NCBI GenBank assembly: GCA_050951325.1
Contig: JBMNIW010000005.1
Span: forward strand, 224,001-288,000
From: Clostridia bacterium
GTDB lineage: Bacteria > Bacillota > Clostridia > UBA1212 > DUPL01
Length of the DNA: 64,000 nucleotides
Reading direction: 5' to 3'
Position 1 is the first letter of the stretch. Each line of letters starts with the position of its first letter. Below, piece after piece: positions 1 to 64,000 of the stretch. The position numbers and the translations under genes were made by a program. Under the pieces are notes generated by a model. That model had not been told where the DNA came from. It was given only the letters and a program-made list of their open reading frames with translations, and did no database searches.

Positions 1-204
1 CCAGTCAAGGTGAGTGGCAGCGTGAGTCTTTCAAATCTGCTGGTGGCTTGCGTGATACCCCAGGAGCATAAAGACGGTTTAAGGGGATATCTGTCTCGTG
101 ATATAAAAGATCGTCTTGTTTATGCAGACAGAAGCACATGTTCAACAATATGGGATTGGGCGGAAACTGCGTATATCGCATTTGTAGAGTTTTTGGATAA
201 ATAA
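1..204 (+). CDS. 3' end of a hypothetical protein entering from the left edge (partial)
   Basis: Frame is open from base 1 to TAA at 202-204; no family recognised. Confidence 0.5.
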   Translation, partial: PVKVSGSVSLSNLLVACVIPQEHKDGLRGYLSRDIKDRLVYADRSTCSTIWDWAETAYIAFVEFLDK

Positions 205-301
205 ATTTATATTTATTTCCTCTTTTTGTTTGTTTTGCTGTATGGAACAGGTGAATTTTGGCAAAGATAATAGCAAAAAAGAATAAAGAGAGGGATTTAG
301 G

Positions 302-1111
302 ATGAACTGTAAGAATTGTGGTGCATTTATCAAGGAAACAGACAATTTCTGTGAAACATGCGAAAGACCTATAAGCAGGATTATTCCAATGAAGGAAAAG
401 ACAAGAAGCAGCAAAAATATAACAATTTTGCTGATTTTATTGATTATTACTTTTGTTTCCATTGGAATCCTGCTTAATATTTCGAGAATATTTGGAGCAA
501 CAGATCTGGGTATTGAGGCAAATCGCAAGCACTATGATAGTGCAATGACGAAGTTTACCTCGTCTTTAAAAAAGCACAATGGATATACGGATATTGTATT
601 GACCAACGAAGAGCTTACTTCACTTGTCAAATACAACTGGCCTGAAACTGATGTTGTAAAAGACATGCAGGTAAAAATCAACAAGAACTCATCAATTGAA
701 GCTGCAGGATTAATAAACAAAGATTACATTGCGCAATACTTGCTGACAGAAGACAACAGGAATTCAATTGATAAATTTTTTCCGATGTTTGATGCAATGC
801 CAAAGTATACGGATGTGTATGCGAAATTCAGGTGCGAAATAAAAAACAACAGAGTAAACTATATTGCCATAGACAGGGTTGAAATAATGGGCATTGAAGT
901 GCCTCAGAATCTGTACAAGAATACAAATACTTTGTATATGTTGGCAGATGGCATCAATCAATTTATTGAAAATGTTACTGAAAAGACAGGTGCCAGCTTT
1001 GACCTGGTAAAGGCCCAGTCAGGGAAGTTGATTGTAAAAGGCCTGCTTCCTGAAGTTGTGTACAAGGAAGATTTGGAAATGGCGATTGAGACTTTCTCGT
1101 TAAAGGGGTAA
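302..1111 (+). CDS. Zinc-ribbon membrane protein (hypothetical)
   Basis: N-terminal CKNC...CETC ribbon, one TM helix (ITILLILLIITFVSIGILL), purine-rich SD upstream. Confidence 0.7.
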   Translation: MNCKNCGAFIKETDNFCETCERPISRIIPMKEKTRSSKNITILLILLIITFVSIGILLNISRIFGATDLGIEANRKHYDSAMTKFTSSLKKHNGYTDIVLTNEELTSLVKYNWPETDVVKDMQVKINKNSSIEAAGLINKDYIAQYLLTEDNRNSIDKFFPMFDAMPKYTDVYAKFRCEIKNNRVNYIAIDRVEIMGIEVPQNLYKNTNTLYMLADGINQFIENVTEKTGASFDLVKAQSGKLIVKGLLPEVVYKEDLEMAIETFSLKG

Positions 1112-1114
1112 TAA

Positions 1115-1152
1115 GAAAACCTTTGGTGAATGAAAACACCAAAGGTTTTTTC
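1115..1152. terminator. Bidirectional intrinsic terminator
   Basis: AAAACCTTTGGTG...CACCAAAGGTTTT stem between convergent genes. Confidence 0.8.
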
Positions 1153-1155
1153 TAT

Positions 1156-2202
1156 CTACTGAATTATGGAAAAGGCATAACTTGTAATGCTGTCGTATTT
1201 TTCATTCTTTCCGAGTATGGGTTGCAACCATTCCGGATTGTTGATGCTGTTGGGAAAGTATTGCGTTTCAAGACAGAAGCCTTCCTGACGTTTGTATACA
1301 TATGATTCCTTCCCATAAAAATCAATATCAATGAAGTTTCCTGTATAAAGCTGTAATCCGGGCATGTCGGTAAAACAATCCATCTTGATACCTGTTTCTT
1401 CGCAATAGCATGAAGCTGCATAATTGCCCTGGTTTTTATCTAAAACAAAATTGTGGTCATATCCCTTTGCAAGAAGTATTTGAGGATCATAGGAATCAAG
1501 ACCTTCACATATTCTTCTGTAGTTTCTAAAGTCAAATACGGTGCCTTCAACCTTTGCAATATTTCCCAAAGGAATAAGCTCATTGTCTGTTGGAAGATAA
1601 CCATCGGCATTGATTTTAAGGAGTGTATTTCCGATATGACCGCTGTTGTGGCCTCCCAGGTTGAAATATGCGTGGTTGGTAAGATTAAGTATTGTATCCG
1701 CATCTGACCAAGCCTCGTAATGGATTGTAAGGGAGTTCATGTCGTCAAATATATATTTTACGGATACATTTAAGTTTCCCGGATAGTTTTCATCCATATG
1801 TTTGCTGAGAAGACCAAGTCTAATCCCGTTTTCTTGTTCAAGTATTTCAACCTCCCATATTCTTTTATCAAACCCATTGTACCCTCCGTGCAGATGATTA
1901 TTGCCGTCATTTTTGGCAAGTTGATATGTTTCGTTGTTTAATGTAAAGGTTGCATTTTTTATTCTATTGGCGTATCTGCCAACTATTGCACCGAAATAAC
2001 CGCGTTCGGCTTTAATATAATTGTTTATGTTTTCGAACCCTATAATTACATCCACCAGCATGCCGTTCTTGTCTGGAATGCATATGGATTTGATAATGCC
2101 TCCATAGTTTAGTATTTCAACATACGCACCTGTTTTATTTGATATTCTGTACAAGTTTATATCTTCATCGTTTAATGTATCAAATTTTTGTACTTCGACC
2201 AT
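1156..2202 (-). CDS. galM: Aldose 1-epimerase (galactose mutarotase)
   Basis: GRYANRI, HLHGG, NLTNHAYFNL, GYDHNF and CLETQ motifs. Confidence 0.93.
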   Translation of the reverse strand: MVEVQKFDTLNDEDINLYRISNKTGAYVEILNYGGIIKSICIPDKNGMLVDVIIGFENINNYIKAERGYFGAIVGRYANRIKNATFTLNNETYQLAKNDGNNHLHGGYNGFDKRIWEVEILEQENGIRLGLLSKHMDENYPGNLNVSVKYIFDDMNSLTIHYEAWSDADTILNLTNHAYFNLGGHNSGHIGNTLLKINADGYLPTDNELIPLGNIAKVEGTVFDFRNYRRICEGLDSYDPQILLAKGYDHNFVLDKNQGNYAASCYCEETGIKMDCFTDMPGLQLYTGNFIDIDFYGKESYVYKRQEGFCLETQYFPNSINNPEWLQPILGKNEKYDSITSYAFSIIQ

Positions 2203-2250
2203 ATAAAGAAACGCTCCTTAAAATTTTTTTCTTATGCATTCTAAATTATA

Positions 2251-2279
2251 TTGACAAAAAATGCAACTATCATTACAAT
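2251..2279 (+). promoter_or_regulatory. Sigma-A promoter for the THF riboswitch/folT leader
   Basis: TTGACA-17 nt-TACAAT about 10 nt upstream of the aptamer. Confidence 0.8.
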
Positions 2280-2288
2280 AACGTAAAA

Positions 2289-2386
2289 AGCAGAGCAGGT
2301 ATCGTGCGTTAAGTACTAGGGGATGGGAGTAGAGCCCCTAGGCGAAAAACCTAAAGAGGTTTGCGATGCGATACTCCATCCGCTGT
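2289..2386 (+). ncRNA. THF (tetrahydrofolate) riboswitch
   Basis: GCAGAGCAGG...GTGCGTTAAGT...GGGATGGGAGT...GCGAAA...TTGCGAT...CATCCGCTGT matches the THF aptamer pattern; lies upstream of an ECF S-component. Confidence 0.9.
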
Positions 2387-2458
2387 AGTTATATGGTAAC
2401 ATCTAATTACAACGAACTGCTCTCTTATACATATTTTAATTTAAGGGAGTTGTTTTTT

Positions 2459-3355
2459 TTGGAGAAGAATTTGAGGAAAATAATCATATCTGCCATGTTT
2501 CTATCACTGGCAGTAATATCAGCAACATTCATAGCAATAGACATACCACTGTTTGGCATTAAAGGTCTGGAATTAAATCCATCAGTCATATTCTATACTT
2601 TTCCGGCTTTGTTGTTTGGTCCTCTTTATGGAGGTATTGTGGCAGGCATGACCGATGCCCTGAGTTTTTTCCTGAAACCCCAAGGCTCATTTATACCTTG
2701 GATTAGTGTTGTTGTGTTTCTTGGAGGAGTTCTAAAAGGTTTCATATGGAAGGGTCTCAAGAAGTTTAACGACAAGAAAGTGCGTATTGTTGCACTTGTA
2801 ATAGTACTTGTGATTTTGGCTTCCGGATTGGCAAACCGAATTATGCTATTAAATGACGGAGTGTATAAAGGATATATTGCCAGTGAGAGAAATGTTGTTA
2901 GCAAGGATACTGTCGATAATTTGATTGAAGAAGGAAAGGCGAGCTATGCAACGAAAGCAGCAGCCAAATTGTCCATTTATGCAAAAGAAGGCGCATATAA
3001 ATCTGATTTTTCAAAAAGCATAAACTATCTTACGATTGGTTTTGAGGTTGCTTCACTGCTTGGTCTTATTCTCTTGTTTATTGACTTCTTGATTAGCAGA
3101 TTTGACGCAAAGAAGGGAAGGGAGAGAAAAGCAAGCTACATTAAAGTGCTTATTGCCGTTCTTATCCCTGGATTGTTTGTTACAACTTTGAATACGCAGG
3201 TACTTATTTGGTTTATCTCCATATTCAATACCAGATCCTTCATGATAATGTGGTTGCTTAGAATCATACCTTCTTTCCTAAGTCATACCATTCAAGCATA
3301 CTATGTTGCTATATTGTATGATGTATACGTAAAATATTCCAAGGGAAAAATATGA
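2459..3355 (+). CDS. folT: Folate-family ECF transporter S component (FolT-like, extended)
   Basis: LFGPLYGGIVAGMTDALSFFLKPQG motif, multiple TM helices, THF riboswitch upstream; TTG start at 2459 after AAGGGAG (the ORF-track start at 2366 lies inside the riboswitch). Confidence 0.8.
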   Translation: MEKNLRKIIISAMFLSLAVISATFIAIDIPLFGIKGLELNPSVIFYTFPALLFGPLYGGIVAGMTDALSFFLKPQGSFIPWISVVVFLGGVLKGFIWKGLKKFNDKKVRIVALVIVLVILASGLANRIMLLNDGVYKGYIASERNVVSKDTVDNLIEEGKASYATKAAAKLSIYAKEGAYKSDFSKSINYLTIGFEVASLLGLILLFIDFLISRFDAKKGRERKASYIKVLIAVLIPGLFVTTLNTQVLIWFISIFNTRSFMIMWLLRIIPSFLSHTIQAYYVAILYDVYVKYSKGKI

Positions 3356-3419
3356 TTATCCATTGATATTTAACCATGTAAATGATATCATATAATTTGT
3401 ACTTCACAAGGGAAGGCAT

Positions 3420-3842
3420 GTGATATCGATGGATGGTATTGGAAGCAAGGATGTTGCGGTTGCTGCATTAAAAATTGCAATATCCAAGGACAGGGAAGAA
3501 GAACGCAATCTAAAAGCTTTCTACCAACAGTCAGGTGTAATGACCGCTGGTGTTGATTTTGGTGGTGAGTTTATTACATCCATAACCAAGATTATTGAAA
3601 GAGCAGTCGTTGCGGCAAAAAGGGAAAGCATAATTATTGATACCCATACGGAAGAAGGAGCTGTTGCTGGTGCCACAAGAGAAGCAATATCCCAGCTTAT
3701 GGCCAAAGCTATAGGTCTGAATGTGGGAGGTAAGATAGGGATTGCAAGATTTGGAGACCATATAAGTGTGGCGGTCTTTTTTGGCATAGGTCTTTTGCAC
3801 CTGAATGAAATTGCGGTAGGTTTGGGACATAGAGTAATTTGA
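3420..3842 (+). CDS. hutP: HutP-family RNA-binding protein
   Basis: ERAVVAAKRE, HTEEGAVAGATREA, GGKIGIAR and GLLHLNE...GLGHR motifs. Confidence 0.8.
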   Translation: MISMDGIGSKDVAVAALKIAISKDREEERNLKAFYQQSGVMTAGVDFGGEFITSITKIIERAVVAAKRESIIIDTHTEEGAVAGATREAISQLMAKAIGLNVGGKIGIARFGDHISVAVFFGIGLLHLNEIAVGLGHRVI

Positions 3843-3862
3843 CAGATGAGGTGTTGTATAGA

Positions 3863-4543
3863 TTGATTAGTATAGCAATAGATGGTCCGTCGGGTGCAGG
3901 AAAAAGCACAATGGCTAAAACCATTGCAAAGGAATACGGTTTTATCTATCTTGATACCGGTGCAATGTACAGGGCGTTTGCTCTGCATGTGCTGAATAAC
4001 AACTATTCCATAGACGAGATAAACAATGATAATGTCAAAGAATTGTTTGACAGCTTTTCATTGGATATACAGTATGTTGATGATACCCAGCAGATGATTT
4101 TGAATAATGAGAATGTTAATGATAGAATCAGAACACCCGAGGTATCCCTTGCAGCTTCCAGGATAGCAACATTGCCTGCGGTAAGAATTTATTTTGTTGA
4201 GATGCAGAGAGAGTTTGCAAAGAATAAGGATGTTGTCATGGATGGCAGGGACATTGGTTCCTATGTGTTGAAAGATGCCGATGTGAAAATCTTTTTGACT
4301 GCTACTGTAGAAGACAGGGCACGAAGAAGATTTGAAGAGCTTCGAGAAAAGGGCAATACTGAAGTTACTTATGAGGAAGTTCTTGATGATATGAAACTCA
4401 GGGATAAAATTGACAGTAGTAGGGAAATAGCTCCTTTGACAAAGGCTGAAGATGCTGTTGAGATAAATACTACGGGTTTGGAAATAGAGCAAAGTCTGGA
4501 ATTAATACGTAAAGTAATCAAGGAGAAATTATGTGGTTTTTAA
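3863..4543 (+). CDS. cmk: Cytidylate kinase
   Basis: IAIDGPSGAGKST P-loop, LDTGAMYR, MDGRDIG; TTG start at 3863 after GAGGTG preferred over 3839. Confidence 0.95.
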   Translation: MISIAIDGPSGAGKSTMAKTIAKEYGFIYLDTGAMYRAFALHVLNNNYSIDEINNDNVKELFDSFSLDIQYVDDTQQMILNNENVNDRIRTPEVSLAASRIATLPAVRIYFVEMQREFAKNKDVVMDGRDIGSYVLKDADVKIFLTATVEDRARRRFEELREKGNTEVTYEEVLDDMKLRDKIDSSREIAPLTKAEDAVEINTTGLEIEQSLELIRKVIKEKLCGF

Positions 4544-5124
4544 GATTTCTGGCGAACATCATTTTCAGAGTGTTTATTAGGGTTAAAGTATATGGAGAAG
4601 AAAATATGCCTGAAAGTGGTCCTGTAATACTGGCGTCCAATCATGTTACGATGCTTGATATGTTTATGATTGGATGGAAGATAAAAAGAAAGGTTCACTG
4701 GATGGCAAAAGCGGAGCTGTTCAAGAACAAGCTTCTGGCAAAGATCATAACATCACTTGGTGCATATCCTGTAAAAAGAGGTATTCGCGACCAGTCTGCT
4801 GTAAAAAAGACATTGGAGTTGCTTGAAGAAGATAAAGTTATTGGTATTTTCCCACAAGGTACCCGCTCGAAAGAAAAAAATCTCAAAGCCAAATATGGCG
4901 TTGCAAGGTTTGCTTTGGAATCACAGGCTTGTGTATTGCCAGTTGCCATTTGGGGTAATATAAAGTTGTTTGGTAAGGCTTATGTGAGATTTGGAGAGCC
5001 ATATAAAATAGAGAAAACCAAAGACAGCTATGCAAAAGATGAGTATATGCAAATTGCTAGTGATATTTTGACTAATATTTATGATTTGATGAGTGTTCCA
5101 TCAAATGAATCAAAGAAACAATAG
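4531..5124 (+). CDS. plsC: 1-acyl-sn-glycerol-3-phosphate acyltransferase
   Basis: NHVTMLD (HX4D), MAKAELF and FPQGTR motifs; cmk-plsC-ispH synteny. Confidence 0.9.
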   Translation: MWFLRFLANIIFRVFIRVKVYGEENMPESGPVILASNHVTMLDMFMIGWKIKRKVHWMAKAELFKNKLLAKIITSLGAYPVKRGIRDQSAVKKTLELLEEDKVIGIFPQGTRSKEKNLKAKYGVARFALESQACVLPVAIWGNIKLFGKAYVRFGEPYKIEKTKDSYAKDEYMQIASDILTNIYDLMSVPSNESKKQ

Positions 5125-5134
5125 GATGGTGTAA

Positions 5135-7513
5135 ATGGAGATAATAAAGGCAAAAACAGCAGGTTTTTGTTTTGGTGTTGCAAATGCGGTAAAAAAAGCA
5201 TATGCAGCTGCTGAAAGTGAAAAAGAAAAGAGAATCTATTCTTATGGATCTCTTATACATAACGAAAAGGTAATAGAACAACTGAGTGAACTTGGAGTCA
5301 GGACGATTAATTCATTTGAAGAAGTGGATCTGAAAGATGCAATTGTAATAATACGCGCTCATGGCGTAGGTCCACTTGTTTATGAAAAGTTGGAGCAGCT
5401 TAATTGCACTGTTATAGATGCAACATGCCCTTATGTGAAGAAAATTCACAATCTGGTCAGAAAGAAATCCGGATTAGGTGACAGAATAATAATAATCGGA
5501 GACAGAACTCATCCTGAGGTTATCGGAATTAACGGATGGTGTGACAATTCTGCGATAATTATAGAAAAACTGGAAGACGTGGATTTGATTGAAAACAAGG
5601 ATAAAACGTACTCTGTAGTGTGTCAAACTACGTTTAATATAAACTTATTTGAAAAAATCTGCGAAAAATTAAAAAAAAGCTTTGACAAGTTGAATATTTT
5701 TGATACAATATGCAATGCAACATCTTTAAGGCAAAAGGAAGCAATGGAAATTGCTTCAAAAGTAGACCTTATGGTTGTGGTAGGAGGACGCAACAGTTCA
5801 AATACCCGAAAACTTTATGAATTATGTACTGATTTATGTGATAATGTAATTCATATCGAGTCTGCTGAAGAGATGGATGTTAAAAGTTTAAAAAAAATAA
5901 ACAAAGTTGGTGTGACAGCCGGTGCTTCAACTCCGGACTGGATCATCGGGGAGGTTATTGGTGTAATGTGCGATGATGTTAAGTCAATCGAAAATGAAGT
6001 GAATGGTGAAGTAGAAAATGAGATTACAACTACTGAAACCAACGCGGAAGAAGTAATCAACGAAACTGCAGAAGTCAATGAGACAGCTACCGAGGTTGCG
6101 GAAGACGAAGAAACAAGCGTTGCTGAAGAAGTCGCAGAAGAAGCTGTAGACGAAGTTGCAGATGAAGCTGCTGATGAGGCTGAAGAGGAGGAAAATCAAG
6201 ATAATACTTTTGCTTCAATGCTTGAAGAAACGTTGACAACTATCGCTAGTGGTCAGATAGTAAAAGGTCCTATCAACAAAATTGATGTAAAAGGCGTCTA
6301 TATTGACCTTGGTTTTAAGTACGAAGGTTTTATATCCATAGACGAATTTACTGAAATTCCAGGATTTGAACTTGAAGACCTTAATATTGGCGATGAAGTT
6401 GAAGCCATGGTAGTGAAGGTCAGCGACAAGGATGGAGAAGCTATTCTTTCAAAGAGAAGAGTTGATTATAAAAAGAATTTACAACTCCTTGAAGATTCAT
6501 TCGAGAACAAAACCCCTGTCACTGTAAGATTTACAGAAGTAGTAAAAGGTGGATTAATAGCTCATCTAGGCACAATTAGGATTTTTGTTCCTAGTTCACA
6601 AGTCAGCGACAAGTTTGTAAAAGATTTATCTACATACGTAGGTACATCTGCAGATATAATCATTATTAACTTCGAAAAAGGCCCAAGAGGCAAAATGAGA
6701 ATTGTCGGCTCTAGAAGAGTTCTCGTAGAAGCTGAGAAGAAAGAGAAGGAAGAAGCTTTCTGGAGCAAAATCGAAGAAGGCGGCGTATACAAAGGAATCG
6801 TAAAGTCCTTTACTCCATTTGGAGCATTCGTTGATTTGGGTGGTTATGATGGTCTTGTTCATATATCCGAGCTTTCTTGGAAGAAAATAAGACATCCGAA
6901 GGAAGTATTGAAGATTGGACAGGAAGTTGATGTTAAAGTTCTTGAACTCGATAGAGAAAACAAGAAGATTTCATTAGGCTACAGAAAGCCAGAAGACAAT
7001 CCTTGGTATGACGCAGAGAATCTTTATCAAGTTGGCGACATAATTGAAGTTACTGTAGTTAGATTTGTCAAGTTTGGCGTATTTGTTAATATTGCCGATG
7101 GCATCGACGGTCTTGTACACATTTCTCAAATCTCAAATAAGAGAATTGAAAAGGCTGAAGACTGTCTGAAACTTGGACAGAAGGTTATGGCTAAAATTAT
7201 TGATACCAATATCGAAGAGAAGAGAATCAATCTTAGTATAAGAGACGTGATGCCATACGATCCTGAGCCAAAGCCAGGCGAAGAAGAAGCATTTGAGCAA
7301 AGGCCTACACAGAGAAGAGGTCGTAAGAAGTCAAGAAAAGCTGCCAATAATACAGCGCACACTTCAGATACAACCTTAGATTCAGGAGATAGCAGACTTG
7401 TTTCTTCCGATGAGCAATCTGGTACAACAACCATAGGAGAATTGCTCGCTTCCAAAATGCAAGAGTTGACAGGAGTCCAAACAAGTGATATAATAGAGTC
7501 CGAAGAAAATTAA
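5135..7513 (+). CDS. ispH: Bifunctional IspH (HMBPP reductase) / 30S ribosomal protein S1 fusion
   Basis: GFCFGV, RAHGV, DATCPYV, TICNAT, SSNT and TAGASTP, then an acidic linker and four S1 repeats (FGAFVDLGGYDGLVHISEL). Confidence 0.95.
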   Translation: MEIIKAKTAGFCFGVANAVKKAYAAAESEKEKRIYSYGSLIHNEKVIEQLSELGVRTINSFEEVDLKDAIVIIRAHGVGPLVYEKLEQLNCTVIDATCPYVKKIHNLVRKKSGLGDRIIIIGDRTHPEVIGINGWCDNSAIIIEKLEDVDLIENKDKTYSVVCQTTFNINLFEKICEKLKKSFDKLNIFDTICNATSLRQKEAMEIASKVDLMVVVGGRNSSNTRKLYELCTDLCDNVIHIESAEEMDVKSLKKINKVGVTAGASTPDWIIGEVIGVMCDDVKSIENEVNGEVENEITTTETNAEEVINETAEVNETATEVAEDEETSVAEEVAEEAVDEVADEAADEAEEEENQDNTFASMLEETLTTIASGQIVKGPINKIDVKGVYIDLGFKYEGFISIDEFTEIPGFELEDLNIGDEVEAMVVKVSDKDGEAILSKRRVDYKKNLQLLEDSFENKTPVTVRFTEVVKGGLIAHLGTIRIFVPSSQVSDKFVKDLSTYVGTSADIIIINFEKGPRGKMRIVGSRRVLVEAEKKEKEEAFWSKIEEGGVYKGIVKSFTPFGAFVDLGGYDGLVHISELSWKKIRHPKEVLKIGQEVDVKVLELDRENKKISLGYRKPEDNPWYDAENLYQVGDIIEVTVVRFVKFGVFVNIADGIDGLVHISQISNKRIEKAEDCLKLGQKVMAKIIDTNIEEKRINLSIRDVMPYDPEPKPGEEEAFEQRPTQRRGRKKSRKAANNTAHTSDTTLDSGDSRLVSSDEQSGTTTIGELLASKMQELTGVQTSDIIESEEN
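5682..5709 (+). promoter_or_regulatory. Candidate internal sigma-A promoter inside ispH
   Basis: TTGACA-16 nt-TACAAT with extended TG (TGnTACAAT). Confidence 0.55.
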
Positions 7514-7523
7514 TAAAGTCCTC

Positions 7524-7547
7524 AAGCGTAAGGTAACACTTACGCTT
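7524..7547 (+). terminator. Hairpin between rpsA and tRNA-Leu (terminator or processing site)
   Basis: AAGCGTAAG-GTAACA-CTTACGCTT. Confidence 0.55.
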
Positions 7548-7553
7548 TAATAT

Positions 7554-7640
7554 GCGGATATGGCGGAATTGGCAGACGCGCTAGATTCAGGTTCTAGTGA
7601 GGGATTCCTCGTACAGGTTCAAATCCTGCTATCCGCACCA
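7554..7640 (+). tRNA. tRNA-Leu(CAG)
   Basis: GCGGATA/TATCCGC acceptor, CTAGA-TTCAGGT-TCTAG anticodon arm, long variable arm, GGTTCAAATCC, encoded CCA. Confidence 0.97.
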
Positions 7641-7654
7641 AGAATATTTGTCGT

Positions 7655-7693
7655 AAGATGTCGATTGCTTTGCAGTTGACATCTTTGTTTTTT
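7655..7693 (+). terminator. Intrinsic terminator after tRNA-Leu
   Basis: AAGATGTCGATTGC-TTT-GCAGTTGACATCTT followed by a T tract. Confidence 0.75.
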
Positions 7694-7976
7694 TGTTTAA
7701 TATTAATTTGACATACAAGTGACTTAAATCGGTAAAAATGGTAACAGGTGCATGAGATGATAATTGTTCAATGACAATTGAAAAGTGTACTGAATTGGGA
7801 ATTTTAAAAGATCATAAAAAACAGTTAAACAATGAAGGATGCTTCTTGATTATTGAAGACTAAATAAGATTTTAGTTAATTATTTCCTAATCTTTTGATT
7901 AAAACATAGTTAAAAGTGTTAAAATATGATATATTGATAAGCGTACGGAAATAATATATTAGATTTGGGAAATAAA

Positions 7977-10900
7977 ATGGAGAAGTCTATTGTATTTATT
8001 GATTTGGAAATAGGACAAGACAATAAAATATGTGATATAGGTGCTGTGCGAGGAGATGGAGCAATACTGCATACAAAAGCAGTGAAGGAACTTCGTGAGT
8101 TTGTAGCAGGATCAAAATACGTTTGTGGTCATAATATTATACGTCACGATCTTTTGTATTTGAATGATTTTTTTGATGATGATATTATGCCCATAGATAC
8201 TTTGCTTCTGTCGCCGCTTCTTTTTCCCCAAAAACCTTACCATTCCCTTGTAAAGAATGACAAGATTGTTTCCGATGATTTGAATAATCCTGTAAATGAC
8301 TGCAAGCAGGCAAGAACTCTTTTTTATGATGAGATAAATGCATTCAATTCTCTTGATTCCAATCTAAAAACCATATATTTCGGTTTGCTTGGAAAGACCA
8401 AGGATTTCAATGGTTTCTTCAAATACTTGGGTTTCAATGGGATATGCGTTAATCTGGAAAAACTTATACGTCATGAGTTTGAAGGATTAATATGTGCAAA
8501 TTCCGATGTACAGAATTACATAAAAATGCATCCCATAGACCTTGCGTATGCACTTGCCTTGATTGGTACAAAGGATCCTTATTCAATTTCACCTGGCTGG
8601 ATCAATTATGAGTTCAGCATGATCGAAAATATTCTTCACTATCTTACCAACAAACCCTGCAATAAAGGATGTCCATATTGTAATGACAAACTAGATATTC
8701 ACAAGGCATTAAGCAGGATATTCGGATTTGATTCATTTCGAATATATGATGGTGAACCGCTGCAGGAAAAAGCGGTAAAGGCAGCTGTAGAAGGAAAGTC
8801 ACTACTTGCAGTTTTTCCGACAGGAGGCGGAAAGTCCCTTACATTTCAACTGCCTGCTCTTATAGCAGGGGAGAATTCAAGGGGACTTACTGTCGTTATT
8901 TCTCCACTCCAATCCCTTATGAAGGACCAGGTGGATAATTTGATAAATAAGGGTATTACCAGCGTAGCCACTATAAATGGGCTTTTGAATCCTATTGAAA
9001 GAGCCAATGCCATTGAAAGAGTGTACAACGGTAATGCAAAAATTTTATATATTTCTCCTGAACAGCTTCGCTCCCGAACCATTGAGAAAATGCTGTTGTC
9101 TAGAAATGTTGTTCGCTTTGTAATAGATGAGGCTCACTGTTTTTCTGCATGGGGTCAGGACTTTAGAGTGGACTATCTCTATATCGGTGATTTTATTAAA
9201 CAACTACAGGAGAAAAAAAGCAACAACAAAACAATAGCTGTTTCCTGTTTTACTGCAACTGCCAAGCAAAAAGTAATAGCTGACATATGTGACTACTTTG
9301 AATCCAAACTGGGGCTTAAGCTTGAGATCTTTGCTACAACTTCCACACGTAAAAACCTTCATTACAGGGTGTTGTTCAAGGAATCGGAAGGAGACAAGTT
9401 TAATACCTTAAGAGAACTCATAATTCAGAAAAACTGCCCAACCATTGTTTATGTATCAAGAACCAAAGATGCGGAAAACCTGGCTAAAAAATTGACGGCA
9501 TCCGGAATAAATGCACTACCTTATCACGGCAAGATGGAAACGAATGATAGAATAAAAAACCAGGATATGTTCATCAATAACGAGGTGCAGGTTATTGTAG
9601 CAACCTCTGCTTTTGGAATGGGAGTTGACAAGAAGGATGTCAGGCTTGTTGTGCATTTTGACATATCAGGCTCGCTTGAAAACTATGTCCAGGAAGCAGG
9701 CAGAGCAGGCAGGGACCCAAATCTTCAAGCAGAATGCTATGTGCTTTATAACGACAACGACTTGGACAAGCATTTTGTGTTGATTAATCAAACAAAACTA
9801 ACCATGAGCGAAATACAGCAGGTTTGGCAAGCCATAAAAAGAATGACAAAACATAAACCGTATATTTGCTGTTCAGCTCTTGAGCTTGCAAGGCATGCAG
9901 GATGGGACGAAGAAGATTATCCTGTTGAGACCAGGGTAAAGGCTGCCATTTCCGCATTGGAAAACGCAGGATATGTAAAGAGAGGCTACAACTCTCCAAG
10001 ATGTTATGCCAACAGTATTCTTGCAAGGAACATGGCAGAAGCCTCAAGTCGAATCGATAAATCAAGTTTGTTTGATGAAAAAGGAAAGCAAATTGCCAAA
10101 CACATAATGAGTTTTTTGATTTCAAGAAAAAAAAGTGCTGATGCAGGCAATCGTGAAGCAGAATCAAGAGTAGATTATATTGCAGACCGACTCGGTTTGG
10201 CGAAAGAAGTTATTATAGATTCAATAAACATCATGAGGCTGGAGGGTATTCTTGCTGATGAACAGGATATGTCGGCCCTTATTCTTGATTCAAAGCAGAA
10301 GTCATCACGAATACTAGAAGAGTTTTTTGAACTTGAATTATTTTTACTTGCCCAGCTTGAAACTGAAGGCAGAGCAATTAACCTTAAGAAGGTAAATGAC
10401 AAAGCCCATGACAGAGGAGTTACTCATTCAAATGTCAAGAAAATTAGAAAAATACTTGATTTTCTTAGTCTTAAAAATTATATAGAAAAACAGGAGCATA
10501 TGAAAACCAGTTATGTGGAAGTAAAGTTTAACGAGGAAATATCAAAGATGAATATGAGCTTCCACATAAGGATTGACATATGCCGATTTATAGTCGATGA
10601 GTTATATTCCATGCTAGAGCAGGGAAAGCTTGTGCATTTCTCGCTTGTCAGCCTGTTTAACTCATATAGAGAAATAGCCAGCCTCGATGTAAACAAGAAG
10701 AAGATTTCTCTAGATCAGGTGAAAGAAGCGCTGTTTTATCTTGAGATAATAGGAGCGATTAAGTTAGAAGGCGGTTTTTTGGTGCATTATCAGGGCATGG
10801 AAATAGAGAGATTGGCAAGAGGAGGAAAAGTCAGATACAAAAAGGAAGACTATAGAATGCTGGACAGGTTCTATGAGCAGAAAATCCAGCAGGTCCACAT

Positions 10901-12767
10901 AGTGGGAGAGTATGCAAACCTTATGGTCAGAGATTATGATGCAGCTCTAAGGTATGTACAGGATTACTTTCAAATGGATTTTAATAAGTTTATAGACAAG
11001 TATTTTAAAGGTGAGAAGAAGAAAGCCTTGGAATACAATATGACTCCGAAAAGATACAAAAAGATATTTGGGCAGCTATCTGACAAGCAAAAAGAGATTC
11101 TTAACGATAAGGATTCAAAATATATAGTTGTGGCTGCAGGGCCTGGCAGCGGCAAAACCCGCGTTCTTGTACACAAACTGGCGTCACTGCTTATTCTGGA
11201 AGATGTAAAGCACGAACAGCTCTTGATGCTTACTTTTTCCCGCGCTGCAGCAACAGAGTTTAAGAAGCGGCTTGCAGATTTGATAGGAGACGCTGCATAT
11301 TATGTGGATATAAAGACTTTTCATTCGTTTTGCTTTGACTTGTTGGGAAGAACGGGCAATTTGGATGAATCTGATGAAGTGGTTAAGAAAGCTGTCAAAA
11401 TGATAAGGAATGGTGAAGCGGAGCTGGGCAAGATAACCAGGACGGTTCTGGTTATTGATGAAGCACAGGATATGGACAAGGATGAGTATAGCCTGATAAG
11501 GGAACTAATAAAATACAATGAAGATATGCGTGTTGTAGCAGTAGGTGACGATGATCAAAACATATATGAATTCAGAGGTTCTTCTTCCGAGTATTTCAAA
11601 TCACTGTTAACTGAATATGATGCAGGCAGATATGAGATGAATGAAAACTTTAGATCAAAAGCCAACATTGTTGCTTTGACAAATGCTTTTGCTGAGACCA
11701 TGAAGAACAGATTAAAAAAGGATCCCATAGTACCCGTTCAAAAAGAAAACGGCATCGTAAGGATCATAAATCATACCAGCATGAATATTGAAGAAGCAGT
11801 AGTAAACAATTTTGTGAAAGAATATAAAGGCGGAACCGCCTGTATTATGACGAATACCAATGAGGAGGCTTTGCGGATCCTGTGGCATCTTGACAGGCAC
11901 AATATACAGGCCAAGCTTATCCAATCGAATGACGGCTTTAAAATGTACAATTTGGTGGAAGTCAGATATTTTCTTACCCAGATAGACAAAGAACTGTCTT
12001 CACCGGTTATAAGTGATGAGCTGTGGAACAAGAATAAAGAAAAAACGTTGAAAAAATATGCCAGAAGCAGCTGCATCAATATTATAAAAAACTTTTTTGG
12101 AGAGTTTGAGAAAGTCAACAAAGAAAAGTACAGATCAGATCTTGAGGAGTTTTGCAGAGAGTCGAATTACGAAGACTTTTATGATGAAAACGACGACAAG
12201 ATATATGTTTCAACCATACACAAGTCAAAAGGTCGTGAGTTTGACGAAGTATACATCATGCTTTCCAACATATATCCAAGTGATGATGAGCAGAAGCGTA
12301 AATTGTACGTTGGTATTACACGAGCAAAAGAAGCCCTCTATATTCACTGCAATACGAACATCTTTAAGAACTGCTCGTTACCCGGAGTTGAAATTGTTTA
12401 CGACAATTTCGAGTACGGAGAGACGGAAGAGATTATACTTCAGCTAACTCACAGAGATGTCAATTTGGGGTTTACCAAGTTGAAAAATAAAGTGTTGTTT
12501 AACATTATGAGCGGTGACTTGCTTTCTCTTGATAATGGTTACCTTACTGCTGAGTTTAATGGCAGGACTCATAAAGTAGTTATGTTCTCTAAGAAGTTTA
12601 AGAAAACACTTAATGAGTATTTTGAAAAGGGTTATGTTTTTGATAGAGCGGAAGCTAGGTTTCTTGTATCATGGCGGGATAAGGAGGATAACAAGGAATA
12701 TCCTCTTGTTCTTCCAAACATTTACATGAAGAAGGTGGAAGCAATTGAGAAAATCAGCACATTCTAA
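7977..12767 (+). CDS. Large DEDD-exonuclease / RecQ (SF2) / UvrD-like (SF1) double-helicase fusion
   Basis: FIDLE...GHNIIRHD...NDC exonuclease motifs; PTGGGKS, DEAH, TATA, QEAGRAGRD (RecQ); AGPGSGKT, DEAQD, GDDDQNIYEFRG, STIHKSKGREF, YVGITRA (UvrD). ATG at 7977 assumed. Confidence 0.88.
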   Translation: MEKSIVFIDLEIGQDNKICDIGAVRGDGAILHTKAVKELREFVAGSKYVCGHNIIRHDLLYLNDFFDDDIMPIDTLLLSPLLFPQKPYHSLVKNDKIVSDDLNNPVNDCKQARTLFYDEINAFNSLDSNLKTIYFGLLGKTKDFNGFFKYLGFNGICVNLEKLIRHEFEGLICANSDVQNYIKMHPIDLAYALALIGTKDPYSISPGWINYEFSMIENILHYLTNKPCNKGCPYCNDKLDIHKALSRIFGFDSFRIYDGEPLQEKAVKAAVEGKSLLAVFPTGGGKSLTFQLPALIAGENSRGLTVVISPLQSLMKDQVDNLINKGITSVATINGLLNPIERANAIERVYNGNAKILYISPEQLRSRTIEKMLLSRNVVRFVIDEAHCFSAWGQDFRVDYLYIGDFIKQLQEKKSNNKTIAVSCFTATAKQKVIADICDYFESKLGLKLEIFATTSTRKNLHYRVLFKESEGDKFNTLRELIIQKNCPTIVYVSRTKDAENLAKKLTASGINALPYHGKMETNDRIKNQDMFINNEVQVIVATSAFGMGVDKKDVRLVVHFDISGSLENYVQEAGRAGRDPNLQAECYVLYNDNDLDKHFVLINQTKLTMSEIQQVWQAIKRMTKHKPYICCSALELARHAGWDEEDYPVETRVKAAISALENAGYVKRGYNSPRCYANSILARNMAEASSRIDKSSLFDEKGKQIAKHIMSFLISRKKSADAGNREAESRVDYIADRLGLAKEVIIDSINIMRLEGILADEQDMSALILDSKQKSSRILEEFFELELFLLAQLETEGRAINLKKVNDKAHDRGVTHSNVKKIRKILDFLSLKNYIEKQEHMKTSYVEVKFNEEISKMNMSFHIRIDICRFIVDELYSMLEQGKLVHFSLVSLFNSYREIASLDVNKKKISLDQVKEALFYLEIIGAIKLEGGFLVHYQGMEIERLARGGKVRYKKEDYRMLDRFYEQKIQQVHIVGEYANLMVRDYDAALRYVQDYFQMDFNKFIDKYFKGEKKKALEYNMTPKRYKKIFGQLSDKQKEILNDKDSKYIVVAAGPGSGKTRVLVHKLASLLILEDVKHEQLLMLTFSRAAATEFKKRLADLIGDAAYYVDIKTFHSFCFDLLGRTGNLDESDEVVKKAVKMIRNGEAELGKITRTVLVIDEAQDMDKDEYSLIRELIKYNEDMRVVAVGDDDQNIYEFRGSSSEYFKSLLTEYDAGRYEMNENFRSKANIVALTNAFAETMKNRLKKDPIVPVQKENGIVRIINHTSMNIEEAVVNNFVKEYKGGTACIMTNTNEEALRILWHLDRHNIQAKLIQSNDGFKMYNLVEVRYFLTQIDKELSSPVISDELWNKNKEKTLKKYARSSCINIIKNFFGEFEKVNKEKYRSDLEEFCRESNYEDFYDENDDKIYVSTIHKSKGREFDEVYIMLSNIYPSDDEQKRKLYVGITRAKEALYIHCNTNIFKNCSLPGVEIVYDNFEYGETEEIILQLTHRDVNLGFTKLKNKVLFNIMSGDLLSLDNGYLTAEFNGRTHKVVMFSKKFKKTLNEYFEKGYVFDRAEARFLVSWRDKEDNKEYPLVLPNIYMKKVEAIEKISTF

Positions 12768-12832
12768 ATTGACTTTGTGATTTTGAGATGGTAACATTTA
12801 GTTATATTTATACATATGTGGGAGATGTTTAA

Positions 12833-13693
12833 ATGCGGCAGAGATCGGAACTTCACGGTATGAAAACGGGGGAACATTTGGATATATTCAACAACAAACC
12901 CTTTAACCAGGTAAAATGTTATTTTCATGATACGTATTATATGGGTGCTATAAACATGCACAAACACAATTTTTATGAACTTAACATGGTTACAAGGGGA
13001 ACTGGGCTGCTCTGTATGGACAAAGATAGTACTGTAGTGGAAGAAGGGAATGTGTTCCTTATACTCCCGAATGTTGAACATGGGTACATGATTGATAACA
13101 ACCTGATTGTATTTCATATGCTCCTGCACAGCAATTTCATTTCAAGATACTCAAAGGAACTTAATTCGTTATCCATCTCATTGCAAAATAATCTGAACAT
13201 AACCTTAGATAAAAGCGAACTAGACGAAATTATGAATTTGTTAATTGAACTGGATCAGCTTCAAAGGTCTTCTGACACTTCTTCCGACATCATGAAAAAT
13301 TCCCTTTCTTTGTACCTTATATGCAGACTATCCCGACACATGCCTGAAAAAGATAAGAATGATGAAAAAACATATTCTGAAGGAATAGTAAAATGTGTGG
13401 AGTACATGAATCTCAATTACAAGGAAAGTATAAATATGAAAAAGATATGCAGCATGCTGGGTGTTTCGTACTCAACATTGCGAAGATATTTCATGGGAGT
13501 GTACGAAATGACACCGTCGGATTATCTAAGGGAATTAAGGATAAGGCATGCAATCGACCTTCTAAAAAATAGTGACAAACCTATTCTTGAAATTGCGTTG
13601 GAATGCGGTTTTTATGACAGGTCTCACTTTAACAGGACATTCAAGGATAAAACCGGATACACTCCGCATGCATACAGAAATATTCAACTATGA
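12833..13693 (+). CDS. AraC-family transcriptional regulator
   Basis: N-terminal cupin (HKHNFYEL...NVEHGY) and C-terminal double HTH (IALECGFYDRSHFNRTFK...GYTP). Confidence 0.9.
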   Translation: MRQRSELHGMKTGEHLDIFNNKPFNQVKCYFHDTYYMGAINMHKHNFYELNMVTRGTGLLCMDKDSTVVEEGNVFLILPNVEHGYMIDNNLIVFHMLLHSNFISRYSKELNSLSISLQNNLNITLDKSELDEIMNLLIELDQLQRSSDTSSDIMKNSLSLYLICRLSRHMPEKDKNDEKTYSEGIVKCVEYMNLNYKESINMKKICSMLGVSYSTLRRYFMGVYEMTPSDYLRELRIRHAIDLLKNSDKPILEIALECGFYDRSHFNRTFKDKTGYTPHAYRNIQL

Positions 13694-13695
13694 TG

Positions 13696-14526
13696 TCAAT
13701 AATTGTGTATTTCAAAACCACAGTTTTCGCAGACTGCATCTACTACCAAGTTACTATCAATATAAAATTTGAAATTGATCTTTGAATTATTATGTTCTTT
13801 CACAATACCGCTCATTTTCCCTCTGATAGGATACAACAAATCAAAGTGCTTGCCTGCTTCAATTATTATTGCTTCAATCTTCATATTTCGCTGAGTAATT
13901 ATTACCTTGTCTGAAAAAACTTGTGCTTTTGCTCCAAGATATGTGGCAAGACGGTATTCTTGCATATTATAGATGATTGCGCAAATACAGCCCTCAAAGT
14001 AAAATTTACAAAAGGGTATGTCTGCAACAGACATCATTATTGAAAAGTTGTCCATTTCGTTTGATTGGACCCATACATATCTTTTTGGGAAAGATTTTCC
14101 TTTGTCGAATTCGATATATCCTGTACCCTCATTAAAGTCATATATCTCATCTTCTACTGAAAGAATTCCTTTTAAATTGTGTTTCATGCTGACAACTCCA
14201 TGCCTGCACTCCATGGGAAAGTATTTAAAAAAGCTCATGATGTCAGTTTTTAATGGAGTAAGATTTGTGTATTCAATAAGTCCTTTAACTGTCCGGCAAA
14301 TCAATTTCTACTGCCCATATCAGAAAAACTACATAAGCCAATGATTAATAGCCTGCTTTCTGATTGTCTGCATTGTCAAAACTATATTGCAAGTGAGCAC
14401 GTATCTGTTATTACCTGAATAAAAGAGTTGCTTTGTAGATATGCCTGGTATGAAGCATGCTACCTTGTTGTTTTTCTGATGTTTGAAGTAAAAGCCATGA
14501 AAGAAAGGATCTTTTGAGCAATACAA
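13696..14526 (-). pseudogene. Tocopherol-cyclase-like protein, multiply frameshifted in the 5' third
   Basis: Family-like segments lie in different frames: FHGFYFKHQ...FIPG, SFIQVITD, LIIGLCSFSD, then the open C-terminal part (MECRHGVVSMKH, GYIEFDKGKSFP, YRLATYLG). Confidence 0.65.
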
Positions 14527-14635
14527 TCATCTCCTAAATGTTAATTAAACTATATTATTCGCATTAAATAATTAAATATTTATATTGTATCATGTAAAGA
14601 AAACTATATAATAAAGCTAGAACATAAACTAAAGG

Positions 14636-16594
14636 ATGGTGCAAATGTTAAAACGAATATTACTGATTTCCTTAACATTGATATGTATGGGCAGTTTGTT
14701 TACAAGGGCTACGGAGACTAAAAAAGCACATACGGGCCATATTGTAGGCATAGATACTTATGGTAGAAAGGTAAACCCTGTATCCGGGTATAAAAAAGAC
14801 AAGTATGTGGGTCTTTTTTATCATACATGGCACGGTTTTACTGGAACCAACAGGATTTTTGATGTTACAAAAATCATGAGGGAAAATCCGGAGGAGCTTT
14901 GGAAAAAGGACAGTACCATAGCCCCTATAAACCAAAACTACTATTTCAATGAGCCATTGTACGGCTATTACAACTCCGCCGATCCATGGGTTATTAGAAA
15001 GCATCTTGAACTGTTTATGGCAGCAGACATTGACTTTCTTGCTCTTGACTTTACAAACGCAATAGTATACGACAGGGTAATGCCAACCATGTTGGACATT
15101 TACATGGAGTACCTGGAACAAGGCTACAAAGTCCCGCAACTTGTATACTTTACAAACACAGAAAGCGGCAAGGTCGTCCAGGGTGTGTATGACATCATGT
15201 ACAAGGATGAAAAATACAAGGACTTGTGGTTCTATGGACCCTACGACAAGCCTTTGATAATAGCATGGGAAGACGATATGCCTGAAGAACTGAGAGATTT
15301 TTTCCATATAAGACCTCCACAGTGGCCGGATGAGGAATTCATGCCTAACGGCTTCCCATATGTCGATAAGGTAAGACCACAGAGAACGTATACCGACCTT
15401 GTTGTTGTATCAGTAACCCAGCATACAGGAGGAGCTTTCAGCTGGTCGTTCAACGGCCCTCATGGAAAGACCAGAGAAAGCTGGGGAAGAGGGTACACCA
15501 CTGACAATCCTACAAACTGGGATCCTGAAAGAATCCAAAGGGGAGCAAACTTCCAGGAACAATGGGATTATGCAATAAGCGTAGATCCGCAGATTATTTT
15601 TGTAACAGGTTGGAATGAATGGGTTGCGTGCAAGTTTGTAAGTGATGATTTCAAAAACTATGGTGATGTTCCTTACTGGGTTGACACATTCAATACGGAG
15701 TTTTCCAGAGATATTGAGATGACAAGATCCAGGGGTTACGTAGTTGGCGAAGATGGCAAGTTTCTTGAGGAAGGTTATGGAGATAACTTTTATCTTCAGT
15801 TTGTTGAAAATGTCCGCAGATTCAAAGGTATAAAAGGTGATACAAAAATCAATGCAAAACACAAGACTGTGGATATTACAAATCCAAACTGGGATGCCGA
15901 CGTGGGAATTCTGTATGAAAACCTTGCGACAAAAAAAGTAGCGAGAGACTTTATAGGGCACTCTGATAGAATCAAATATAGGCAGGCTGCTCCTGACAAC
16001 TTCATAAAGAACATAAGAGTAACTCATGACAATGACTACATATATTTCCGTGTGGAAACAGACGGAGATATAACTCCTTGGGAAAGCGGCAAGACAAACT
16101 GGATGAATTTGTTTATTGGGATAGAGGGAAGTAAAAAGCCTGCATTTGAAAACTATCAATTTGTTGTAAACCGCAATCCTGCAGGTAACAACAAGACGAG
16201 TCTTGAAGCATCCAAGGGCGGTTATGACTTTGAGAAGGTTCAGGATATTGACTATTTGGTGTCTGTTAATGTTATCCAGTTTGCGGTACCAAGAGCAGCT
16301 CTTGGAATAGGCAATGATGCTGTGCTATATTTTAAGGCAGCAGATAGTATCGAACATCAAGACGATATAATGGACTATTATGTTTCGGGATGCTCGGTAC
16401 CAATGGGAAGACTATCATATTTGTATGAAATCGGGAAAGCCAAATGGTTCGATAATGGAGAAGGTGGAACCAAAGACAAGTTTGAGTTGTTTGGACTATC
16501 CCTTATGGAGACATTGATACTCGGAATTTCTATCGTTGCGCTGGTTGCATGCGGATTGGTTATAACTATTATTACAAGGAAGAAGAAAGGATGA
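14636..16594 (+). CDS. Secreted, C-terminally anchored putative glycoside hydrolase (GH99/GH71-like TIM barrel)
   Basis: Signal peptide; YVGLFYHTWH, EPLYGYY...DPWVIRKH, IDFLALD and VTGWNEW motifs; C-terminal TM plus RKKKG. Confidence 0.6.
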   Translation: MVQMLKRILLISLTLICMGSLFTRATETKKAHTGHIVGIDTYGRKVNPVSGYKKDKYVGLFYHTWHGFTGTNRIFDVTKIMRENPEELWKKDSTIAPINQNYYFNEPLYGYYNSADPWVIRKHLELFMAADIDFLALDFTNAIVYDRVMPTMLDIYMEYLEQGYKVPQLVYFTNTESGKVVQGVYDIMYKDEKYKDLWFYGPYDKPLIIAWEDDMPEELRDFFHIRPPQWPDEEFMPNGFPYVDKVRPQRTYTDLVVVSVTQHTGGAFSWSFNGPHGKTRESWGRGYTTDNPTNWDPERIQRGANFQEQWDYAISVDPQIIFVTGWNEWVACKFVSDDFKNYGDVPYWVDTFNTEFSRDIEMTRSRGYVVGEDGKFLEEGYGDNFYLQFVENVRRFKGIKGDTKINAKHKTVDITNPNWDADVGILYENLATKKVARDFIGHSDRIKYRQAAPDNFIKNIRVTHDNDYIYFRVETDGDITPWESGKTNWMNLFIGIEGSKKPAFENYQFVVNRNPAGNNKTSLEASKGGYDFEKVQDIDYLVSVNVIQFAVPRAALGIGNDAVLYFKAADSIEHQDDIMDYYVSGCSVPMGRLSYLYEIGKAKWFDNGEGGTKDKFELFGLSLMETLILGISIVALVACGLVITIITRKKKG

Positions 16595-16600
16595 GGATGT

Positions 16601-17434
16601 ATGAAAAAGGTATTTTTGATTCTTGCTTTTTGTTTGATATTTACTTTATCTTTTGCTTCTGCTGAAGAAGGTCTTGTAAACCTGATAAATGATCATACAT
16701 ACGTTCAGCAGAACAATCTGGCATATTTTGAAGATGGTGTCCTGATTTTGGAAGATATAAATCTTACAGGAGAGTATCTTATCAATTTCAGTGTACCAAG
16801 ACTGACGAATCAGTACATATGGGAAGGCGACATCACCATTAAAGAAATTGACCCTGAAAAAGGTTACAGTGGTGTAAGATTCTGCATAGGATACGACGAT
16901 GCTACTGGAAATTATATCAACCTCATACTAACCAAGAGCATTGGCGTTTCAGCAAACCAAAGAGGAACAACACCTGTGGATGACTTAATCCCTGTAAGCA
17001 AAGAAACCTTTGACAGAGACCTGGAAGAGGGAATGACCTTCCACTTTGAGATTATTAGGGATGGGGCACATGTAATCATGAAAGTGGATGGAGAGACTGT
17101 CATCGACAAGGTATTTGACGAGCAGTACAATCTGTTTACTGAAGGGGATGAACTGAACCTGGGATTTGTATCCTGTTATTGCGTGTTCGAAGTGAAAAAT
17201 CTGGCAGTATATGACGAGAATGTCGAAATTACACCAGAACCAACACCTACAGATACACCAGCGCCAACTGAAGAACCCACCGATACACCTCAGCAAACTC
17301 CTTCAGCAACTGAAAAAACTGATGACAATGCTGAAAATGGAGGCATATCTCCTGTTATTATAATTGTAGCTGTAATAGCTGCATTGGCTGTAGTTGGCAC
17401 TGTAGTATTCTTGATTTCCAGCAAGAATAAGTAA
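16601..17434 (+). CDS. Secreted membrane-anchored beta-sandwich (lectin/DUF1080-like) protein with Pro/Thr linker
   Basis: Signal peptide, FHFEIIRDG...MKVDG beta pattern, TPEPTPTDTPAPT linker, C-terminal TM. Confidence 0.55.
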   Translation: MKKVFLILAFCLIFTLSFASAEEGLVNLINDHTYVQQNNLAYFEDGVLILEDINLTGEYLINFSVPRLTNQYIWEGDITIKEIDPEKGYSGVRFCIGYDDATGNYINLILTKSIGVSANQRGTTPVDDLIPVSKETFDRDLEEGMTFHFEIIRDGAHVIMKVDGETVIDKVFDEQYNLFTEGDELNLGFVSCYCVFEVKNLAVYDENVEITPEPTPTDTPAPTEEPTDTPQQTPSATEKTDDNAENGGISPVIIIVAVIAALAVVGTVVFLISSKNK

Positions 17435-17438
17435 AGAC

Positions 17439-18098
17439 TCAGTTACGTAAAATGAAAGTGTTTTTATGGTAGTCAATCAAACCATCGGCTTTCATTTTAC
17501 TTAATTCTCTTGAGAGAGCACTTCTGTCAACTCCAAGATAGTCCGCCATTGCAAGGCGATTGTAGGGTATTGTGATAATCCTTTCCTTGCTGCTGGTGGA
17601 GTAGGAGTGAAGAAATTGAAGAATCTTTTCTCGAAGGGTTCTTTTAGACAATATGTCAAGTTTTTTGCTTAGATATACATTCTTGTTGGCTAAAAGCTCT
17701 ATAATGTTTTGTATAAGCCTCCTGTGAAATATACAAGCAGATGAGCATGTGGTTAACAATCTGCTTACATCCAGCCACAAGACAACCGAGTCTTCCGTCG
17801 CACATACCATGACGGGAGACTCGTGGTTTTTAGAAAGAGCATATGTTTCTGCAAAAAGGTCATATTGCTGTATTGATGCAACAACAAGTCTGTTGCCGTC
17901 AATGTCTGTACGCAAGACCTGTACCGAACCACTCAATACGGCACCTATGGATCCAATTATTTCACCTTCGAAAATAATAATATCATTCTTTTTATACTTT
18001 TTTACCTTTGCGTCTATGCAGGACCACAATGTTTTTATCTCATCAGTGTCAAGTCCGTCAAACAACACTATCCTGGACAAGTCATAATTGTCAAACAT
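17439..18098 (-). CDS. Crp/Fnr-family transcriptional regulator
   Basis: cNMP-binding domain (LSGSVQV...DLFAE) and HTH (MADYLGVDRSALSRELSKM). Confidence 0.9.
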   Translation of the reverse strand: MFDNYDLSRIVLFDGLDTDEIKTLWSCIDAKVKKYKKNDIIIFEGEIIGSIGAVLSGSVQVLRTDIDGNRLVVASIQQYDLFAETYALSKNHESPVMVCATEDSVVLWLDVSRLLTTCSSACIFHRRLIQNIIELLANKNVYLSKKLDILSKRTLREKILQFLHSYSTSSKERIITIPYNRLAMADYLGVDRSALSRELSKMKADGLIDYHKNTFILRN

Positions 18099-18101
18099 GA
18101 A

Positions 18102-18551
18102 CTATTTCTCCTTGTTTGAAGATACGTCATAAGGCCAGTCAATAATTCCGCCTATATCATACACCTGGGTATATCCCATTTCTAAAAGTTTATACGCGGC
18201 TGTTCTGCTTCTGTTACCGCTTCTGCAATATATAAAAATTACAGCATCCTTGTCCGGCAGCTCTTGATTGGCTCTTGCCTCAAGTTCGTTGACTGGAATG
18301 AGAATGCTGCCTGGTATATGCAACTCGTCATACTCCTCCTGCGTTCTAACATCGAGAAGAATAATGTCGGAATCATCATCAAGGCTTGCCTTTGCAACAG
18401 AGGGTGCAAGCTTCATGTATTTTCCTTCCCGTACTTGCACAGTTCCTGCGCTTTCACAACTTCCGCTTCTTAATATGTACCATATGACAACGGTTGTAAC
18501 TGCAATACCGACAACTAAAATTGTTGATAAAAGCAATGTGTTATTTTTCAT
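18102..18551 (-). CDS. Membrane-anchored rhodanese-domain protein
   Basis: LLDVRT.EEY, HIPGS, active-site YCRSGNRS, GGI..W; N-terminal TM. Confidence 0.9.
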   Translation of the reverse strand: MKNNTLLLSTILVVGIAVTTVVIWYILRSGSCESAGTVQVREGKYMKLAPSVAKASLDDDSDIILLDVRTQEEYDELHIPGSILIPVNELEARANQELPDKDAVIFIYCRSGNRSRTAAYKLLEMGYTQVYDIGGIIDWPYDVSSNKEK

Positions 18552-18601
18552 ACAGCAATTACTCCTTAAAAATGTTATAGCATATTATACCTAAAAAACG
18601 A

Positions 18602-18625
18602 GAAAACCGCCAATTGGCGGTTTTC
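18602..18625 (-). terminator. Intrinsic terminator after gpmI
   Basis: GAAAACCGCC-AATT-GGCGGTTTTC palindrome. Confidence 0.75.
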
Positions 18626-18631
18626 AGTTAT

Positions 18632-20263
18632 TTATTCAATTATGCTTTCATCCCAGGATTCGTGTTTTTCAACTCCTAATAGGAAGGCACAGGTTGCTGC
18701 AATATTGGATAAACCAAATCTTATCCTGCCATCTTTATCAAAACCTTCTTTTACTTTGTACTTGTTTCTGTTCTCTGTATTGTCATAGAAGATGCAGGGC
18801 ACAGGATTCAGAGTGTGGGCAGTTTTTGCTTTTGGTTTTCCGTTTTCATCAGTAACCAATTTGCCTTTCTTCACCTCATACATTTCATCTGCATTTCCAT
18901 GGTCAGCAGTAATTATTGCCATGCCTCCAAGCTCATCAATAACCGGAAGTATTCTTGCAAGGCACAGGTCAACAGTTTCTACAGCAATCCTTGCAGCAAG
19001 GAAGTTTCCTGTATGTCCTACCATGTCTCCATTTGCAAAGTTTACTCTGGCATACTTGTACTTGTTTGTTCTAAGTTCCTGGATGAGTTTGTCGGTAATT
19101 TCGCTTGCTTTCATCCATGGTCTTTGCTCAAAAGGAACTATGTCTGATGGAATTTCTACATATGTTTCAAGTTCATCATCGAATTTTCCGCTTCTGTTTC
19201 CATTCCAGAAGTATGTCACATGTCCAAACTTTTGGGTTTCACTTATTGCAAGCTGGGTAATTCCTTTCTTTGCAAAAAGTTCTCCCATGGTGTTCTGGAT
19301 ATGCGGAGGTTCTACCAGGAATCTTGAAGGAATGTGAAGATCGCCATCATATTCCAACATTCCAGCATAGCAAACCTTTGGAGAATATACCCTGTCAAAC
19401 TTGTCGAAGTCTGGCTCTTCAAAAGCTCTGCTAATTTCTATCGCCCTGTCGCCTCTGAAGTTGAAGAAAACAACAGAGTCATTATCCACAATCCTGCCAA
19501 CTGGTTCGCCATTTTCAGCAATGACAAATCCGGGAAGATCCTGATCAATTACATGAAGCTCCTCGCGATATGTCTTAATTGCTTCCTCGCTGCTTGAAAA
19601 CATCCTGCCTTCGCCAAGAACATGGATTTTCCAGCCTCTTTCCACCATTGCCCAATCGGCTTCATATCTGTCCATGGTGATGTTCATTCTTCCACCGCCG
19701 CTGGCAATTCTGGCATCAAAATCAGGACCATTAATCCCGCTTAGAAATTCTTCAAAAGGAATTACATATTCAAGAGCAGATGTCTCACCCACGTCACGGC
19801 CGTCCAGAAGAATGTGTACTCTTACTCTTTTAACACCATCCTGCTTTGCTCTTTTTATCATTGCTTTCAAGTGATCTATATGTGAATGAACGTTTCCGTC
19901 AGAAAAAAGGCCAATAAAATGAAGAGTCGAGTTGTGCTTCAATACATTTTCAAGTATTTCAATATAGCCTTTTCCTTTAAACATTTTACCAGTTTCAATT
20001 GACTCATTTACAAGCTTTGCACCCTGACTGTACACGCTGCCTGCACCAATTGCGTTGTGTCCAACCTCGGAATTGCCCATGTCTTCATCTGAAGGCAGGC
20101 CTACAGCAGTACCATGAGCACGCAATTGTACCATGGGATAATTTTGCATAAGTCTGTCCAGAGTTGGTGTATAGGCGTTTTTTACTGCGTTGCCTTCGAC
20201 AGTATTATTGAGGCCAATACCGTCCATTATTATTGTTACTACAGGACCTTTATATTTTATCAT
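18632..20263 (-). CDS. gpmI: 2,3-bisphosphoglycerate-independent phosphoglycerate mutase
   Basis: MGNSEVGH, SDGNVHSH, LDGRD, NFRGDR, GDMVGHTG, TADHGNA and TAHT motifs. Confidence 0.95.
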   Translation of the reverse strand: MIKYKGPVVTIIMDGIGLNNTVEGNAVKNAYTPTLDRLMQNYPMVQLRAHGTAVGLPSDEDMGNSEVGHNAIGAGSVYSQGAKLVNESIETGKMFKGKGYIEILENVLKHNSTLHFIGLFSDGNVHSHIDHLKAMIKRAKQDGVKRVRVHILLDGRDVGETSALEYVIPFEEFLSGINGPDFDARIASGGGRMNITMDRYEADWAMVERGWKIHVLGEGRMFSSSEEAIKTYREELHVIDQDLPGFVIAENGEPVGRIVDNDSVVFFNFRGDRAIEISRAFEEPDFDKFDRVYSPKVCYAGMLEYDGDLHIPSRFLVEPPHIQNTMGELFAKKGITQLAISETQKFGHVTYFWNGNRSGKFDDELETYVEIPSDIVPFEQRPWMKASEITDKLIQELRTNKYKYARVNFANGDMVGHTGNFLAARIAVETVDLCLARILPVIDELGGMAIITADHGNADEMYEVKKGKLVTDENGKPKAKTAHTLNPVPCIFYDNTENRNKYKVKEGFDKDGRIRFGLSNIAATCAFLLGVEKHESWDESIIE

Positions 20264-20365
20264 ATCTTCTCCTCCATAAAATTTATTTCAAGATATTACA
20301 TTTTTTAATGCTAAACAAATGAATTTTACTACATATATGGAATTTCATCAAGAAAATTTGGTTAA

Positions 20366-20443
20366 TTGCAAAAGTAAATGCAAAACTGAAGAAGTAAATG
20401 TAATTTGCAAAAGTAAATGCAAACGAGAAGAAGTAAATGCAAC
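20366..20443 (+). repeat. 39-bp tandem duplication containing four AAGTAAATG cores
   Basis: TTGCAAAAGTAAATGCAAAACTGAAGAAGTAAATGTAAT / TTGCAAAAGTAAATGCAAACGAGAAGAAGTAAATGCAAC; cores at 20372, 20392, 20411, 20431. Confidence 0.9.
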
Positions 20444-20641
20444 GATTTTTCTGCCCCATACAGAGAAATCGTTGCGTTTTTTGCTGGTTTAATCTATAAT
20501 TTAAAATAAAAGGTTCAGTTAGAGGATGTTTTTGGGCATGACAAACTAGCCTTGCATAATTTCTTAATTTTTACGAAGAAGTAAATGCAAAGCTTTTTGA
20601 CTCATTTTGCCCGCCAGGAGTTATCAATGTTTAGGATATGA

Positions 20642-21949
20642 TTATTTTATTAAAACTGGATGCAAGATTACATCCTTTGCTGGTATTTCAACCAGACCGA
20701 GTTTTGCGGCGATTTCATCGCCATATATTGCTTTGAAGACAGCAATTGGCGATTTATCCCCAAGTCTCGGTCTGGGGTATGAGTTTATATGATTAGTAAT
20801 CAGGTCTGTTTTTTCCCGATTAAGTCCGGAAAAAGACGACCCCTTAGACAAAATGCAACGGAAAAACTCATGGTTCCTTTCACATTTTGCCTTTTGGTTT
20901 GAGTTCATAGGATCACAGTAAAACACTCTCGACTGAGCTTCCCCTGTTTCTCTATTAATCTCAATGGTGGTTGGATCGGTGAACTCGGAGCCCCTGTCAG
21001 TGAGAATGACAGGGAACAGTTTTGAGAATTCCGAATCTGTCAGCTTTGACCTGAGTTCATCAAATATCTCCGCTACTGAGCGAGCTGTATTGGTACTGCG
21101 GTAGAAGTATAGCTGCAAATCGCAGTTTTTGAAAAGCAAGGACAGCACAACTGCCGATTCGCCCTTTCTTCCCATAACAGTATCCATTTCAACAACGTTG
21201 ACATAACCGCTTTGTTCCAGATAAGCCTGGAAATCGGAATATGTCCTGCCTTTGAAGCACTGCTTGTCCACTTTTACGGCAGGTCCGGCTTTTTTTCTTA
21301 ACCTTCTCTGGACGGTACGTGACAAATCGGTAGGTTTGGCTGACAAAAGCCCCATATGTAAGTATTTGTATACACTTCTTTCGGAAAGGTTCAAAACATC
21401 TTTTTGCTCCGTGCATATCAAGTGTATTGATTGTCCTTTTTTCAATCTTGGAGAAATGATATCGTCAATATGCTTCAAATGCTCACCGGTTACCGAAATG
21501 CCCTGTCTGGATTCCGAGAGCTTTTTCCTGTACTCTTTGTGCGCTTTTTCGGCATCATACAAGTATTTGGACAGTGGACATCTTGGTTTCTTTTCACAGC
21601 TATTGCAAACATATGGCGGAGAATCATATCTGGTACATATATCTTCCTCGAACTCACTGCAAAAATCATTACATCCACCGCAGTACTTGCAATTCTTGTG
21701 GTGTATTGCCTCGCATGAAGGCTTTTTGCATTTACCGGCGATTTTGCAGTCAAAACGCTTTTTACACGCATTTTTGGTTTGCATGGTTGAAACCTCTTTT
21801 CGACTGATGAAAACACGATGTTTTTTTACTTCTCTCATAATGGTGCTTGCCGGTCGTGACAAATCCACAGCTATTTCAGCAAACGATTTACCTTCCTTAA
21901 GCATTTTTTGAATGGTGATCCTGTCTTCCAATGTCAAATGTTTACCCAT
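20642..21949 (-). CDS. IS30-family transposase with a Cys-rich insertion
   Basis: HLTLEDRITI...STIMREVK HTH; VEMDTV / LTDRGSEF / QKAKCERNHE DDE triad; AGGAGG SD. Confidence 0.9.
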   Translation of the reverse strand: MGKHLTLEDRITIQKMLKEGKSFAEIAVDLSRPASTIMREVKKHRVFISRKEVSTMQTKNACKKRFDCKIAGKCKKPSCEAIHHKNCKYCGGCNDFCSEFEEDICTRYDSPPYVCNSCEKKPRCPLSKYLYDAEKAHKEYRKKLSESRQGISVTGEHLKHIDDIISPRLKKGQSIHLICTEQKDVLNLSERSVYKYLHMGLLSAKPTDLSRTVQRRLRKKAGPAVKVDKQCFKGRTYSDFQAYLEQSGYVNVVEMDTVMGRKGESAVVLSLLFKNCDLQLYFYRSTNTARSVAEIFDELRSKLTDSEFSKLFPVILTDRGSEFTDPTTIEINRETGEAQSRVFYCDPMNSNQKAKCERNHEFFRCILSKGSSFSGLNREKTDLITNHINSYPRPRLGDKSPIAVFKAIYGDEIAAKLGLVEIPAKDVILHPVLIK

Positions 21950-21999
21950 AAATGCCTCCTTCTACTCCTGGACAGGCAACAAGGAAATAATTGCACATA

Positions 22000-22140
22000 A
22001 TTAGGAAAAAGTAAACGCAATTTTTATGGGTACCCTCCGGTACCCATAAAGGCATTTGGTATTAGGAAAAAGTAAATGCAACTCTAGCCATAAGTTATTA
22101 GAATGTGAGTATTTGCATCTTCGGAAGAAGTAAATGCAAC
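22000..22140 (+). repeat. Three spaced GGAARAAGTAAAYGCAA repeats with unique spacers
   Basis: ATTAGGAAAAAGTAAACGCAA (22000), ATTAGGAAAAAGTAAATGCAA (22061), CGGAAGAAGTAAATGCAAC (22122); the first spacer holds a perfect 12-bp hairpin. Confidence 0.85.
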
Positions 22141-22260
22141 TGTATCTTTGCATTTAAAAATTCAAATGACCTTTAATGAATATATTTTAAATAAACCAGT
22201 TTACATTTGGCCAATGCTTGTATATAATATGAGTAAAATAATACTAGGAGGTAATGCATA

Positions 22261-22878
22261 ATGAGGAAACTTATTGTTTTTATGCTTGTTATGGTCGTAG
22301 TCCTGTCAATGACGCTAATACCCTCCTCCGCTGAGGATGATTTGGTCGTCGATTTGGGTGCTATCGGCGGTGTCGAAAATTATGGTCCCCATGGCTATCC
22401 TGACCAAAAACTGCTAATGTTTGGTTATGGAACTGTTGTAAAACTAGGTAATTTCGATTTGTCAAAATATGATGCTATGGAAATTACATATGCAACAGAC
22501 CTCGAATTCCAAGCAATGAAAGAGGGAATGAAACATGTGGCTATTCTTGGTATCAAATCAGCAGAATCTCCAATTTTCGGATATGCAAACCTGGATTTCA
22601 ATGAAGAGAACTCCCTTGGCTGGGCTCCATTGACAGATGCGGATCCAGAAGCTAATCCTGACGGAGTCAACTGGGACAAAGGCGAAAGAAAGTGTGTAAT
22701 TGACCTTTCCGAGCAGAACTACAGTGGAGATGTTTACTTGATGTGCTACAACTCTATAGGTAACGAAACCCTTGTTGTAGGAATCAAGCTCATTGCAAAA
22801 CAAGAAAACCCAGCTACTGGCGACATCGGTATTGTAGGTATGGCTATCGTTTCTACTTTTGTGCAGCTCGGAATGTGA
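22261..22878 (+). CDS. Secreted NPXTG-type surface protein, C-terminus apparently truncated by IS1634
   Basis: Signal peptide; ENPATGD followed by a short hydrophobic stretch that ends without a basic tail. Confidence 0.65.
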   Translation: MRKLIVFMLVMVVVLSMTLIPSSAEDDLVVDLGAIGGVENYGPHGYPDQKLLMFGYGTVVKLGNFDLSKYDAMEITYATDLEFQAMKEGMKHVAILGIKSAESPIFGYANLDFNEENSLGWAPLTDADPEANPDGVNWDKGERKCVIDLSEQNYSGDVYLMCYNSIGNETLVVGIKLIAKQENPATGDIGIVGMAIVSTFVQLGM

Positions 22879-23868
22879 TTCAAGTCTATCCGATAGTTTG
22901 ACACTTGCTCACATATCCGATTTTCAGAAAAGCTCATAATATGAGCTTTTTTTATATATTTTTTGTCAAATTTCCCTAGTTAGCTATTGCGTAATGTCTC
23001 GTAACGTGATATAATATCAGGTATTGGAGGTGTCATTATGGCTATTAGAGTATCAATATCTAAATCAAAAAATGCCAAGTCATACTATCTGATAGAAGAT
23101 GTTGTGAAAAATGGAAAGAGAACAACGCAGATAAGAGAAAAACTTGGCACTCATGAGGAACTGCTTAAAGAACTTAACGGACAAGATCCGTATGAATGGG
23201 CTAAGAAATACGCCGAGGAACTAAATAGAAAAGAAAAAGAAAACAAACAGGAAAAGAATATTATCGTTAAGTATTCCCCCACCAAGCAAATTATGAAGAA
23301 TAAACAGAATACATTTAATGGCGGTTACCTGTTCTTGCAGAAAATCTATTATGAACTGGGTTTGCATAAGATTTGCGATGAAATATCTGAAAAATACAAG
23401 TTTGAATATGACTTGAACTCAATACTCTCGAGACTACTATACAGTAGAATAATATACCCTTCCTCAAAACTATCTACGTATAAATTATCAAAAAGATTTT
23501 TTGAGCAGCCCAATTTTGACTTGCATCATATATACCGGGCCTTAAGTGTTTTGGCGGAAGAAAATGATTTCATACAAGCCACAATCTATGAGAACAGTAA
23601 AAAAATATGCAATAGAAATACCAAAATACTATACTACGACTGTACAAACTATTATTTTGAAATTGATTACGAGGAAGATGACAAGAGGTATGGTTATGGG
23701 AAGGATCATAAGCCAAATCCCATAGTGCAAATGGGACTGTTCATGGACGGAAGCGGCATCCCTCTTGCTTTTAGCATCAATAGAGGTAATGCCAATGAAC
23801 AAACAACAATGGTACCACTGGAAGAAAAGATACTATCTGACTTTAATCTGGCAAAATTTATTGTTTGT
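22860..23868 (+). mobile_element. IS1634-family element remnant (left part only; left boundary uncertain, ~22858-22890)
   Basis: Interrupts the sorting signal upstream; carries a hairpin, terminator, TTGCGT-17-TATAAT promoter (22987-23015) and a transposase 5' half. Confidence 0.65.
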
Positions 23869-23910
23869 AAGCTTATGTTGTATTGTAGTTTGAAGTGTAA
23901 TATAATTTAG
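23038..23910 (+). pseudogene. IS1634-family transposase, C-terminally truncated
   Basis: SRIIYPSSKL, LYYDCTNYYFE, YGYGKDHKPNPIVQMGLFMDGSGIPLAF, GNANEQ; family-like sequence stops at KFIVC, just before the expected second catalytic Asp (290 aa, about half length). Confidence 0.85.
23878..23906 (+). promoter_or_regulatory. Sigma-A promoter for the coaD-like/lemA operon
   Basis: TTGTAT-17 nt-TATAAT immediately after the IS truncation point. Confidence 0.6.
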
Positions 23911-23940
23911 TTATATTAGAAAATTTAGGAGGAATTGCGC

Positions 23941-24450
23941 ATGACTAAGAAATTTCTAGGAACAGTTTTACTACCGGGTAATTATGATCCTGTTACCAAA
24001 GGTCATATGAGTTCTCTCAGATACTTGTCCGAGAGAAGCGACAAGGTAATAGCGGTAATAATGACCCTTGAGGCAGATGAACATAAGAGATGGATTCCTT
24101 CTTCCGATATGAAGCAATTGATTGAAGAAGCAGTTAAGACAGAAGGTCTTGACAATGTGGAGGTATATATTGAAAAGGAAGGTTGGATAGCGGATACAAT
24201 CGAAAAGTTTCATGCCAATGGTGTTGCTAGAAGTTTCCATCCAAATATTTCAATAGAAAATGAACTGGAACTTATCAAAGCTGTAGTTGATTTGGATGTT
24301 CCTTTGCATCTTATTCCCAGCAAGCTTGATATTAGAGCTTCGAATATTAAATTCTTTGCTGAGGAAAATATGCTTAATGAGTTTTCAGATCAACTGCCTG
24401 AAAATGTATATAAATATATATTGAAACACAAATGTTTAAATCTTGATTAG
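23941..24450 (+). CDS. Divergent CoaD-like nucleotidyltransferase (HxGH/TxGH family)
   Basis: LLPGNYDPVTKGH N-terminus, IRASNIK (SSS-like) C-terminal motif; AGGAGG SD. Confidence 0.6.
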   Translation: MTKKFLGTVLLPGNYDPVTKGHMSSLRYLSERSDKVIAVIMTLEADEHKRWIPSSDMKQLIEEAVKTEGLDNVEVYIEKEGWIADTIEKFHANGVARSFHPNISIENELELIKAVVDLDVPLHLIPSKLDIRASNIKFFAEENMLNEFSDQLPENVYKYILKHKCLNLD

Positions 24451-24461
24451 GAGGTAATCTC

Positions 24462-25013
24462 ATGTGGCCCGCAATTATTATTTCAGGTATATTGGTTATT
24501 ATAATCATTATATTCATAAGTGTATACAACAAGCTTGTAAAGCTTAGATTGAGAGTGGAAAATCAATGGTCTCAAGTGGATGTGCGTTTGAAAGAGCGTT
24601 TTGATTTGATTCCAAATCTTGTTGAAACAGTCAAAGGATATGCATCCCATGAAAAAGAGACTTTGGAAAACGTTATTAACGCTAGAAACAGAGCTGTTAG
24701 TGCAAGAACTCCTGAAGAAGCTATCGACAGTGAAAAAGGATTCCAAGGAGCTTTGAGCAGACTGTTTGCATTAGCTGAAAGCTATCCTGATTTAAAGGCT
24801 AACACTAACTTCATGGATCTTCAGAGAAAACTCAGTGATATGGAATCTAAGATTGCAAAGTACAGACAGTTCTACAATGACAGTGTAATGAGGTACAATC
24901 AGACGAAGGCTGTTTTCCCAAATAATATTGTTGCCAATATGTTTGGATTTGAAGACAAGCAGTTCTTTACAATTGAAACAGCTGAGAAGGAAGTGCCCAA
25001 AGTATCTTTTTGA
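24462..25013 (+). CDS. lemA: LemA-family protein
   Basis: N-terminal TM, YNKLV, RFDLIPNLVETVKGYASHEKE, ESYPDLKAN, FPNNIVA. Confidence 0.93.
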   Translation: MWPAIIISGILVIIIIIFISVYNKLVKLRLRVENQWSQVDVRLKERFDLIPNLVETVKGYASHEKETLENVINARNRAVSARTPEEAIDSEKGFQGALSRLFALAESYPDLKANTNFMDLQRKLSDMESKIAKYRQFYNDSVMRYNQTKAVFPNNIVANMFGFEDKQFFTIETAEKEVPKVSF

Positions 25014-25023
25014 AGGGATAGCC

Positions 25024-26925
25024 ATGAAAATCAAACATAAATTTATTTTAATATTCCTGGTTGCAATATTGACCTTGGTGTTTGGTGTTAATGTTGAAGC
25101 CAGGGATACTCACCTTAAAAAACTTGATTTCAACATTGTACTTCATGAGAACGGTGACATGACAGTCACTGAAACATGGGATGTGTCTTTTTCTGAAAAC
25201 CAGCACAATGTAGGATTCAAGACCATTGACTTGAAAGGCCTTGCCGGGGAAATAATTGATATTAGAGTTTCTCAGGGGGCAACTGAATTTACGTATGCGG
25301 AATACGGAGAAAAAGTGCATGATCCTGACTACAAAGGACAAGTTGGTACTTTCAGTACCCATGTTTATAAAAATGAGTTATGGATTGAGTGGTATATAAA
25401 CGAGTATGATACTAATAAAACGTACACCATATCCTACAGGATAACGGATGCTGTAACGGTATACAACGACACAGCGGAGCTGTACTGGCAGTTTCTCGGT
25501 ACCAATTTTTCTATGAATATAAAAAAGGTGACGGGCAAGATAACGATTCCGCAAGGTGCAAACGAGGAGAACTTCAGAGTATGGGCTCATGGTCCTTTGA
25601 ATGGCACCATAAAAAGAGATGGTACTGACCTTTGCATATTTGAGGTAAAGAATTTCAGAGCGGGAGACATGCTTGAAGTTCGACTTGCTGTGCCTGTTGA
25701 GGTATTTCCGGATTCATCCAATACTGTAAACAAGGATTACCTTGATACAATACTTGAAGAAGAGCAGAAATATGCTGACGAAGCAAATGCAAGGCGTAAA
25801 AGACTTATGATAATAGGTATAATTGATCTGGGTGTCGGGGTACTTGCTCTTGGTTTCGGTATAGTTGTTTCAATTCTATTGAATATTAAATACAAGAGGC
25901 ATGCAGTTGTGGACGATGTTGAGTATTTCAGGGATTTACCTGATAAAACATTGACGCCCGCTCAGGCATCCCATCTGTATTTCTTTTACAATCAAGCTAA
26001 AAGAAACAGGGGTAACGTGGTAAGTGCCACAATTCTTGAACTGGCAAGACGGAAATTTATTTATTTCGAAGAAGTAGTTGAAAAGGAAAAGCCTGATCTT
26101 GGAATTTATCTAAGCCAGGATAGCCCGGAAGAGGAAATAAATGATCTTCCCCAGGATCTTAAAAGCATATATGAACTTGTAAGGGATGCATGTAAGGAAG
26201 ATGGCTATGTAACATTGAAAGGACTTGAGAAATATACCTCCAGAAACGCTTATAGAGTAAAGGGACAGATTGACACTATGGAAGCTTCATCAAAGATGGA
26301 GTTTGAAAGAAGAAATTATCTTGATTCCAAATCCGAAAGTGTAAGAAATATTGTTATGGTGGTAAGTTTCCTGGTTCTGTTTGCCGCTTTCCTAATTATG
26401 ATAATATCAAACTTCTTTGTTCTGTACGCACCAATAGGTTTAATTATTGGAAGTGTAATCTCTTTGATTTCTTCATTTGGAATACTCAGGTTGAACGAAG
26501 AAGGCGAGCAACAGTTTGTTTACTGGAATGCTTTCGGAAAATTCATAGAGGACTTTTCGATGATGAAAGAGTACGAGGTTCCAAAGCTTGTAATGTGGGA
26601 AGAGTACATGGTGTATGCGGCCATGATGGGTAAGGCTGAAAAGGCTGCAAAGCAAATTCGCACCGTATACAAGGAGCTCCAGGATCCTCAATACTACAAC
26701 ACTCACCGGTCAAGCAGCTACTTGTACTACTTCATGTATTTGAATTCTACAAGAGGTGCAAGTTTCAATACATTTGGCAGCGTAGCCAAAACCTTTGACA
26801 ACATAAACAATTCTGCTACACGACTGTCACAAAGCAAAAACGTGTCCTCTGGAAGAGGGTTCGGAGGAGGTTTCAGCGGTGGTGGCGGAGGTGGCGCCGG
26901 TAGAGGAGGCGGCGGGTTCCGATAA
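25024..26925 (+). CDS. DUF2207-family membrane protein
   Basis: Signal peptide, ELYWQF, VWAHGPLNG, WEEYMVYA, Gly-rich tail GGGFSGGGGGG; typical lemA partner. Confidence 0.85.
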   Translation: MKIKHKFILIFLVAILTLVFGVNVEARDTHLKKLDFNIVLHENGDMTVTETWDVSFSENQHNVGFKTIDLKGLAGEIIDIRVSQGATEFTYAEYGEKVHDPDYKGQVGTFSTHVYKNELWIEWYINEYDTNKTYTISYRITDAVTVYNDTAELYWQFLGTNFSMNIKKVTGKITIPQGANEENFRVWAHGPLNGTIKRDGTDLCIFEVKNFRAGDMLEVRLAVPVEVFPDSSNTVNKDYLDTILEEEQKYADEANARRKRLMIIGIIDLGVGVLALGFGIVVSILLNIKYKRHAVVDDVEYFRDLPDKTLTPAQASHLYFFYNQAKRNRGNVVSATILELARRKFIYFEEVVEKEKPDLGIYLSQDSPEEEINDLPQDLKSIYELVRDACKEDGYVTLKGLEKYTSRNAYRVKGQIDTMEASSKMEFERRNYLDSKSESVRNIVMVVSFLVLFAAFLIMIISNFFVLYAPIGLIIGSVISLISSFGILRLNEEGEQQFVYWNAFGKFIEDFSMMKEYEVPKLVMWEEYMVYAAMMGKAEKAAKQIRTVYKELQDPQYYNTHRSSSYLYYFMYLNSTRGASFNTFGSVAKTFDNINNSATRLSQSKNVSSGRGFGGGFSGGGGGGAGRGGGGFR

Positions 26926-26942
26926 AATTTAAAAAATGTATG

Positions 26943-26971
26943 TTGACAAAACATGTATTTTTGTATACAAT
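26943..26971 (+). promoter_or_regulatory. Sigma-A promoter overlapped by a TTGTATACAA palindrome (candidate GntR/FadR operator)
   Basis: TTGACA-17-TACAAT; perfect palindrome at 26961-26970. Confidence 0.7.
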
Positions 26972-26996
26972 CTCTCCAATAATTTTATAGGAGGGA

Positions 26997-27665
26997 TTGT
27001 TTTTGTTCTCAGATAGTTTGGAAAACGACAATTCATTAAGAAACAAAGTTTACATGACGATAAAGAAAAGAATACTGAATGGTGAATATCCTCCTGAGTT
27101 TTCACTTATAGAGCTTAAATTGTCCGAAGAGTTTGGCGTAAGCAGAACTCCTGTAAGGGAAGCTCTTCGACAACTTGAGTTGGATGGACTTGTACATCTG
27201 GTCCCAAACAAGGGTGTTTATGTTTCTGAAATTACAAGTAAAGATATAAGCGATGTATATGAGATGAGAATGCTCATAGAAGGGCTTGGTTCCAAGTGGG
27301 CAGCTCTTAATGCAACAGAAGCGGAACTTGAAAAGATGAAGGAAATACTTGATTTGTGTGAGTTTTATACAATGAAAGGCGAGTATTTGAAGGTACTTGA
27401 GTTGGACGGAAAGTTTCATGATATTATTTTCAAGGCAAGCAAGAGCAAGCCTTTGAATCTCATACTCAAACAACTGCACGAGTATATACAAAGAGCTAGA
27501 AAAGCATCCTTGTCATCACCTGGAAGGGCGGAAGCGGCTTTTCAGGAACATAAAGCAATTTATGATGCCATAAAGAACAGGGATGGGGAAAGCGCTGAAA
27601 CTCTTACAAGAGAGCATATATTAAAAGCAAAGGAAAGCTTGCTTAAAACATTTAATAATAAATAG
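26997..27665 (+). CDS. GntR-family (FCD) regulator
   Basis: LSEEFGVSRTPVREALRQLE wHTH; FHDII...EHKAI...H FCD residues. Confidence 0.92.
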   Translation: MFLFSDSLENDNSLRNKVYMTIKKRILNGEYPPEFSLIELKLSEEFGVSRTPVREALRQLELDGLVHLVPNKGVYVSEITSKDISDVYEMRMLIEGLGSKWAALNATEAELEKMKEILDLCEFYTMKGEYLKVLELDGKFHDIIFKASKSKPLNLILKQLHEYIQRARKASLSSPGRAEAAFQEHKAIYDAIKNRDGESAETLTREHILKAKESLLKTFNNK

Positions 27666-27684
27666 TGGGGAGAGTTAAAGGATT

Positions 27685-29061
27685 ATGTTTGTTAGTGATG
27701 GTAGTAATGGAAGTATGGAAATAATCAAAAAATTGTCATGTGAGTCATATGAGGCAAGTACAATTGACCCTGAATTGTATACAAAGTATAATGTAAAAAG
27801 AGGCCTTAGAAATGCTGATAATACAGGTGTCCTGGTAGGCTTGACCAATGTAGGCGATGTAAGAGGCTACATTATGGAAGAGAACGAAAAAATACCCATT
27901 GAAGGAAAGCTCATTTACAGAGATATAGACATTTACGATTTTGTAAATGGATTTACAAGTGAACACAGGTTTGGATTTGAAGAATGTATATACCTGCTAT
28001 TAACGGGTAATCTTCCAACAGAATCAGAGCTTAACGAACTTGTAAATGTGTTGGATGAGTATAGAAGATTGCCTGATGGTTTTGCTGAGAATATGATATT
28101 GAAAGCACCAAGTCCCGATATCATGAACAAACTGCAAAGATGTGTATTGGCTTCATATTCTTACGACAGCAATCCTGAAGAGCAGAGCATAGAGAATACA
28201 TTCAGGCAGTGCCTAAGGCTTATAGCCCAGTTGCCAACAATGACTGCTTATGCGTATCAGGCCAGAGCCCATTATTACGAAGACAAAAGCTTGTACATTC
28301 ATAATCCACAAAAGGGTCTGTCTACAGCTGAAAACCTTTTACAGATGATAAGACCAGACACCAAATATTCAAGGCTTGAGGCTGAGATTCTTGATTTGAA
28401 TCTTGTCATACATGCAGAACATGGCGGTGGAAACAACTCAACCTTTGCAATCCATGTAGTTACTTCTACAGGAACTGATACATATTCAGCCATGTCCGCA
28501 GGCATTGGCTCGCTTAAAGGACCAAAGCACGGAGGAGCAAATCTGAAAGTCATGGATATGATGGACGACATAAAGAACAATGTAAATGATTGGAGTAATG
28601 ACAAGGAAATCTATGATTATCTTGTCAAGATTCTGAACAAGGAAGCCTATGACGGTTCAGGTTTGATATATGGAATAGGACATGCAGTTTACACAAAATC
28701 GGATCCAAGAGCGGTTCTTTTGAAGAAGAAAGCAGAAGAACTGGCATACGAAAAAGGACATGAAAAGGAGTTTGAGCTCTATAGAAAAGTTGAAGAGCTT
28801 TCGCTTCAAGCTTTTGAAGATGTTAAGAAGAATGGAAAAGATATGTGTGCAAACGTTGACTTCTATTCAGGATTTGTATACAGCATGCTGAATATTCCGA
28901 AAGAGCTGTACACACCAATCTTTGCAATCTCCAGGATTGTTGGTTGGAGTGCTCACAGAATTGAGGAAATGGTTGCTGGAAAGAAGATTATTCGTCCTGC
29001 ATATAAAAATGTAGGTGCAAAAAAATATGCAGGAAAGTATATACCAATTAAAAAAAGGTAA
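27685..29061 (+). CDS. gltA: Citrate (Si)-synthase / 2-methylcitrate synthase family
   Basis: HAEHGGGNNST, LKGPKHGGAN, YGIGHAVY..SDPR, ANVDFYSG, RIVGWSAH. Confidence 0.92.
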   Translation: MFVSDGSNGSMEIIKKLSCESYEASTIDPELYTKYNVKRGLRNADNTGVLVGLTNVGDVRGYIMEENEKIPIEGKLIYRDIDIYDFVNGFTSEHRFGFEECIYLLLTGNLPTESELNELVNVLDEYRRLPDGFAENMILKAPSPDIMNKLQRCVLASYSYDSNPEEQSIENTFRQCLRLIAQLPTMTAYAYQARAHYYEDKSLYIHNPQKGLSTAENLLQMIRPDTKYSRLEAEILDLNLVIHAEHGGGNNSTFAIHVVTSTGTDTYSAMSAGIGSLKGPKHGGANLKVMDMMDDIKNNVNDWSNDKEIYDYLVKILNKEAYDGSGLIYGIGHAVYTKSDPRAVLLKKKAEELAYEKGHEKEFELYRKVEELSLQAFEDVKKNGKDMCANVDFYSGFVYSMLNIPKELYTPIFAISRIVGWSAHRIEEMVAGKKIIRPAYKNVGAKKYAGKYIPIKKR

Positions 29062-29069
29062 AGATTGAG

Positions 29070-29098
29070 CCTAAGATGTAAAAGTCTTAGGTTTTGTT
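29070..29098 (+). terminator. Intrinsic terminator after citrate synthase
   Basis: CCTAAGA...TCTTAGG followed by TTTT. Confidence 0.6.
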
Positions 29099-29152
29099 AT
29101 TTATGGATCACTACTATAGCGATATAATGCAATTGATTTGAAGAGAACAAAA

Positions 29153-29189
29153 AACAACGGCAATTTATATTATACAAATTGCCGTTGTT
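29153..29189. terminator. Second hairpin, probably terminating the minus-strand gene
   Basis: AACAACGGCAATTT...AAATTGCCGTTGTT perfect 14-bp stem. Confidence 0.65.
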
Positions 29190-29240
29190 CTGTAATCCAC
29201 TGACGAAAAAGATGCGAGTAATTTATGGAGATTATGCTCA

Positions 29241-29819
29241 TTAGCTTGAATAAATATATCTTCCGAACATTATATCTGTTTTATTAATATTAAATATTGA
29301 ATAAAAAACCATATACACATCAGTATAACTGCCGAACACGTTTAATATCATTAGAAAGAAAAAAAATATTCTAAATAACGAACTTAAAAAGAACAAAAAG
29401 GGTGTTATCACTAGCGATAAAATTAACACAGGTAGTATTAAAGAGATTAAGAAAGTCTTTCTTTTTGTTTTACCATCATAAAGAGCAGAAACCGCACCTT
29501 TACTGATTGTTACAACACACTTGTCGTTTAATTTTAATCCTACATATGGAACAAGATGCAGGATTTCATGTACAGGAATTACAATAAACAACCAAACTAA
29601 TAATGCTAAAATAAGACTTAATATTAAATTTAAAATACCGTTTGAAATTAAAAATTTACGAAGTGTAAAAGAACAAATAACAAGAATTACTGTTAATATA
29701 ATATTAATTGTTTTGGTGTGTTTTTTCACAACATCCCAATCATACCAAACTTTCCAACCCGTATCTTCCGAAATGTTGTTTTTTGAATATGAATAATCAG
29801 CATTTTTCTTAAACAACAC
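29241..29819 (-). CDS. DUF3267-like membrane zincin (HExxH) protein, very AT-rich
   Basis: VIPVHEILH, LILPVLIL, GSYTD; several TM helices. Confidence 0.65.
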   Translation of the reverse strand: MLFKKNADYSYSKNNISEDTGWKVWYDWDVVKKHTKTINIILTVILVICSFTLRKFLISNGILNLILSLILALLVWLFIVIPVHEILHLVPYVGLKLNDKCVVTISKGAVSALYDGKTKRKTFLISLILPVLILSLVITPFLFFLSSLFRIFFFFLMILNVFGSYTDVYMVFYSIFNINKTDIMFGRYIYSS

Positions 29820-29900
29820 AATATCACCTTCTTCTTATTTCATAAGTAATCTTTGCTTAAATAATATCACAAATAGCTATTTATTTCCACTATGATATAA

Positions 29901-29932
29901 AAAAGACTGTCGACAAAAATCGACAGTCTTTT
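29901..29932 (-). terminator. Terminator downstream of tRNA-Glu
   Basis: AAAAGACTGTCGA...TCGACAGTCTTTT. Confidence 0.8.
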
Positions 29933-29933
29933 G

Positions 29934-30008
29934 TGGTGACTCATAGGGGAATCGAACCCCTGTCTCCGGCGTGAGAGGCCGGTGTCTTAGCCGCTTGACC
30001 AATGAGCC
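29934..30008 (-). tRNA. tRNA-Glu(CTC)
   Basis: Reverse complement GGCTCAT...CCGGC-CTCTCAC-GCCGG...GGTTCGATTCC...ATGAGTC-A-CCA. Confidence 0.97.
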
Positions 30009-30095
30009 TCACAGCTGTTATAGTATACTACGTCTTGAAATAAAAATCAATAGGGTAAACAGAAAAAATATTTGAAATTTGAGAGAAGGAATAAT

Positions 30096-30803
30096 ATGGC
30101 AAACAGACTGGACAAAATATTGTCTACAATGGGATATGGATCAAGAAAACAAGTAAAGGAACTTGTTAAGAGCGGCAGTGTTACCGTGGATGGTGAAGTG
30201 ATAAAGGACAGCTCCATACACGTTGATACGAATGTTCAGAATGTATATGTCAATGGAGAAAAGATAGAGTACAAGGAATATGTGTATATAATGATGAACA
30301 AGCCGAGGGGAGTCATATCCGCAACGGAGGACGAATTTGGTCACGAAACAGTTATTGATTTGCTTGATGACAGATACCAGGGATATAAATTATCCTGTGC
30401 TGGAAGATTAGATATTGATACCGAGGGGCTTATGATAATTTCTAATGACGGTCAGCTTGTACACAGTATTATATCTCCCAAAAAACAAGTTGTTAAAAAG
30501 TATTACTGTATTGTGGAAAATGTCATTACCGACAAGGATATGCGGGAGTTTGAAAAAGGGGTTGTGTTGGCAGATGGATACAAATGTCTGCCTGCAAGAC
30601 TTGAGAAAATAAGCGACAAGGAAGCTTTTGTATATATTACTGAAGGGAAGTTTCACCAGATAAAAAGAATGTTCTATGCCAGAAGAAACAATGTAAGGTA
30701 TCTAAAAAGAGTTCAGATAGGTGGTTTGGAACTTGATGCCGAACTGGACACAGGAGAGTACAGAGAACTTTTGGAAGACGAAATAAAAAAGATCTTTGGA
30801 TAA
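30096..30803 (+). CDS. rsuA: 16S rRNA pseudouridine synthase (RsuA family)
   Basis: S4 domain RLDK, MNKPRG, GRLDIDTEGL, EGKFHQIKRMF. Confidence 0.9.
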   Translation: MANRLDKILSTMGYGSRKQVKELVKSGSVTVDGEVIKDSSIHVDTNVQNVYVNGEKIEYKEYVYIMMNKPRGVISATEDEFGHETVIDLLDDRYQGYKLSCAGRLDIDTEGLMIISNDGQLVHSIISPKKQVVKKYYCIVENVITDKDMREFEKGVVLADGYKCLPARLEKISDKEAFVYITEGKFHQIKRMFYARRNNVRYLKRVQIGGLELDAELDTGEYRELLEDEIKKIFG

Positions 30804-30838
30804 AAAAAGAAAGCAGATTTTTCTGCTTTCTAATTGTC

Positions 30839-31006
30839 TTACCTGAAACGATTTTCTGGTCTTCTTTGGGCTTTCCTTGCTCTTCTACAGTCTGCGCATC
30901 TCTGAGGTTCATTATCAAAGCCTTTTTCTTTGTAGAACTTCTGTTCGCCAACTGTGAAAACAAAGCTATTACCGCAATCTTTGCAAGTTAAAGTCTTGTC
31001 TTCCAT
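30839..31006 (-). CDS. Small zinc-ribbon protein (zf-trcl-like, 55 aa); absent from the ORF track
   Basis: Translated by hand: MEDKTLTCKDCGNSFVFTVGEQKFYKEKGFDNEPQRCADCRRARKAQRRPENRFR; AGGAGG SD. Confidence 0.85.
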   Translation of the reverse strand: MEDKTLTCKDCGNSFVFTVGEQKFYKEKGFDNEPQRCADCRRARKAQRRPENRFR

Positions 31007-31179
31007 TTCCTATACCTCCTATATTATTTTAATAGAAAGGATTTAGCAAATGACTCAATGCTCCAAGGTTGCTTATAAGTTACAAATACAGGAGATATCG
31101 AAGTCCGTTACGTTAATCCTGCTTTAAATTCTAAAGCAATAATATCTTATCACAAGTAATTTAAAATTACAATAGATAA

Positions 31180-31575
31180 TTAAAAAATATTATGCAATCT
31201 TATAGTATCCAAATCCCTTACATTATGAAAATACTTTATAAGCTTGTGTTTTTCAACAATCGCCTCTTCATTTAAAGAGTTATTGATATAATGGCCCAGG
31301 TTAGATACGGTCAAATCTATCTCATAGATAATAGAGTGATTTATCATCCAGCGCCATTTTTCCTTTATTAAATGCCATTTTTCGTTTAGATTGTTAAACT
31401 GATGTAGTGCAGTTTCAAATTTTTCCTCCATAATGCTTTGTTCGATATCTTCAGATATGCTTGTCATTTTGGCAATATCCCTTCTTACAACATAATCAAA
31501 AGACAAAGTAACAGTTATGACAAAATAAAGTATAGCAGCAACCTGAAGAATGTATTTAAAAAGGTGTCTTCCCAT
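31180..31575 (-). CDS. DUF4363-like protein
   Basis: N-terminal TM, W...MINHS.IYEI, C-terminal LHNIF; adjacent to DUF421. Confidence 0.65.
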   Translation of the reverse strand: MGRHLFKYILQVAAILYFVITVTLSFDYVVRRDIAKMTSISEDIEQSIMEEKFETALHQFNNLNEKWHLIKEKWRWMINHSIIYEIDLTVSNLGHYINNSLNEEAIVEKHKLIKYFHNVRDLDTIRLHNIF

Positions 31576-32253
31576 TTATCTTCGCCTCCTGCTTCTCAAC
31601 TGAATCCAGAACTCTCCGTTTGTGTTTATTGAACAGTACAAAACATCCTTTACACTGGTACCTCCCACCTTCTTTATTTGACTAAGCAAATCTTTTGGCC
31701 TTACATTCGACATATCCAGATTTTCTTCTATAAGTGTTCCATCTATAATCAAGTCGATGATATTGCCTTCTTTAGCAGTTATATTCATATCCTCCCTCTT
31801 GACCGGTTCAGCCTTGCTGAAGGGGAGAACACTAAGTTCTCCGTTATTCTCCAGTATTGCCAGATTCACATCCGCAATGTCAAAAAAACCTTTTATTCTC
31901 AACGCTTCAAGCAAGTCGTCTATGTTGTACATCTCGCTCATTAATATGTTCTCGACAATCTGTCCGTTTTGAATGATGGTTTTTTTCTTGCCGCATATTA
32001 TGTTTCTTGCCTTTTGGCTTTTTAATAATACAAATGATATGGTAAGCTGAGCAAGCAAAAGAGACAGTATAGGAATTATTCCACTAAGAAGAGGTATTGC
32101 AGTATCCTGCATCGGCAGAGCTGCCAAGTCGGAAATCATAAGCGCTATTACAAGCTCATAGGGTTGAAGCTCTCCTATCTGCCTTTTTCCCATAACCCTT
32201 ATTGTAGCAATGACAAAAGTATACATTATCAGAGTTCTGATAAAGCTTACCAT
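31576..32253 (-). CDS. DUF421/YetF-family membrane protein
   Basis: RVMGKRQIGELQPYEL, LLEALRIKG, AILENNGELSV. Confidence 0.85.
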   Translation of the reverse strand: MVSFIRTLIMYTFVIATIRVMGKRQIGELQPYELVIALMISDLAALPMQDTAIPLLSGIIPILSLLLAQLTISFVLLKSQKARNIICGKKKTIIQNGQIVENILMSEMYNIDDLLEALRIKGFFDIADVNLAILENNGELSVLPFSKAEPVKREDMNITAKEGNIIDLIIDGTLIEENLDMSNVRPKDLLSQIKKVGGTSVKDVLYCSINTNGEFWIQLRSRRRR

Positions 32254-32361
32254 TCAATCATTCCTTTCAAATTAGTTCTCCTACATAGTTTAATGGAAAA
32301 TGAATATTTTATTCCGGACGGTACAGAATATATATAAATTCAATTTAAAAGGAGAGAGGAA

Positions 32362-32574
32362 ATGACTCAATCAATGTTGGATGATAAGAACCTGACTGTT
32401 CTAGAAGATCAGTTAAATGCAGAAGCTTTGGCAATCAAAAAGTACACCCTGTACAAGACTCAATGTACGGATCCGAATCTAAAATCCATATGCGAACATG
32501 CTGAACAAATGCATAGAAGACATTTTGATTCGCTTTACAGTTATCTGCAATCCCACAATAAACCAATGCAATAA
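32362..32574 (+). CDS. Small ferritin-like spore coat protein
   Basis: LEDQLNAEALAIKK...QCTDPNLK...HRRHFDSL; strong SD. Confidence 0.7.
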   Translation: MTQSMLDDKNLTVLEDQLNAEALAIKKYTLYKTQCTDPNLKSICEHAEQMHRRHFDSLYSYLQSHNKPMQ

Positions 32575-32583
32575 GGAGGAAAT

Positions 32584-32844
32584 ATGTTAACAGAACAGGA
32601 AATAATGAATGATGCTCTTATGACGGAGAAGCAGCTGATAAGCAGTTATGCTGTTTTTTTGGCTGAAACAAGCTGTCAGAATTTGAGGAATGAAATTAAT
32701 AAGATTATAACTGAAACAGGACAAGTGCAATTTGAAATATTTAATGCAATGAAATCAAGAGGTTGGTACAATGTCAAGAATGCGCAAATAAACGATGTGC
32801 AGGCAACGTATCAGAAGTATACACAGGTTAAGAATCAGTTATAG
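32584..32844 (+). CDS. Coat F domain spore coat protein
   Basis: EIMNDALMTEK, ETSCQNLR, MKSRGWY. Confidence 0.8.
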   Translation: MLTEQEIMNDALMTEKQLISSYAVFLAETSCQNLRNEINKIITETGQVQFEIFNAMKSRGWYNVKNAQINDVQATYQKYTQVKNQL

Positions 32845-32849
32845 AGGAT

Positions 32850-32881
32850 AGCACAAGGAGTTGTTCCCTTGTGCTTTCTTT
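32850..32881 (+). terminator. Intrinsic terminator after the coat genes
   Basis: AGCACAAGG...CCTTGTGCT followed by TTCTTT. Confidence 0.7.
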
Positions 32882-33014
32882 GATATAATCGTCTAGGTGT
32901 GCAAATGGCTACATAAATATTGTGTGAAGTTTTGATTAAATTCATTGTTAAAGCACAAAATGTACTTGCAAATTTTTCATTAAAGTTATAAAATCATAAA
33001 TGGTGTTTTTTTAG

Positions 33015-34025
<1,011 letters not shown>

Positions 34026-34043
34026 ATATTTTGGGAGGCAGTA

Positions 34044-35237
34044 ATGAAAAACATTTTAGTTATAAATTGTGGCAGCTCATCATTGAAGTACCAATTGATT
34101 GATGCAGAAAACAAAGCTATGCTGGCAAGAGGTTTGTGTGATAGAATTGGAATAGAAAACTCCTTTATTCGCCAGAGTGTAAATGGAAGCAAGGAATACA
34201 GAAAAGAAGTAGAGTTGCCTGATCACAATGCAGCAATCAAAGAAGTAATAAAAGCTCTTACAGATAAGGAATATGGAGTAATCGAATCCCTCGAAGACAT
34301 ATATGCAGTAGGTCACAGGGTTGTACACGGAGGAGAATTTTTTAAGAGCTCAGTTATAATTGACGAAAGTGTTATCAAAGCAATCGAAAAATGCATTCCG
34401 CTTGCACCACTACACAATCCTCCAAACATAACTGGAATCAAGGCTTGCCAGAAGGCTATGCCTGAAGTACCACAGGTTGCGGTATTTGATACTGCATTCC
34501 ATCAGACAATGCCAAAGGAAGCATACATTTATGCTTTGCCTTATGAATACTATGAGAAATATTCAATTAGAAAATACGGCTTCCACGGCACATCTCATCA
34601 ATATGTAGCTGAAAGAGCTGCTGATCTGTTGGGCAAGCCACTTGAAGAAACCAGAATCATTACATGTCATATTGGCAATGGTGGTAGCATATCAGCTATT
34701 AAGGGTGGAAAGTCAATAGACACATCCATGGGATTCACACCTCTTGACGGCCTTGTGATGGGAACAAGAAGCGGAATCGTTGATGCTGCTGCAGTTCTTT
34801 ACATCATGGAAGAAGAGAATCTTTCCTGTAATGAGATGAACCTTATACTTAACAAGAAGTCCGGTTTACTTGGTGTATCAGGTATCAGTAATGACATGCG
34901 CGATGTTACTGATGCGAAGGATAATGGCAATGAAAGAGCCGAACTTGCAATAAAATTGTTCAATTACAGAGTCAAGTCATATATTGGTCAGTATATGGCA
35001 TTAATGGGTGGAGCTGATGCGATAGTATTTACAGCAGGTATTGGCGAGAACAACCCTGATACCAGATATGAGTGCTGCAAGAACCTTGAGTTCCTTGGAA
35101 TAAAGATTGATCAGGACAAGAATAACAAAAAAGACGATGAGTTTGAAATATCTACAGATGATTCCAAAGTCAAGGTCTTTGTTATAGCTACCAATGAAGA
35201 GCTGGCAATAGCTAAAGAAACCGTTAAACTTGTGTAA
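34044..35237 (+). CDS. ackA: Acetate kinase
   Basis: [53 protein letters not shown]. Confidence 0.97.
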
Positions 35238-35250
35238 TCTCAAATAGGTA

Positions 35251-35280
35251 TTGACATTTGTGTAATTTTTTATGTATAAT
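35251..35280 (+). promoter_or_regulatory. Sigma-A promoter for rpmF
   Basis: TTGACA-18 nt-TATAAT. Confidence 0.7.
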
Positions 35281-35340
35281 AAATTCTATCGGTCTATGCA
35301 TTTTTTTGCGCATACCGGTATTTATTAGGAGGTGTTAATG

Positions 35341-35523
35341 ATGATTGGTCCAAAGAGAAGATGGTCTAAAGCGAGAACAAGAAAAAGAAGAGCAAATTAC
35401 AAGATTTCTGCTCCAAATTTGGTAGAATGTCCACATTGCCATGAATATAAATTACCTCACAGGGTATGCGGTGCATGTCAACAATACAAGGGTCGTGAAG
35501 TTTTCGCTACAGCCGAGGAATAA
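35341..35523 (+). CDS. rpmF: 50S ribosomal protein L32 (Zn-binding form)
   Basis: PKRRWSKARTRKRR, CPHC...PHRVCGAC..YKGR; start at 35338 or 35341. Confidence 0.93.
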   Translation: MIGPKRRWSKARTRKRRANYKISAPNLVECPHCHEYKLPHRVCGACQQYKGREVFATAEE

Positions 35524-35548
35524 TATATATTCATGAATGGAAATCAAG

Positions 35549-35574
35549 CAGTAGTCGCAAGACTGCTGTTTTTT
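35549..35574 (+). terminator. Intrinsic terminator after rpmF
   Basis: CAGTAGTC-GCAA-GACTGCTG followed by T6. Confidence 0.8.
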
Positions 35575-35686
35575 CTAGAAAATGAATGTTTTTACAGCAA
35601 AGACGAAACCATTCGTCTTTCTTTTTTCGTATTTTGATAAATTAATGGTATAATTGTTTAGGTAAGAATATATTAGGAGTAGTACT

Positions 35687-37015
35687 ATGAAAAAACCAGT
35701 AGTCGCTATAATTGGGAGACCCAATGTAGGGAAAAGTACATTTTTCAATTTTATAGCAGGAAAAAGAATATCCATAGTTGAAAACATACCTGGAGTTACA
35801 AGGGATAGAATATATGAGGACGTGGAGTGGCGCGGACGAATTTTCGCCTTTGTTGACACCGGAGGACTTGAGATTGACTCAAAAGACAGCATTTTGATGC
35901 AAATGAGACGTCAGGTAGAGATAGCTATTGAGCTTGCCGATGTCATATTGTTTATGGTAGACGCAAAAGATGGAGTTACTGCCAATGACAAGGAGATTGC
36001 CAACATGCTGAGAAGGTTTGGCAAACCCTTATTACTGGTAGTCAACAAAGTTGATAATATTGGCGAGCCTCCACCAGAGGTTTATGAATTTTACAATCTG
36101 GGCATTGGCGAGTTTTTCTGCATATCCTCATCCCATGGCCTTGGAATAGGTGAGGTTTTGGACAGGGTTTATGATTTGTGTCCTGAAAGTAAGTTTGAGG
36201 ATGACGAGGAGGACATTATCAAGGTTGCAGTTGTAGGAAAACCCAATGTAGGCAAGTCTTCCTTAATTAACAAGATACTGGGTGAGGATAGGGTTATTGT
36301 AAGCGATGTTCCTGGTACTACAAGGGACGCTATTGACACTTATTATACAATTGATGACCAGAAGTTTTGTTTCATAGATACTGCAGGACTAAGAAAAAGA
36401 GGAAAGATAACAGACAATATTGAAAGATATAGTACCATGCGTTCATTGAGAGCGGTGGATAGAAGTGATGTTGTGTTGGTTTTAATTGATGCCACCGAAG
36501 GAGTAACAGAGCAGGATACTAAAATTGCTGGTTATGCACACAATCAGGGCAAGGCTTCAATAATCCTGGTGAATAAATGGGATTTAATAGAAAAGGATTC
36601 CAAGACTGTTGAAGAATACAGGAATGCGGTCTACAACAAGCTTGGATTTATGCTATACGCTCCTATCGAGTTTATTTCAGCCAAGACCGGTCAGAGAGTA
36701 AACAAGTTGGTTGACATGATACAACGTGTTGCATCTACCAGCGAAACAAGAATACCCACCGGCATGTTGAACGATGTTCTAAACGATGCAATGCTTATGG
36801 TCCAGCCTCCTTCCGACAAGGGCAGGAGACTTAAGATTTATTATATGACGCAGGTGAAGGTAAAACCGCCTACATTCGTCATATTCTGCAATGACCAGAA
36901 ACTTTTTCATTATTCATACTTGAGATATATAGAAAACCAAATGAGAACCAATTTTGGATTTGAAGGCACTCCTTTGGTGTTCATAGTAAGGGAAAGAAAT
37001 GAGGATGATAAATAA
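35687..37015 (+). CDS. der: Ribosome biogenesis GTPase Der
   Basis: Two G domains (GRPNVGKST, GKPNVGKSS; DTGG/DTAG; NKVD/NKWD) and a KH-like tail. Confidence 0.97.
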   Translation: MKKPVVAIIGRPNVGKSTFFNFIAGKRISIVENIPGVTRDRIYEDVEWRGRIFAFVDTGGLEIDSKDSILMQMRRQVEIAIELADVILFMVDAKDGVTANDKEIANMLRRFGKPLLLVVNKVDNIGEPPPEVYEFYNLGIGEFFCISSSHGLGIGEVLDRVYDLCPESKFEDDEEDIIKVAVVGKPNVGKSSLINKILGEDRVIVSDVPGTTRDAIDTYYTIDDQKFCFIDTAGLRKRGKITDNIERYSTMRSLRAVDRSDVVLVLIDATEGVTEQDTKIAGYAHNQGKASIILVNKWDLIEKDSKTVEEYRNAVYNKLGFMLYAPIEFISAKTGQRVNKLVDMIQRVASTSETRIPTGMLNDVLNDAMLMVQPPSDKGRRLKIYYMTQVKVKPPTFVIFCNDQKLFHYSYLRYIENQMRTNFGFEGTPLVFIVRERNEDDK

Positions 37016-37618
37016 ATGTTTTACGGAATAATTTCCATCATCATTGGCTATCTGTTGGGCAGCATAAACTCCGCCGTACTTATATCCAATATATTTTACA
37101 AAACTGACATAAGATCAATGGGAAGTGGTAATGCAGGAACTACCAATGTGTTAAGAAGTCTAGGTAAAAAAGCTGCTGCTTTTACCTTTTTGGGTGACTT
37201 CCTGAAGGGAATAATAGCTTCACTGATTGGTATGCTGCTGTATAAGGAAATGGGGCTTGTTCTTGCTGGTGGTGCTGCAGTTATAGGGCATAACTGGCCT
37301 GTATATTTCGGATTCAAGGGCGGGAAAGGCGTTCTTACCTCTTTTTCCGTACTATTGTTTGCATCCCCATGGGCTGCTTTGATTGCACTGGCATGGTTTA
37401 TCGTAATAGTTGCCATAACCAGATATGTGTCCCTTGGATCAATCACTGCTGCTTTAGTAGTTGTAATAGCTACATATTTTACAGGGCACGGGTTTGATAC
37501 TCCAACCTTCTGGCTTACGGTATTTGTAGCAGTTCTTGTAATAATTCGTCATCATTCAAACATAAAAAGACTTCTAACTGGAACAGAGTCAAAACTGGGT
37601 CAAAAGAATAAAAACTGA
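37016..37618 (+). CDS. plsY: Glycerol-3-phosphate acyltransferase PlsY
   Basis: YLLGSI, GSGNAGTTNVLR, GHNWP..FKGGKGV, RHHSNIKRL. Confidence 0.95.
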   Translation: MFYGIISIIIGYLLGSINSAVLISNIFYKTDIRSMGSGNAGTTNVLRSLGKKAAAFTFLGDFLKGIIASLIGMLLYKEMGLVLAGGAAVIGHNWPVYFGFKGGKGVLTSFSVLLFASPWAALIALAWFIVIVAITRYVSLGSITAALVVVIATYFTGHGFDTPTFWLTVFVAVLVIIRHHSNIKRLLTGTESKLGQKNKN

Positions 37619-37741
37619 ATATTTGCCTCCCTTGTCATAAATGAAAAATTAAAAACGACAGCTTGTAATATTTTCAATTAACAGGAATATATATATGTTG
37701 TATCCGTATTAAGACAAACATGATAAGGGAGGTTTCAAATA

Positions 37742-39220
37742 GTGGATAGATATGATATTTATCAGCAGATTGCCATAAGGACCAAAGGTGATATCTATAT
37801 CGGTGTTGTAGGTCCTGTACGAACTGGCAAGTCTACATTTATCAAAAGATTCATGGACCTTTTGGTCATACCAAACATAAGTGATCCCTACGAGAGAGAA
37901 CGTGCAGTGGATGAGCTGCCACAGAGTGCTGCTGGCAAAACGATTATGACAACCGAGCCAAAGTTCATACCAAATGAAGCTGCACAGATCACTGTTGGTG
38001 GAAACATCCAGCTTAAGGTAAGGTTGGTGGACTGTGTTGGATACCTTGTCAACAATGCACTTGGGTATCTTGAAAACGACATGCCCAGAATGGTTGACAC
38101 ACCTTGGTTTGATGATCCTATTCCATTTGGAGAAGCTGCTGAAATTGGCACCCAGAAGGTAATAAATGAGCACTCCACCATTGGCATTGTGGTCACCACT
38201 GATGGAAGCATAACGGAAATAAGAAGAGAAGACTATGTGGAGGCGGAAGAAAAGGTTATAAAAGAAATGCACGATACAGGAAAGCCTTTTGCAATTCTTC
38301 TCAATTGTGTTGATCCAAATGCGGAGCATGTGCCTGAGTTAAGAGATAATTTGTACGAAAAATACAACGTCCCTGTAATTCCCGTCAACTGCAGCGAAAT
38401 GGAACAGAGTGATGTCAATTTAATAATGAGGACAATTCTCTATGAGTTTCCAATCTGTGAAATTGGGTTCAATGTACCGCAATGGATGGAAAGTCTGGAT
38501 TATGACGAAAACCTCAAAGTTGATTTGATAGAAGCTATCAAGGAAGCATTTGCAGAATGTGACAGATTGAGGTCCGTTGAGGAATGTGCAAACCTTATTG
38601 AAAATGCACAGTTTATCAAGAGGGCACAGATAACGGAAGTTAATGCAGGCAAAGGTACTGCTTTGATTGAGCTTGCTATGCCCGATGAACTCTTCTACAA
38701 GATTCTTTCCGATAGATCCGGTCTTGATATAAATGACGATAGAGCGCTTATCAACATGATTAAAGACCTTGGCAGAATAAAGAGAGCGTACGAAAGACTT
38801 GAATATGCTTTAAGGGAAGTTGAACTAAAAGGTTATGGAATTGTTATGCCAACCGTTGATGAGATGAGGCTTGAAGATCCTGAGATTGTAAGACAGGGCA
38901 ACAGGTTTGGCGTGAGATTAAGAGCGTCGGCACCATCGATCCACATGATAAAGGCTGATATAGAAACAGAAATCGCACCTTTTGTCGGAACAGAAAAACA
39001 ATCCGAAGAGCTTGTAAATTACATACTAAGCGAATTTGAAAGTGATCCGAACAGCATCTGGTCGTCAAACTTGTTTGGCAAGCCATTGAATGAACTCATG
39101 AGCGAAGGATTGTCAAATAAATTGAGCAGGATACCTGATGACGAACGTCTCAAACTCCAGGAAACAATTGAAAGAGTCATTAACGAAGGTAGCGGAGGAC
39201 TTATCTGCATAATCCTGTAA
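37742..39220 (+). CDS. spoIVA: Stage IV sporulation protein A
   Basis: IYIGVVGPVRTGKSTFIKRF, MTTEPKF, HSTIGIVVTTDGS, C-terminal GSGGLICIIL. Confidence 0.97.
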   Translation: MDRYDIYQQIAIRTKGDIYIGVVGPVRTGKSTFIKRFMDLLVIPNISDPYERERAVDELPQSAAGKTIMTTEPKFIPNEAAQITVGGNIQLKVRLVDCVGYLVNNALGYLENDMPRMVDTPWFDDPIPFGEAAEIGTQKVINEHSTIGIVVTTDGSITEIRREDYVEAEEKVIKEMHDTGKPFAILLNCVDPNAEHVPELRDNLYEKYNVPVIPVNCSEMEQSDVNLIMRTILYEFPICEIGFNVPQWMESLDYDENLKVDLIEAIKEAFAECDRLRSVEECANLIENAQFIKRAQITEVNAGKGTALIELAMPDELFYKILSDRSGLDINDDRALINMIKDLGRIKRAYERLEYALREVELKGYGIVMPTVDEMRLEDPEIVRQGNRFGVRLRASAPSIHMIKADIETEIAPFVGTEKQSEELVNYILSEFESDPNSIWSSNLFGKPLNELMSEGLSNKLSRIPDDERLKLQETIERVINEGSGGLICIIL

Positions 39221-39344
39221 CCAAATATATTAATACAGAATATCGGGAAGCTTGTATAAGTTTTTCGGTATTTTTCTATACCTGATTCTAATTTTTATGC
39301 TATAATGTACAATGGATTCATAATAACAGATGGAGTGAAGATTG

Positions 39345-40610
39345 ATGCACATAAATACCAAATGCGTACAGGAAGGTTATAACCCCACTAAGGGTGAACC
39401 TAGAGTCATACCCATAATTCAAAGTACAACTTTCAAGTACGATACGGCAGAACAACTGGGTGACTTGTTTGATTTAAAAACAGATGGTTTTTTCTATTCT
39501 CGACTGGCTAACCCCACAGTTGCAGCTGTTGAAAGAAAACTGGCTTCATTGGAAGGTGGGGTTGGCTGCGTTTTAACCTCTTCCGGTCAGAGTGCCAATT
39601 TCTTTGCAGTATTAAACATCTGCCAGGCAGGAGACCATGTAATATCACAAAGCGCCATCTACGGCGGAACATACAATCTATTCAACAACACAATGAAGGA
39701 TATGGGTATAGAATTCACATTTCTTAAGCCTGATGCTACAGAAGAAGAAATTGAAAGCGCATTCAGAGAGAATACCAAATGTGTATTTGCAGAATGTCTT
39801 TCAAATCCATCTTTGAACGTTCTTGATGTGGAAATGTATGCAAATTACGCCCACAAACACGGTGTCCCCCTTATAGTTGACAACACTTTTCCAACCCCTG
39901 TAAACTTGAGACCTATTGAATATGGTGCTGACATAGTAACACATTCAACAACAAAATATTTGGACGGACATGCAGTAAGTCTTGGTGGAGCAATAATAGA
40001 CAGCGGCAACTTTAATTGGGACAACGGCAAGTATCCCAAACTTACAACTCCGGACGAGTCCTATCACGGCATTATATATACTGAGAAATTTGGCAAAGGT
40101 GCATATATTGCAAAACTTACTACTCATTTAATGAGAGATATAGGCGCAATGATGTCTCCTCAGAATGCCTTTTATCTGAATCTGGGACTTGAAACTTTGT
40201 TTTTAAGAATGGAAAGACATTGTCAAAACGCACAGGCCGTAGCCGAGTTTCTTGAAAATCATGAAAAAGTCACTTGGGTCAATTATCCGTCATTGAAATC
40301 AAGCAGCCAGTACGAAAAGTGCATGAAATACATGCCTGAGGGTACCTGCGGCGTTATTTCATTCGGTGTAAAGGGCGGCAGGGAAAGTGCAACAAAATTC
40401 ATGAACAATCTGAAGCTTGCTGCAATTGTAACTCATGTGGCAGATCTTAGGACCTGTGTAATCCATCCTGCAAGCACAACGCACAGGCAAATGTCGGATG
40501 AAGAGCTTGAAGTTGCTGGAGTTGCCCCAGACCTTATCAGAATGTCCATCGGAATTGAGCATGTTGATGACATAATCAAGGATATTGAACAGAGTTTGGA
40601 GAAAATATAA
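39345..40610 (+). CDS. metY: O-acetylhomoserine sulfhydrylase (aminocarboxypropyltransferase)
   Basis: YSRLANPT, IVDNTF, HSTTKY (PLP Lys), HPASTTHRQ. Confidence 0.9.
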   Translation: MHINTKCVQEGYNPTKGEPRVIPIIQSTTFKYDTAEQLGDLFDLKTDGFFYSRLANPTVAAVERKLASLEGGVGCVLTSSGQSANFFAVLNICQAGDHVISQSAIYGGTYNLFNNTMKDMGIEFTFLKPDATEEEIESAFRENTKCVFAECLSNPSLNVLDVEMYANYAHKHGVPLIVDNTFPTPVNLRPIEYGADIVTHSTTKYLDGHAVSLGGAIIDSGNFNWDNGKYPKLTTPDESYHGIIYTEKFGKGAYIAKLTTHLMRDIGAMMSPQNAFYLNLGLETLFLRMERHCQNAQAVAEFLENHEKVTWVNYPSLKSSSQYEKCMKYMPEGTCGVISFGVKGGRESATKFMNNLKLAAIVTHVADLRTCVIHPASTTHRQMSDEELEVAGVAPDLIRMSIGIEHVDDIIKDIEQSLEKI

Positions 40611-40627
40611 AGATAGGAGAATGATAT

Positions 40628-42085
40628 ATGATTACACTAGATAGAGTACTTGAGCTTTTCAATGAGTTAAATACGTATCCGAGGGAGTCGGGAAACAGAA
40701 AACCAGTTGCAGATTATCTGTGTAACTTTGCACAGGAAAAAGGGCTTGAGTATTACAGGGATGAATACGAAAATGTTGTTATTAAGAAAGAAGCCTCAAA
40801 AGGCATGGAGAACAGTCCGTCATTGATTCTGCAAGCCCATTATGACATGGTTTGTGTCAAGGATGAAGATGTGGACCATGACTTTTCCAAAGATCCCATA
40901 ACCTCATATATCGAAGATGGCTGGCTGAAGGCAAGAGGGACAACACTTGGAGCCGATAATGGCATCGGCGTAGCAATAATGCTTGCATTTCTTGAAAGTG
41001 ATACAATAACCCCATATCTGGAATGTGTCTTTACATCGGACGAAGAAACAAACATGGAAGGCGCAAAGTACCTTGACAAGAGTATTCTTAAAAGCAGGTA
41101 TATGATTAATCTTGATGAGGAAACCGAGGACAGCATTACTGTTTCTTCAGCAGGAATTTCTGATATCAGGTTGAATTACAGCAAAAATGATATTCTGGAA
41201 GAATACGTAAACGAGACTAAAACGGTTGTAGAGATAAATATTGATGGATTGAAAGGTGGTCACTCCGGTATAGATATTAAATACAACAGGGTTAATGCAA
41301 TCAAACTTGTATGCGACCTTTTGTATTGGCTTTCGCCGTTCAATGTTGAAGTTTTGGATATCAAGGCAGGAACCCATATGAATGCCATTCCGAAGGATGC
41401 TTGTGTTATTTTGTCTGTAGAAAATGACACTTATGATAATTTTAGAAAATTTATAGACAAATATACACGAGAAAAACAGCTAAAATACAAGGAAGCAGAA
41501 CCCGGTTTTACCCTTGTTATGCAAGAGTCAGACAGAATATTTGATAAAAAACTTAAGGATAGTTTTGTGACTTCGTTAATAAAAATGGTGAGTGAACTTC
41601 CTTGTGGCGCACTAGCATTTGAAAGGGAGATAAAAGACGTGGTAGAAACATCTGCCAACATTGGTAGAATTGTTTCTGAGTATGATATTTTATCCGTATG
41701 GGTTAGTGTAAGAAGTTCTGTGGATGAAAAACTTGATAGTTTGGTCGAAACAATTACAGTTACTGGTAAGAAATATGAATCCGAGGTAAAGGTAGGTTTT
41801 CATGAGTATGGATGGCCTGTAAACAAGGATTCAAAACTTGTACCGTATCTTTTGAAGATAAAGGAAGAAAGGAAGGAGAAACTGCCAAAAGTAGTTGGTA
41901 TCCATGCTGGTCTTGAATGCGGAACATTTTCAAGAAAAATAGAGAATGCAGACATCTGTGCAATAGGACCGAATATTATGAATCCTCATACTACCAGTGA
42001 AAAAGTAGAGGTTAAGTCAATTGAAAACTTCGTTGGATTTTTAGAGACGGTTATTAATAGGTTTGATGAAATTGAAAGGCATTAA
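40628..42085 (+). CDS. pepD: Aminoacyl-histidine dipeptidase (M20C)
   Basis: LQAHYDMV, TTLGADNGIG, DEE, GGHSG, HAGLECG, HTTSE. Confidence 0.88.
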   Translation: MITLDRVLELFNELNTYPRESGNRKPVADYLCNFAQEKGLEYYRDEYENVVIKKEASKGMENSPSLILQAHYDMVCVKDEDVDHDFSKDPITSYIEDGWLKARGTTLGADNGIGVAIMLAFLESDTITPYLECVFTSDEETNMEGAKYLDKSILKSRYMINLDEETEDSITVSSAGISDIRLNYSKNDILEEYVNETKTVVEINIDGLKGGHSGIDIKYNRVNAIKLVCDLLYWLSPFNVEVLDIKAGTHMNAIPKDACVILSVENDTYDNFRKFIDKYTREKQLKYKEAEPGFTLVMQESDRIFDKKLKDSFVTSLIKMVSELPCGALAFEREIKDVVETSANIGRIVSEYDILSVWVSVRSSVDEKLDSLVETITVTGKKYESEVKVGFHEYGWPVNKDSKLVPYLLKIKEERKEKLPKVVGIHAGLECGTFSRKIENADICAIGPNIMNPHTTSEKVEVKSIENFVGFLETVINRFDEIERH

Positions 42086-42100
42086 GCCTTTCAATTTCAT
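42066..42100. terminator. Hairpin at the convergent gene junction
   Basis: ATGAAATTGAAAGGC-ATTAA-GCCTTTCAATTTCAT 15-bp stem overlapping both gene ends. Confidence 0.7.
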
Positions 42101-43329
42101 TTATATCGTCTTTCAATTTCTTCCCTTACAATTCTAGTCCATTTAACAATGGCATTTTCATCGCCTGAAACAGTTTCAACATCTTTTAATGTGATATCGA
42201 ACACGCATTTGTTTGCGTCGAAAATGTCGAAAGCCTCACGCAACTCCTTACGAACATAATCTTCATCGACACCAAAGGAGACCGCCGTGGATGGATTGGG
42301 CCGCCACGAAAGAACATAGTGATTACCAATCTGTTCAGCGCATTTTTTCACATCTGCAAAAGGTGAAACGGCTATTCTTCGTAAATTCTTAAGACTTTTA
42401 ATAATATCGATTTTATATGTAAGATCCTCACAGCAACCATATGCTACAAGACCGTACCTTTCCAGGATTGGCTTTTGATAATCGAACATGAATTCCTTAA
42501 ACAAAGCAGGACCAAAAGTGGTAAACTCCTGAGCTGCCATGTATCCCCAAAGTTGTTTTGCTGATACGGAACCTTTACCAGCTGCTGGAGGTTGAAGTTC
42601 TCTTGCATAGGGCATTGCCTGGTTCTGATGATTTATTAACTTAAACCCATTTGCTGATTCTGTCTGCTCCATATGCATCAATATCTTGCTTTGCATAAAA
42701 GAGAGGAGTCTGTGGAGCCATGCAGGTCTGTCGTAGACATCCCACATTATCTGTTCAAGGCCTCTAAGTTGCGCAAGTATTGTTGATATGTCATTTACCC
42801 ACATGGAACTAAGAATGCCTTGTCTGTCCACTTCCACAGGCATGATATCGCCAATCAAATCATTTAGGTGATCAAATCTTTCCTTCGTAACTTTTTCATC
42901 CACTTCATAGTCCATAACATGAAGCTTTTCTATGTCTTCCTCTTTCAATATCGAGGGCATGAATTTGGCAGCTCCACCAGGGACCTTGTCACTCAAGTGT
43001 GCTGGCATACCGTATACTCCCAAAGGTGATGATTTTAAATGTGCACGCACCACCACCCAAGGTTCTATTATTGTGTCATCATATAGTTTCATGCGATATC
43101 TGTTCATCAAAAAATTTATCTCCAAACTTCTCAATGTCGGAGTTTGACACTTTATTTCGTTTTTATCTATAAATTCATGAAAAGGTATTGCACGTATATA
43201 CACCGGAGGATAAGCAAATTCTAGACTATTGTGATTTGTCCACAGTTTCCGTCTTCTTTGCATTTCATCGGATTGTGCATATTCCATTGTTTCTTTTGCC
43301 AGATCCCTGATTCTCATTCTTTCATTCAT
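42097..43329 (-). CDS. Uroporphyrinogen-decarboxylase/MtaA-like TIM-barrel protein (function unknown)
   Basis: LRGLEQIMWDVYDRP, AQEF...PALFKEF, YGCCEDL, SWRPNP; start moved to ATG 43329 after GGGGTG. Confidence 0.6.
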   Translation of the reverse strand: MNERMRIRDLAKETMEYAQSDEMQRRRKLWTNHNSLEFAYPPVYIRAIPFHEFIDKNEIKCQTPTLRSLEINFLMNRYRMKLYDDTIIEPWVVVRAHLKSSPLGVYGMPAHLSDKVPGGAAKFMPSILKEEDIEKLHVMDYEVDEKVTKERFDHLNDLIGDIMPVEVDRQGILSSMWVNDISTILAQLRGLEQIMWDVYDRPAWLHRLLSFMQSKILMHMEQTESANGFKLINHQNQAMPYARELQPPAAGKGSVSAKQLWGYMAAQEFTTFGPALFKEFMFDYQKPILERYGLVAYGCCEDLTYKIDIIKSLKNLRRIAVSPFADVKKCAEQIGNHYVLSWRPNPSTAVSFGVDEDYVRKELREAFDIFDANKCVFDITLKDVETVSGDENAIVKWTRIVREEIERRYK

Positions 43330-43333
43330 AAAG

Positions 43334-44362
43334 TCACCCCATGCTTTTCGGAAAGGTAATTGAAAATGTGGTCCCCCTGTCAGGCTCGCTTTGTACATGA
43401 ATTTTACCATTGCAAAGTTCAACTATACGCTTTACCATTGGAAGGCCGAGTCCGTTGCCGGACGAAGTTCTGCTTGTATCTCCCTGATAGAATTTGTCAA
43501 AAATTCTGGATAATACATCGCTTGTCATTCCAACTCCATAATCCTTTATGCTTACAATAATCTCATTTTCTTTTTCTTTCGCAGTAATTTCGATTTTACC
43601 ATTTTCCTTGGATGCATTTACAGCATTGCTAAGAAGGTTTGTCCAAAGCTGTTCGGTTATGTCTTTATTGCCATGGTATGTTATTGGGTCCAAATCAAGT
43701 ATTATCTGAAGATTTTTCCTGGTCCATGTTTTTTCCAGAAGAATTACACTATGTCTTATCTGTTCATCCAAAGAAAAAGAGGTCTTGTCCGTTACTATGT
43801 TTTGAGACTCCAGTTTTGTCAGGTAGAGTATGTTTGTTGACAAGTTTGCAAGATTTTCGCTTTCCTGTGCAATTATTTCAATATATTTTTTCTTTTTCTC
43901 ATCTGAAATGTTTTCCTTTTGGAGCTGCTTTGCAAAACCCTGGATTGAAACAATAGGTGTTTTGAACTCGTGGGAAAAATTGCTTATGAAGTCGGACCTG
44001 AACATTTCAATACTGGCAAGCTCTCTCACCATCTTGTTAAAATCCTTTATTAGCATTTCAATTTCACCGATGGTTTTTGCGTCGTCCACCTGTACTGTGA
44101 AATTTCCCTTGGCTACTTCTTTTGTGGCTCTTGCAATATCTTTTATAGGTTTCAATATGAAGTTGGCCAGAAAATGGGCCAAAAGGGTACCGAGCAAGCT
44201 GCTGACCGACAGCACTATAATGGGAGCCCAGATTGTAGGGTAGTAAAGAAGGTCAAGCCAGTTTAGAATTACTCCCAATAAAGTTGTCAGTATGCCAGAC
44301 AAAAGCATTATAACCAAAACAAACAGAGTAGTCCTTCCGCGCAATGTCTTAATCCTCAGCAT
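43334..44362 (-). CDS. HAMP sensor histidine kinase (intramembrane-sensing, HssS-like)
   Basis: Two close TM helices, HAMP, SHEFKTP, NLLSNA, DYGVG, GNGLGL. Confidence 0.92.
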   Translation of the reverse strand: MLRIKTLRGRTTLFVLVIMLLSGILTTLLGVILNWLDLLYYPTIWAPIIVLSVSSLLGTLLAHFLANFILKPIKDIARATKEVAKGNFTVQVDDAKTIGEIEMLIKDFNKMVRELASIEMFRSDFISNFSHEFKTPIVSIQGFAKQLQKENISDEKKKKYIEIIAQESENLANLSTNILYLTKLESQNIVTDKTSFSLDEQIRHSVILLEKTWTRKNLQIILDLDPITYHGNKDITEQLWTNLLSNAVNASKENGKIEITAKEKENEIIVSIKDYGVGMTSDVLSRIFDKFYQGDTSRTSSGNGLGLPMVKRIVELCNGKIHVQSEPDRGTTFSITFPKSMG

Positions 44363-45033
44363 TATATCTTCACCGCCTTGTAACCAAGTCCCCTGACAGT
44401 AACTATGTCAAAATCATTGTTATCCTTGAATTTTTCACGCAATCTGCTTATGTGTACATCAATTGTGTGCCAGTCAGACCGACTGTCCATTCCCCATATT
44501 TCATCCAGCAGCTGGGCTCTTGTAAATATGGTTCCCTGATAGGATAGCAGTTTGAAGAGGAGCAGAAACTCTTTTTGTGGAAGATACCTTTCTCCCTTGC
44601 TGTCAACCACAAGCAGCTTGTCATAATAGAGGGTTGTGTTGCCAATTACAAGTTTGCGTTCGTTGGCTATTTTGGCTCTCCTTAAAATGGCGGCAATTCT
44701 TAAAAGCATTTCTTCCATGTCAATTGGTTTAACCATGTAATCATCAGCACCCAGCAAAAAGCCTTTCTTGATGTCACCAGGTGTGTCTTTTGCTGTAACC
44801 ATCAATATTGGTGTATTGACATTAGCACTCCTTATTGTTTTTGTAAATTTAAAACCATCCATGTTTGGCATCATAATGTCCAAAATGATCAAGTCCACAT
44901 GCTGCTTGTCCAGTACATCAAGAGCCTCCAAACCGTCCTTTGCAAGTATTGGCGTATAACCATTTTCCTTGAGCACATCTTCCATCAATATGCGGGCATT
45001 TTTGTTATCTTCAACTACCAAAATCTTAACCAC
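44362..45033 (-). CDS. OmpR-family response regulator (HssR-like)
   Basis: VVED, LDIMMP, GADDYMVKP, IFTRAQLLDEIWG, TVRGLGYK. Confidence 0.93.
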   Translation of the reverse strand: MVKILVVEDNKNARILMEDVLKENGYTPILAKDGLEALDVLDKQHVDLIILDIMMPNMDGFKFTKTIRSANVNTPILMVTAKDTPGDIKKGFLLGADDYMVKPIDMEEMLLRIAAILRRAKIANERKLVIGNTTLYYDKLLVVDSKGERYLPQKEFLLLFKLLSYQGTIFTRAQLLDEIWGMDSRSDWHTIDVHISRLREKFKDNNDFDIVTVRGLGYKAVKI

Positions 45034-45114
45034 TTTGTATTCCTCCTTAACTACATGTTACATTTTACAACAAATATCTAAGGAAAGTATAAACTTTTGA
45101 TAAAATCAATTTTT

Positions 45115-45147
45115 GTTGAGATTCAGTTGAGAAATGACTGGCATAAT
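45115..45147 (+). promoter_or_regulatory. OmpR-type direct-repeat operator plus -10 of the ABC transporter promoter
   Basis: GTTGAGATT-CA-GTTGAGAAA (11-bp period) in place of a -35, then CATAAT. Confidence 0.6.
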
Positions 45148-45183
45148 ATGCTTTGTTGTTCATTAATGGAAAGGGGTTAGTAT

Positions 45184-48129
45184 ATGCTTGAACTTAAAAA
45201 CATTACAAAAGATTATGTCATAGGCGATTTCAAAGTTAAAGCGTTAAAAGGTATTGATATCAAGTTTAGAAAAAATGAATTTGTTTGCATCCTGGGACCA
45301 TCAGGATGTGGAAAAACAACACTATTGAATATTATCGGAGGATTGGACAAGTATACATCCGGAGACCTTGTAATAGATAATAAATCAACAAAGCAATTTA
45401 CAGACAGAGACTGGGATACATACAGAAATCACAGAGTTGGTTTCGTTTTCCAAAACTATAACCTTATACCACACCAAACTGTTTTATCAAATGTGGAGCT
45501 CGCCCTTACCCTCTCAGGTGTTTCAAAACAGGAAAGAAAGAAAAGAGCTGTTGAAGCGCTGGAGAAGGTAGGGCTGGGCGACCAGATATACAAAAAGCCG
45601 AACCAGATGTCCGGAGGACAGATGCAAAGGGTTGCAATTGCAAGAGCCCTTGTGAACAATCCTGATATAATTCTGGCTGACGAACCTACCGGTGCTTTGG
45701 ATTCTGAAACCAGCAAACAGATAATGGAGTTGTTGAAAGAGATATCCAAGGACAAACTTATAGTTATGGTTACCCATAATGCAGACATTGCTGACAGTTA
45801 TGCTACAAGAATTGTCAGACTTTTGGATGGTCATGTTGTCAGCGACTCAGACCCTTACAAAGGATCTACAATTGAAATAGGGGAAACGGTAAAGGAAAAG
45901 AAGAGAAAGAAGGAAAGCAAAAAGAAAACTTCCATGTCCTTCTTTACTGCACTGTCCCTATCGCTTAACAATCTGTTGACGAAGAAGACGAGAACATTTT
46001 TGACCAGCTTTGCCGGCTCCATAGGCATAATTGGAATTGCACTTATTATGGCGGTATCCACAGGAGTTCAGTCGTATATAGACATGGTGCAGAGAGATAC
46101 ATTGTCCAGTTATCCGATAACACTGGAATCTGAGTTTATGGAATTGTCAGCTCTACTGGAAACCATCTCTAAAAAGAATGATGATGACAAGGAACATGAG
46201 CTTGATGCAGTGTATCCAAATCCGGTTATGGCAGAGCTTGTAAACAAGTTGAACACGGCAGAAACCAGGAAAAACAATCTTAAGGCCTTCAAGAAGTATC
46301 TTGAAGAAAATGCAAATAATCTTGATTTTCTGTCTTCTATACAATACATGTATGATTTGAACCTGAACATTTACTCAAAAGATGTTGAAGGCAAAATATT
46401 TAAATCCGACATACAAGAATTGATGAACAGATTCATGGGGGGAGGTTCTTCTCAAAACAGGTACTCCAGTCCATTTTCCTCAAGCTTTAATGTATGGCAG
46501 GAAATAATGCCTGGAAAGAATGGCGAAACCATAGTAGATACCGTCTACGAACAGTATGATGTTATTTATGGCAAGATGCCAGAAAACCATGATGAAATAG
46601 TACTTATCGTTGACGAGAAAAATGAAATAAGCGACATGGTATTGTTCTCACTGGGATTCATAACCGAAGAACAGATGATGAAAATCATGATGGCAGGTGC
46701 TGAAGGAAAAACGGTTGAACTTGACCTCAGAGATTCCTGGTCATATGAAGAAATCTGCGAAATGACCTTCAAGGTGGTATTGAATGCAGACAAATATCAA
46801 AAACAGGATAATGGCAGGTATGTGGACTTGAGTGAGACAGAGGCGGGGCTTGCTTTCCTTTATGACAATGCTTCTGTTGACTTGAAAGTAGTGGGAATCC
46901 TTCGTCCGAAGGAAGACGCGGTAGCCACATCAATCAGCGGAGGAATAGGGTATACTTCAAAACTAACGGAGTTTGTTATCAATGAAACTTCAAGCAGGGA
47001 GATAGTCAAGGAACAGCTTGCAAATCCGGATATAGATGTAATTACAGGTCTTCCATTCAAGAACGAAGAGGCGGAGGAACTTACGGAAGAAGAAAAAATC
47101 ATCAAGGTGAATGAGTATTTCGCCGCTCTTGATAATATGGAGAAAGCTGCATTGTATATTAAAATCATGTCGGTACCAAGCAGTGAGTATCTTGAAAGTG
47201 CTGTAACGCAAACTCTAAGGTCAATGAGCGAGGAAGAGATAAAGCAAATGCTTGTAAAGGCATATGCTGAGCAAATGGGTCTTGACGAAGAACAGATTGC
47301 AGCATATGTTGAAAACATGGACAAAGAAACACGAACCGAGTATGCTTCACAGATACTTGCAGCTTCCATTTCCATGGAATATGCCAAGCAAGTACAGCAG
47401 GAACTTGGAGCACTTCCATCGGAACAGCTGGTATACTTGTTTGATAATGCACAGTTTACAAAAGAACAGTACCTGTATGTATTTGAAAACCTGATGCCGG
47501 CAACGGAATCTGAGAGCACGCTTGAAGACAACTTGAAGCTTCTGGGATATGTGGATTTGGAAGATCCCTTCATCATAAATCTTTATGCAACAACATTTGA
47601 AAACAAACAGTTGATTGCAGACATGATAAAGAAGTACAACAGAGGGGTGTCCGAGAATGATAAAATATCCTATGTGGATTATATAGAGCTGTTTATGTCA
47701 TCTATAACCACAATAATTAGCGCGATATCCTATGTACTTATGGCTTTTGTTGCAATATCCCTGATTGTTTCGTCAATCATGATAGGCATAATTACGTACA
47801 TTTCGGTTCTGGAAAGAACGAAGGAAATTGGTATACTGCGTGCAATTGGAGCATCCAAGAAAGACATATCCAGAGTATTTAATGCAGAGACTTTGATAGT
47901 CGGATTTGTGGCCGGTGCACTGGGTATTCTGATTACTCTGTTCCTGATTGTAATAGTAAACATAATACTCTTAAATCTAACAGGAATAGAGGCTCTAAGA
48001 GCGACACTGTCGATAGGTGGAGCGATAGTACTTGTTCTTATCAGCATGTTCCTGACATTGATTGCAGGACTCATACCTTCGAAGATTGCTTCGAAGAAAG
48101 ATCCGGTTATAGCATTGAGAACCGAATAA
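45184..48129 (+). CDS. MacB-like fused ABC ATP-binding/permease protein
   Basis: [27 protein letters not shown]; FtsX-type TMs, [17 protein letters not shown]; large extracellular domain. Confidence 0.92.
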
Positions 48130-48134
48130 TCTTT

Positions 48135-48165
48135 AAGGGCTGCCTACACACGGCAGTTCTTTTTT
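48135..48165 (+). terminator. Intrinsic terminator
   Basis: AAGGGCTGCC...GGCAGTTCTT followed by a T tract. Confidence 0.7.
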
Positions 48166-48236
48166 AATTTCTTGTATTTCACAGTAAATTAATGTATAAT
48201 ATTTGAGTACGTTATATCATTTTTGGGGGTTAAACA

Positions 48237-51200
48237 ATGAACTCAACTGTCAGAAGATTGTTTGTCGAAAAGAAAAAAGGTTTGGATGTGGAAGCACAAT
48301 TACTACTTAAAGACCTTAAATCAACTCTTGGTATTAAAAATCTCGATAATGTACGAATATTGAACAGGTATGATGTTGAATATTTGAACAATTCTGTTTT
48401 TGATGAAGCAAAAATTACAATATTCTCACAACGAAATGCAGATATTGTTTATGAAGAAGTGTTTGATGTCGGTGAAAATGACTATGTGTTTACCGTTGAA
48501 CTTCTTCCCGGACAATATGACCAAAAGGCTGATTCCTGCGAACAAAGTTTGAGAATTCTTGCACCACGTGACAACCCTATCGTTAAAACTGCAATAGTAT
48601 ACGTTCTAACCGGAAATCTTGAAAAAACCGACATAGATAAAATTAAAAAATATATTATCAACCCTCTGGATTCCAGAGAGGATTTATTACCAAAACCAGT
48701 ATCCCTTGATACGAAAACAAAATCTGCTTCAAGAATAGAGAAACTTGAAGGATTTATAGCTATGTCCGATGACAAGGTGGAAAAGCTTTACAACAAGCTT
48801 GGTCTTGCCATGTCTCTGGAAGATTTAGTTTATGTACGCAACTATTTCAGGGATACTGAAAGAAGAGATCCTACAATTACCGAAATCAGAGTCCTTGACA
48901 CATATTGGTCTGACCACTGCAGACACACCACATTCCATACAAAACTAGTTGAGGTGGACTTGCCTGAAAACAGCGTAATCAAGAAGACTTTTGAAGATTA
49001 CCTTATGGCAAGAAAAGATGTATATGGTGACAGGGAAGACAAAAAAGACATTAACCTGATGGATTTGGCCACCATTGGTATGAAATATCTAAAAAAGCAT
49101 GGTTATCTTGATGATCTGGACGAATCCGATGAAGTCAATGCATGCAGCATAAAAATAAAGGTGGATGTGGACGGCAAAGAGGAAGATTACCTCCTTATGT
49201 TTAAGAATGAAACCCACAACCATCCCACTGAAGTTGAACCTTTTGGTGGAGCTTCCACCTGTCTCGGTGGTGCCATAAGGGATCCTTTGTCAGGCAGATC
49301 TTATGTATATCAGGCCATGAGGATAACAGGCTGTTCGGATCCGACAGTGCCTGTTGAAGAGACAAGGGAAGGCAAACTGCCACAAAGAGTTATAACCACC
49401 ACTGCCGCACAAGGGTACAGTTCCTATGGCAATCAAATTGGAGTACCAGCCGGCTTCCTCAAGGAAATATATCACCCAGGTTACATTGCCAAAAGAATGG
49501 AACTTGGAGCAGTAATTGCTGCGGCTCCGCAAGAGAATGTTGTCAGGTCCAAGCCAGAGAAGGGAGATTTAATCATTCTCTTGGGAGGAAGGACTGGAAG
49601 AGATGGTATTGGTGGAGCAACCGGTTCATCTAAAGAACAGACTGTCGATGCAATTCAAACGCTTGGCTCAGAAGTGCAGAAAGGAAATCCTCCTCTTGAG
49701 AGAAACATAATGAGATTGTTTAGAAAGAAAGAGGTAAGTACCTTAATTAAGAAATGTAATGACTTTGGAGCAGGTGGAGTTTCTGTTGCAATAGGTGAGC
49801 TTGCTCCCTCTATTTCAATAAATCTTGATTTGGTTCCTTTGAAATATGATGGTCTTGATGGAACAGAGATTGCCATCAGCGAATCTCAAGAGAGAATGGC
49901 TGTTGTGGTAAGTGAAAATGATGCGGAGAAATTTATTCAGTACGCTAATGAGGAGAATCTGGAAGCTGTTGTTGTCGCAGAGATTACGGATACCGGAAGA
50001 TTGAAAATGTACTGGCGGGGCGATTTGATAGTTGATATCAGAAGAGACTTCCTTGATACAAACGGAGTTACTCAAAAGGCTTGCGCAAATGTTGAACCTT
50101 TTGATTTGTATATAGAAAAAAGGAACGCTGAAAGTATAAAGGATGAATGGGTAAAAAATCTAATGGATTTGAATAGCTGCAGTCAAAAGGGACTTGTGGA
50201 GATGTTTGACAGCACTGTTGGAGGAAATGCTGTGATTATGCCTCTTGGGGGAAAATATCAGCTCACACCGGCAGACGGAATGGTATCAAAAATTCCTGTT
50301 CTTAATGGAGAAACCAAAACCGGTTCCATAATGACTTTTGGATACGACCCTTATTTATCAGAAAAGAGTCCATTCCATGGAAGCATGTTTGCTGTCATAG
50401 ATTCACTTGCCAAGGTGACCAGTCTTGGTGGAGATTTCTCAAAAGCAAGACTTACATTCCAGGAATACTTTGAAAGACTCTATGATGTTCCAACAAAATG
50501 GGGAAAACCTCTTGCCGCTCTGCTGGGAGCTTTCCATGTACAAAAAGAGTTGAAAATCCCTTCAATTGGCGGAAAGGATTCCATGAGTGGAACCTTCATG
50601 GAAATTGACGTACCTCCAACACTTGTATCATTTGCGGTGTCGGTACTGGAGGATGTTGGTAAAGTAGTAACGCAGGAATTCAAAAAGGCAAACTCTAGAG
50701 TAATTCTTTACAAACTCCCTGTTAACGAAGAATTCATGCCTGATTTTGAAAGCTTGAAAAAGAACTATATGAAAATACACACGCTAGCAGATCAAGGCAG
50801 GATAAAAGCAGCCATGGCAGTCAGGTTTGGCGGGATTGCAGAAACAATATCCCTTATGTGCTTTGGCAACATGATTGGCTTTGATTTGAAAAACTTTGAC
50901 AATCTCTTTGATAAAATGTACGGTTCGATTATAATTGAGTTGGATGACAGTGCAAGCGATAAGGACCTTGAAGGCCTTGACTATATTGATTTGGGAACTA
51001 CTATTGAATACAAGGTAGTTAGACTGGGAGATGAAATTGTTTCACTAGACGAGCTTTTGGAAAACTGGAGAAAACCGCTTGACGATATTTTCCCTGAGAA
51101 GGCGTCGTTTGTGAATAATGATGTAAATATTCCCGAATACGATGAAAAGGATAGAACATATTCAAGTATAAAGGTTGCCAAACCAAAAGTGTTCATACCT

Positions 51201-51980
51201 TTGTTCCCTGGAACAAATGGTGAATATGAGACAATCAAGGCTTTTGAAGATGCTGGCGCTGTTGTAGAGACATTTGTTGTTAGAAACAGGTCAGGCAAAG
51301 AAATCGAAGAATCAATCAAAGTTATAAAGAGTATGATTGAAAATTCGCAGATTGTTGCACTGCCTGGAGGAAGTAGTGCTGGAGACGAACCTGAGGGAGC
51401 CGGCAAATTTATAGCGGCAGTATTCAGAAATCCATACATTAGAGAGAGCGTGGATGAGTTATTGGAAAATCGTGACGGTCTGATTCTTGGAATAGGCAAC
51501 GGATTCCAGGCTCTTGTTAGACTTGGACTGCTCCCTTATGGTACAATAAAGGAGCCTGATGAAAAAGATCCAATATTGACGCTTAATACGGTAGGCAGAC
51601 ATGTATCCGTGATTTCAGGAACAAAGGTTGTATCCACAAAGTCGCCTTGGCTTTGGAATACAAAAGCAGGAGATGTTTTTTACCTACCTGTTAGCTGTAA
51701 AGAAGGGCGTTTTCATGCGGATGAAGAGGCCATCAGGGTTTTGATTGAGAACAACCAGATAGCAACCCAATATGTTGACGAACTTGGAAATGTTACTATG
51801 GATCCTGAATGGAACAAGATTGGAAGCATGTACGCAATAGAAGGTATTACAAGTCCTGATGGAAGAATCCTTGGAAAGATGGCCCATTCTGAAAGAATAG
51901 GCAAAAATGTTTGTGTCAATGTTCCAGGACCTAAAGACCAGATGATATTCAGGTCCGGGGTTGAATATTATACAAAATAA
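48237..51980 (+). CDS. purL: Phosphoribosylformylglycinamidine synthase (large fused type)
   Basis: YWSDHCRH, KNETHNHPT, GRTGRDGIGG, DFGAGG, SESQERM, GGKDSMSG; C-terminal GATase domain (GIGNGFQ, HSER). Confidence 0.95.
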   Translation: MNSTVRRLFVEKKKGLDVEAQLLLKDLKSTLGIKNLDNVRILNRYDVEYLNNSVFDEAKITIFSQRNADIVYEEVFDVGENDYVFTVELLPGQYDQKADSCEQSLRILAPRDNPIVKTAIVYVLTGNLEKTDIDKIKKYIINPLDSREDLLPKPVSLDTKTKSASRIEKLEGFIAMSDDKVEKLYNKLGLAMSLEDLVYVRNYFRDTERRDPTITEIRVLDTYWSDHCRHTTFHTKLVEVDLPENSVIKKTFEDYLMARKDVYGDREDKKDINLMDLATIGMKYLKKHGYLDDLDESDEVNACSIKIKVDVDGKEEDYLLMFKNETHNHPTEVEPFGGASTCLGGAIRDPLSGRSYVYQAMRITGCSDPTVPVEETREGKLPQRVITTTAAQGYSSYGNQIGVPAGFLKEIYHPGYIAKRMELGAVIAAAPQENVVRSKPEKGDLIILLGGRTGRDGIGGATGSSKEQTVDAIQTLGSEVQKGNPPLERNIMRLFRKKEVSTLIKKCNDFGAGGVSVAIGELAPSISINLDLVPLKYDGLDGTEIAISESQERMAVVVSENDAEKFIQYANEENLEAVVVAEITDTGRLKMYWRGDLIVDIRRDFLDTNGVTQKACANVEPFDLYIEKRNAESIKDEWVKNLMDLNSCSQKGLVEMFDSTVGGNAVIMPLGGKYQLTPADGMVSKIPVLNGETKTGSIMTFGYDPYLSEKSPFHGSMFAVIDSLAKVTSLGGDFSKARLTFQEYFERLYDVPTKWGKPLAALLGAFHVQKELKIPSIGGKDSMSGTFMEIDVPPTLVSFAVSVLEDVGKVVTQEFKKANSRVILYKLPVNEEFMPDFESLKKNYMKIHTLADQGRIKAAMAVRFGGIAETISLMCFGNMIGFDLKNFDNLFDKMYGSIIIELDDSASDKDLEGLDYIDLGTTIEYKVVRLGDEIVSLDELLENWRKPLDDIFPEKASFVNNDVNIPEYDEKDRTYSSIKVAKPKVFIPLFPGTNGEYETIKAFEDAGAVVETFVVRNRSGKEIEESIKVIKSMIENSQIVALPGGSSAGDEPEGAGKFIAAVFRNPYIRESVDELLENRDGLILGIGNGFQALVRLGLLPYGTIKEPDEKDPILTLNTVGRHVSVISGTKVVSTKSPWLWNTKAGDVFYLPVSCKEGRFHADEEAIRVLIENNQIATQYVDELGNVTMDPEWNKIGSMYAIEGITSPDGRILGKMAHSERIGKNVCVNVPGPKDQMIFRSGVEYYTK

Positions 51981-51997
51981 TACAAGGGGGTTAACTT

Positions 51998-53728
51998 ATG
52001 AATGTAATGGATTTGTATAAGCAATGGAGTACAGGTATTTCGTTTGATTTGGAAACTAAAGCCGAGCTTTTAGCTATTAAAGACAATCCAGATGAGATCA
52101 GAGACCGGTTCTATAAAGAACTGGAGTTTGGAACCGCAGGGGTTCGAGGCTTGGTTGGCGCAGGCACTAACCGAATGAATGTCTATGTGGTTCGAAAACT
52201 CAGCAATGCCATAGCTCAGTATGTAATGAGCCTTGGTATCGAAAAACCGACCGTTATGATTGGTTATGATTCAAGAAACCACTCACTGGAATTTGCTAAA
52301 GAAGCTGCGGCGGTATTTGCAGGCAATGGCATAAAAGTCTACATGCACAGCGAATTATGTCCAGTACCTGCCATGTCGTACTCAATCAGATTGCTGAAAT
52401 GTACAATGGGCGTTTTAATAACGGCAAGTCATAATCCCAAGGAATACAACGGATACAAGGTGTTTGGTGCGGTGGGCTCACAACTGGCTCCGGATGATAT
52501 TGAGAAGATAAAAGAAATTTTGGACACTCTTACTGATTACAGCAAGATTCCAGGATTTGATTTCGAGTACTTTTCCAATAGAGGCAAAATTACCAAAATT
52601 GGAGTGAATATCAAAAACTCTTATCTAAAAACAGTAAGAAGGCTTGTCATTGACAGGAATGCTCTCAGCATCAATGCTCCAAAGTTGAAGTTGGTCTACA
52701 CTCCATTACATGGAGCAGGTATAAATTATGTTCCAAAGCTGTTAAAGAGGCTTGGTTTCAAAGAACTTTATACCGTAAAGGCTCAGATGACTCCTGATGG
52801 AAACTTCCCAACAGTAACGGTGCCCAATCCTGAAGATGGTTCAGTATACGAGCTGGCTATTCAATTGGCTGATGAAAAGGGGGCAGACCTGATTCTTGCC
52901 ACGGATCCAGATGCAGACAGGGCAGGAGCAGCCGTGAAGAATGAGAATGGCGAATACATCCTACTTAACGGAAACCAAATAGGCATCTTGCTTCTTGATT
53001 ATATTATCACAACCAGAAAGAATAAGAACACAATGCCAGAGAATCCGTTTGTAGTTTCTACTGTTGTGTCAACCCGTTTGACAGAAGCCATTTGCAAACA
53101 TCATGATATTGAGTACATCGATGTATTTACAGGATTCAAGTATATAGGTGGAGCAATTAACAAACATGAAGACGAAGGAGGCAAGAGCTTCCTGTTTGGT
53201 TTTGAGGAAAGCTACGGTTATCTGCCTGGCAGCTATGCAAGAGACAAGGATGGAATAGCTACATGTGTGCTTCTTGCGGAAGTTGCGGCATATTACAATG
53301 CAAAAGGCATGAATCTTTTGCAGGCATTGGATGAGATTTATGCAAAGTATGGCTATCATTATGAGACACAGGTATCTTTGGTATTCCAGGGAGAAACTGG
53401 ACTTGAGAAGTCCAAGGAGATCATGGCTCGATTGAGAGAAATGAAGAATCAGATTTCCGAAATGCCTGTTACCAACATGATTGACTACCTGGCCTCGAAG
53501 AAATATGTTTTTGGTGAAGAACCTGTTGTGGTGGATATTGAGTTTGACAAGGAAGATGTTCTATACTATAGTTTTGGTGACAATTGGGCTGTAGTAAGGC
53601 CATCAGGCACCGAACCAAAGATAAAGGTCTACTTCGGAGCCAAAGGCGAAGACATGGATGAGGCTAAAGAAAAAGCCGCAAAAATCAAAGAAAGCGTTAT
53701 GGCTACCATAAAGAAATTATATGAATAA
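51998..53728 (+). CDS. pgm: Phosphoglucomutase/phosphomannomutase
   Basis: FGTAG, TASHNP, DPDADR, FEESYG, RPSGTEPK. Confidence 0.9.
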   Translation: MNVMDLYKQWSTGISFDLETKAELLAIKDNPDEIRDRFYKELEFGTAGVRGLVGAGTNRMNVYVVRKLSNAIAQYVMSLGIEKPTVMIGYDSRNHSLEFAKEAAAVFAGNGIKVYMHSELCPVPAMSYSIRLLKCTMGVLITASHNPKEYNGYKVFGAVGSQLAPDDIEKIKEILDTLTDYSKIPGFDFEYFSNRGKITKIGVNIKNSYLKTVRRLVIDRNALSINAPKLKLVYTPLHGAGINYVPKLLKRLGFKELYTVKAQMTPDGNFPTVTVPNPEDGSVYELAIQLADEKGADLILATDPDADRAGAAVKNENGEYILLNGNQIGILLLDYIITTRKNKNTMPENPFVVSTVVSTRLTEAICKHHDIEYIDVFTGFKYIGGAINKHEDEGGKSFLFGFEESYGYLPGSYARDKDGIATCVLLAEVAAYYNAKGMNLLQALDEIYAKYGYHYETQVSLVFQGETGLEKSKEIMARLREMKNQISEMPVTNMIDYLASKKYVFGEEPVVVDIEFDKEDVLYYSFGDNWAVVRPSGTEPKIKVYFGAKGEDMDEAKEKAAKIKESVMATIKKLYE

Positions 53729-53747
53729 ATCAGAGGGTGATAAATAG

Positions 53748-56700
53748 ATGAAAAATGGTTTCGTACATTTACACGTGCATAGTGAGTACAGTCTTCTTGA
53801 CGGTGCATGCCGTATAAAAGACCTGGTACCTGCATGTAAGGAATTGGGCATGGATGCTATTGCACTTACTGATCATGGCGTAATGTACGGAACCATTGAT
53901 TTTTATGAAGAATGTAAAAAGCATGGTATAAAACCCATAATTGGATGTGAGGTTTATACTGCAAGGAGATCAAGATTTGACAAGGAAGGAAAGAATGACT
54001 CTGATTACGGTCATTTGGTTCTCCTTGCCGAAAACAACGAAGGTTACAAAAATCTCATAAAGCTCATATCTGTTGCCTTTACCGAAGGCTATTATTACAA
54101 ACCAAGAGTTGACATGGAATTGTTGAAAAAGCATTCCAAAGGACTCATATGCCTTTCTGCCTGCATTGGTGGAAGTGTACCCCAGTTGATTTTGAATGGT
54201 GAGTACGAAAGGGCGAAGAGTCTTGCTCTTGAGTATAATGATATCTTTGGGAAAGGCAATTTCTTTTTGGAGTTGCAGAGTAATGATATGGAAGAGCAGC
54301 TTGTTGTAAACCAGAGCCTCATAAAAATGTCCCAGGAAACCGGTATTCCACTGGTATGCACTAATGACGTACACTTCATACATAAGGAGGATGCCAGAAC
54401 CCAAGAGATACTTATCTGCATTCAAACCGGCAAGAGATTGAGTGATATGGACAGGCTTGTCTTTAATTCAGACAAGGTCTATTTGAGATCTCCAGAGGAA
54501 ATGCATAATCTTTTCAAAAATGTACCGGAAGCTCTATCCAACACCGTTGAAATTGCAAACCGCTGCAATGTGGAAATAGAGTTTGGCAGACCCGTTCTCC
54601 CGAATTTTGAAAAGCCTCAAAGGATATACTTCGGATGAGTATCTGGAAAAACTATGCATGGAAGGTGCATTGAAACGCTATGGCAGGATAAATGATGAAG
54701 TCAGGCAGAGGCTTGAGTATGAGCTTTCTGTTATTAAAAACATGGGTTATTCCGATTATTATCTGATTGTATGGGATTTTATCAAATACGCAAAAGACAA
54801 TGGAATCACCGTTGGTCCTGGAAGAGGATCCGGTGCCGGGAGTCTGGTTGCATATTGTCTTGGCATTACAAATATTGATTCACTCAAGTACAACCTTGCA
54901 TTTGAAAGGTTTCTTAACCCTGAAAGGATCAGTATGCCCGACTTTGATATTGATTTCTGCGACTCTAGGCGTAAGGAAGTCATTGACTACGTCATATCCA
55001 AATATGGCGAGGACAGGGTTGCACAGATTATTACATTTGGCACTATGGCTGCAAGAGGCTCTGTAAGGGATGTAGGCAGGGTTTTGGATATACCCTATGC
55101 AGAGGTGGATGCGATAGCAAAACTGATTCCATTTGCTCCTGGAATGACAATAAAGCAGGCATTGGACAAGTCTACTGAGTTGAGGAAAAGATACGAAGAA
55201 GATCCTGTAGTAAAGGATTTGCTTGACACTTCCATGAAACTTGAAGGTATGCCAAGGAATGTGTCTACTCATGCTGCAGGTGTTGTTCTTACAAAAGAAC
55301 CTGTTACGGACTATGTACCTGTTCAGCTTACACAGGACAGCAATACTGTTACACAGTTCTCCATGAATATGCTCGAGAAACTGGGACTATTGAAAGTAGA
55401 CTTTCTGGGTCTCAAAACCCTTACAGTTATAGATGATTCGGTCAATTTGATAAAAGAGATTCATGATTTAGACGTGGATTTTGATAATATGGAGATGGAT
55501 GACCCGAATGTTTATAAAACAATATGTGAAGGAAAAACTGCGGGTATTTTCCAGCTTGAAAGTCCCGGCATGACCAGTTTCATGATGGAGTTACAACCGG
55601 ACAAACTGGAAGACGTCATTGCGGGCATTTCACTTTACAGACCCGGACCCATGGATCAAATTCCAACATATATTGCAAACAAAAGGAATCCGGCTAAAAT
55701 TAAATACGATCACCCCATACTGGAAGATATTCTGGATGTTACCTACGGCTGTATGGTTTACCAGGAACAGGTAATGCAGATAGTAAGGGACATGGCTGGA
55801 TATACAATGGGGCAGTCGGATCTGGTTCGTCGTGCCATGGCAAAGAAAAAGCATGATGTCATGGAAAAGGAAAGAGAACATTTTGTTGACGGAGCATGTC
55901 AAAGAGGTGTAAGCAAGGAAGTTGCCAACAAAGTGTTTGACCAGATGACGGACTTTGCAAGCTATGCATTCAACAAGGCTCATGCTGCATGCTATGCCGT
56001 TGTGGCATATCAGACGGCATGGCTGAAGACATACTATCCAGTTATATTCATGGCATGTCTTCTTAACAGTTACATGGGAAGTCCTGAAAAAATCACCCAG
56101 TATATAGGTGAGTTAAGGCTTATGAATATTGAGGTTATTCCACCTGATATAAACAAGAGCAGGGCAGAGTTTACTGTAGTAGGAGATTCTATTCAATTCG
56201 GACTGATGGCAATAAAAAATGTTGGATTGAATGCAGTTGAGTCAATCGTCAGGGAAAGGGAGAGTAATGGAAAATTTACTTCCTTTGCAGATTTTGTCAT
56301 GCGCATTGGTCCGGAGGTTAACAAAAGATGTGTGGAAAGCCTTATTAAAGCGGGAGCTTTCGATTCTTTGGGAGTATACCGCTCTAAACTGCTTGCTGTT
56401 TATGAATCAGTCATGGATATGGCAAGCAATATTAAAAAGAAAAGGGTTGTAGGTCAATTATCCCTGTTTGATTTGACAGATGATTTGGCAGAAAGCGACA
56501 TGATTGAAGTGGATTATCCGGATATTAATGAGTTTGACAAGAACACTCTTCTCAGTATGGAAAAGGAGATGATGGGAATATACATATCCGGTCATCCTTT
56601 GTTTGATTATGAGGGAAGGCTCGCACTTATTAGAAACATAAAAACATCAGACCTGATGACAAACGAGGACAATACAAACCTCGAATCAGGTTTCCCTGAG

Positions 56701-57165
56701 AATGTTAAAGACAATATGAAAGTGACAATAGGTGGTATTGTAACGGATATTAAGAAAAAAACTACAAAAAACAATACCATAATGGCCTTTTGTACCATTG
56801 AGGACATGTATGGTCATGTAGAGCTGTTGGTTTTTCCAAAAATTTTGGAGAAATACAGCCAGTTTTTGTACAATGAATCCATAATTATTGTAAATGGCAG
56901 ACTGAGCCTGAGAGAAGATGAAAAACCCAATATAATTGTTGAACAAGTTACACCAATAGATGTATATCTGAGTGAGAAAACAAAAGCGTTGAGTTACAGA
57001 ACAAATACGAAGAATATAAATAGATTGCAAGCATTTGTCAAATACTTCAGTGGAAAAACTGAGGTAAACGTTTATGACGAAAAAACAAGCAAACTGCTTT
57101 TTAAAGGATTTATAAACGCAGACAGCAAAGTTATGAGTTATCTTGAAGAGATTCTTCGTTCTTGA
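53748..57165 (+). CDS. dnaE: DNA polymerase III alpha subunit DnaE, split by a 1-nt frameshift at ~54619
   Basis: PHP domain (HLHVHSEYSLLDG, TDHG) in 53748-54638; catalytic part (GPGRGSGAGS, MPDFDIDF, KVDFLGL, YAFNKAHA) in the next frame to 57165. Confidence 0.92.
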
Positions 57166-57287
57166 TTATTCCACAAAGAGTACGAAAACACAAATATTGT
57201 AATCGAGCGTATATTATTGTATAATATTATTTATGTTGCATATTTAGTATTGCCCTTTATTAAGTATCATGCATGGAGGAAAATAGT

Positions 57288-58259
57288 ATGGAAAACATAA
57301 AAAGAATAGGAGTACTTACATCAGGAGGAGATGCCCCAGGAATGAATGCTGCCATAAGAGCTGTGGTGCGTGCAGGAATATATCATGGTTTCCATGTATA
57401 CGGTATTAGAAAAGGATTTGAAGGACTCTTGGAAGGAGACATACATGAACTTAATTTAAGGTCCGTTTCCGATATTATGAGTCGTGGAGGGACATTCCTG
57501 CAGACATCAAGGAGTAAGGCCTTCAATACACCGGAAGGTGTTGAAAGAGGCTATCGCATGGCAAAAGTATTTAAACTCGATGCCCTTATTGTCATCGGAG
57601 GAGACGGTTCTTTCAGAGGTGCAAGAGATCTTGCAAGAGTAGGTCTGCCTATGATTGGAATACCCGCAACAATCGACAATGACATACACTGCACCGATTA
57701 TACAATTGGATTTGATACTGCATTGAATACTGTGAAGGATTCAATAGACAAGATTAAGGATACCGCCTTTTCCCATGAACGATGCAGCGTGGTAGAGGTT
57801 ATGGGAAGAGATGCAGGATACATTGCGCTATACTGCGCTATTGCAGACGGTGCTGAAGCATGCATACTTCCTGAAAAGGAGTTCAACATAGATGAAGATA
57901 TAATCAAGCCTATCCTTGGATGTAGAAACAGAGGAAAGCATCACTACATTGTAATTATTGCAGAAGGTGTTGGAGGCACATTGGAGATTGCTGAGCAAAT
58001 TAGACAGATAACAGGCATATCCACAACAACTACCATACTTGGACATCTGCAAAGAGGGGGAAGTCCAACTGTAAGGGACAGGGTTGCCGCAAGCCTGATG
58101 GGTGTTAAAGCCGTTGAGCTTTTGAAAAATTACGAAATTAACAAGATTGTTGCATTAAAAGGTAATGAATATGTTGCATATGATATAGAGGAAGCATTAA
58201 AAATGAGAAAGCATATTGATGAAAACATGATAGCAACAAGTAAAATGCTGTCACTATAG
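57288..58259 (+). CDS. pfkA: 6-phosphofructokinase (ATP-type signature)
   Basis: TSGGDAPGMN, GGDGS, TIDND, EVMGR, LGHLQRGG. Confidence 0.95.
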   Translation: MENIKRIGVLTSGGDAPGMNAAIRAVVRAGIYHGFHVYGIRKGFEGLLEGDIHELNLRSVSDIMSRGGTFLQTSRSKAFNTPEGVERGYRMAKVFKLDALIVIGGDGSFRGARDLARVGLPMIGIPATIDNDIHCTDYTIGFDTALNTVKDSIDKIKDTAFSHERCSVVEVMGRDAGYIALYCAIADGAEACILPEKEFNIDEDIIKPILGCRNRGKHHYIVIIAEGVGGTLEIAEQIRQITGISTTTTILGHLQRGGSPTVRDRVAASLMGVKAVELLKNYEINKIVALKGNEYVAYDIEEALKMRKHIDENMIATSKMLSL

Positions 58260-58270
58260 GAGATGATTTT

Positions 58271-58801
58271 GTGCTAAATATTCCAAATATTTTAACTTTG
58301 ATAAGGCTGATGCTTGTTCCTTTGTGTGCCATGTATTTGTACAAGGAACAGTTTTTAGCTGCCTTGATTATATATGTGGTTGCTAGCTTGACGGATATTG
58401 CAGACGGATATATAGCACGACGTTTTGACATTGTAACAAACTTTGGCAAGGTTGTAGATCCTTTGGCGGACAAATTGTTGTCGCTTTCAACAATTACCAT
58501 TCTTTCCTACAGGGGAAGGATTCACATACTTGTGCCAATACTTATTTTTGTAAAGGAACTACTAATAGGCCTTGGAGGTCTTCTATTATACAAGAAAAAA
58601 CATCTTGTCAAGAGTGCCAAATGGTATGGCAAAGCTACTACAGTACTTCTTTTCGTTTCTATAGTATTGGTCATGTTTAAAGCAACGCTGTTTGTAGGCA
58701 GGGTGTTCATGGTAGTTGCGCTTGGTTTTGCATACTTTGCACTATTTATGTATTTAAGGCAGTTTGTTGGAATAATGACCAGGGAAAAAGGAACAAGCTA
58801 A
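58271..58801 (+). CDS. CDP-alcohol phosphatidyltransferase (PgsA-like)
   Basis: PNILTLIR, TDIADGYIARR..IVTNFGKVVDPLADK. Confidence 0.88.
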   Translation: MLNIPNILTLIRLMLVPLCAMYLYKEQFLAALIIYVVASLTDIADGYIARRFDIVTNFGKVVDPLADKLLSLSTITILSYRGRIHILVPILIFVKELLIGLGGLLLYKKKHLVKSAKWYGKATTVLLFVSIVLVMFKATLFVGRVFMVVALGFAYFALFMYLRQFVGIMTREKGTS

Positions 58802-58814
58802 GGGGGAAATAGCC

Positions 58815-59729
58815 ATATTTGGATACGTTACACCATACAGACCTGAGCTTAAGATTAGGGAACACGACTGCTATAAAATGTACTATTGTGGTGTATGCAG
58901 GAGCATTGGAACGCACTTTGGCCAGATTCCCAGATTGGGTCTGACTAATGAAACCGGCATGCTAGCCATGATTCTGGATGCAGTGTGTAAATCGAATAAG
59001 AATGTTAAAACAATAAGGAAACCTTGTGTTGCTCACCCTCACAAAAAGACTTTATCTGTAACAAACAACGGCTGCGTGGACTATGCAGCCTTAGTTAATG
59101 TTTTGCTTGCATATCACAAACTGAAGGACAACTGGCTTGACGACAGAAATGTTCTTGCTCAGACAGGCTCATTAATGATGTTCAGAGCTTACAAAAAGGC
59201 TAAAAAGAAAAATCCCGAGCTGTCGGATACTATTCAAAAGCATTTGGACGAGCTGTCACAATTGGAAAAATCAAAGTGCTCATCCATAGACAGAGCAGCC
59301 GATCCTTTCTCAAGTTTGATGAGGATAATATTCACCAGTTACAACGCTCTTGATGAAAATAAATTTGCTCTTATGGGCAAGTTAGGATATAATATCGGGA
59401 AGTGGATTTATTTAATAGATGCACTGAATGATCTTGAAGCCGACATAAAAAAGGGAAGTTACAACTGTTTGGTATACAAGTACGAGTATCAGGATAATGA
59501 AAACATAGAAGAGTTCAAAGCTAAAGTGTCGGAGGATTTTAGATTTTCACTTGAGATGTGTCTTGCATCAATTTCCGAGGCATGGGAAGGCTTGAAAGAC
59601 GATTTAGATGACTTTACTATAACACAGGATGCAGAACATTTTTTAGATAATGTCTTTTATCTTGGGATGAGACAGAAAACAGATAATCACTTAAATGGCG
59701 GGATTAAGGGAGATGATGACAATGAATGA
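58815..59729 (+). CDS. DUF5685-like protein (start probably ATA at 58815; first ATG at 58878)
   Basis: FGYV.P..PELKIRE...YYCGVC, C.AHP, KLKDNWLD, GKWIYLIDALNDL. Confidence 0.7.
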   Translation: MFGYVTPYRPELKIREHDCYKMYYCGVCRSIGTHFGQIPRLGLTNETGMLAMILDAVCKSNKNVKTIRKPCVAHPHKKTLSVTNNGCVDYAALVNVLLAYHKLKDNWLDDRNVLAQTGSLMMFRAYKKAKKKNPELSDTIQKHLDELSQLEKSKCSSIDRAADPFSSLMRIIFTSYNALDENKFALMGKLGYNIGKWIYLIDALNDLEADIKKGSYNCLVYKYEYQDNENIEEFKAKVSEDFRFSLEMCLASISEAWEGLKDDLDDFTITQDAEHFLDNVFYLGMRQKTDNHLNGGIKGDDDNE

Positions 59730-60321
59730 TCCATATAAAATTTTGGGTGTAAAAGAAACCGACTCTGATGAAGAAATTAAGAGGGCTTACAGGGAACTTG
59801 TTAAAAAGTATCATCCTGACCAGTATGCCAACAATCCCTTGTCCGAACTTGCCGACGAGAAAATCAAGGAGATTAATGCTGCGTACGATCAAATAATGCG
59901 CGAGAGACAAAATAAATCTCAAGGCACTTATTCCCGCAGCTCAACATATAACTCAGAATACGATGAAATATGGAATCTTATCCAAAGAGGAGAACTGGGA
60001 CTTGCCGAAAGCAAACTACTTGACATTCCTGTAGAAAGCAGGGATGCCCATTGGTATTATCTAATGGGTGAAATAGCGAGGCAAAAAGGCTGGTATGACG
60101 AAGCAAGAATGAATTTCACAAGAGCTATCAACATGGATCCCAACAACATGGTCTACAGAAGAGCACTTAATTCAATGTATAATCAGGCAGGCAATTACAG
60201 AAGGACATCAGACAGATCCGGGTACAATCCTTCTTGTGATATGTGCGAGTTTTGTACTTATCTGTGGTGTGCAGACTGTTGTTGTGAATGTATGGGCGGA
60301 GATTTGATTACCTGTTGTTAA
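59722..60321 (+). CDS. J-domain + TPR protein with Cys-rich C-terminus
   Basis: DPYKILGV, KKYHPD, EINAAYD; TPR (AHWYYLMG...AINMDPNN); CADCCCECMGGDLITCC. Confidence 0.85.
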   Translation: MNDPYKILGVKETDSDEEIKRAYRELVKKYHPDQYANNPLSELADEKIKEINAAYDQIMRERQNKSQGTYSRSSTYNSEYDEIWNLIQRGELGLAESKLLDIPVESRDAHWYYLMGEIARQKGWYDEARMNFTRAINMDPNNMVYRRALNSMYNQAGNYRRTSDRSGYNPSCDMCEFCTYLWCADCCCECMGGDLITCC

Positions 60322-60335
60322 GTAAGGATATTGCC

Positions 60336-62699
60336 ATGACAGAAAAGGTTTTACATGTACTTGAGTATGACACCATAATCAGTAGACTGGCTGATTTAAC
60401 CACCTCCGAACTTGCCAAGGAGAAAGCGCTTAATCTAAAGCCGTCTACAGATATTGAATTAATAGAAAGGCATCTAATTGAAACAATGGATGCCCAGACC
60501 CTCATATTCCAAAAAGGACTTCCTCCTATTTCGAGCATTAAGAATATAGAGAATGCGGTACTTAGGGCTGAAAGAGGAGGAGTATTGAGCTTTTTGGAGC
60601 TTATCAATATTGCCCATTTGTTGAAATCTGCCAGAAGAACTATAGATTATGCATCATACAGTGAGGAAAGTGATAATGTCATATGCAATATGATATCAAA
60701 CTTAATAGCTATCAGAGGGCTTGAAGAAAGAATATGCAGGGCGATAATTTCCGAAGAAGAAATGGCGGACGATGCCAGTCCAAGGCTGTTTGACATAAGG
60801 CGTCAGATACAGTCAAGACAGCTGGCTATAAAGGACAAGCTTAATGATATTATCAGGTCTTCCAAGTATTCGAAAATTATACAGGAACCTGTAGTTACAA
60901 TGCGCAGTGACAGGTACTGCATTCCTGTTAAGATTGAACATCGTTCAGAGTTGTCTGGAATTGTGCATGACACATCCTCCTCAGGGCAAACGTTGTTTGT
61001 GGAACCTGCTTTTGTGGTGGAGGAGAATAATAAAATCAGGGAACTGAGGGTTCAGGAAAACGAAGAGATACAAAGAATACTGTATGAGTTTTCGCAGGAA
61101 GTTGCAGAAAACAGCCCTAATCTTATAAACAATATGGAAATATTGGCTTATCTTGATTTTACCTTTGCAAAAGCCAGGCTGGCCAATGATATGAAGGCTG
61201 TAAAACCTCGAATTAACGACAAGGGATGTATAAATATCATAAACGGCAGACATCCTTTAATAGACAAAAAGATCGTGGTTCCAATATCCATTCATCTTGG
61301 AAAAGATTTTGATACCTTGGTGATTACGGGACCAAATACGGGTGGAAAGACTGTAACACTAAAAACAGTTGGGCTTTTCACATTAATGATGCAGGCAGGC
61401 TTGATGATACCTGCCGATGAAGGCTCCACATTGTGTGTATTTGAGAGAGTGTTTGCAGACATAGGTGACGAGCAGAGCATCGAGCAAAGTCTAAGCACAT
61501 TTTCGTCACATATGAAGAACATAGTTGAGATACTAAACAAATGTGACGAAAGATCCCTTGTATTATTTGACGAACTGGGTGCAGGTACTGATCCGACCGA
61601 AGGCTCTGCATTAGCAATGTCGATACTGGAATGCGTGCACCAAAGGGGAGCAAGAACCATTGCTACAACTCACTACAGTGAGCTGAAAATTTTTGCTCAG
61701 ACCAACAAGGGTTATGCAAATGCCAGCTGTGAGTTTGATGTAAATTCCTTGCGTCCTACTTACAGATTGCTTATAGGGGTTCCTGGAAAGAGCAATGCTT
61801 TTGCCATTTCAAAAAGAATCGGTCTTGACGATAAGATTATTGAAAGAGCAAAAGAATTCTTGACCAGCGAGGATATCCGGTTTGAGGATATGCTTCTCAG
61901 CATAGAGACAAACAGAAAGATAATTGAAGAAGACAAATATGAAATTCAAAGACTGAAGAATGAAGTAAAGAGGCTTGAGAGGGAAATCAGCCAGGAGAAG
62001 GAAAACATCGTAAAGACAAAGAACGAGATTCTTTCCAAAGCAAGATACGAGGCAAGAGAGATACTTAACAGAGCAAGAATAACATCCGACAGATTACTGG
62101 AGGATATTAGAAAAGCCTCAAAGGATATTGAAAAGGACTCTCTTAGAAAAGCGGAAAATTTGAGAACATCTCTTGTCGAATTACAGAACGAACTTGAAGG
62201 AAGTCTGGAAGTCAGCATTGTAAGAGATGAGTCTGAACCTCCTGACAATCTAAGGGAAGGCGATACAGTAAGAATTTTAAGTCTTAACAATACCGGGACT
62301 GTACTAAGCACTCCGGACAGAGATGGAAAGGTTTATGTACAGGTGGGAATAATGAAGGTTTTTGTTCCGCTGGAAGACCTCAGGCTTGCTGAAGAGAAGA
62401 AGAAAAAAGAAAAACCCACCATTTCAAGATCCAATGTAAGTACAAAATCACTATATATAAAGTCAGAAATTGACGTGAGGGGACTTACTGTGGATGAGGC
62501 AACAGATATTATTGACAAACATATAGATAATGCCCTGGTTGCAAACCAAAAGCAGTTCAGCATTATACATGGAAAAGGAACTGGAGCGTTAAGAAGGGGT
62601 ATCCACAAGTACCTTGAGACAAACAGTAACGTAAAAAGCTGGAGACTGGGCGTCTTTGGCGAAGGGGATACCGGAGTAACGGTAGTAACGTTAAATTGA
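60336..62699 (+). CDS. mutS2: Endonuclease MutS2 (Smr domain)
   Basis: HDTSSSGQT, ITGPNTGGKT, DIGDEQSIEQSLSTFSSHM, DELGAGTDP, IDVRG, IIHGKGTG. Confidence 0.96.
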   Translation: MTEKVLHVLEYDTIISRLADLTTSELAKEKALNLKPSTDIELIERHLIETMDAQTLIFQKGLPPISSIKNIENAVLRAERGGVLSFLELINIAHLLKSARRTIDYASYSEESDNVICNMISNLIAIRGLEERICRAIISEEEMADDASPRLFDIRRQIQSRQLAIKDKLNDIIRSSKYSKIIQEPVVTMRSDRYCIPVKIEHRSELSGIVHDTSSSGQTLFVEPAFVVEENNKIRELRVQENEEIQRILYEFSQEVAENSPNLINNMEILAYLDFTFAKARLANDMKAVKPRINDKGCINIINGRHPLIDKKIVVPISIHLGKDFDTLVITGPNTGGKTVTLKTVGLFTLMMQAGLMIPADEGSTLCVFERVFADIGDEQSIEQSLSTFSSHMKNIVEILNKCDERSLVLFDELGAGTDPTEGSALAMSILECVHQRGARTIATTHYSELKIFAQTNKGYANASCEFDVNSLRPTYRLLIGVPGKSNAFAISKRIGLDDKIIERAKEFLTSEDIRFEDMLLSIETNRKIIEEDKYEIQRLKNEVKRLEREISQEKENIVKTKNEILSKARYEAREILNRARITSDRLLEDIRKASKDIEKDSLRKAENLRTSLVELQNELEGSLEVSIVRDESEPPDNLREGDTVRILSLNNTGTVLSTPDRDGKVYVQVGIMKVFVPLEDLRLAEEKKKKEKPTISRSNVSTKSLYIKSEIDVRGLTVDEATDIIDKHIDNALVANQKQFSIIHGKGTGALRRGIHKYLETNSNVKSWRLGVFGEGDTGVTVVTLN

Positions 62700-62741
62700 C
62701 AATTTAAAGGGTTGAACATACAATATTTAGGGAGGATTCAT

Positions 62742-64000
62742 ATGAGTGACACAATGAAAGGTCTTAAAAGAACCATAATGAATGGACATATAGCTGAAAA
62801 AAATATAGGGGATACAGTTGTTCTGACAGGATGGGTGGCCAAGGCAAGAAATTTAGGCAGCCTGATTTTTGTAGACCTGCGAGACAGAACAGGCATAGTG
62901 CAGCTTGTATTTGACAGCACGGTGGATGAGGATGTTTTCAACAAAGCAGAAAAAATCAGGAATGAATATGTACTGTGCGTAAAAGGTGTTGTCAGACCCC
63001 GTGAAAAAGAAGCCATAAATACAAAAATGGCTACAGGAATGGTTGAGGTTTATGTAAACGACCTCAGGATACTCAGCGAGGCAGAAACTCCTCCGATTCA
63101 TGTTGATGACAAGGCTGTTACTGGTGAAGTCAACAGACTTAAGTATAGATATCTAGACCTAAGAAAGCCTTCCATTCAAAAAAACCTCATACTAAGACAT
63201 GAGGTAGCAAGATATGCAAGAAACTTCTTTGCTGATAACGGTTTTTTGGAAATAGAGACGCCTATGCTTTCAAAAAGCACACCTGAAGGAGCAAGAGACT
63301 ATCTTGTGCCCAGCAGGATTCACCATGGCAAGTTTTATGCGCTTCCCCAGTCTCCTCAATTGTACAAACAGCTACTGATGGTGGCAGGTTTTGACAGATA
63401 CATTCAGATAGTCAAATGTTTCAGAGACGAGGATCTGCGGGCAGACAGACAACCGGAATTTACACAGATTGACCTTGAAATGTCTTTTGTAGACATGGAT
63501 GACGTTGTGTCTATAAATGAAGAGTTTCTGAAAGGGCTTTTCAAAAAAGTGATGGATGTTGATGTGGAAATTCCATTTAGACGAATGTCTTACAAGGAAG
63601 CCATGGATAAATACGGCACCGACAAGCCCGATACCAGGTTTGGCATGGAGCTTAAGGATATTTCTTCTTTTGCTGAAAACTGTTCTTTCGGCATTTTCAA
63701 AGATACTGTAAAGAATGGCGGCTGTGTAAAGTTAATATCCGCCAGCGGTGCAGGATCGTTTTCCAGAAAGGAAATTGATAAGCTTGTGGAGTTTGTAAAA
63801 TTCCATGGCGGAAAAGGCATGGCATGGATTATTAATGGTGAGAATGAAACAAGGTCCTCATTAGGGAAAGTTTTGACAGAAGAGGAGATTAAAGAAATAA
63901 TCAGACTGGCAGAAAGCAATGTAGGAGATTTGATTTGCATTGTAAGTGACAAGGCCGACGTTGTTAATACCGCATTGGGAGCGTTAAGATGCCATATTGC
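62742..64000 (+). CDS. aspS: Aspartate-tRNA ligase (partial, runs off the right edge)
   Basis: FVDLRDRTG, RLKYRYLDLR, STPEGARDYLVP, LPQSPQLYKQ, FRDEDLRADRQPEFTQID; GGAGG SD. Confidence 0.95.
   Translation, partial: MSDTMKGLKRTIMNGHIAEKNIGDTVVLTGWVAKARNLGSLIFVDLRDRTGIVQLVFDSTVDEDVFNKAEKIRNEYVLCVKGVVRPREKEAINTKMATGMVEVYVNDLRILSEAETPPIHVDDKAVTGEVNRLKYRYLDLRKPSIQKNLILRHEVARYARNFFADNGFLEIETPMLSKSTPEGARDYLVPSRIHHGKFYALPQSPQLYKQLLMVAGFDRYIQIVKCFRDEDLRADRQPEFTQIDLEMSFVDMDDVVSINEEFLKGLFKKVMDVDVEIPFRRMSYKEAMDKYGTDKPDTRFGMELKDISSFAENCSFGIFKDTVKNGGCVKLISASGAGSFSRKEIDKLVEFVKFHGGKGMAWIINGENETRSSLGKVLTEEEIKEIIRLAESNVGDLICIVSDKADVVNTALGALRCHI

Follow-up and report, generated by a model that had tools for sequence, protein, structure and literature searches.

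An IS30-type insertion sequence with ordinary inverted ends and additional same-direction copies of its terminal motif

The transposase gene

In the window, the 64-kb stretch of DNA that was analysed, a transposase gene occupies positions 20642-21949 of the minus strand as an open reading frame of 435 amino acids. The protein is laid out as an N-terminal helix-turn-helix, a 12-cysteine module (aa 62-124), a second helical region and a DDE core. The N-terminal part matches the IS30-type helix-turn-helix HTH_38 (PF13936) over aa 2-44 with an E value of 5.9e-15, and this was the only match in the Pfam search, which returned no rve domain. The NCBIfam IS30 model NF033563 scores 95.2 bits over aa 129-393, a small margin over its cut-off of 80 bits. 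These two models bear out the original prediction that the gene encodes an IS30-family transposase. The further proposal of a distinct Cys-rich subfamily is also borne out, as the 12 cysteines are conserved across a large clostridial clade.

The residues D256, D318 and E357 are invariant in 66 sequences and fall inside an integrase-like core of the predicted structure model (pLDDT 85.3), where they would make up the candidate DDE catalytic triad. The modelled core resembles retroviral integrases and the IstA protein of IS21 (8b4h, 8q4d); a sequence search of the PDB with the transposase returned no match. Between the ends of the element, no other long open reading frame is present, the remaining ones (50-219 aa) being overlaps of the transposase gene or of the repeat arrays, and a second gene for an AAA+ regulator or target selector is absent from the same interval.

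Limits and genomic copies of the element

The whole insertion sequence spans 20360-22171 (1812 bp, minus strand as transposase strand). These are its homology limits against copies L003 and L004, alignment of the junctions of all six copies in this genome agrees with them, and contigs with different flanks break at 20358/20359 and 22171/22174. The 3' end, left in the window, is a terminal inverted repeat at 20360-20384 (GGTTAATTGCAAAAGTAAATGCAAA), and its partner at the 5' end lies at 22147-22171. The two repeats are 25 bp long and imperfect, with 18/25 positions complementary (72%), and the 5' one is kept in L005, L008/L019 and L009. Because they match the homology limits of the copies exactly, 20360-22171 is taken as the true element. 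The span given in the original prediction, 20366-22152, is slightly too narrow, and its implication that canonical inverted ends are lacking is not supported.

The repeat arrays were carried along with the element to six loci, and three of the six copies (L004, L005 and L006) are flanked by exact target duplications of 13 bp. The window element is one copy of an active-looking insertion sequence of the Cys-rich IS30 clade. A host origin of the repeats was considered and rejected, since the arrays move together with the rest of the element and the motif hardly occurs elsewhere: the six element copies hold 37 of the 38 exact matches to its 16-mer across the 3.08 Mb of the genome. An empty site was sought in the same genome, where only two occupied paralogous flanks were found. 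Neither a circle nor an end-to-end joint was seen in the contigs of four runs, a kind of assembly that drops rare forms.

Copies of the terminal motif

The motif AAGTAAAYG has eight matches in the window, every one on the plus strand and inside 1.8 kb (20372, 20392, 20411, 20431, 20579, 22009, 22070 and 22128). Chance would give a mean of 1.76 (sd 1.27), and none of 100 shuffles reached eight. Both terminal inverted repeats have its 12-bp core, TTGCATTTACTT, as their inner half. The claim that all copies share one orientation stands for the eight full copies, and it had overlooked a ninth within the 5' terminal repeat, TTTGCATTTA at 22147-22156, which is partial and is the only inverted copy.

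Four of the sites form a tandem array at the 3' end (20372-20442, minus strand) with a spacing of 19-20 bp: s8 (20372-20383, included in the terminal repeat), s7 (20392-20403), s6 (20411-20422) and s5 (20431-20442). As predicted, two variants alternate here (TTGCATTTACTTTTGCAA / TTGCATTTACTTCTTC) within a 39-bp tandem unit, 20361-20399 and 20400-20438, whose copies are 87% identical. The solo site s4 (20579-20590, minus strand) lies about 50 nt past the stop codon and is the 5' arm of a palindrome or hairpin at about 20551-20594, with a fold of -15.5 kcal/mol (z -4.3).

On the 5' side, s1 (22128-22139, minus strand) lies 8 bp from the terminal copy in the opposite orientation, and the two jointly read TAAATGCAA-N-TTGCATTTA. 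It is followed by s2 (22070-22081) and s3 (AAGTAAACGCAA, 22009-22020), both on the minus strand. These copies were correctly described as unique-spaced, 61 and 58 bp apart, and no tandem duplication is found among them. The claimed identity between the two sides also holds, 20427-20454 and 22124-22151 being identical in their first 17 nt. Counted by sequence alone, five sites lie on the 3' side of the element and four on the 5' side. At the 3' end, the four tandem sites, about 20 bp apart, all point toward the tip, with one more just past the stop codon; at the 5' end, the terminal site points toward the tip and is followed by three sites in the opposite direction.

Relatives and the conserved layout

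More than 100 listed relatives have at least 43% identity, and all are annotated just as "IS30 family transposase". Relatives at 37-77% identity share one plan: each end has a terminal site, the 5' end has 1-3 sites in flipped orientation, a single site comes right after the stop codon, 2-6 tandem sites lie at the 3' end, and the duplications are 13-16 bp long. Homologs in other genomes at 53-77% protein identity retain this layout, and in many homologs the site past the stop codon lies 44-86 nt from it. An equivalent of s1 occurs 33-34 nt from the 5' tip in eight loci (L001, L005, L009, L025, L035, L040, L052 and L055). Across homologs, site positions recur at 13 and 33-34 nt from the 5' tip and at -24, -44 and -63 to -95 from the 3' tip, with inter-site spacings of about 20 or 30 bp. 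The relatives are 1.7-1.9 kb in length, with non-coding ends of 160-355 nt (5') and 250-335 nt (3'). A Clostridium beijerinckii plasmid bears a copy (40.6% identity) whose 3' end holds six tandem sites and whose duplication is 13 bp, and a 13-16-nt repeat adjoins IR-like termini in 25 of 54 related loci examined.

The core varies by clade (TGCATTTAC, TGCAGTTAC, TGGAAnTTA and others), and the copies agree within one element. Internal copies were counted in 18 elements whose ends are defined, the terminal core of each element serving as its query. The sense strand carries 24 (5') and 34 (3') copies against 2.2 and 2.9 in shuffles, an enrichment of about 11-fold, and the antisense strand carries 2 and 4 against 1.3 and 2.9, which is chance level. 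Arrays are thus found in homologs, and the repeats belong to the mobile unit, being kept while their sequence shifts with the clade.

Putative promoter region, hairpins and RNA

Read by eye, the region upstream of the gene suggests a promoter with a -35 box TTTACT (22015-22010), a 17-nt spacer and TGC followed by AATTAT (21995-21987), with the mRNA predicted to begin near 21981. Site s3 overlaps the putative -35 box and is the proposed operator. The same promoter layout appears in L005 and L019; in these two and in L001, again as read by eye, a TGn-extended -10-like box follows s3 or its counterpart at a distance of 16-18 nt. A consensus promoter and terminator scan called no transposase promoter, and therefore the operator idea rests on the by-eye reading; the scan also missed the hairpin at 20435-20486 described next.

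This hairpin, with a T-run, leads into the element from the 3' end on the plus strand, and one of its arms overlaps s5. Its plus-strand fold is -26.4 kcal/mol (z -6.3), followed by UUUUUUG, and its minus-strand fold is -19.9 kcal/mol (z -4.2). A leader hairpin lies between s2 and s3 (22023-22050, minus strand), with 12-nt arms that are 100% complementary and a fold of -22.5 kcal/mol (z -4.5), and most homologs have a hairpin and a T-run at the equivalent place. On the minus strand, the 5'-UTR arm GCCTGTCCAGGAGT (21964-21977) is complementary to the arm ACTCCTGGCGGGC past the stop codon (20609-20621). Across the clade, the mRNA has a covarying helix that joins the 5'-UTR with the region after the stop codon. 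Rfam gave no family match; its sole hit, to tmRNA, scored 13.3 bits, below the threshold of 47.

The read runs were contigs throughout, which give no transcript starts, ends or strand, and an uncovered part in them is no evidence. RNA-library contigs span 20359-20621, with the 3' array included. The 5' copies are uncovered by the RNA contigs of X1 and X2 and are covered by one run of unknown kind.

Interpretation of the repeats

Probably the repeats bind the transposase and give the element asymmetric multi-site ends, the site nearest the promoter being a putative operator. This reading is drawn from the sequence, and the conserved arrays, whose sequence changes with the clade, fit it. The suggestion that the direct repeats bind the transposase, made in the original prediction, agrees with this reading, and it now has to be set beside ordinary inverted ends. 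The element is apparently an undescribed, widespread IS30 variant, with ordinary inverted ends and extra same-direction copies of the motif, and no new type of system.

In the proposed working, every core copy would be a DNA site for the N-terminal DNA-binding region of the transposase. Each end would take up several protomers, which would assemble into an asymmetric synaptic complex of higher order. Which end is donor and which acceptor in the first one-strand step of a copy-out-paste-in pathway may depend on this asymmetry, and insertion would proceed with a stagger of 13-14 bp. The flipped 5' sites cover the putative promoter of the transposase gene and the DNA upstream of it, and through them the protein may also regulate its own synthesis.

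Several results count against transposase-binding sites as the role of the repeats. The window copy has no target duplication by junction comparison. The multi-site plan is not uniform across relatives; in a blind 10-mer scan, the top word had at least three downstream copies on a single strand in only 15 of 60 loci, and elsewhere the top word was palindromic (TCTTGCAAGA, TTTTGCAAAA), occurred in both orientations or was AT-rich noise. RNA-library contigs cover the 3' array, so that this part may have an RNA role.

It is unlikely that the repeats act in RNA instead, either as sense-strand UTR elements of the transposase mRNA or as a small antisense RNA; in the antisense variant, an RNA from the 3' array, ended by the 20435-20486 hairpin, would pair with the 5' copies. 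The internal copies of the window element are all on the sense strand, as are 58 against 6 on the antisense strand in the 18 elements, and the family does use RNA structure in the pairing of its 5'-UTR with the region past the stop codon. The plus strand of the 3' array also runs into a strong hairpin with a T-run, and the array falls within the interval covered by RNA-library contigs. However, both terminal inverted repeats contain the core as their inner half, once in inverted orientation, which makes it a DNA signal at the least, and the spacings of about 20 and 30 bp suit DNA helical phasing. The consensus scan found no antisense promoter at the array. The processed non-coding RNA that had been offered as one possibility is likewise disfavoured, as no Rfam family matches and the 5' copies overlap the putative promoter or precede it, in a region where the RNA contigs of X1 and X2 are absent (a weak hint).

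An equally improbable explanation is that the internal copies are neutral by-products, arising by slippage or duplication of the terminal repeat or left as decayed former ends. The 3' array is indeed a tandem duplication of a 39-bp unit, s6 almost duplicates the terminal repeat, and copy number differs within one genome, with two sites in L006 and four in L001. Neutral copies would not account for position, orientation and number being kept at 37-60% transposase identity despite a changed core, for the 11-fold excess on the sense strand with the antisense strand at chance, or for the unique spacing of the 5' sites, which are no tandem duplications.

There is likewise little chance that the sites serve target immunity against self-insertion or bind a host factor: end sequences confer immunity in Mu, Tn7 and Tn3, and none of the six genome copies sits inside another, but known immunity systems rely on a partner ATPase while this element has a single gene, the array of one copy has been struck by a different element, an IS91-type fragment, and host DNA beyond the element is nearly free of the motif, which makes a host regulon unlikely.

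Comparison with known systems

Classical IS30 elements (E. coli IS30, ISApl1 and IS1470) likewise have a single transposase gene with HTH_38, a DDE core and a match to NF033563, and terminal inverted repeats of about 25 bp are common to both. The present clade differs from them by its 12-cysteine insert, and identity to IS1470 and Lactobacillus elements is only 22-24%. Two classical IS30-type elements, IS1470 and a Lactobacillus element, have short ends without arrays, in contrast to the long non-coding ends of the 1.7-1.9 kb elements here. Target duplications are 13-14 bp here and 2-3 bp typically in the IS30 family. Terminal inverted repeats of 26 bp are given for IS30 (PMC9333248) and a target duplication of typically 2 bp for the family (PMC5821093, PMC9333248). 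According to the accessible part of PMC3317919, the IS30-type element IS1630 of Mycoplasma fermentans is 1.2-1.4 kb long and makes target duplications of 16, 23, 25 and 26 bp, and that part reports no arrays in it. IS1630 is another IS30-type element with long duplications, but these vary in length, whereas those of the present clade are nearly fixed at 13-14 bp. The IS1630 duplications are reportedly described, in the title of Calcutt et al. from 1999, as inverted repeats of the target. Sub-terminal sequences are also said to modulate IS30 transposition, in work of Szabo et al. from 2008.

The ends of IS21 (with IstA), Mu, Tn7 and Tn402 each contain the terminal motif several times, and the two ends of an element are unequal. 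By sequence, the element shares this multi-site plan, and its catalytic core is like IstA and integrases. Unlike Mu, Tn7, IS21 and Tn402, it has one open reading frame and no partner ATPase gene, and its target duplication is much longer than theirs. In Mu, Tn7 and IS21, the internal sites at one end face the opposite way to those at the other; here the 5' internal sites are flipped and all internal sites lie on one strand, which also counts against the transposase-binding reading. Sleeping Beauty-type Tc1/mariner elements are eukaryotic cut-and-paste systems with symmetric ends, whose inner sites are inverted between the ends. Their IR/DR ends carry at least two transposase sites each, thought to order synapsis before cleavage (PMC5224488).

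Tentatively, a larger combination is possible, though doubtful as a whole. A widespread and undescribed IS30-type clade of anaerobic Firmicutes would build a Mu-/IS21-like transpososome on asymmetric multi-site ends without a partner ATPase. It would also insert at a constant stagger of 13-14 bp, carry a metal module of 12 cysteines (possibly iron-sulfur) in its transposase and have an mRNA closed by pairing of its 5' end with the sequence just past the stop codon. A search of the open full-text literature on IS30 found no description of the clade.

The IS30 family is the textbook case of simple ends, with a single 26-bp repeat at each end and a stagger of 2 bp, and its elements matter in practice, as with ISApl1 and mcr-1. 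Multi-site asymmetric ends, a 13-14-bp stagger, a cysteine module and a covarying mRNA helix together show that the mechanism varies more within the family than had been supposed. With its compact elements and one protein, the clade also lends itself to work on the origin of end asymmetry and higher-order assembly. For annotation, the true element is about 1.8 kb, more than the gene alone.

The "IScream" phages of gut Clostridia put IS30-type transposases to unusual use (PMC12823448). A link between these phages and the present clade was looked for and none was found. Phage Saumur, with an outward-facing terminal IS30-type transposase, is presumably an IScream example; its transposase, a 347-aa protein without the cysteine module, aligns to the query over aa 188-393 alone (29.8% identity). 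A member of the clade is encoded on a scaffold labelled Bacteriophage sp. (H5), with no sign of a phage end there. Many relatives lie on contigs of 1.6-2.5 kb, since the repeats of the element break short-read assemblies.

Limits and repeats of the element

The object in the window is of an ordinary kind, an IS30-family insertion sequence (IS). The architecture of its ends, its target stagger and its protein module are conserved features of a large clade, and no description of them was found in the searched literature, ISfinder entries being outside that search. The window's genome (3.08 Mb, 12 contigs) contains six copies of the gene: four encode proteins that are 99-100% identical, a fifth stands at 77%, and the sixth is split in two. 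Homology between the copies starts and stops precisely at an imperfect 25-bp inverted repeat (20360-20384 against 22147-22171, 18/25 complementary), which places the element at window 20360-22171, 1812 bp. The original prediction lacked this repeat, and the absence of canonical inverted ends that its atypical architecture implied is not supported. Contig breaks in public runs fall at 20358/20359 and 22171/22174, where the contigs run on into other flanks. The ends, which the prediction had left to be settled together with any target duplication, are fixed by the same-genome copies; the duplication is found in part, as exact 13-bp direct repeats of target DNA flank three of the six copies (L004, L005 and L006), with none beside the window copy, L002 or L003 when the six copies' junctions were compared.

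The repeats themselves were described correctly. A recount of the 64-kb window returned eight matches to the core AAGTAAAYG, all on the + strand (20372, 20392, 20411, 20431, 20579, 22009, 22070 and 22128), against a chance mean of 1.76, and 0 of 100 shuffles reached eight. Also recovered were the 17-mer that recurs unchanged at 20427 and 22124, the tandem unit of 39 bp, at 87% identity, and the 61/58 bp spacing of the right-hand copies; a ninth copy, inverted and partial, was added at 22147-22156. The arrays lie inside the element limits, and 37 of the 38 exact genome-wide matches to the 16-mer TTGCRTTTACTTYTKC fall within the six copies, the 38th being in a decayed remnant without transposase on another contig; the arrays are therefore part of the mobile unit and not host sequence.

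Transposase

The transposase gene (20642-21949, minus strand) encodes a 435-aa product with an HTH_38 domain, which passes the NCBI IS30 model by a narrow margin (95.2 bits, cut-off 80) and shares only 22-24% identity with classical IS30-type transposases such as IS1470. Among 7999 candidates scored, 4424 proteins reached E <= 1e-20; the best 120 listed relatives are 43-98% identical, the named ones being "IS30 family transposase" from Clostridia. Across 66 aligned members, residues 62-124 hold 11 invariant cysteines and one that is at least 90% conserved, including a CxxCxxCxxxC run, and D256, D318 and E357 are invariant. The 12-cysteine stretch is placed between two helical DNA-binding regions, is covered by no Pfam family, and may hold zinc or iron-sulfur. 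The AlphaFold model has a pLDDT of 85.3, with moderate values of 63-83 across the cysteine region, and its predicted core looks like those of retroviral integrases and IstA of IS21; a PDB sequence search matched no solved structure.

Organization of the ends

Along the transposase strand, the element opens at its 5' tip, on the right in the window, with the terminal repeat at 22147-22171, whose motif points to the tip. The first same-direction site, s1, lies 8 bp inward in the opposite orientation to the terminal motif, followed by s2, a hairpin with a perfect 12-bp stem, and s3, which stands between this leader hairpin and the gene. Past the stop codon, the first feature is an arm complementary to the 5'-UTR (20609-20621, minus strand), and then come the solo site s4 inside a small palindrome, a strong hairpin (20435-20486), and the 3' array, in which four tandem sites follow one another every 19-20 bp and the final one forms the inner half of the terminal repeat at this end.

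Conservation of the layout

A homolog at E <= 1e-30 is present in 10 of 40 related genomes, the window's own counted. Comparison with the arrays of homologs favoured the original prediction: L005, L008, L009, L010, L011 and L013, at 53-77% identity, carry the same core in the sense strand on both flanks of the gene, with an additional inverted core at the 5' tip of L008 and L009. The core varies from clade to clade, and copies agree within any one element. A scan of species-representative genomes yielded 567 relatives, and 80 loci were kept, mostly from Lachnospiraceae, Oscillospiraceae and other Clostridia. A blind 10-mer scan of 60 loci was mixed: the top word had at least three downstream copies, on one strand only, in 15 loci, and elsewhere the outcome was a palindromic word, mixed orientations or noise. 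Conservation is clearer in a more specific, own-core test, in which 18 elements with defined ends were each searched with their own terminal-repeat core. Sense internal copies numbered 24 at the 5' end (shuffles 2.2) and 34 at the 3' end (shuffles 2.9), against 2 (1.3) and 4 (2.9) antisense, counts that are not independent events since the elements are mutually related. Relative to the 5' tip, sites recur at 13 and 33-34 nt; relative to the 3' tip, they do so at -24, -44 and -63 to -95.

Judged by sequence comparison, long target duplications are likewise a trait of the clade. A direct repeat of 13-16 nt (mostly 13 or 14) adjoins IR-like termini in 25 of 54 loci examined; eight have no repeat of at least 9 nt, and the others show internal motif repeats only, or incomplete ends. 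Among the controls, a copy on a C. beijerinckii plasmid (40.6% identity) combines six tandem 3' sites with a 13-bp duplication. In the other two, IS1470 and an IS30-type element of Lactobacillus, the ends are short and carry no arrays. A scaffold labelled Bacteriophage sp. (L102, MT835772.1 14247-18491) carries a cysteine-rich clade member at 36% identity, with same-strand GGAATTTACT copies on both flanks of the gene; an extra stretch of about 280 nt, which may hold a small ORF, separates the gene from the first 3' site.

Putative role of the repeats

The core belongs to both terminal inverted repeats and so serves the transposase as a DNA signal at the very least, and the simplest reading would make every copy a binding site for this protein. 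Spacings of 20 and 30 bp would align the 3' sites on one helix face, and the flipped 5' sites give the two ends an unequal structure. The copy-out-paste-in pathway by which IS30 moves has an asymmetric first step, according to PMC5821093, PMC9333248 and PMC3299598; under the proposed mechanism, unequal ends would assign donor and acceptor roles, and would recruit more than two protomers. Read by eye, a TGn-extended -10-like box follows s3 at a distance of 16-18 nt in the window copy and in L005 and L019, a proximity that makes s3 a putative operator of the transposase gene; a consensus promoter scan left this promoter uncalled.

It is quite improbable that the repeats work in RNA rather than as transposase DNA sites: the 3' array does lie within RNA-library coverage, and on the + strand a strong hairpin with a T-run comes after it (-26.4 kcal/mol, z -6.3), but an Rfam search matched no family, and RNA-library contigs from two runs span the gene (20697-21965; 20697-22018) and leave 22046-22187 uncovered. 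The latter hints weakly that s1 and s2 are outside the transcript, although a run of unknown kind does cover 22046-22187. The hairpin at 20435-20486, which borders the 3' array on its inner side, has one arm overlapping s5 and its better fold and T-run on the strand antisense to the transposase; it would halt transcription entering the element from outside.

Probable RNA pairing around the gene

Directly before the ribosome-binding site, the 5'-UTR has a stretch (window 21964-21977) complementary to 20609-20621, right after the stop (minus strand). This complementarity extends across the family, with the same positions concerned in L005, L009, L014, L016 and L019-L097. An ungapped helix scoring at least 10 joins the two regions in 46 of 66 loci, one arm stopping about 12-35 nt short of the start codon and the other beginning 3-21 nt past the stop; the mean score is 10.9 against 6.6 in shuffles, with 17 of the 66 above every shuffle. 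The helix sequence diverges widely among clades. Internal mismatches comprise 28 G·T/T·G, 9 A·C/C·A and 10 others (25 against 9 for the first two with identical rows removed by eye). The series CCGGAT:ATCCGG, CCGGAT:ATTCGG, CCGAAT:ATTCGG follows a G-C to G·U to A-U path, which points to a helix formed in the sense RNA. It looks like an mRNA 5'-3' panhandle enclosing the entire ORF.

Genomic setting

One contig of a further public run joins window 20359 straight to sequence at about 23862, which places the window IS within a strain-specific block of about 3.5 kb (20360-23862). Also in this block, a gene at 22261-22878 has a secreted-looking product of 205 aa, and a truncated transposase of the IS1634 family stands at 23038-23910, matching NF033559 with 164.7 bits over profile positions 33-214 of 483. 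The 690 bp adjoining the IS 5' end (22172-22861), including the 205-aa gene, recur at 95% identity next to the same-genome copy L002 (L002/L100), whose IS is 99.65% identical to that of the window and matches it in position to within 1 nt. Possible explanations are separate insertions into one target sequence and a duplication with later homogenisation of the IS. At L002 833-1293, the 3' array is broken just inside the terminal 25 bp by a fragment coding for the N-terminal, zinc-binding part of a transposase of the IS91 family (PF14319, E 3.2e-22). Contig 8 of the same genome carries a remnant of about 330 bp (L104 2289-2616) that lacks the transposase gene. It retains the terminal repeat and s1 at the 5' end and, at the 3' end, the hairpin and a terminal repeat in collapsed form, and is bracketed by a decayed direct repeat of 12-13 bp.
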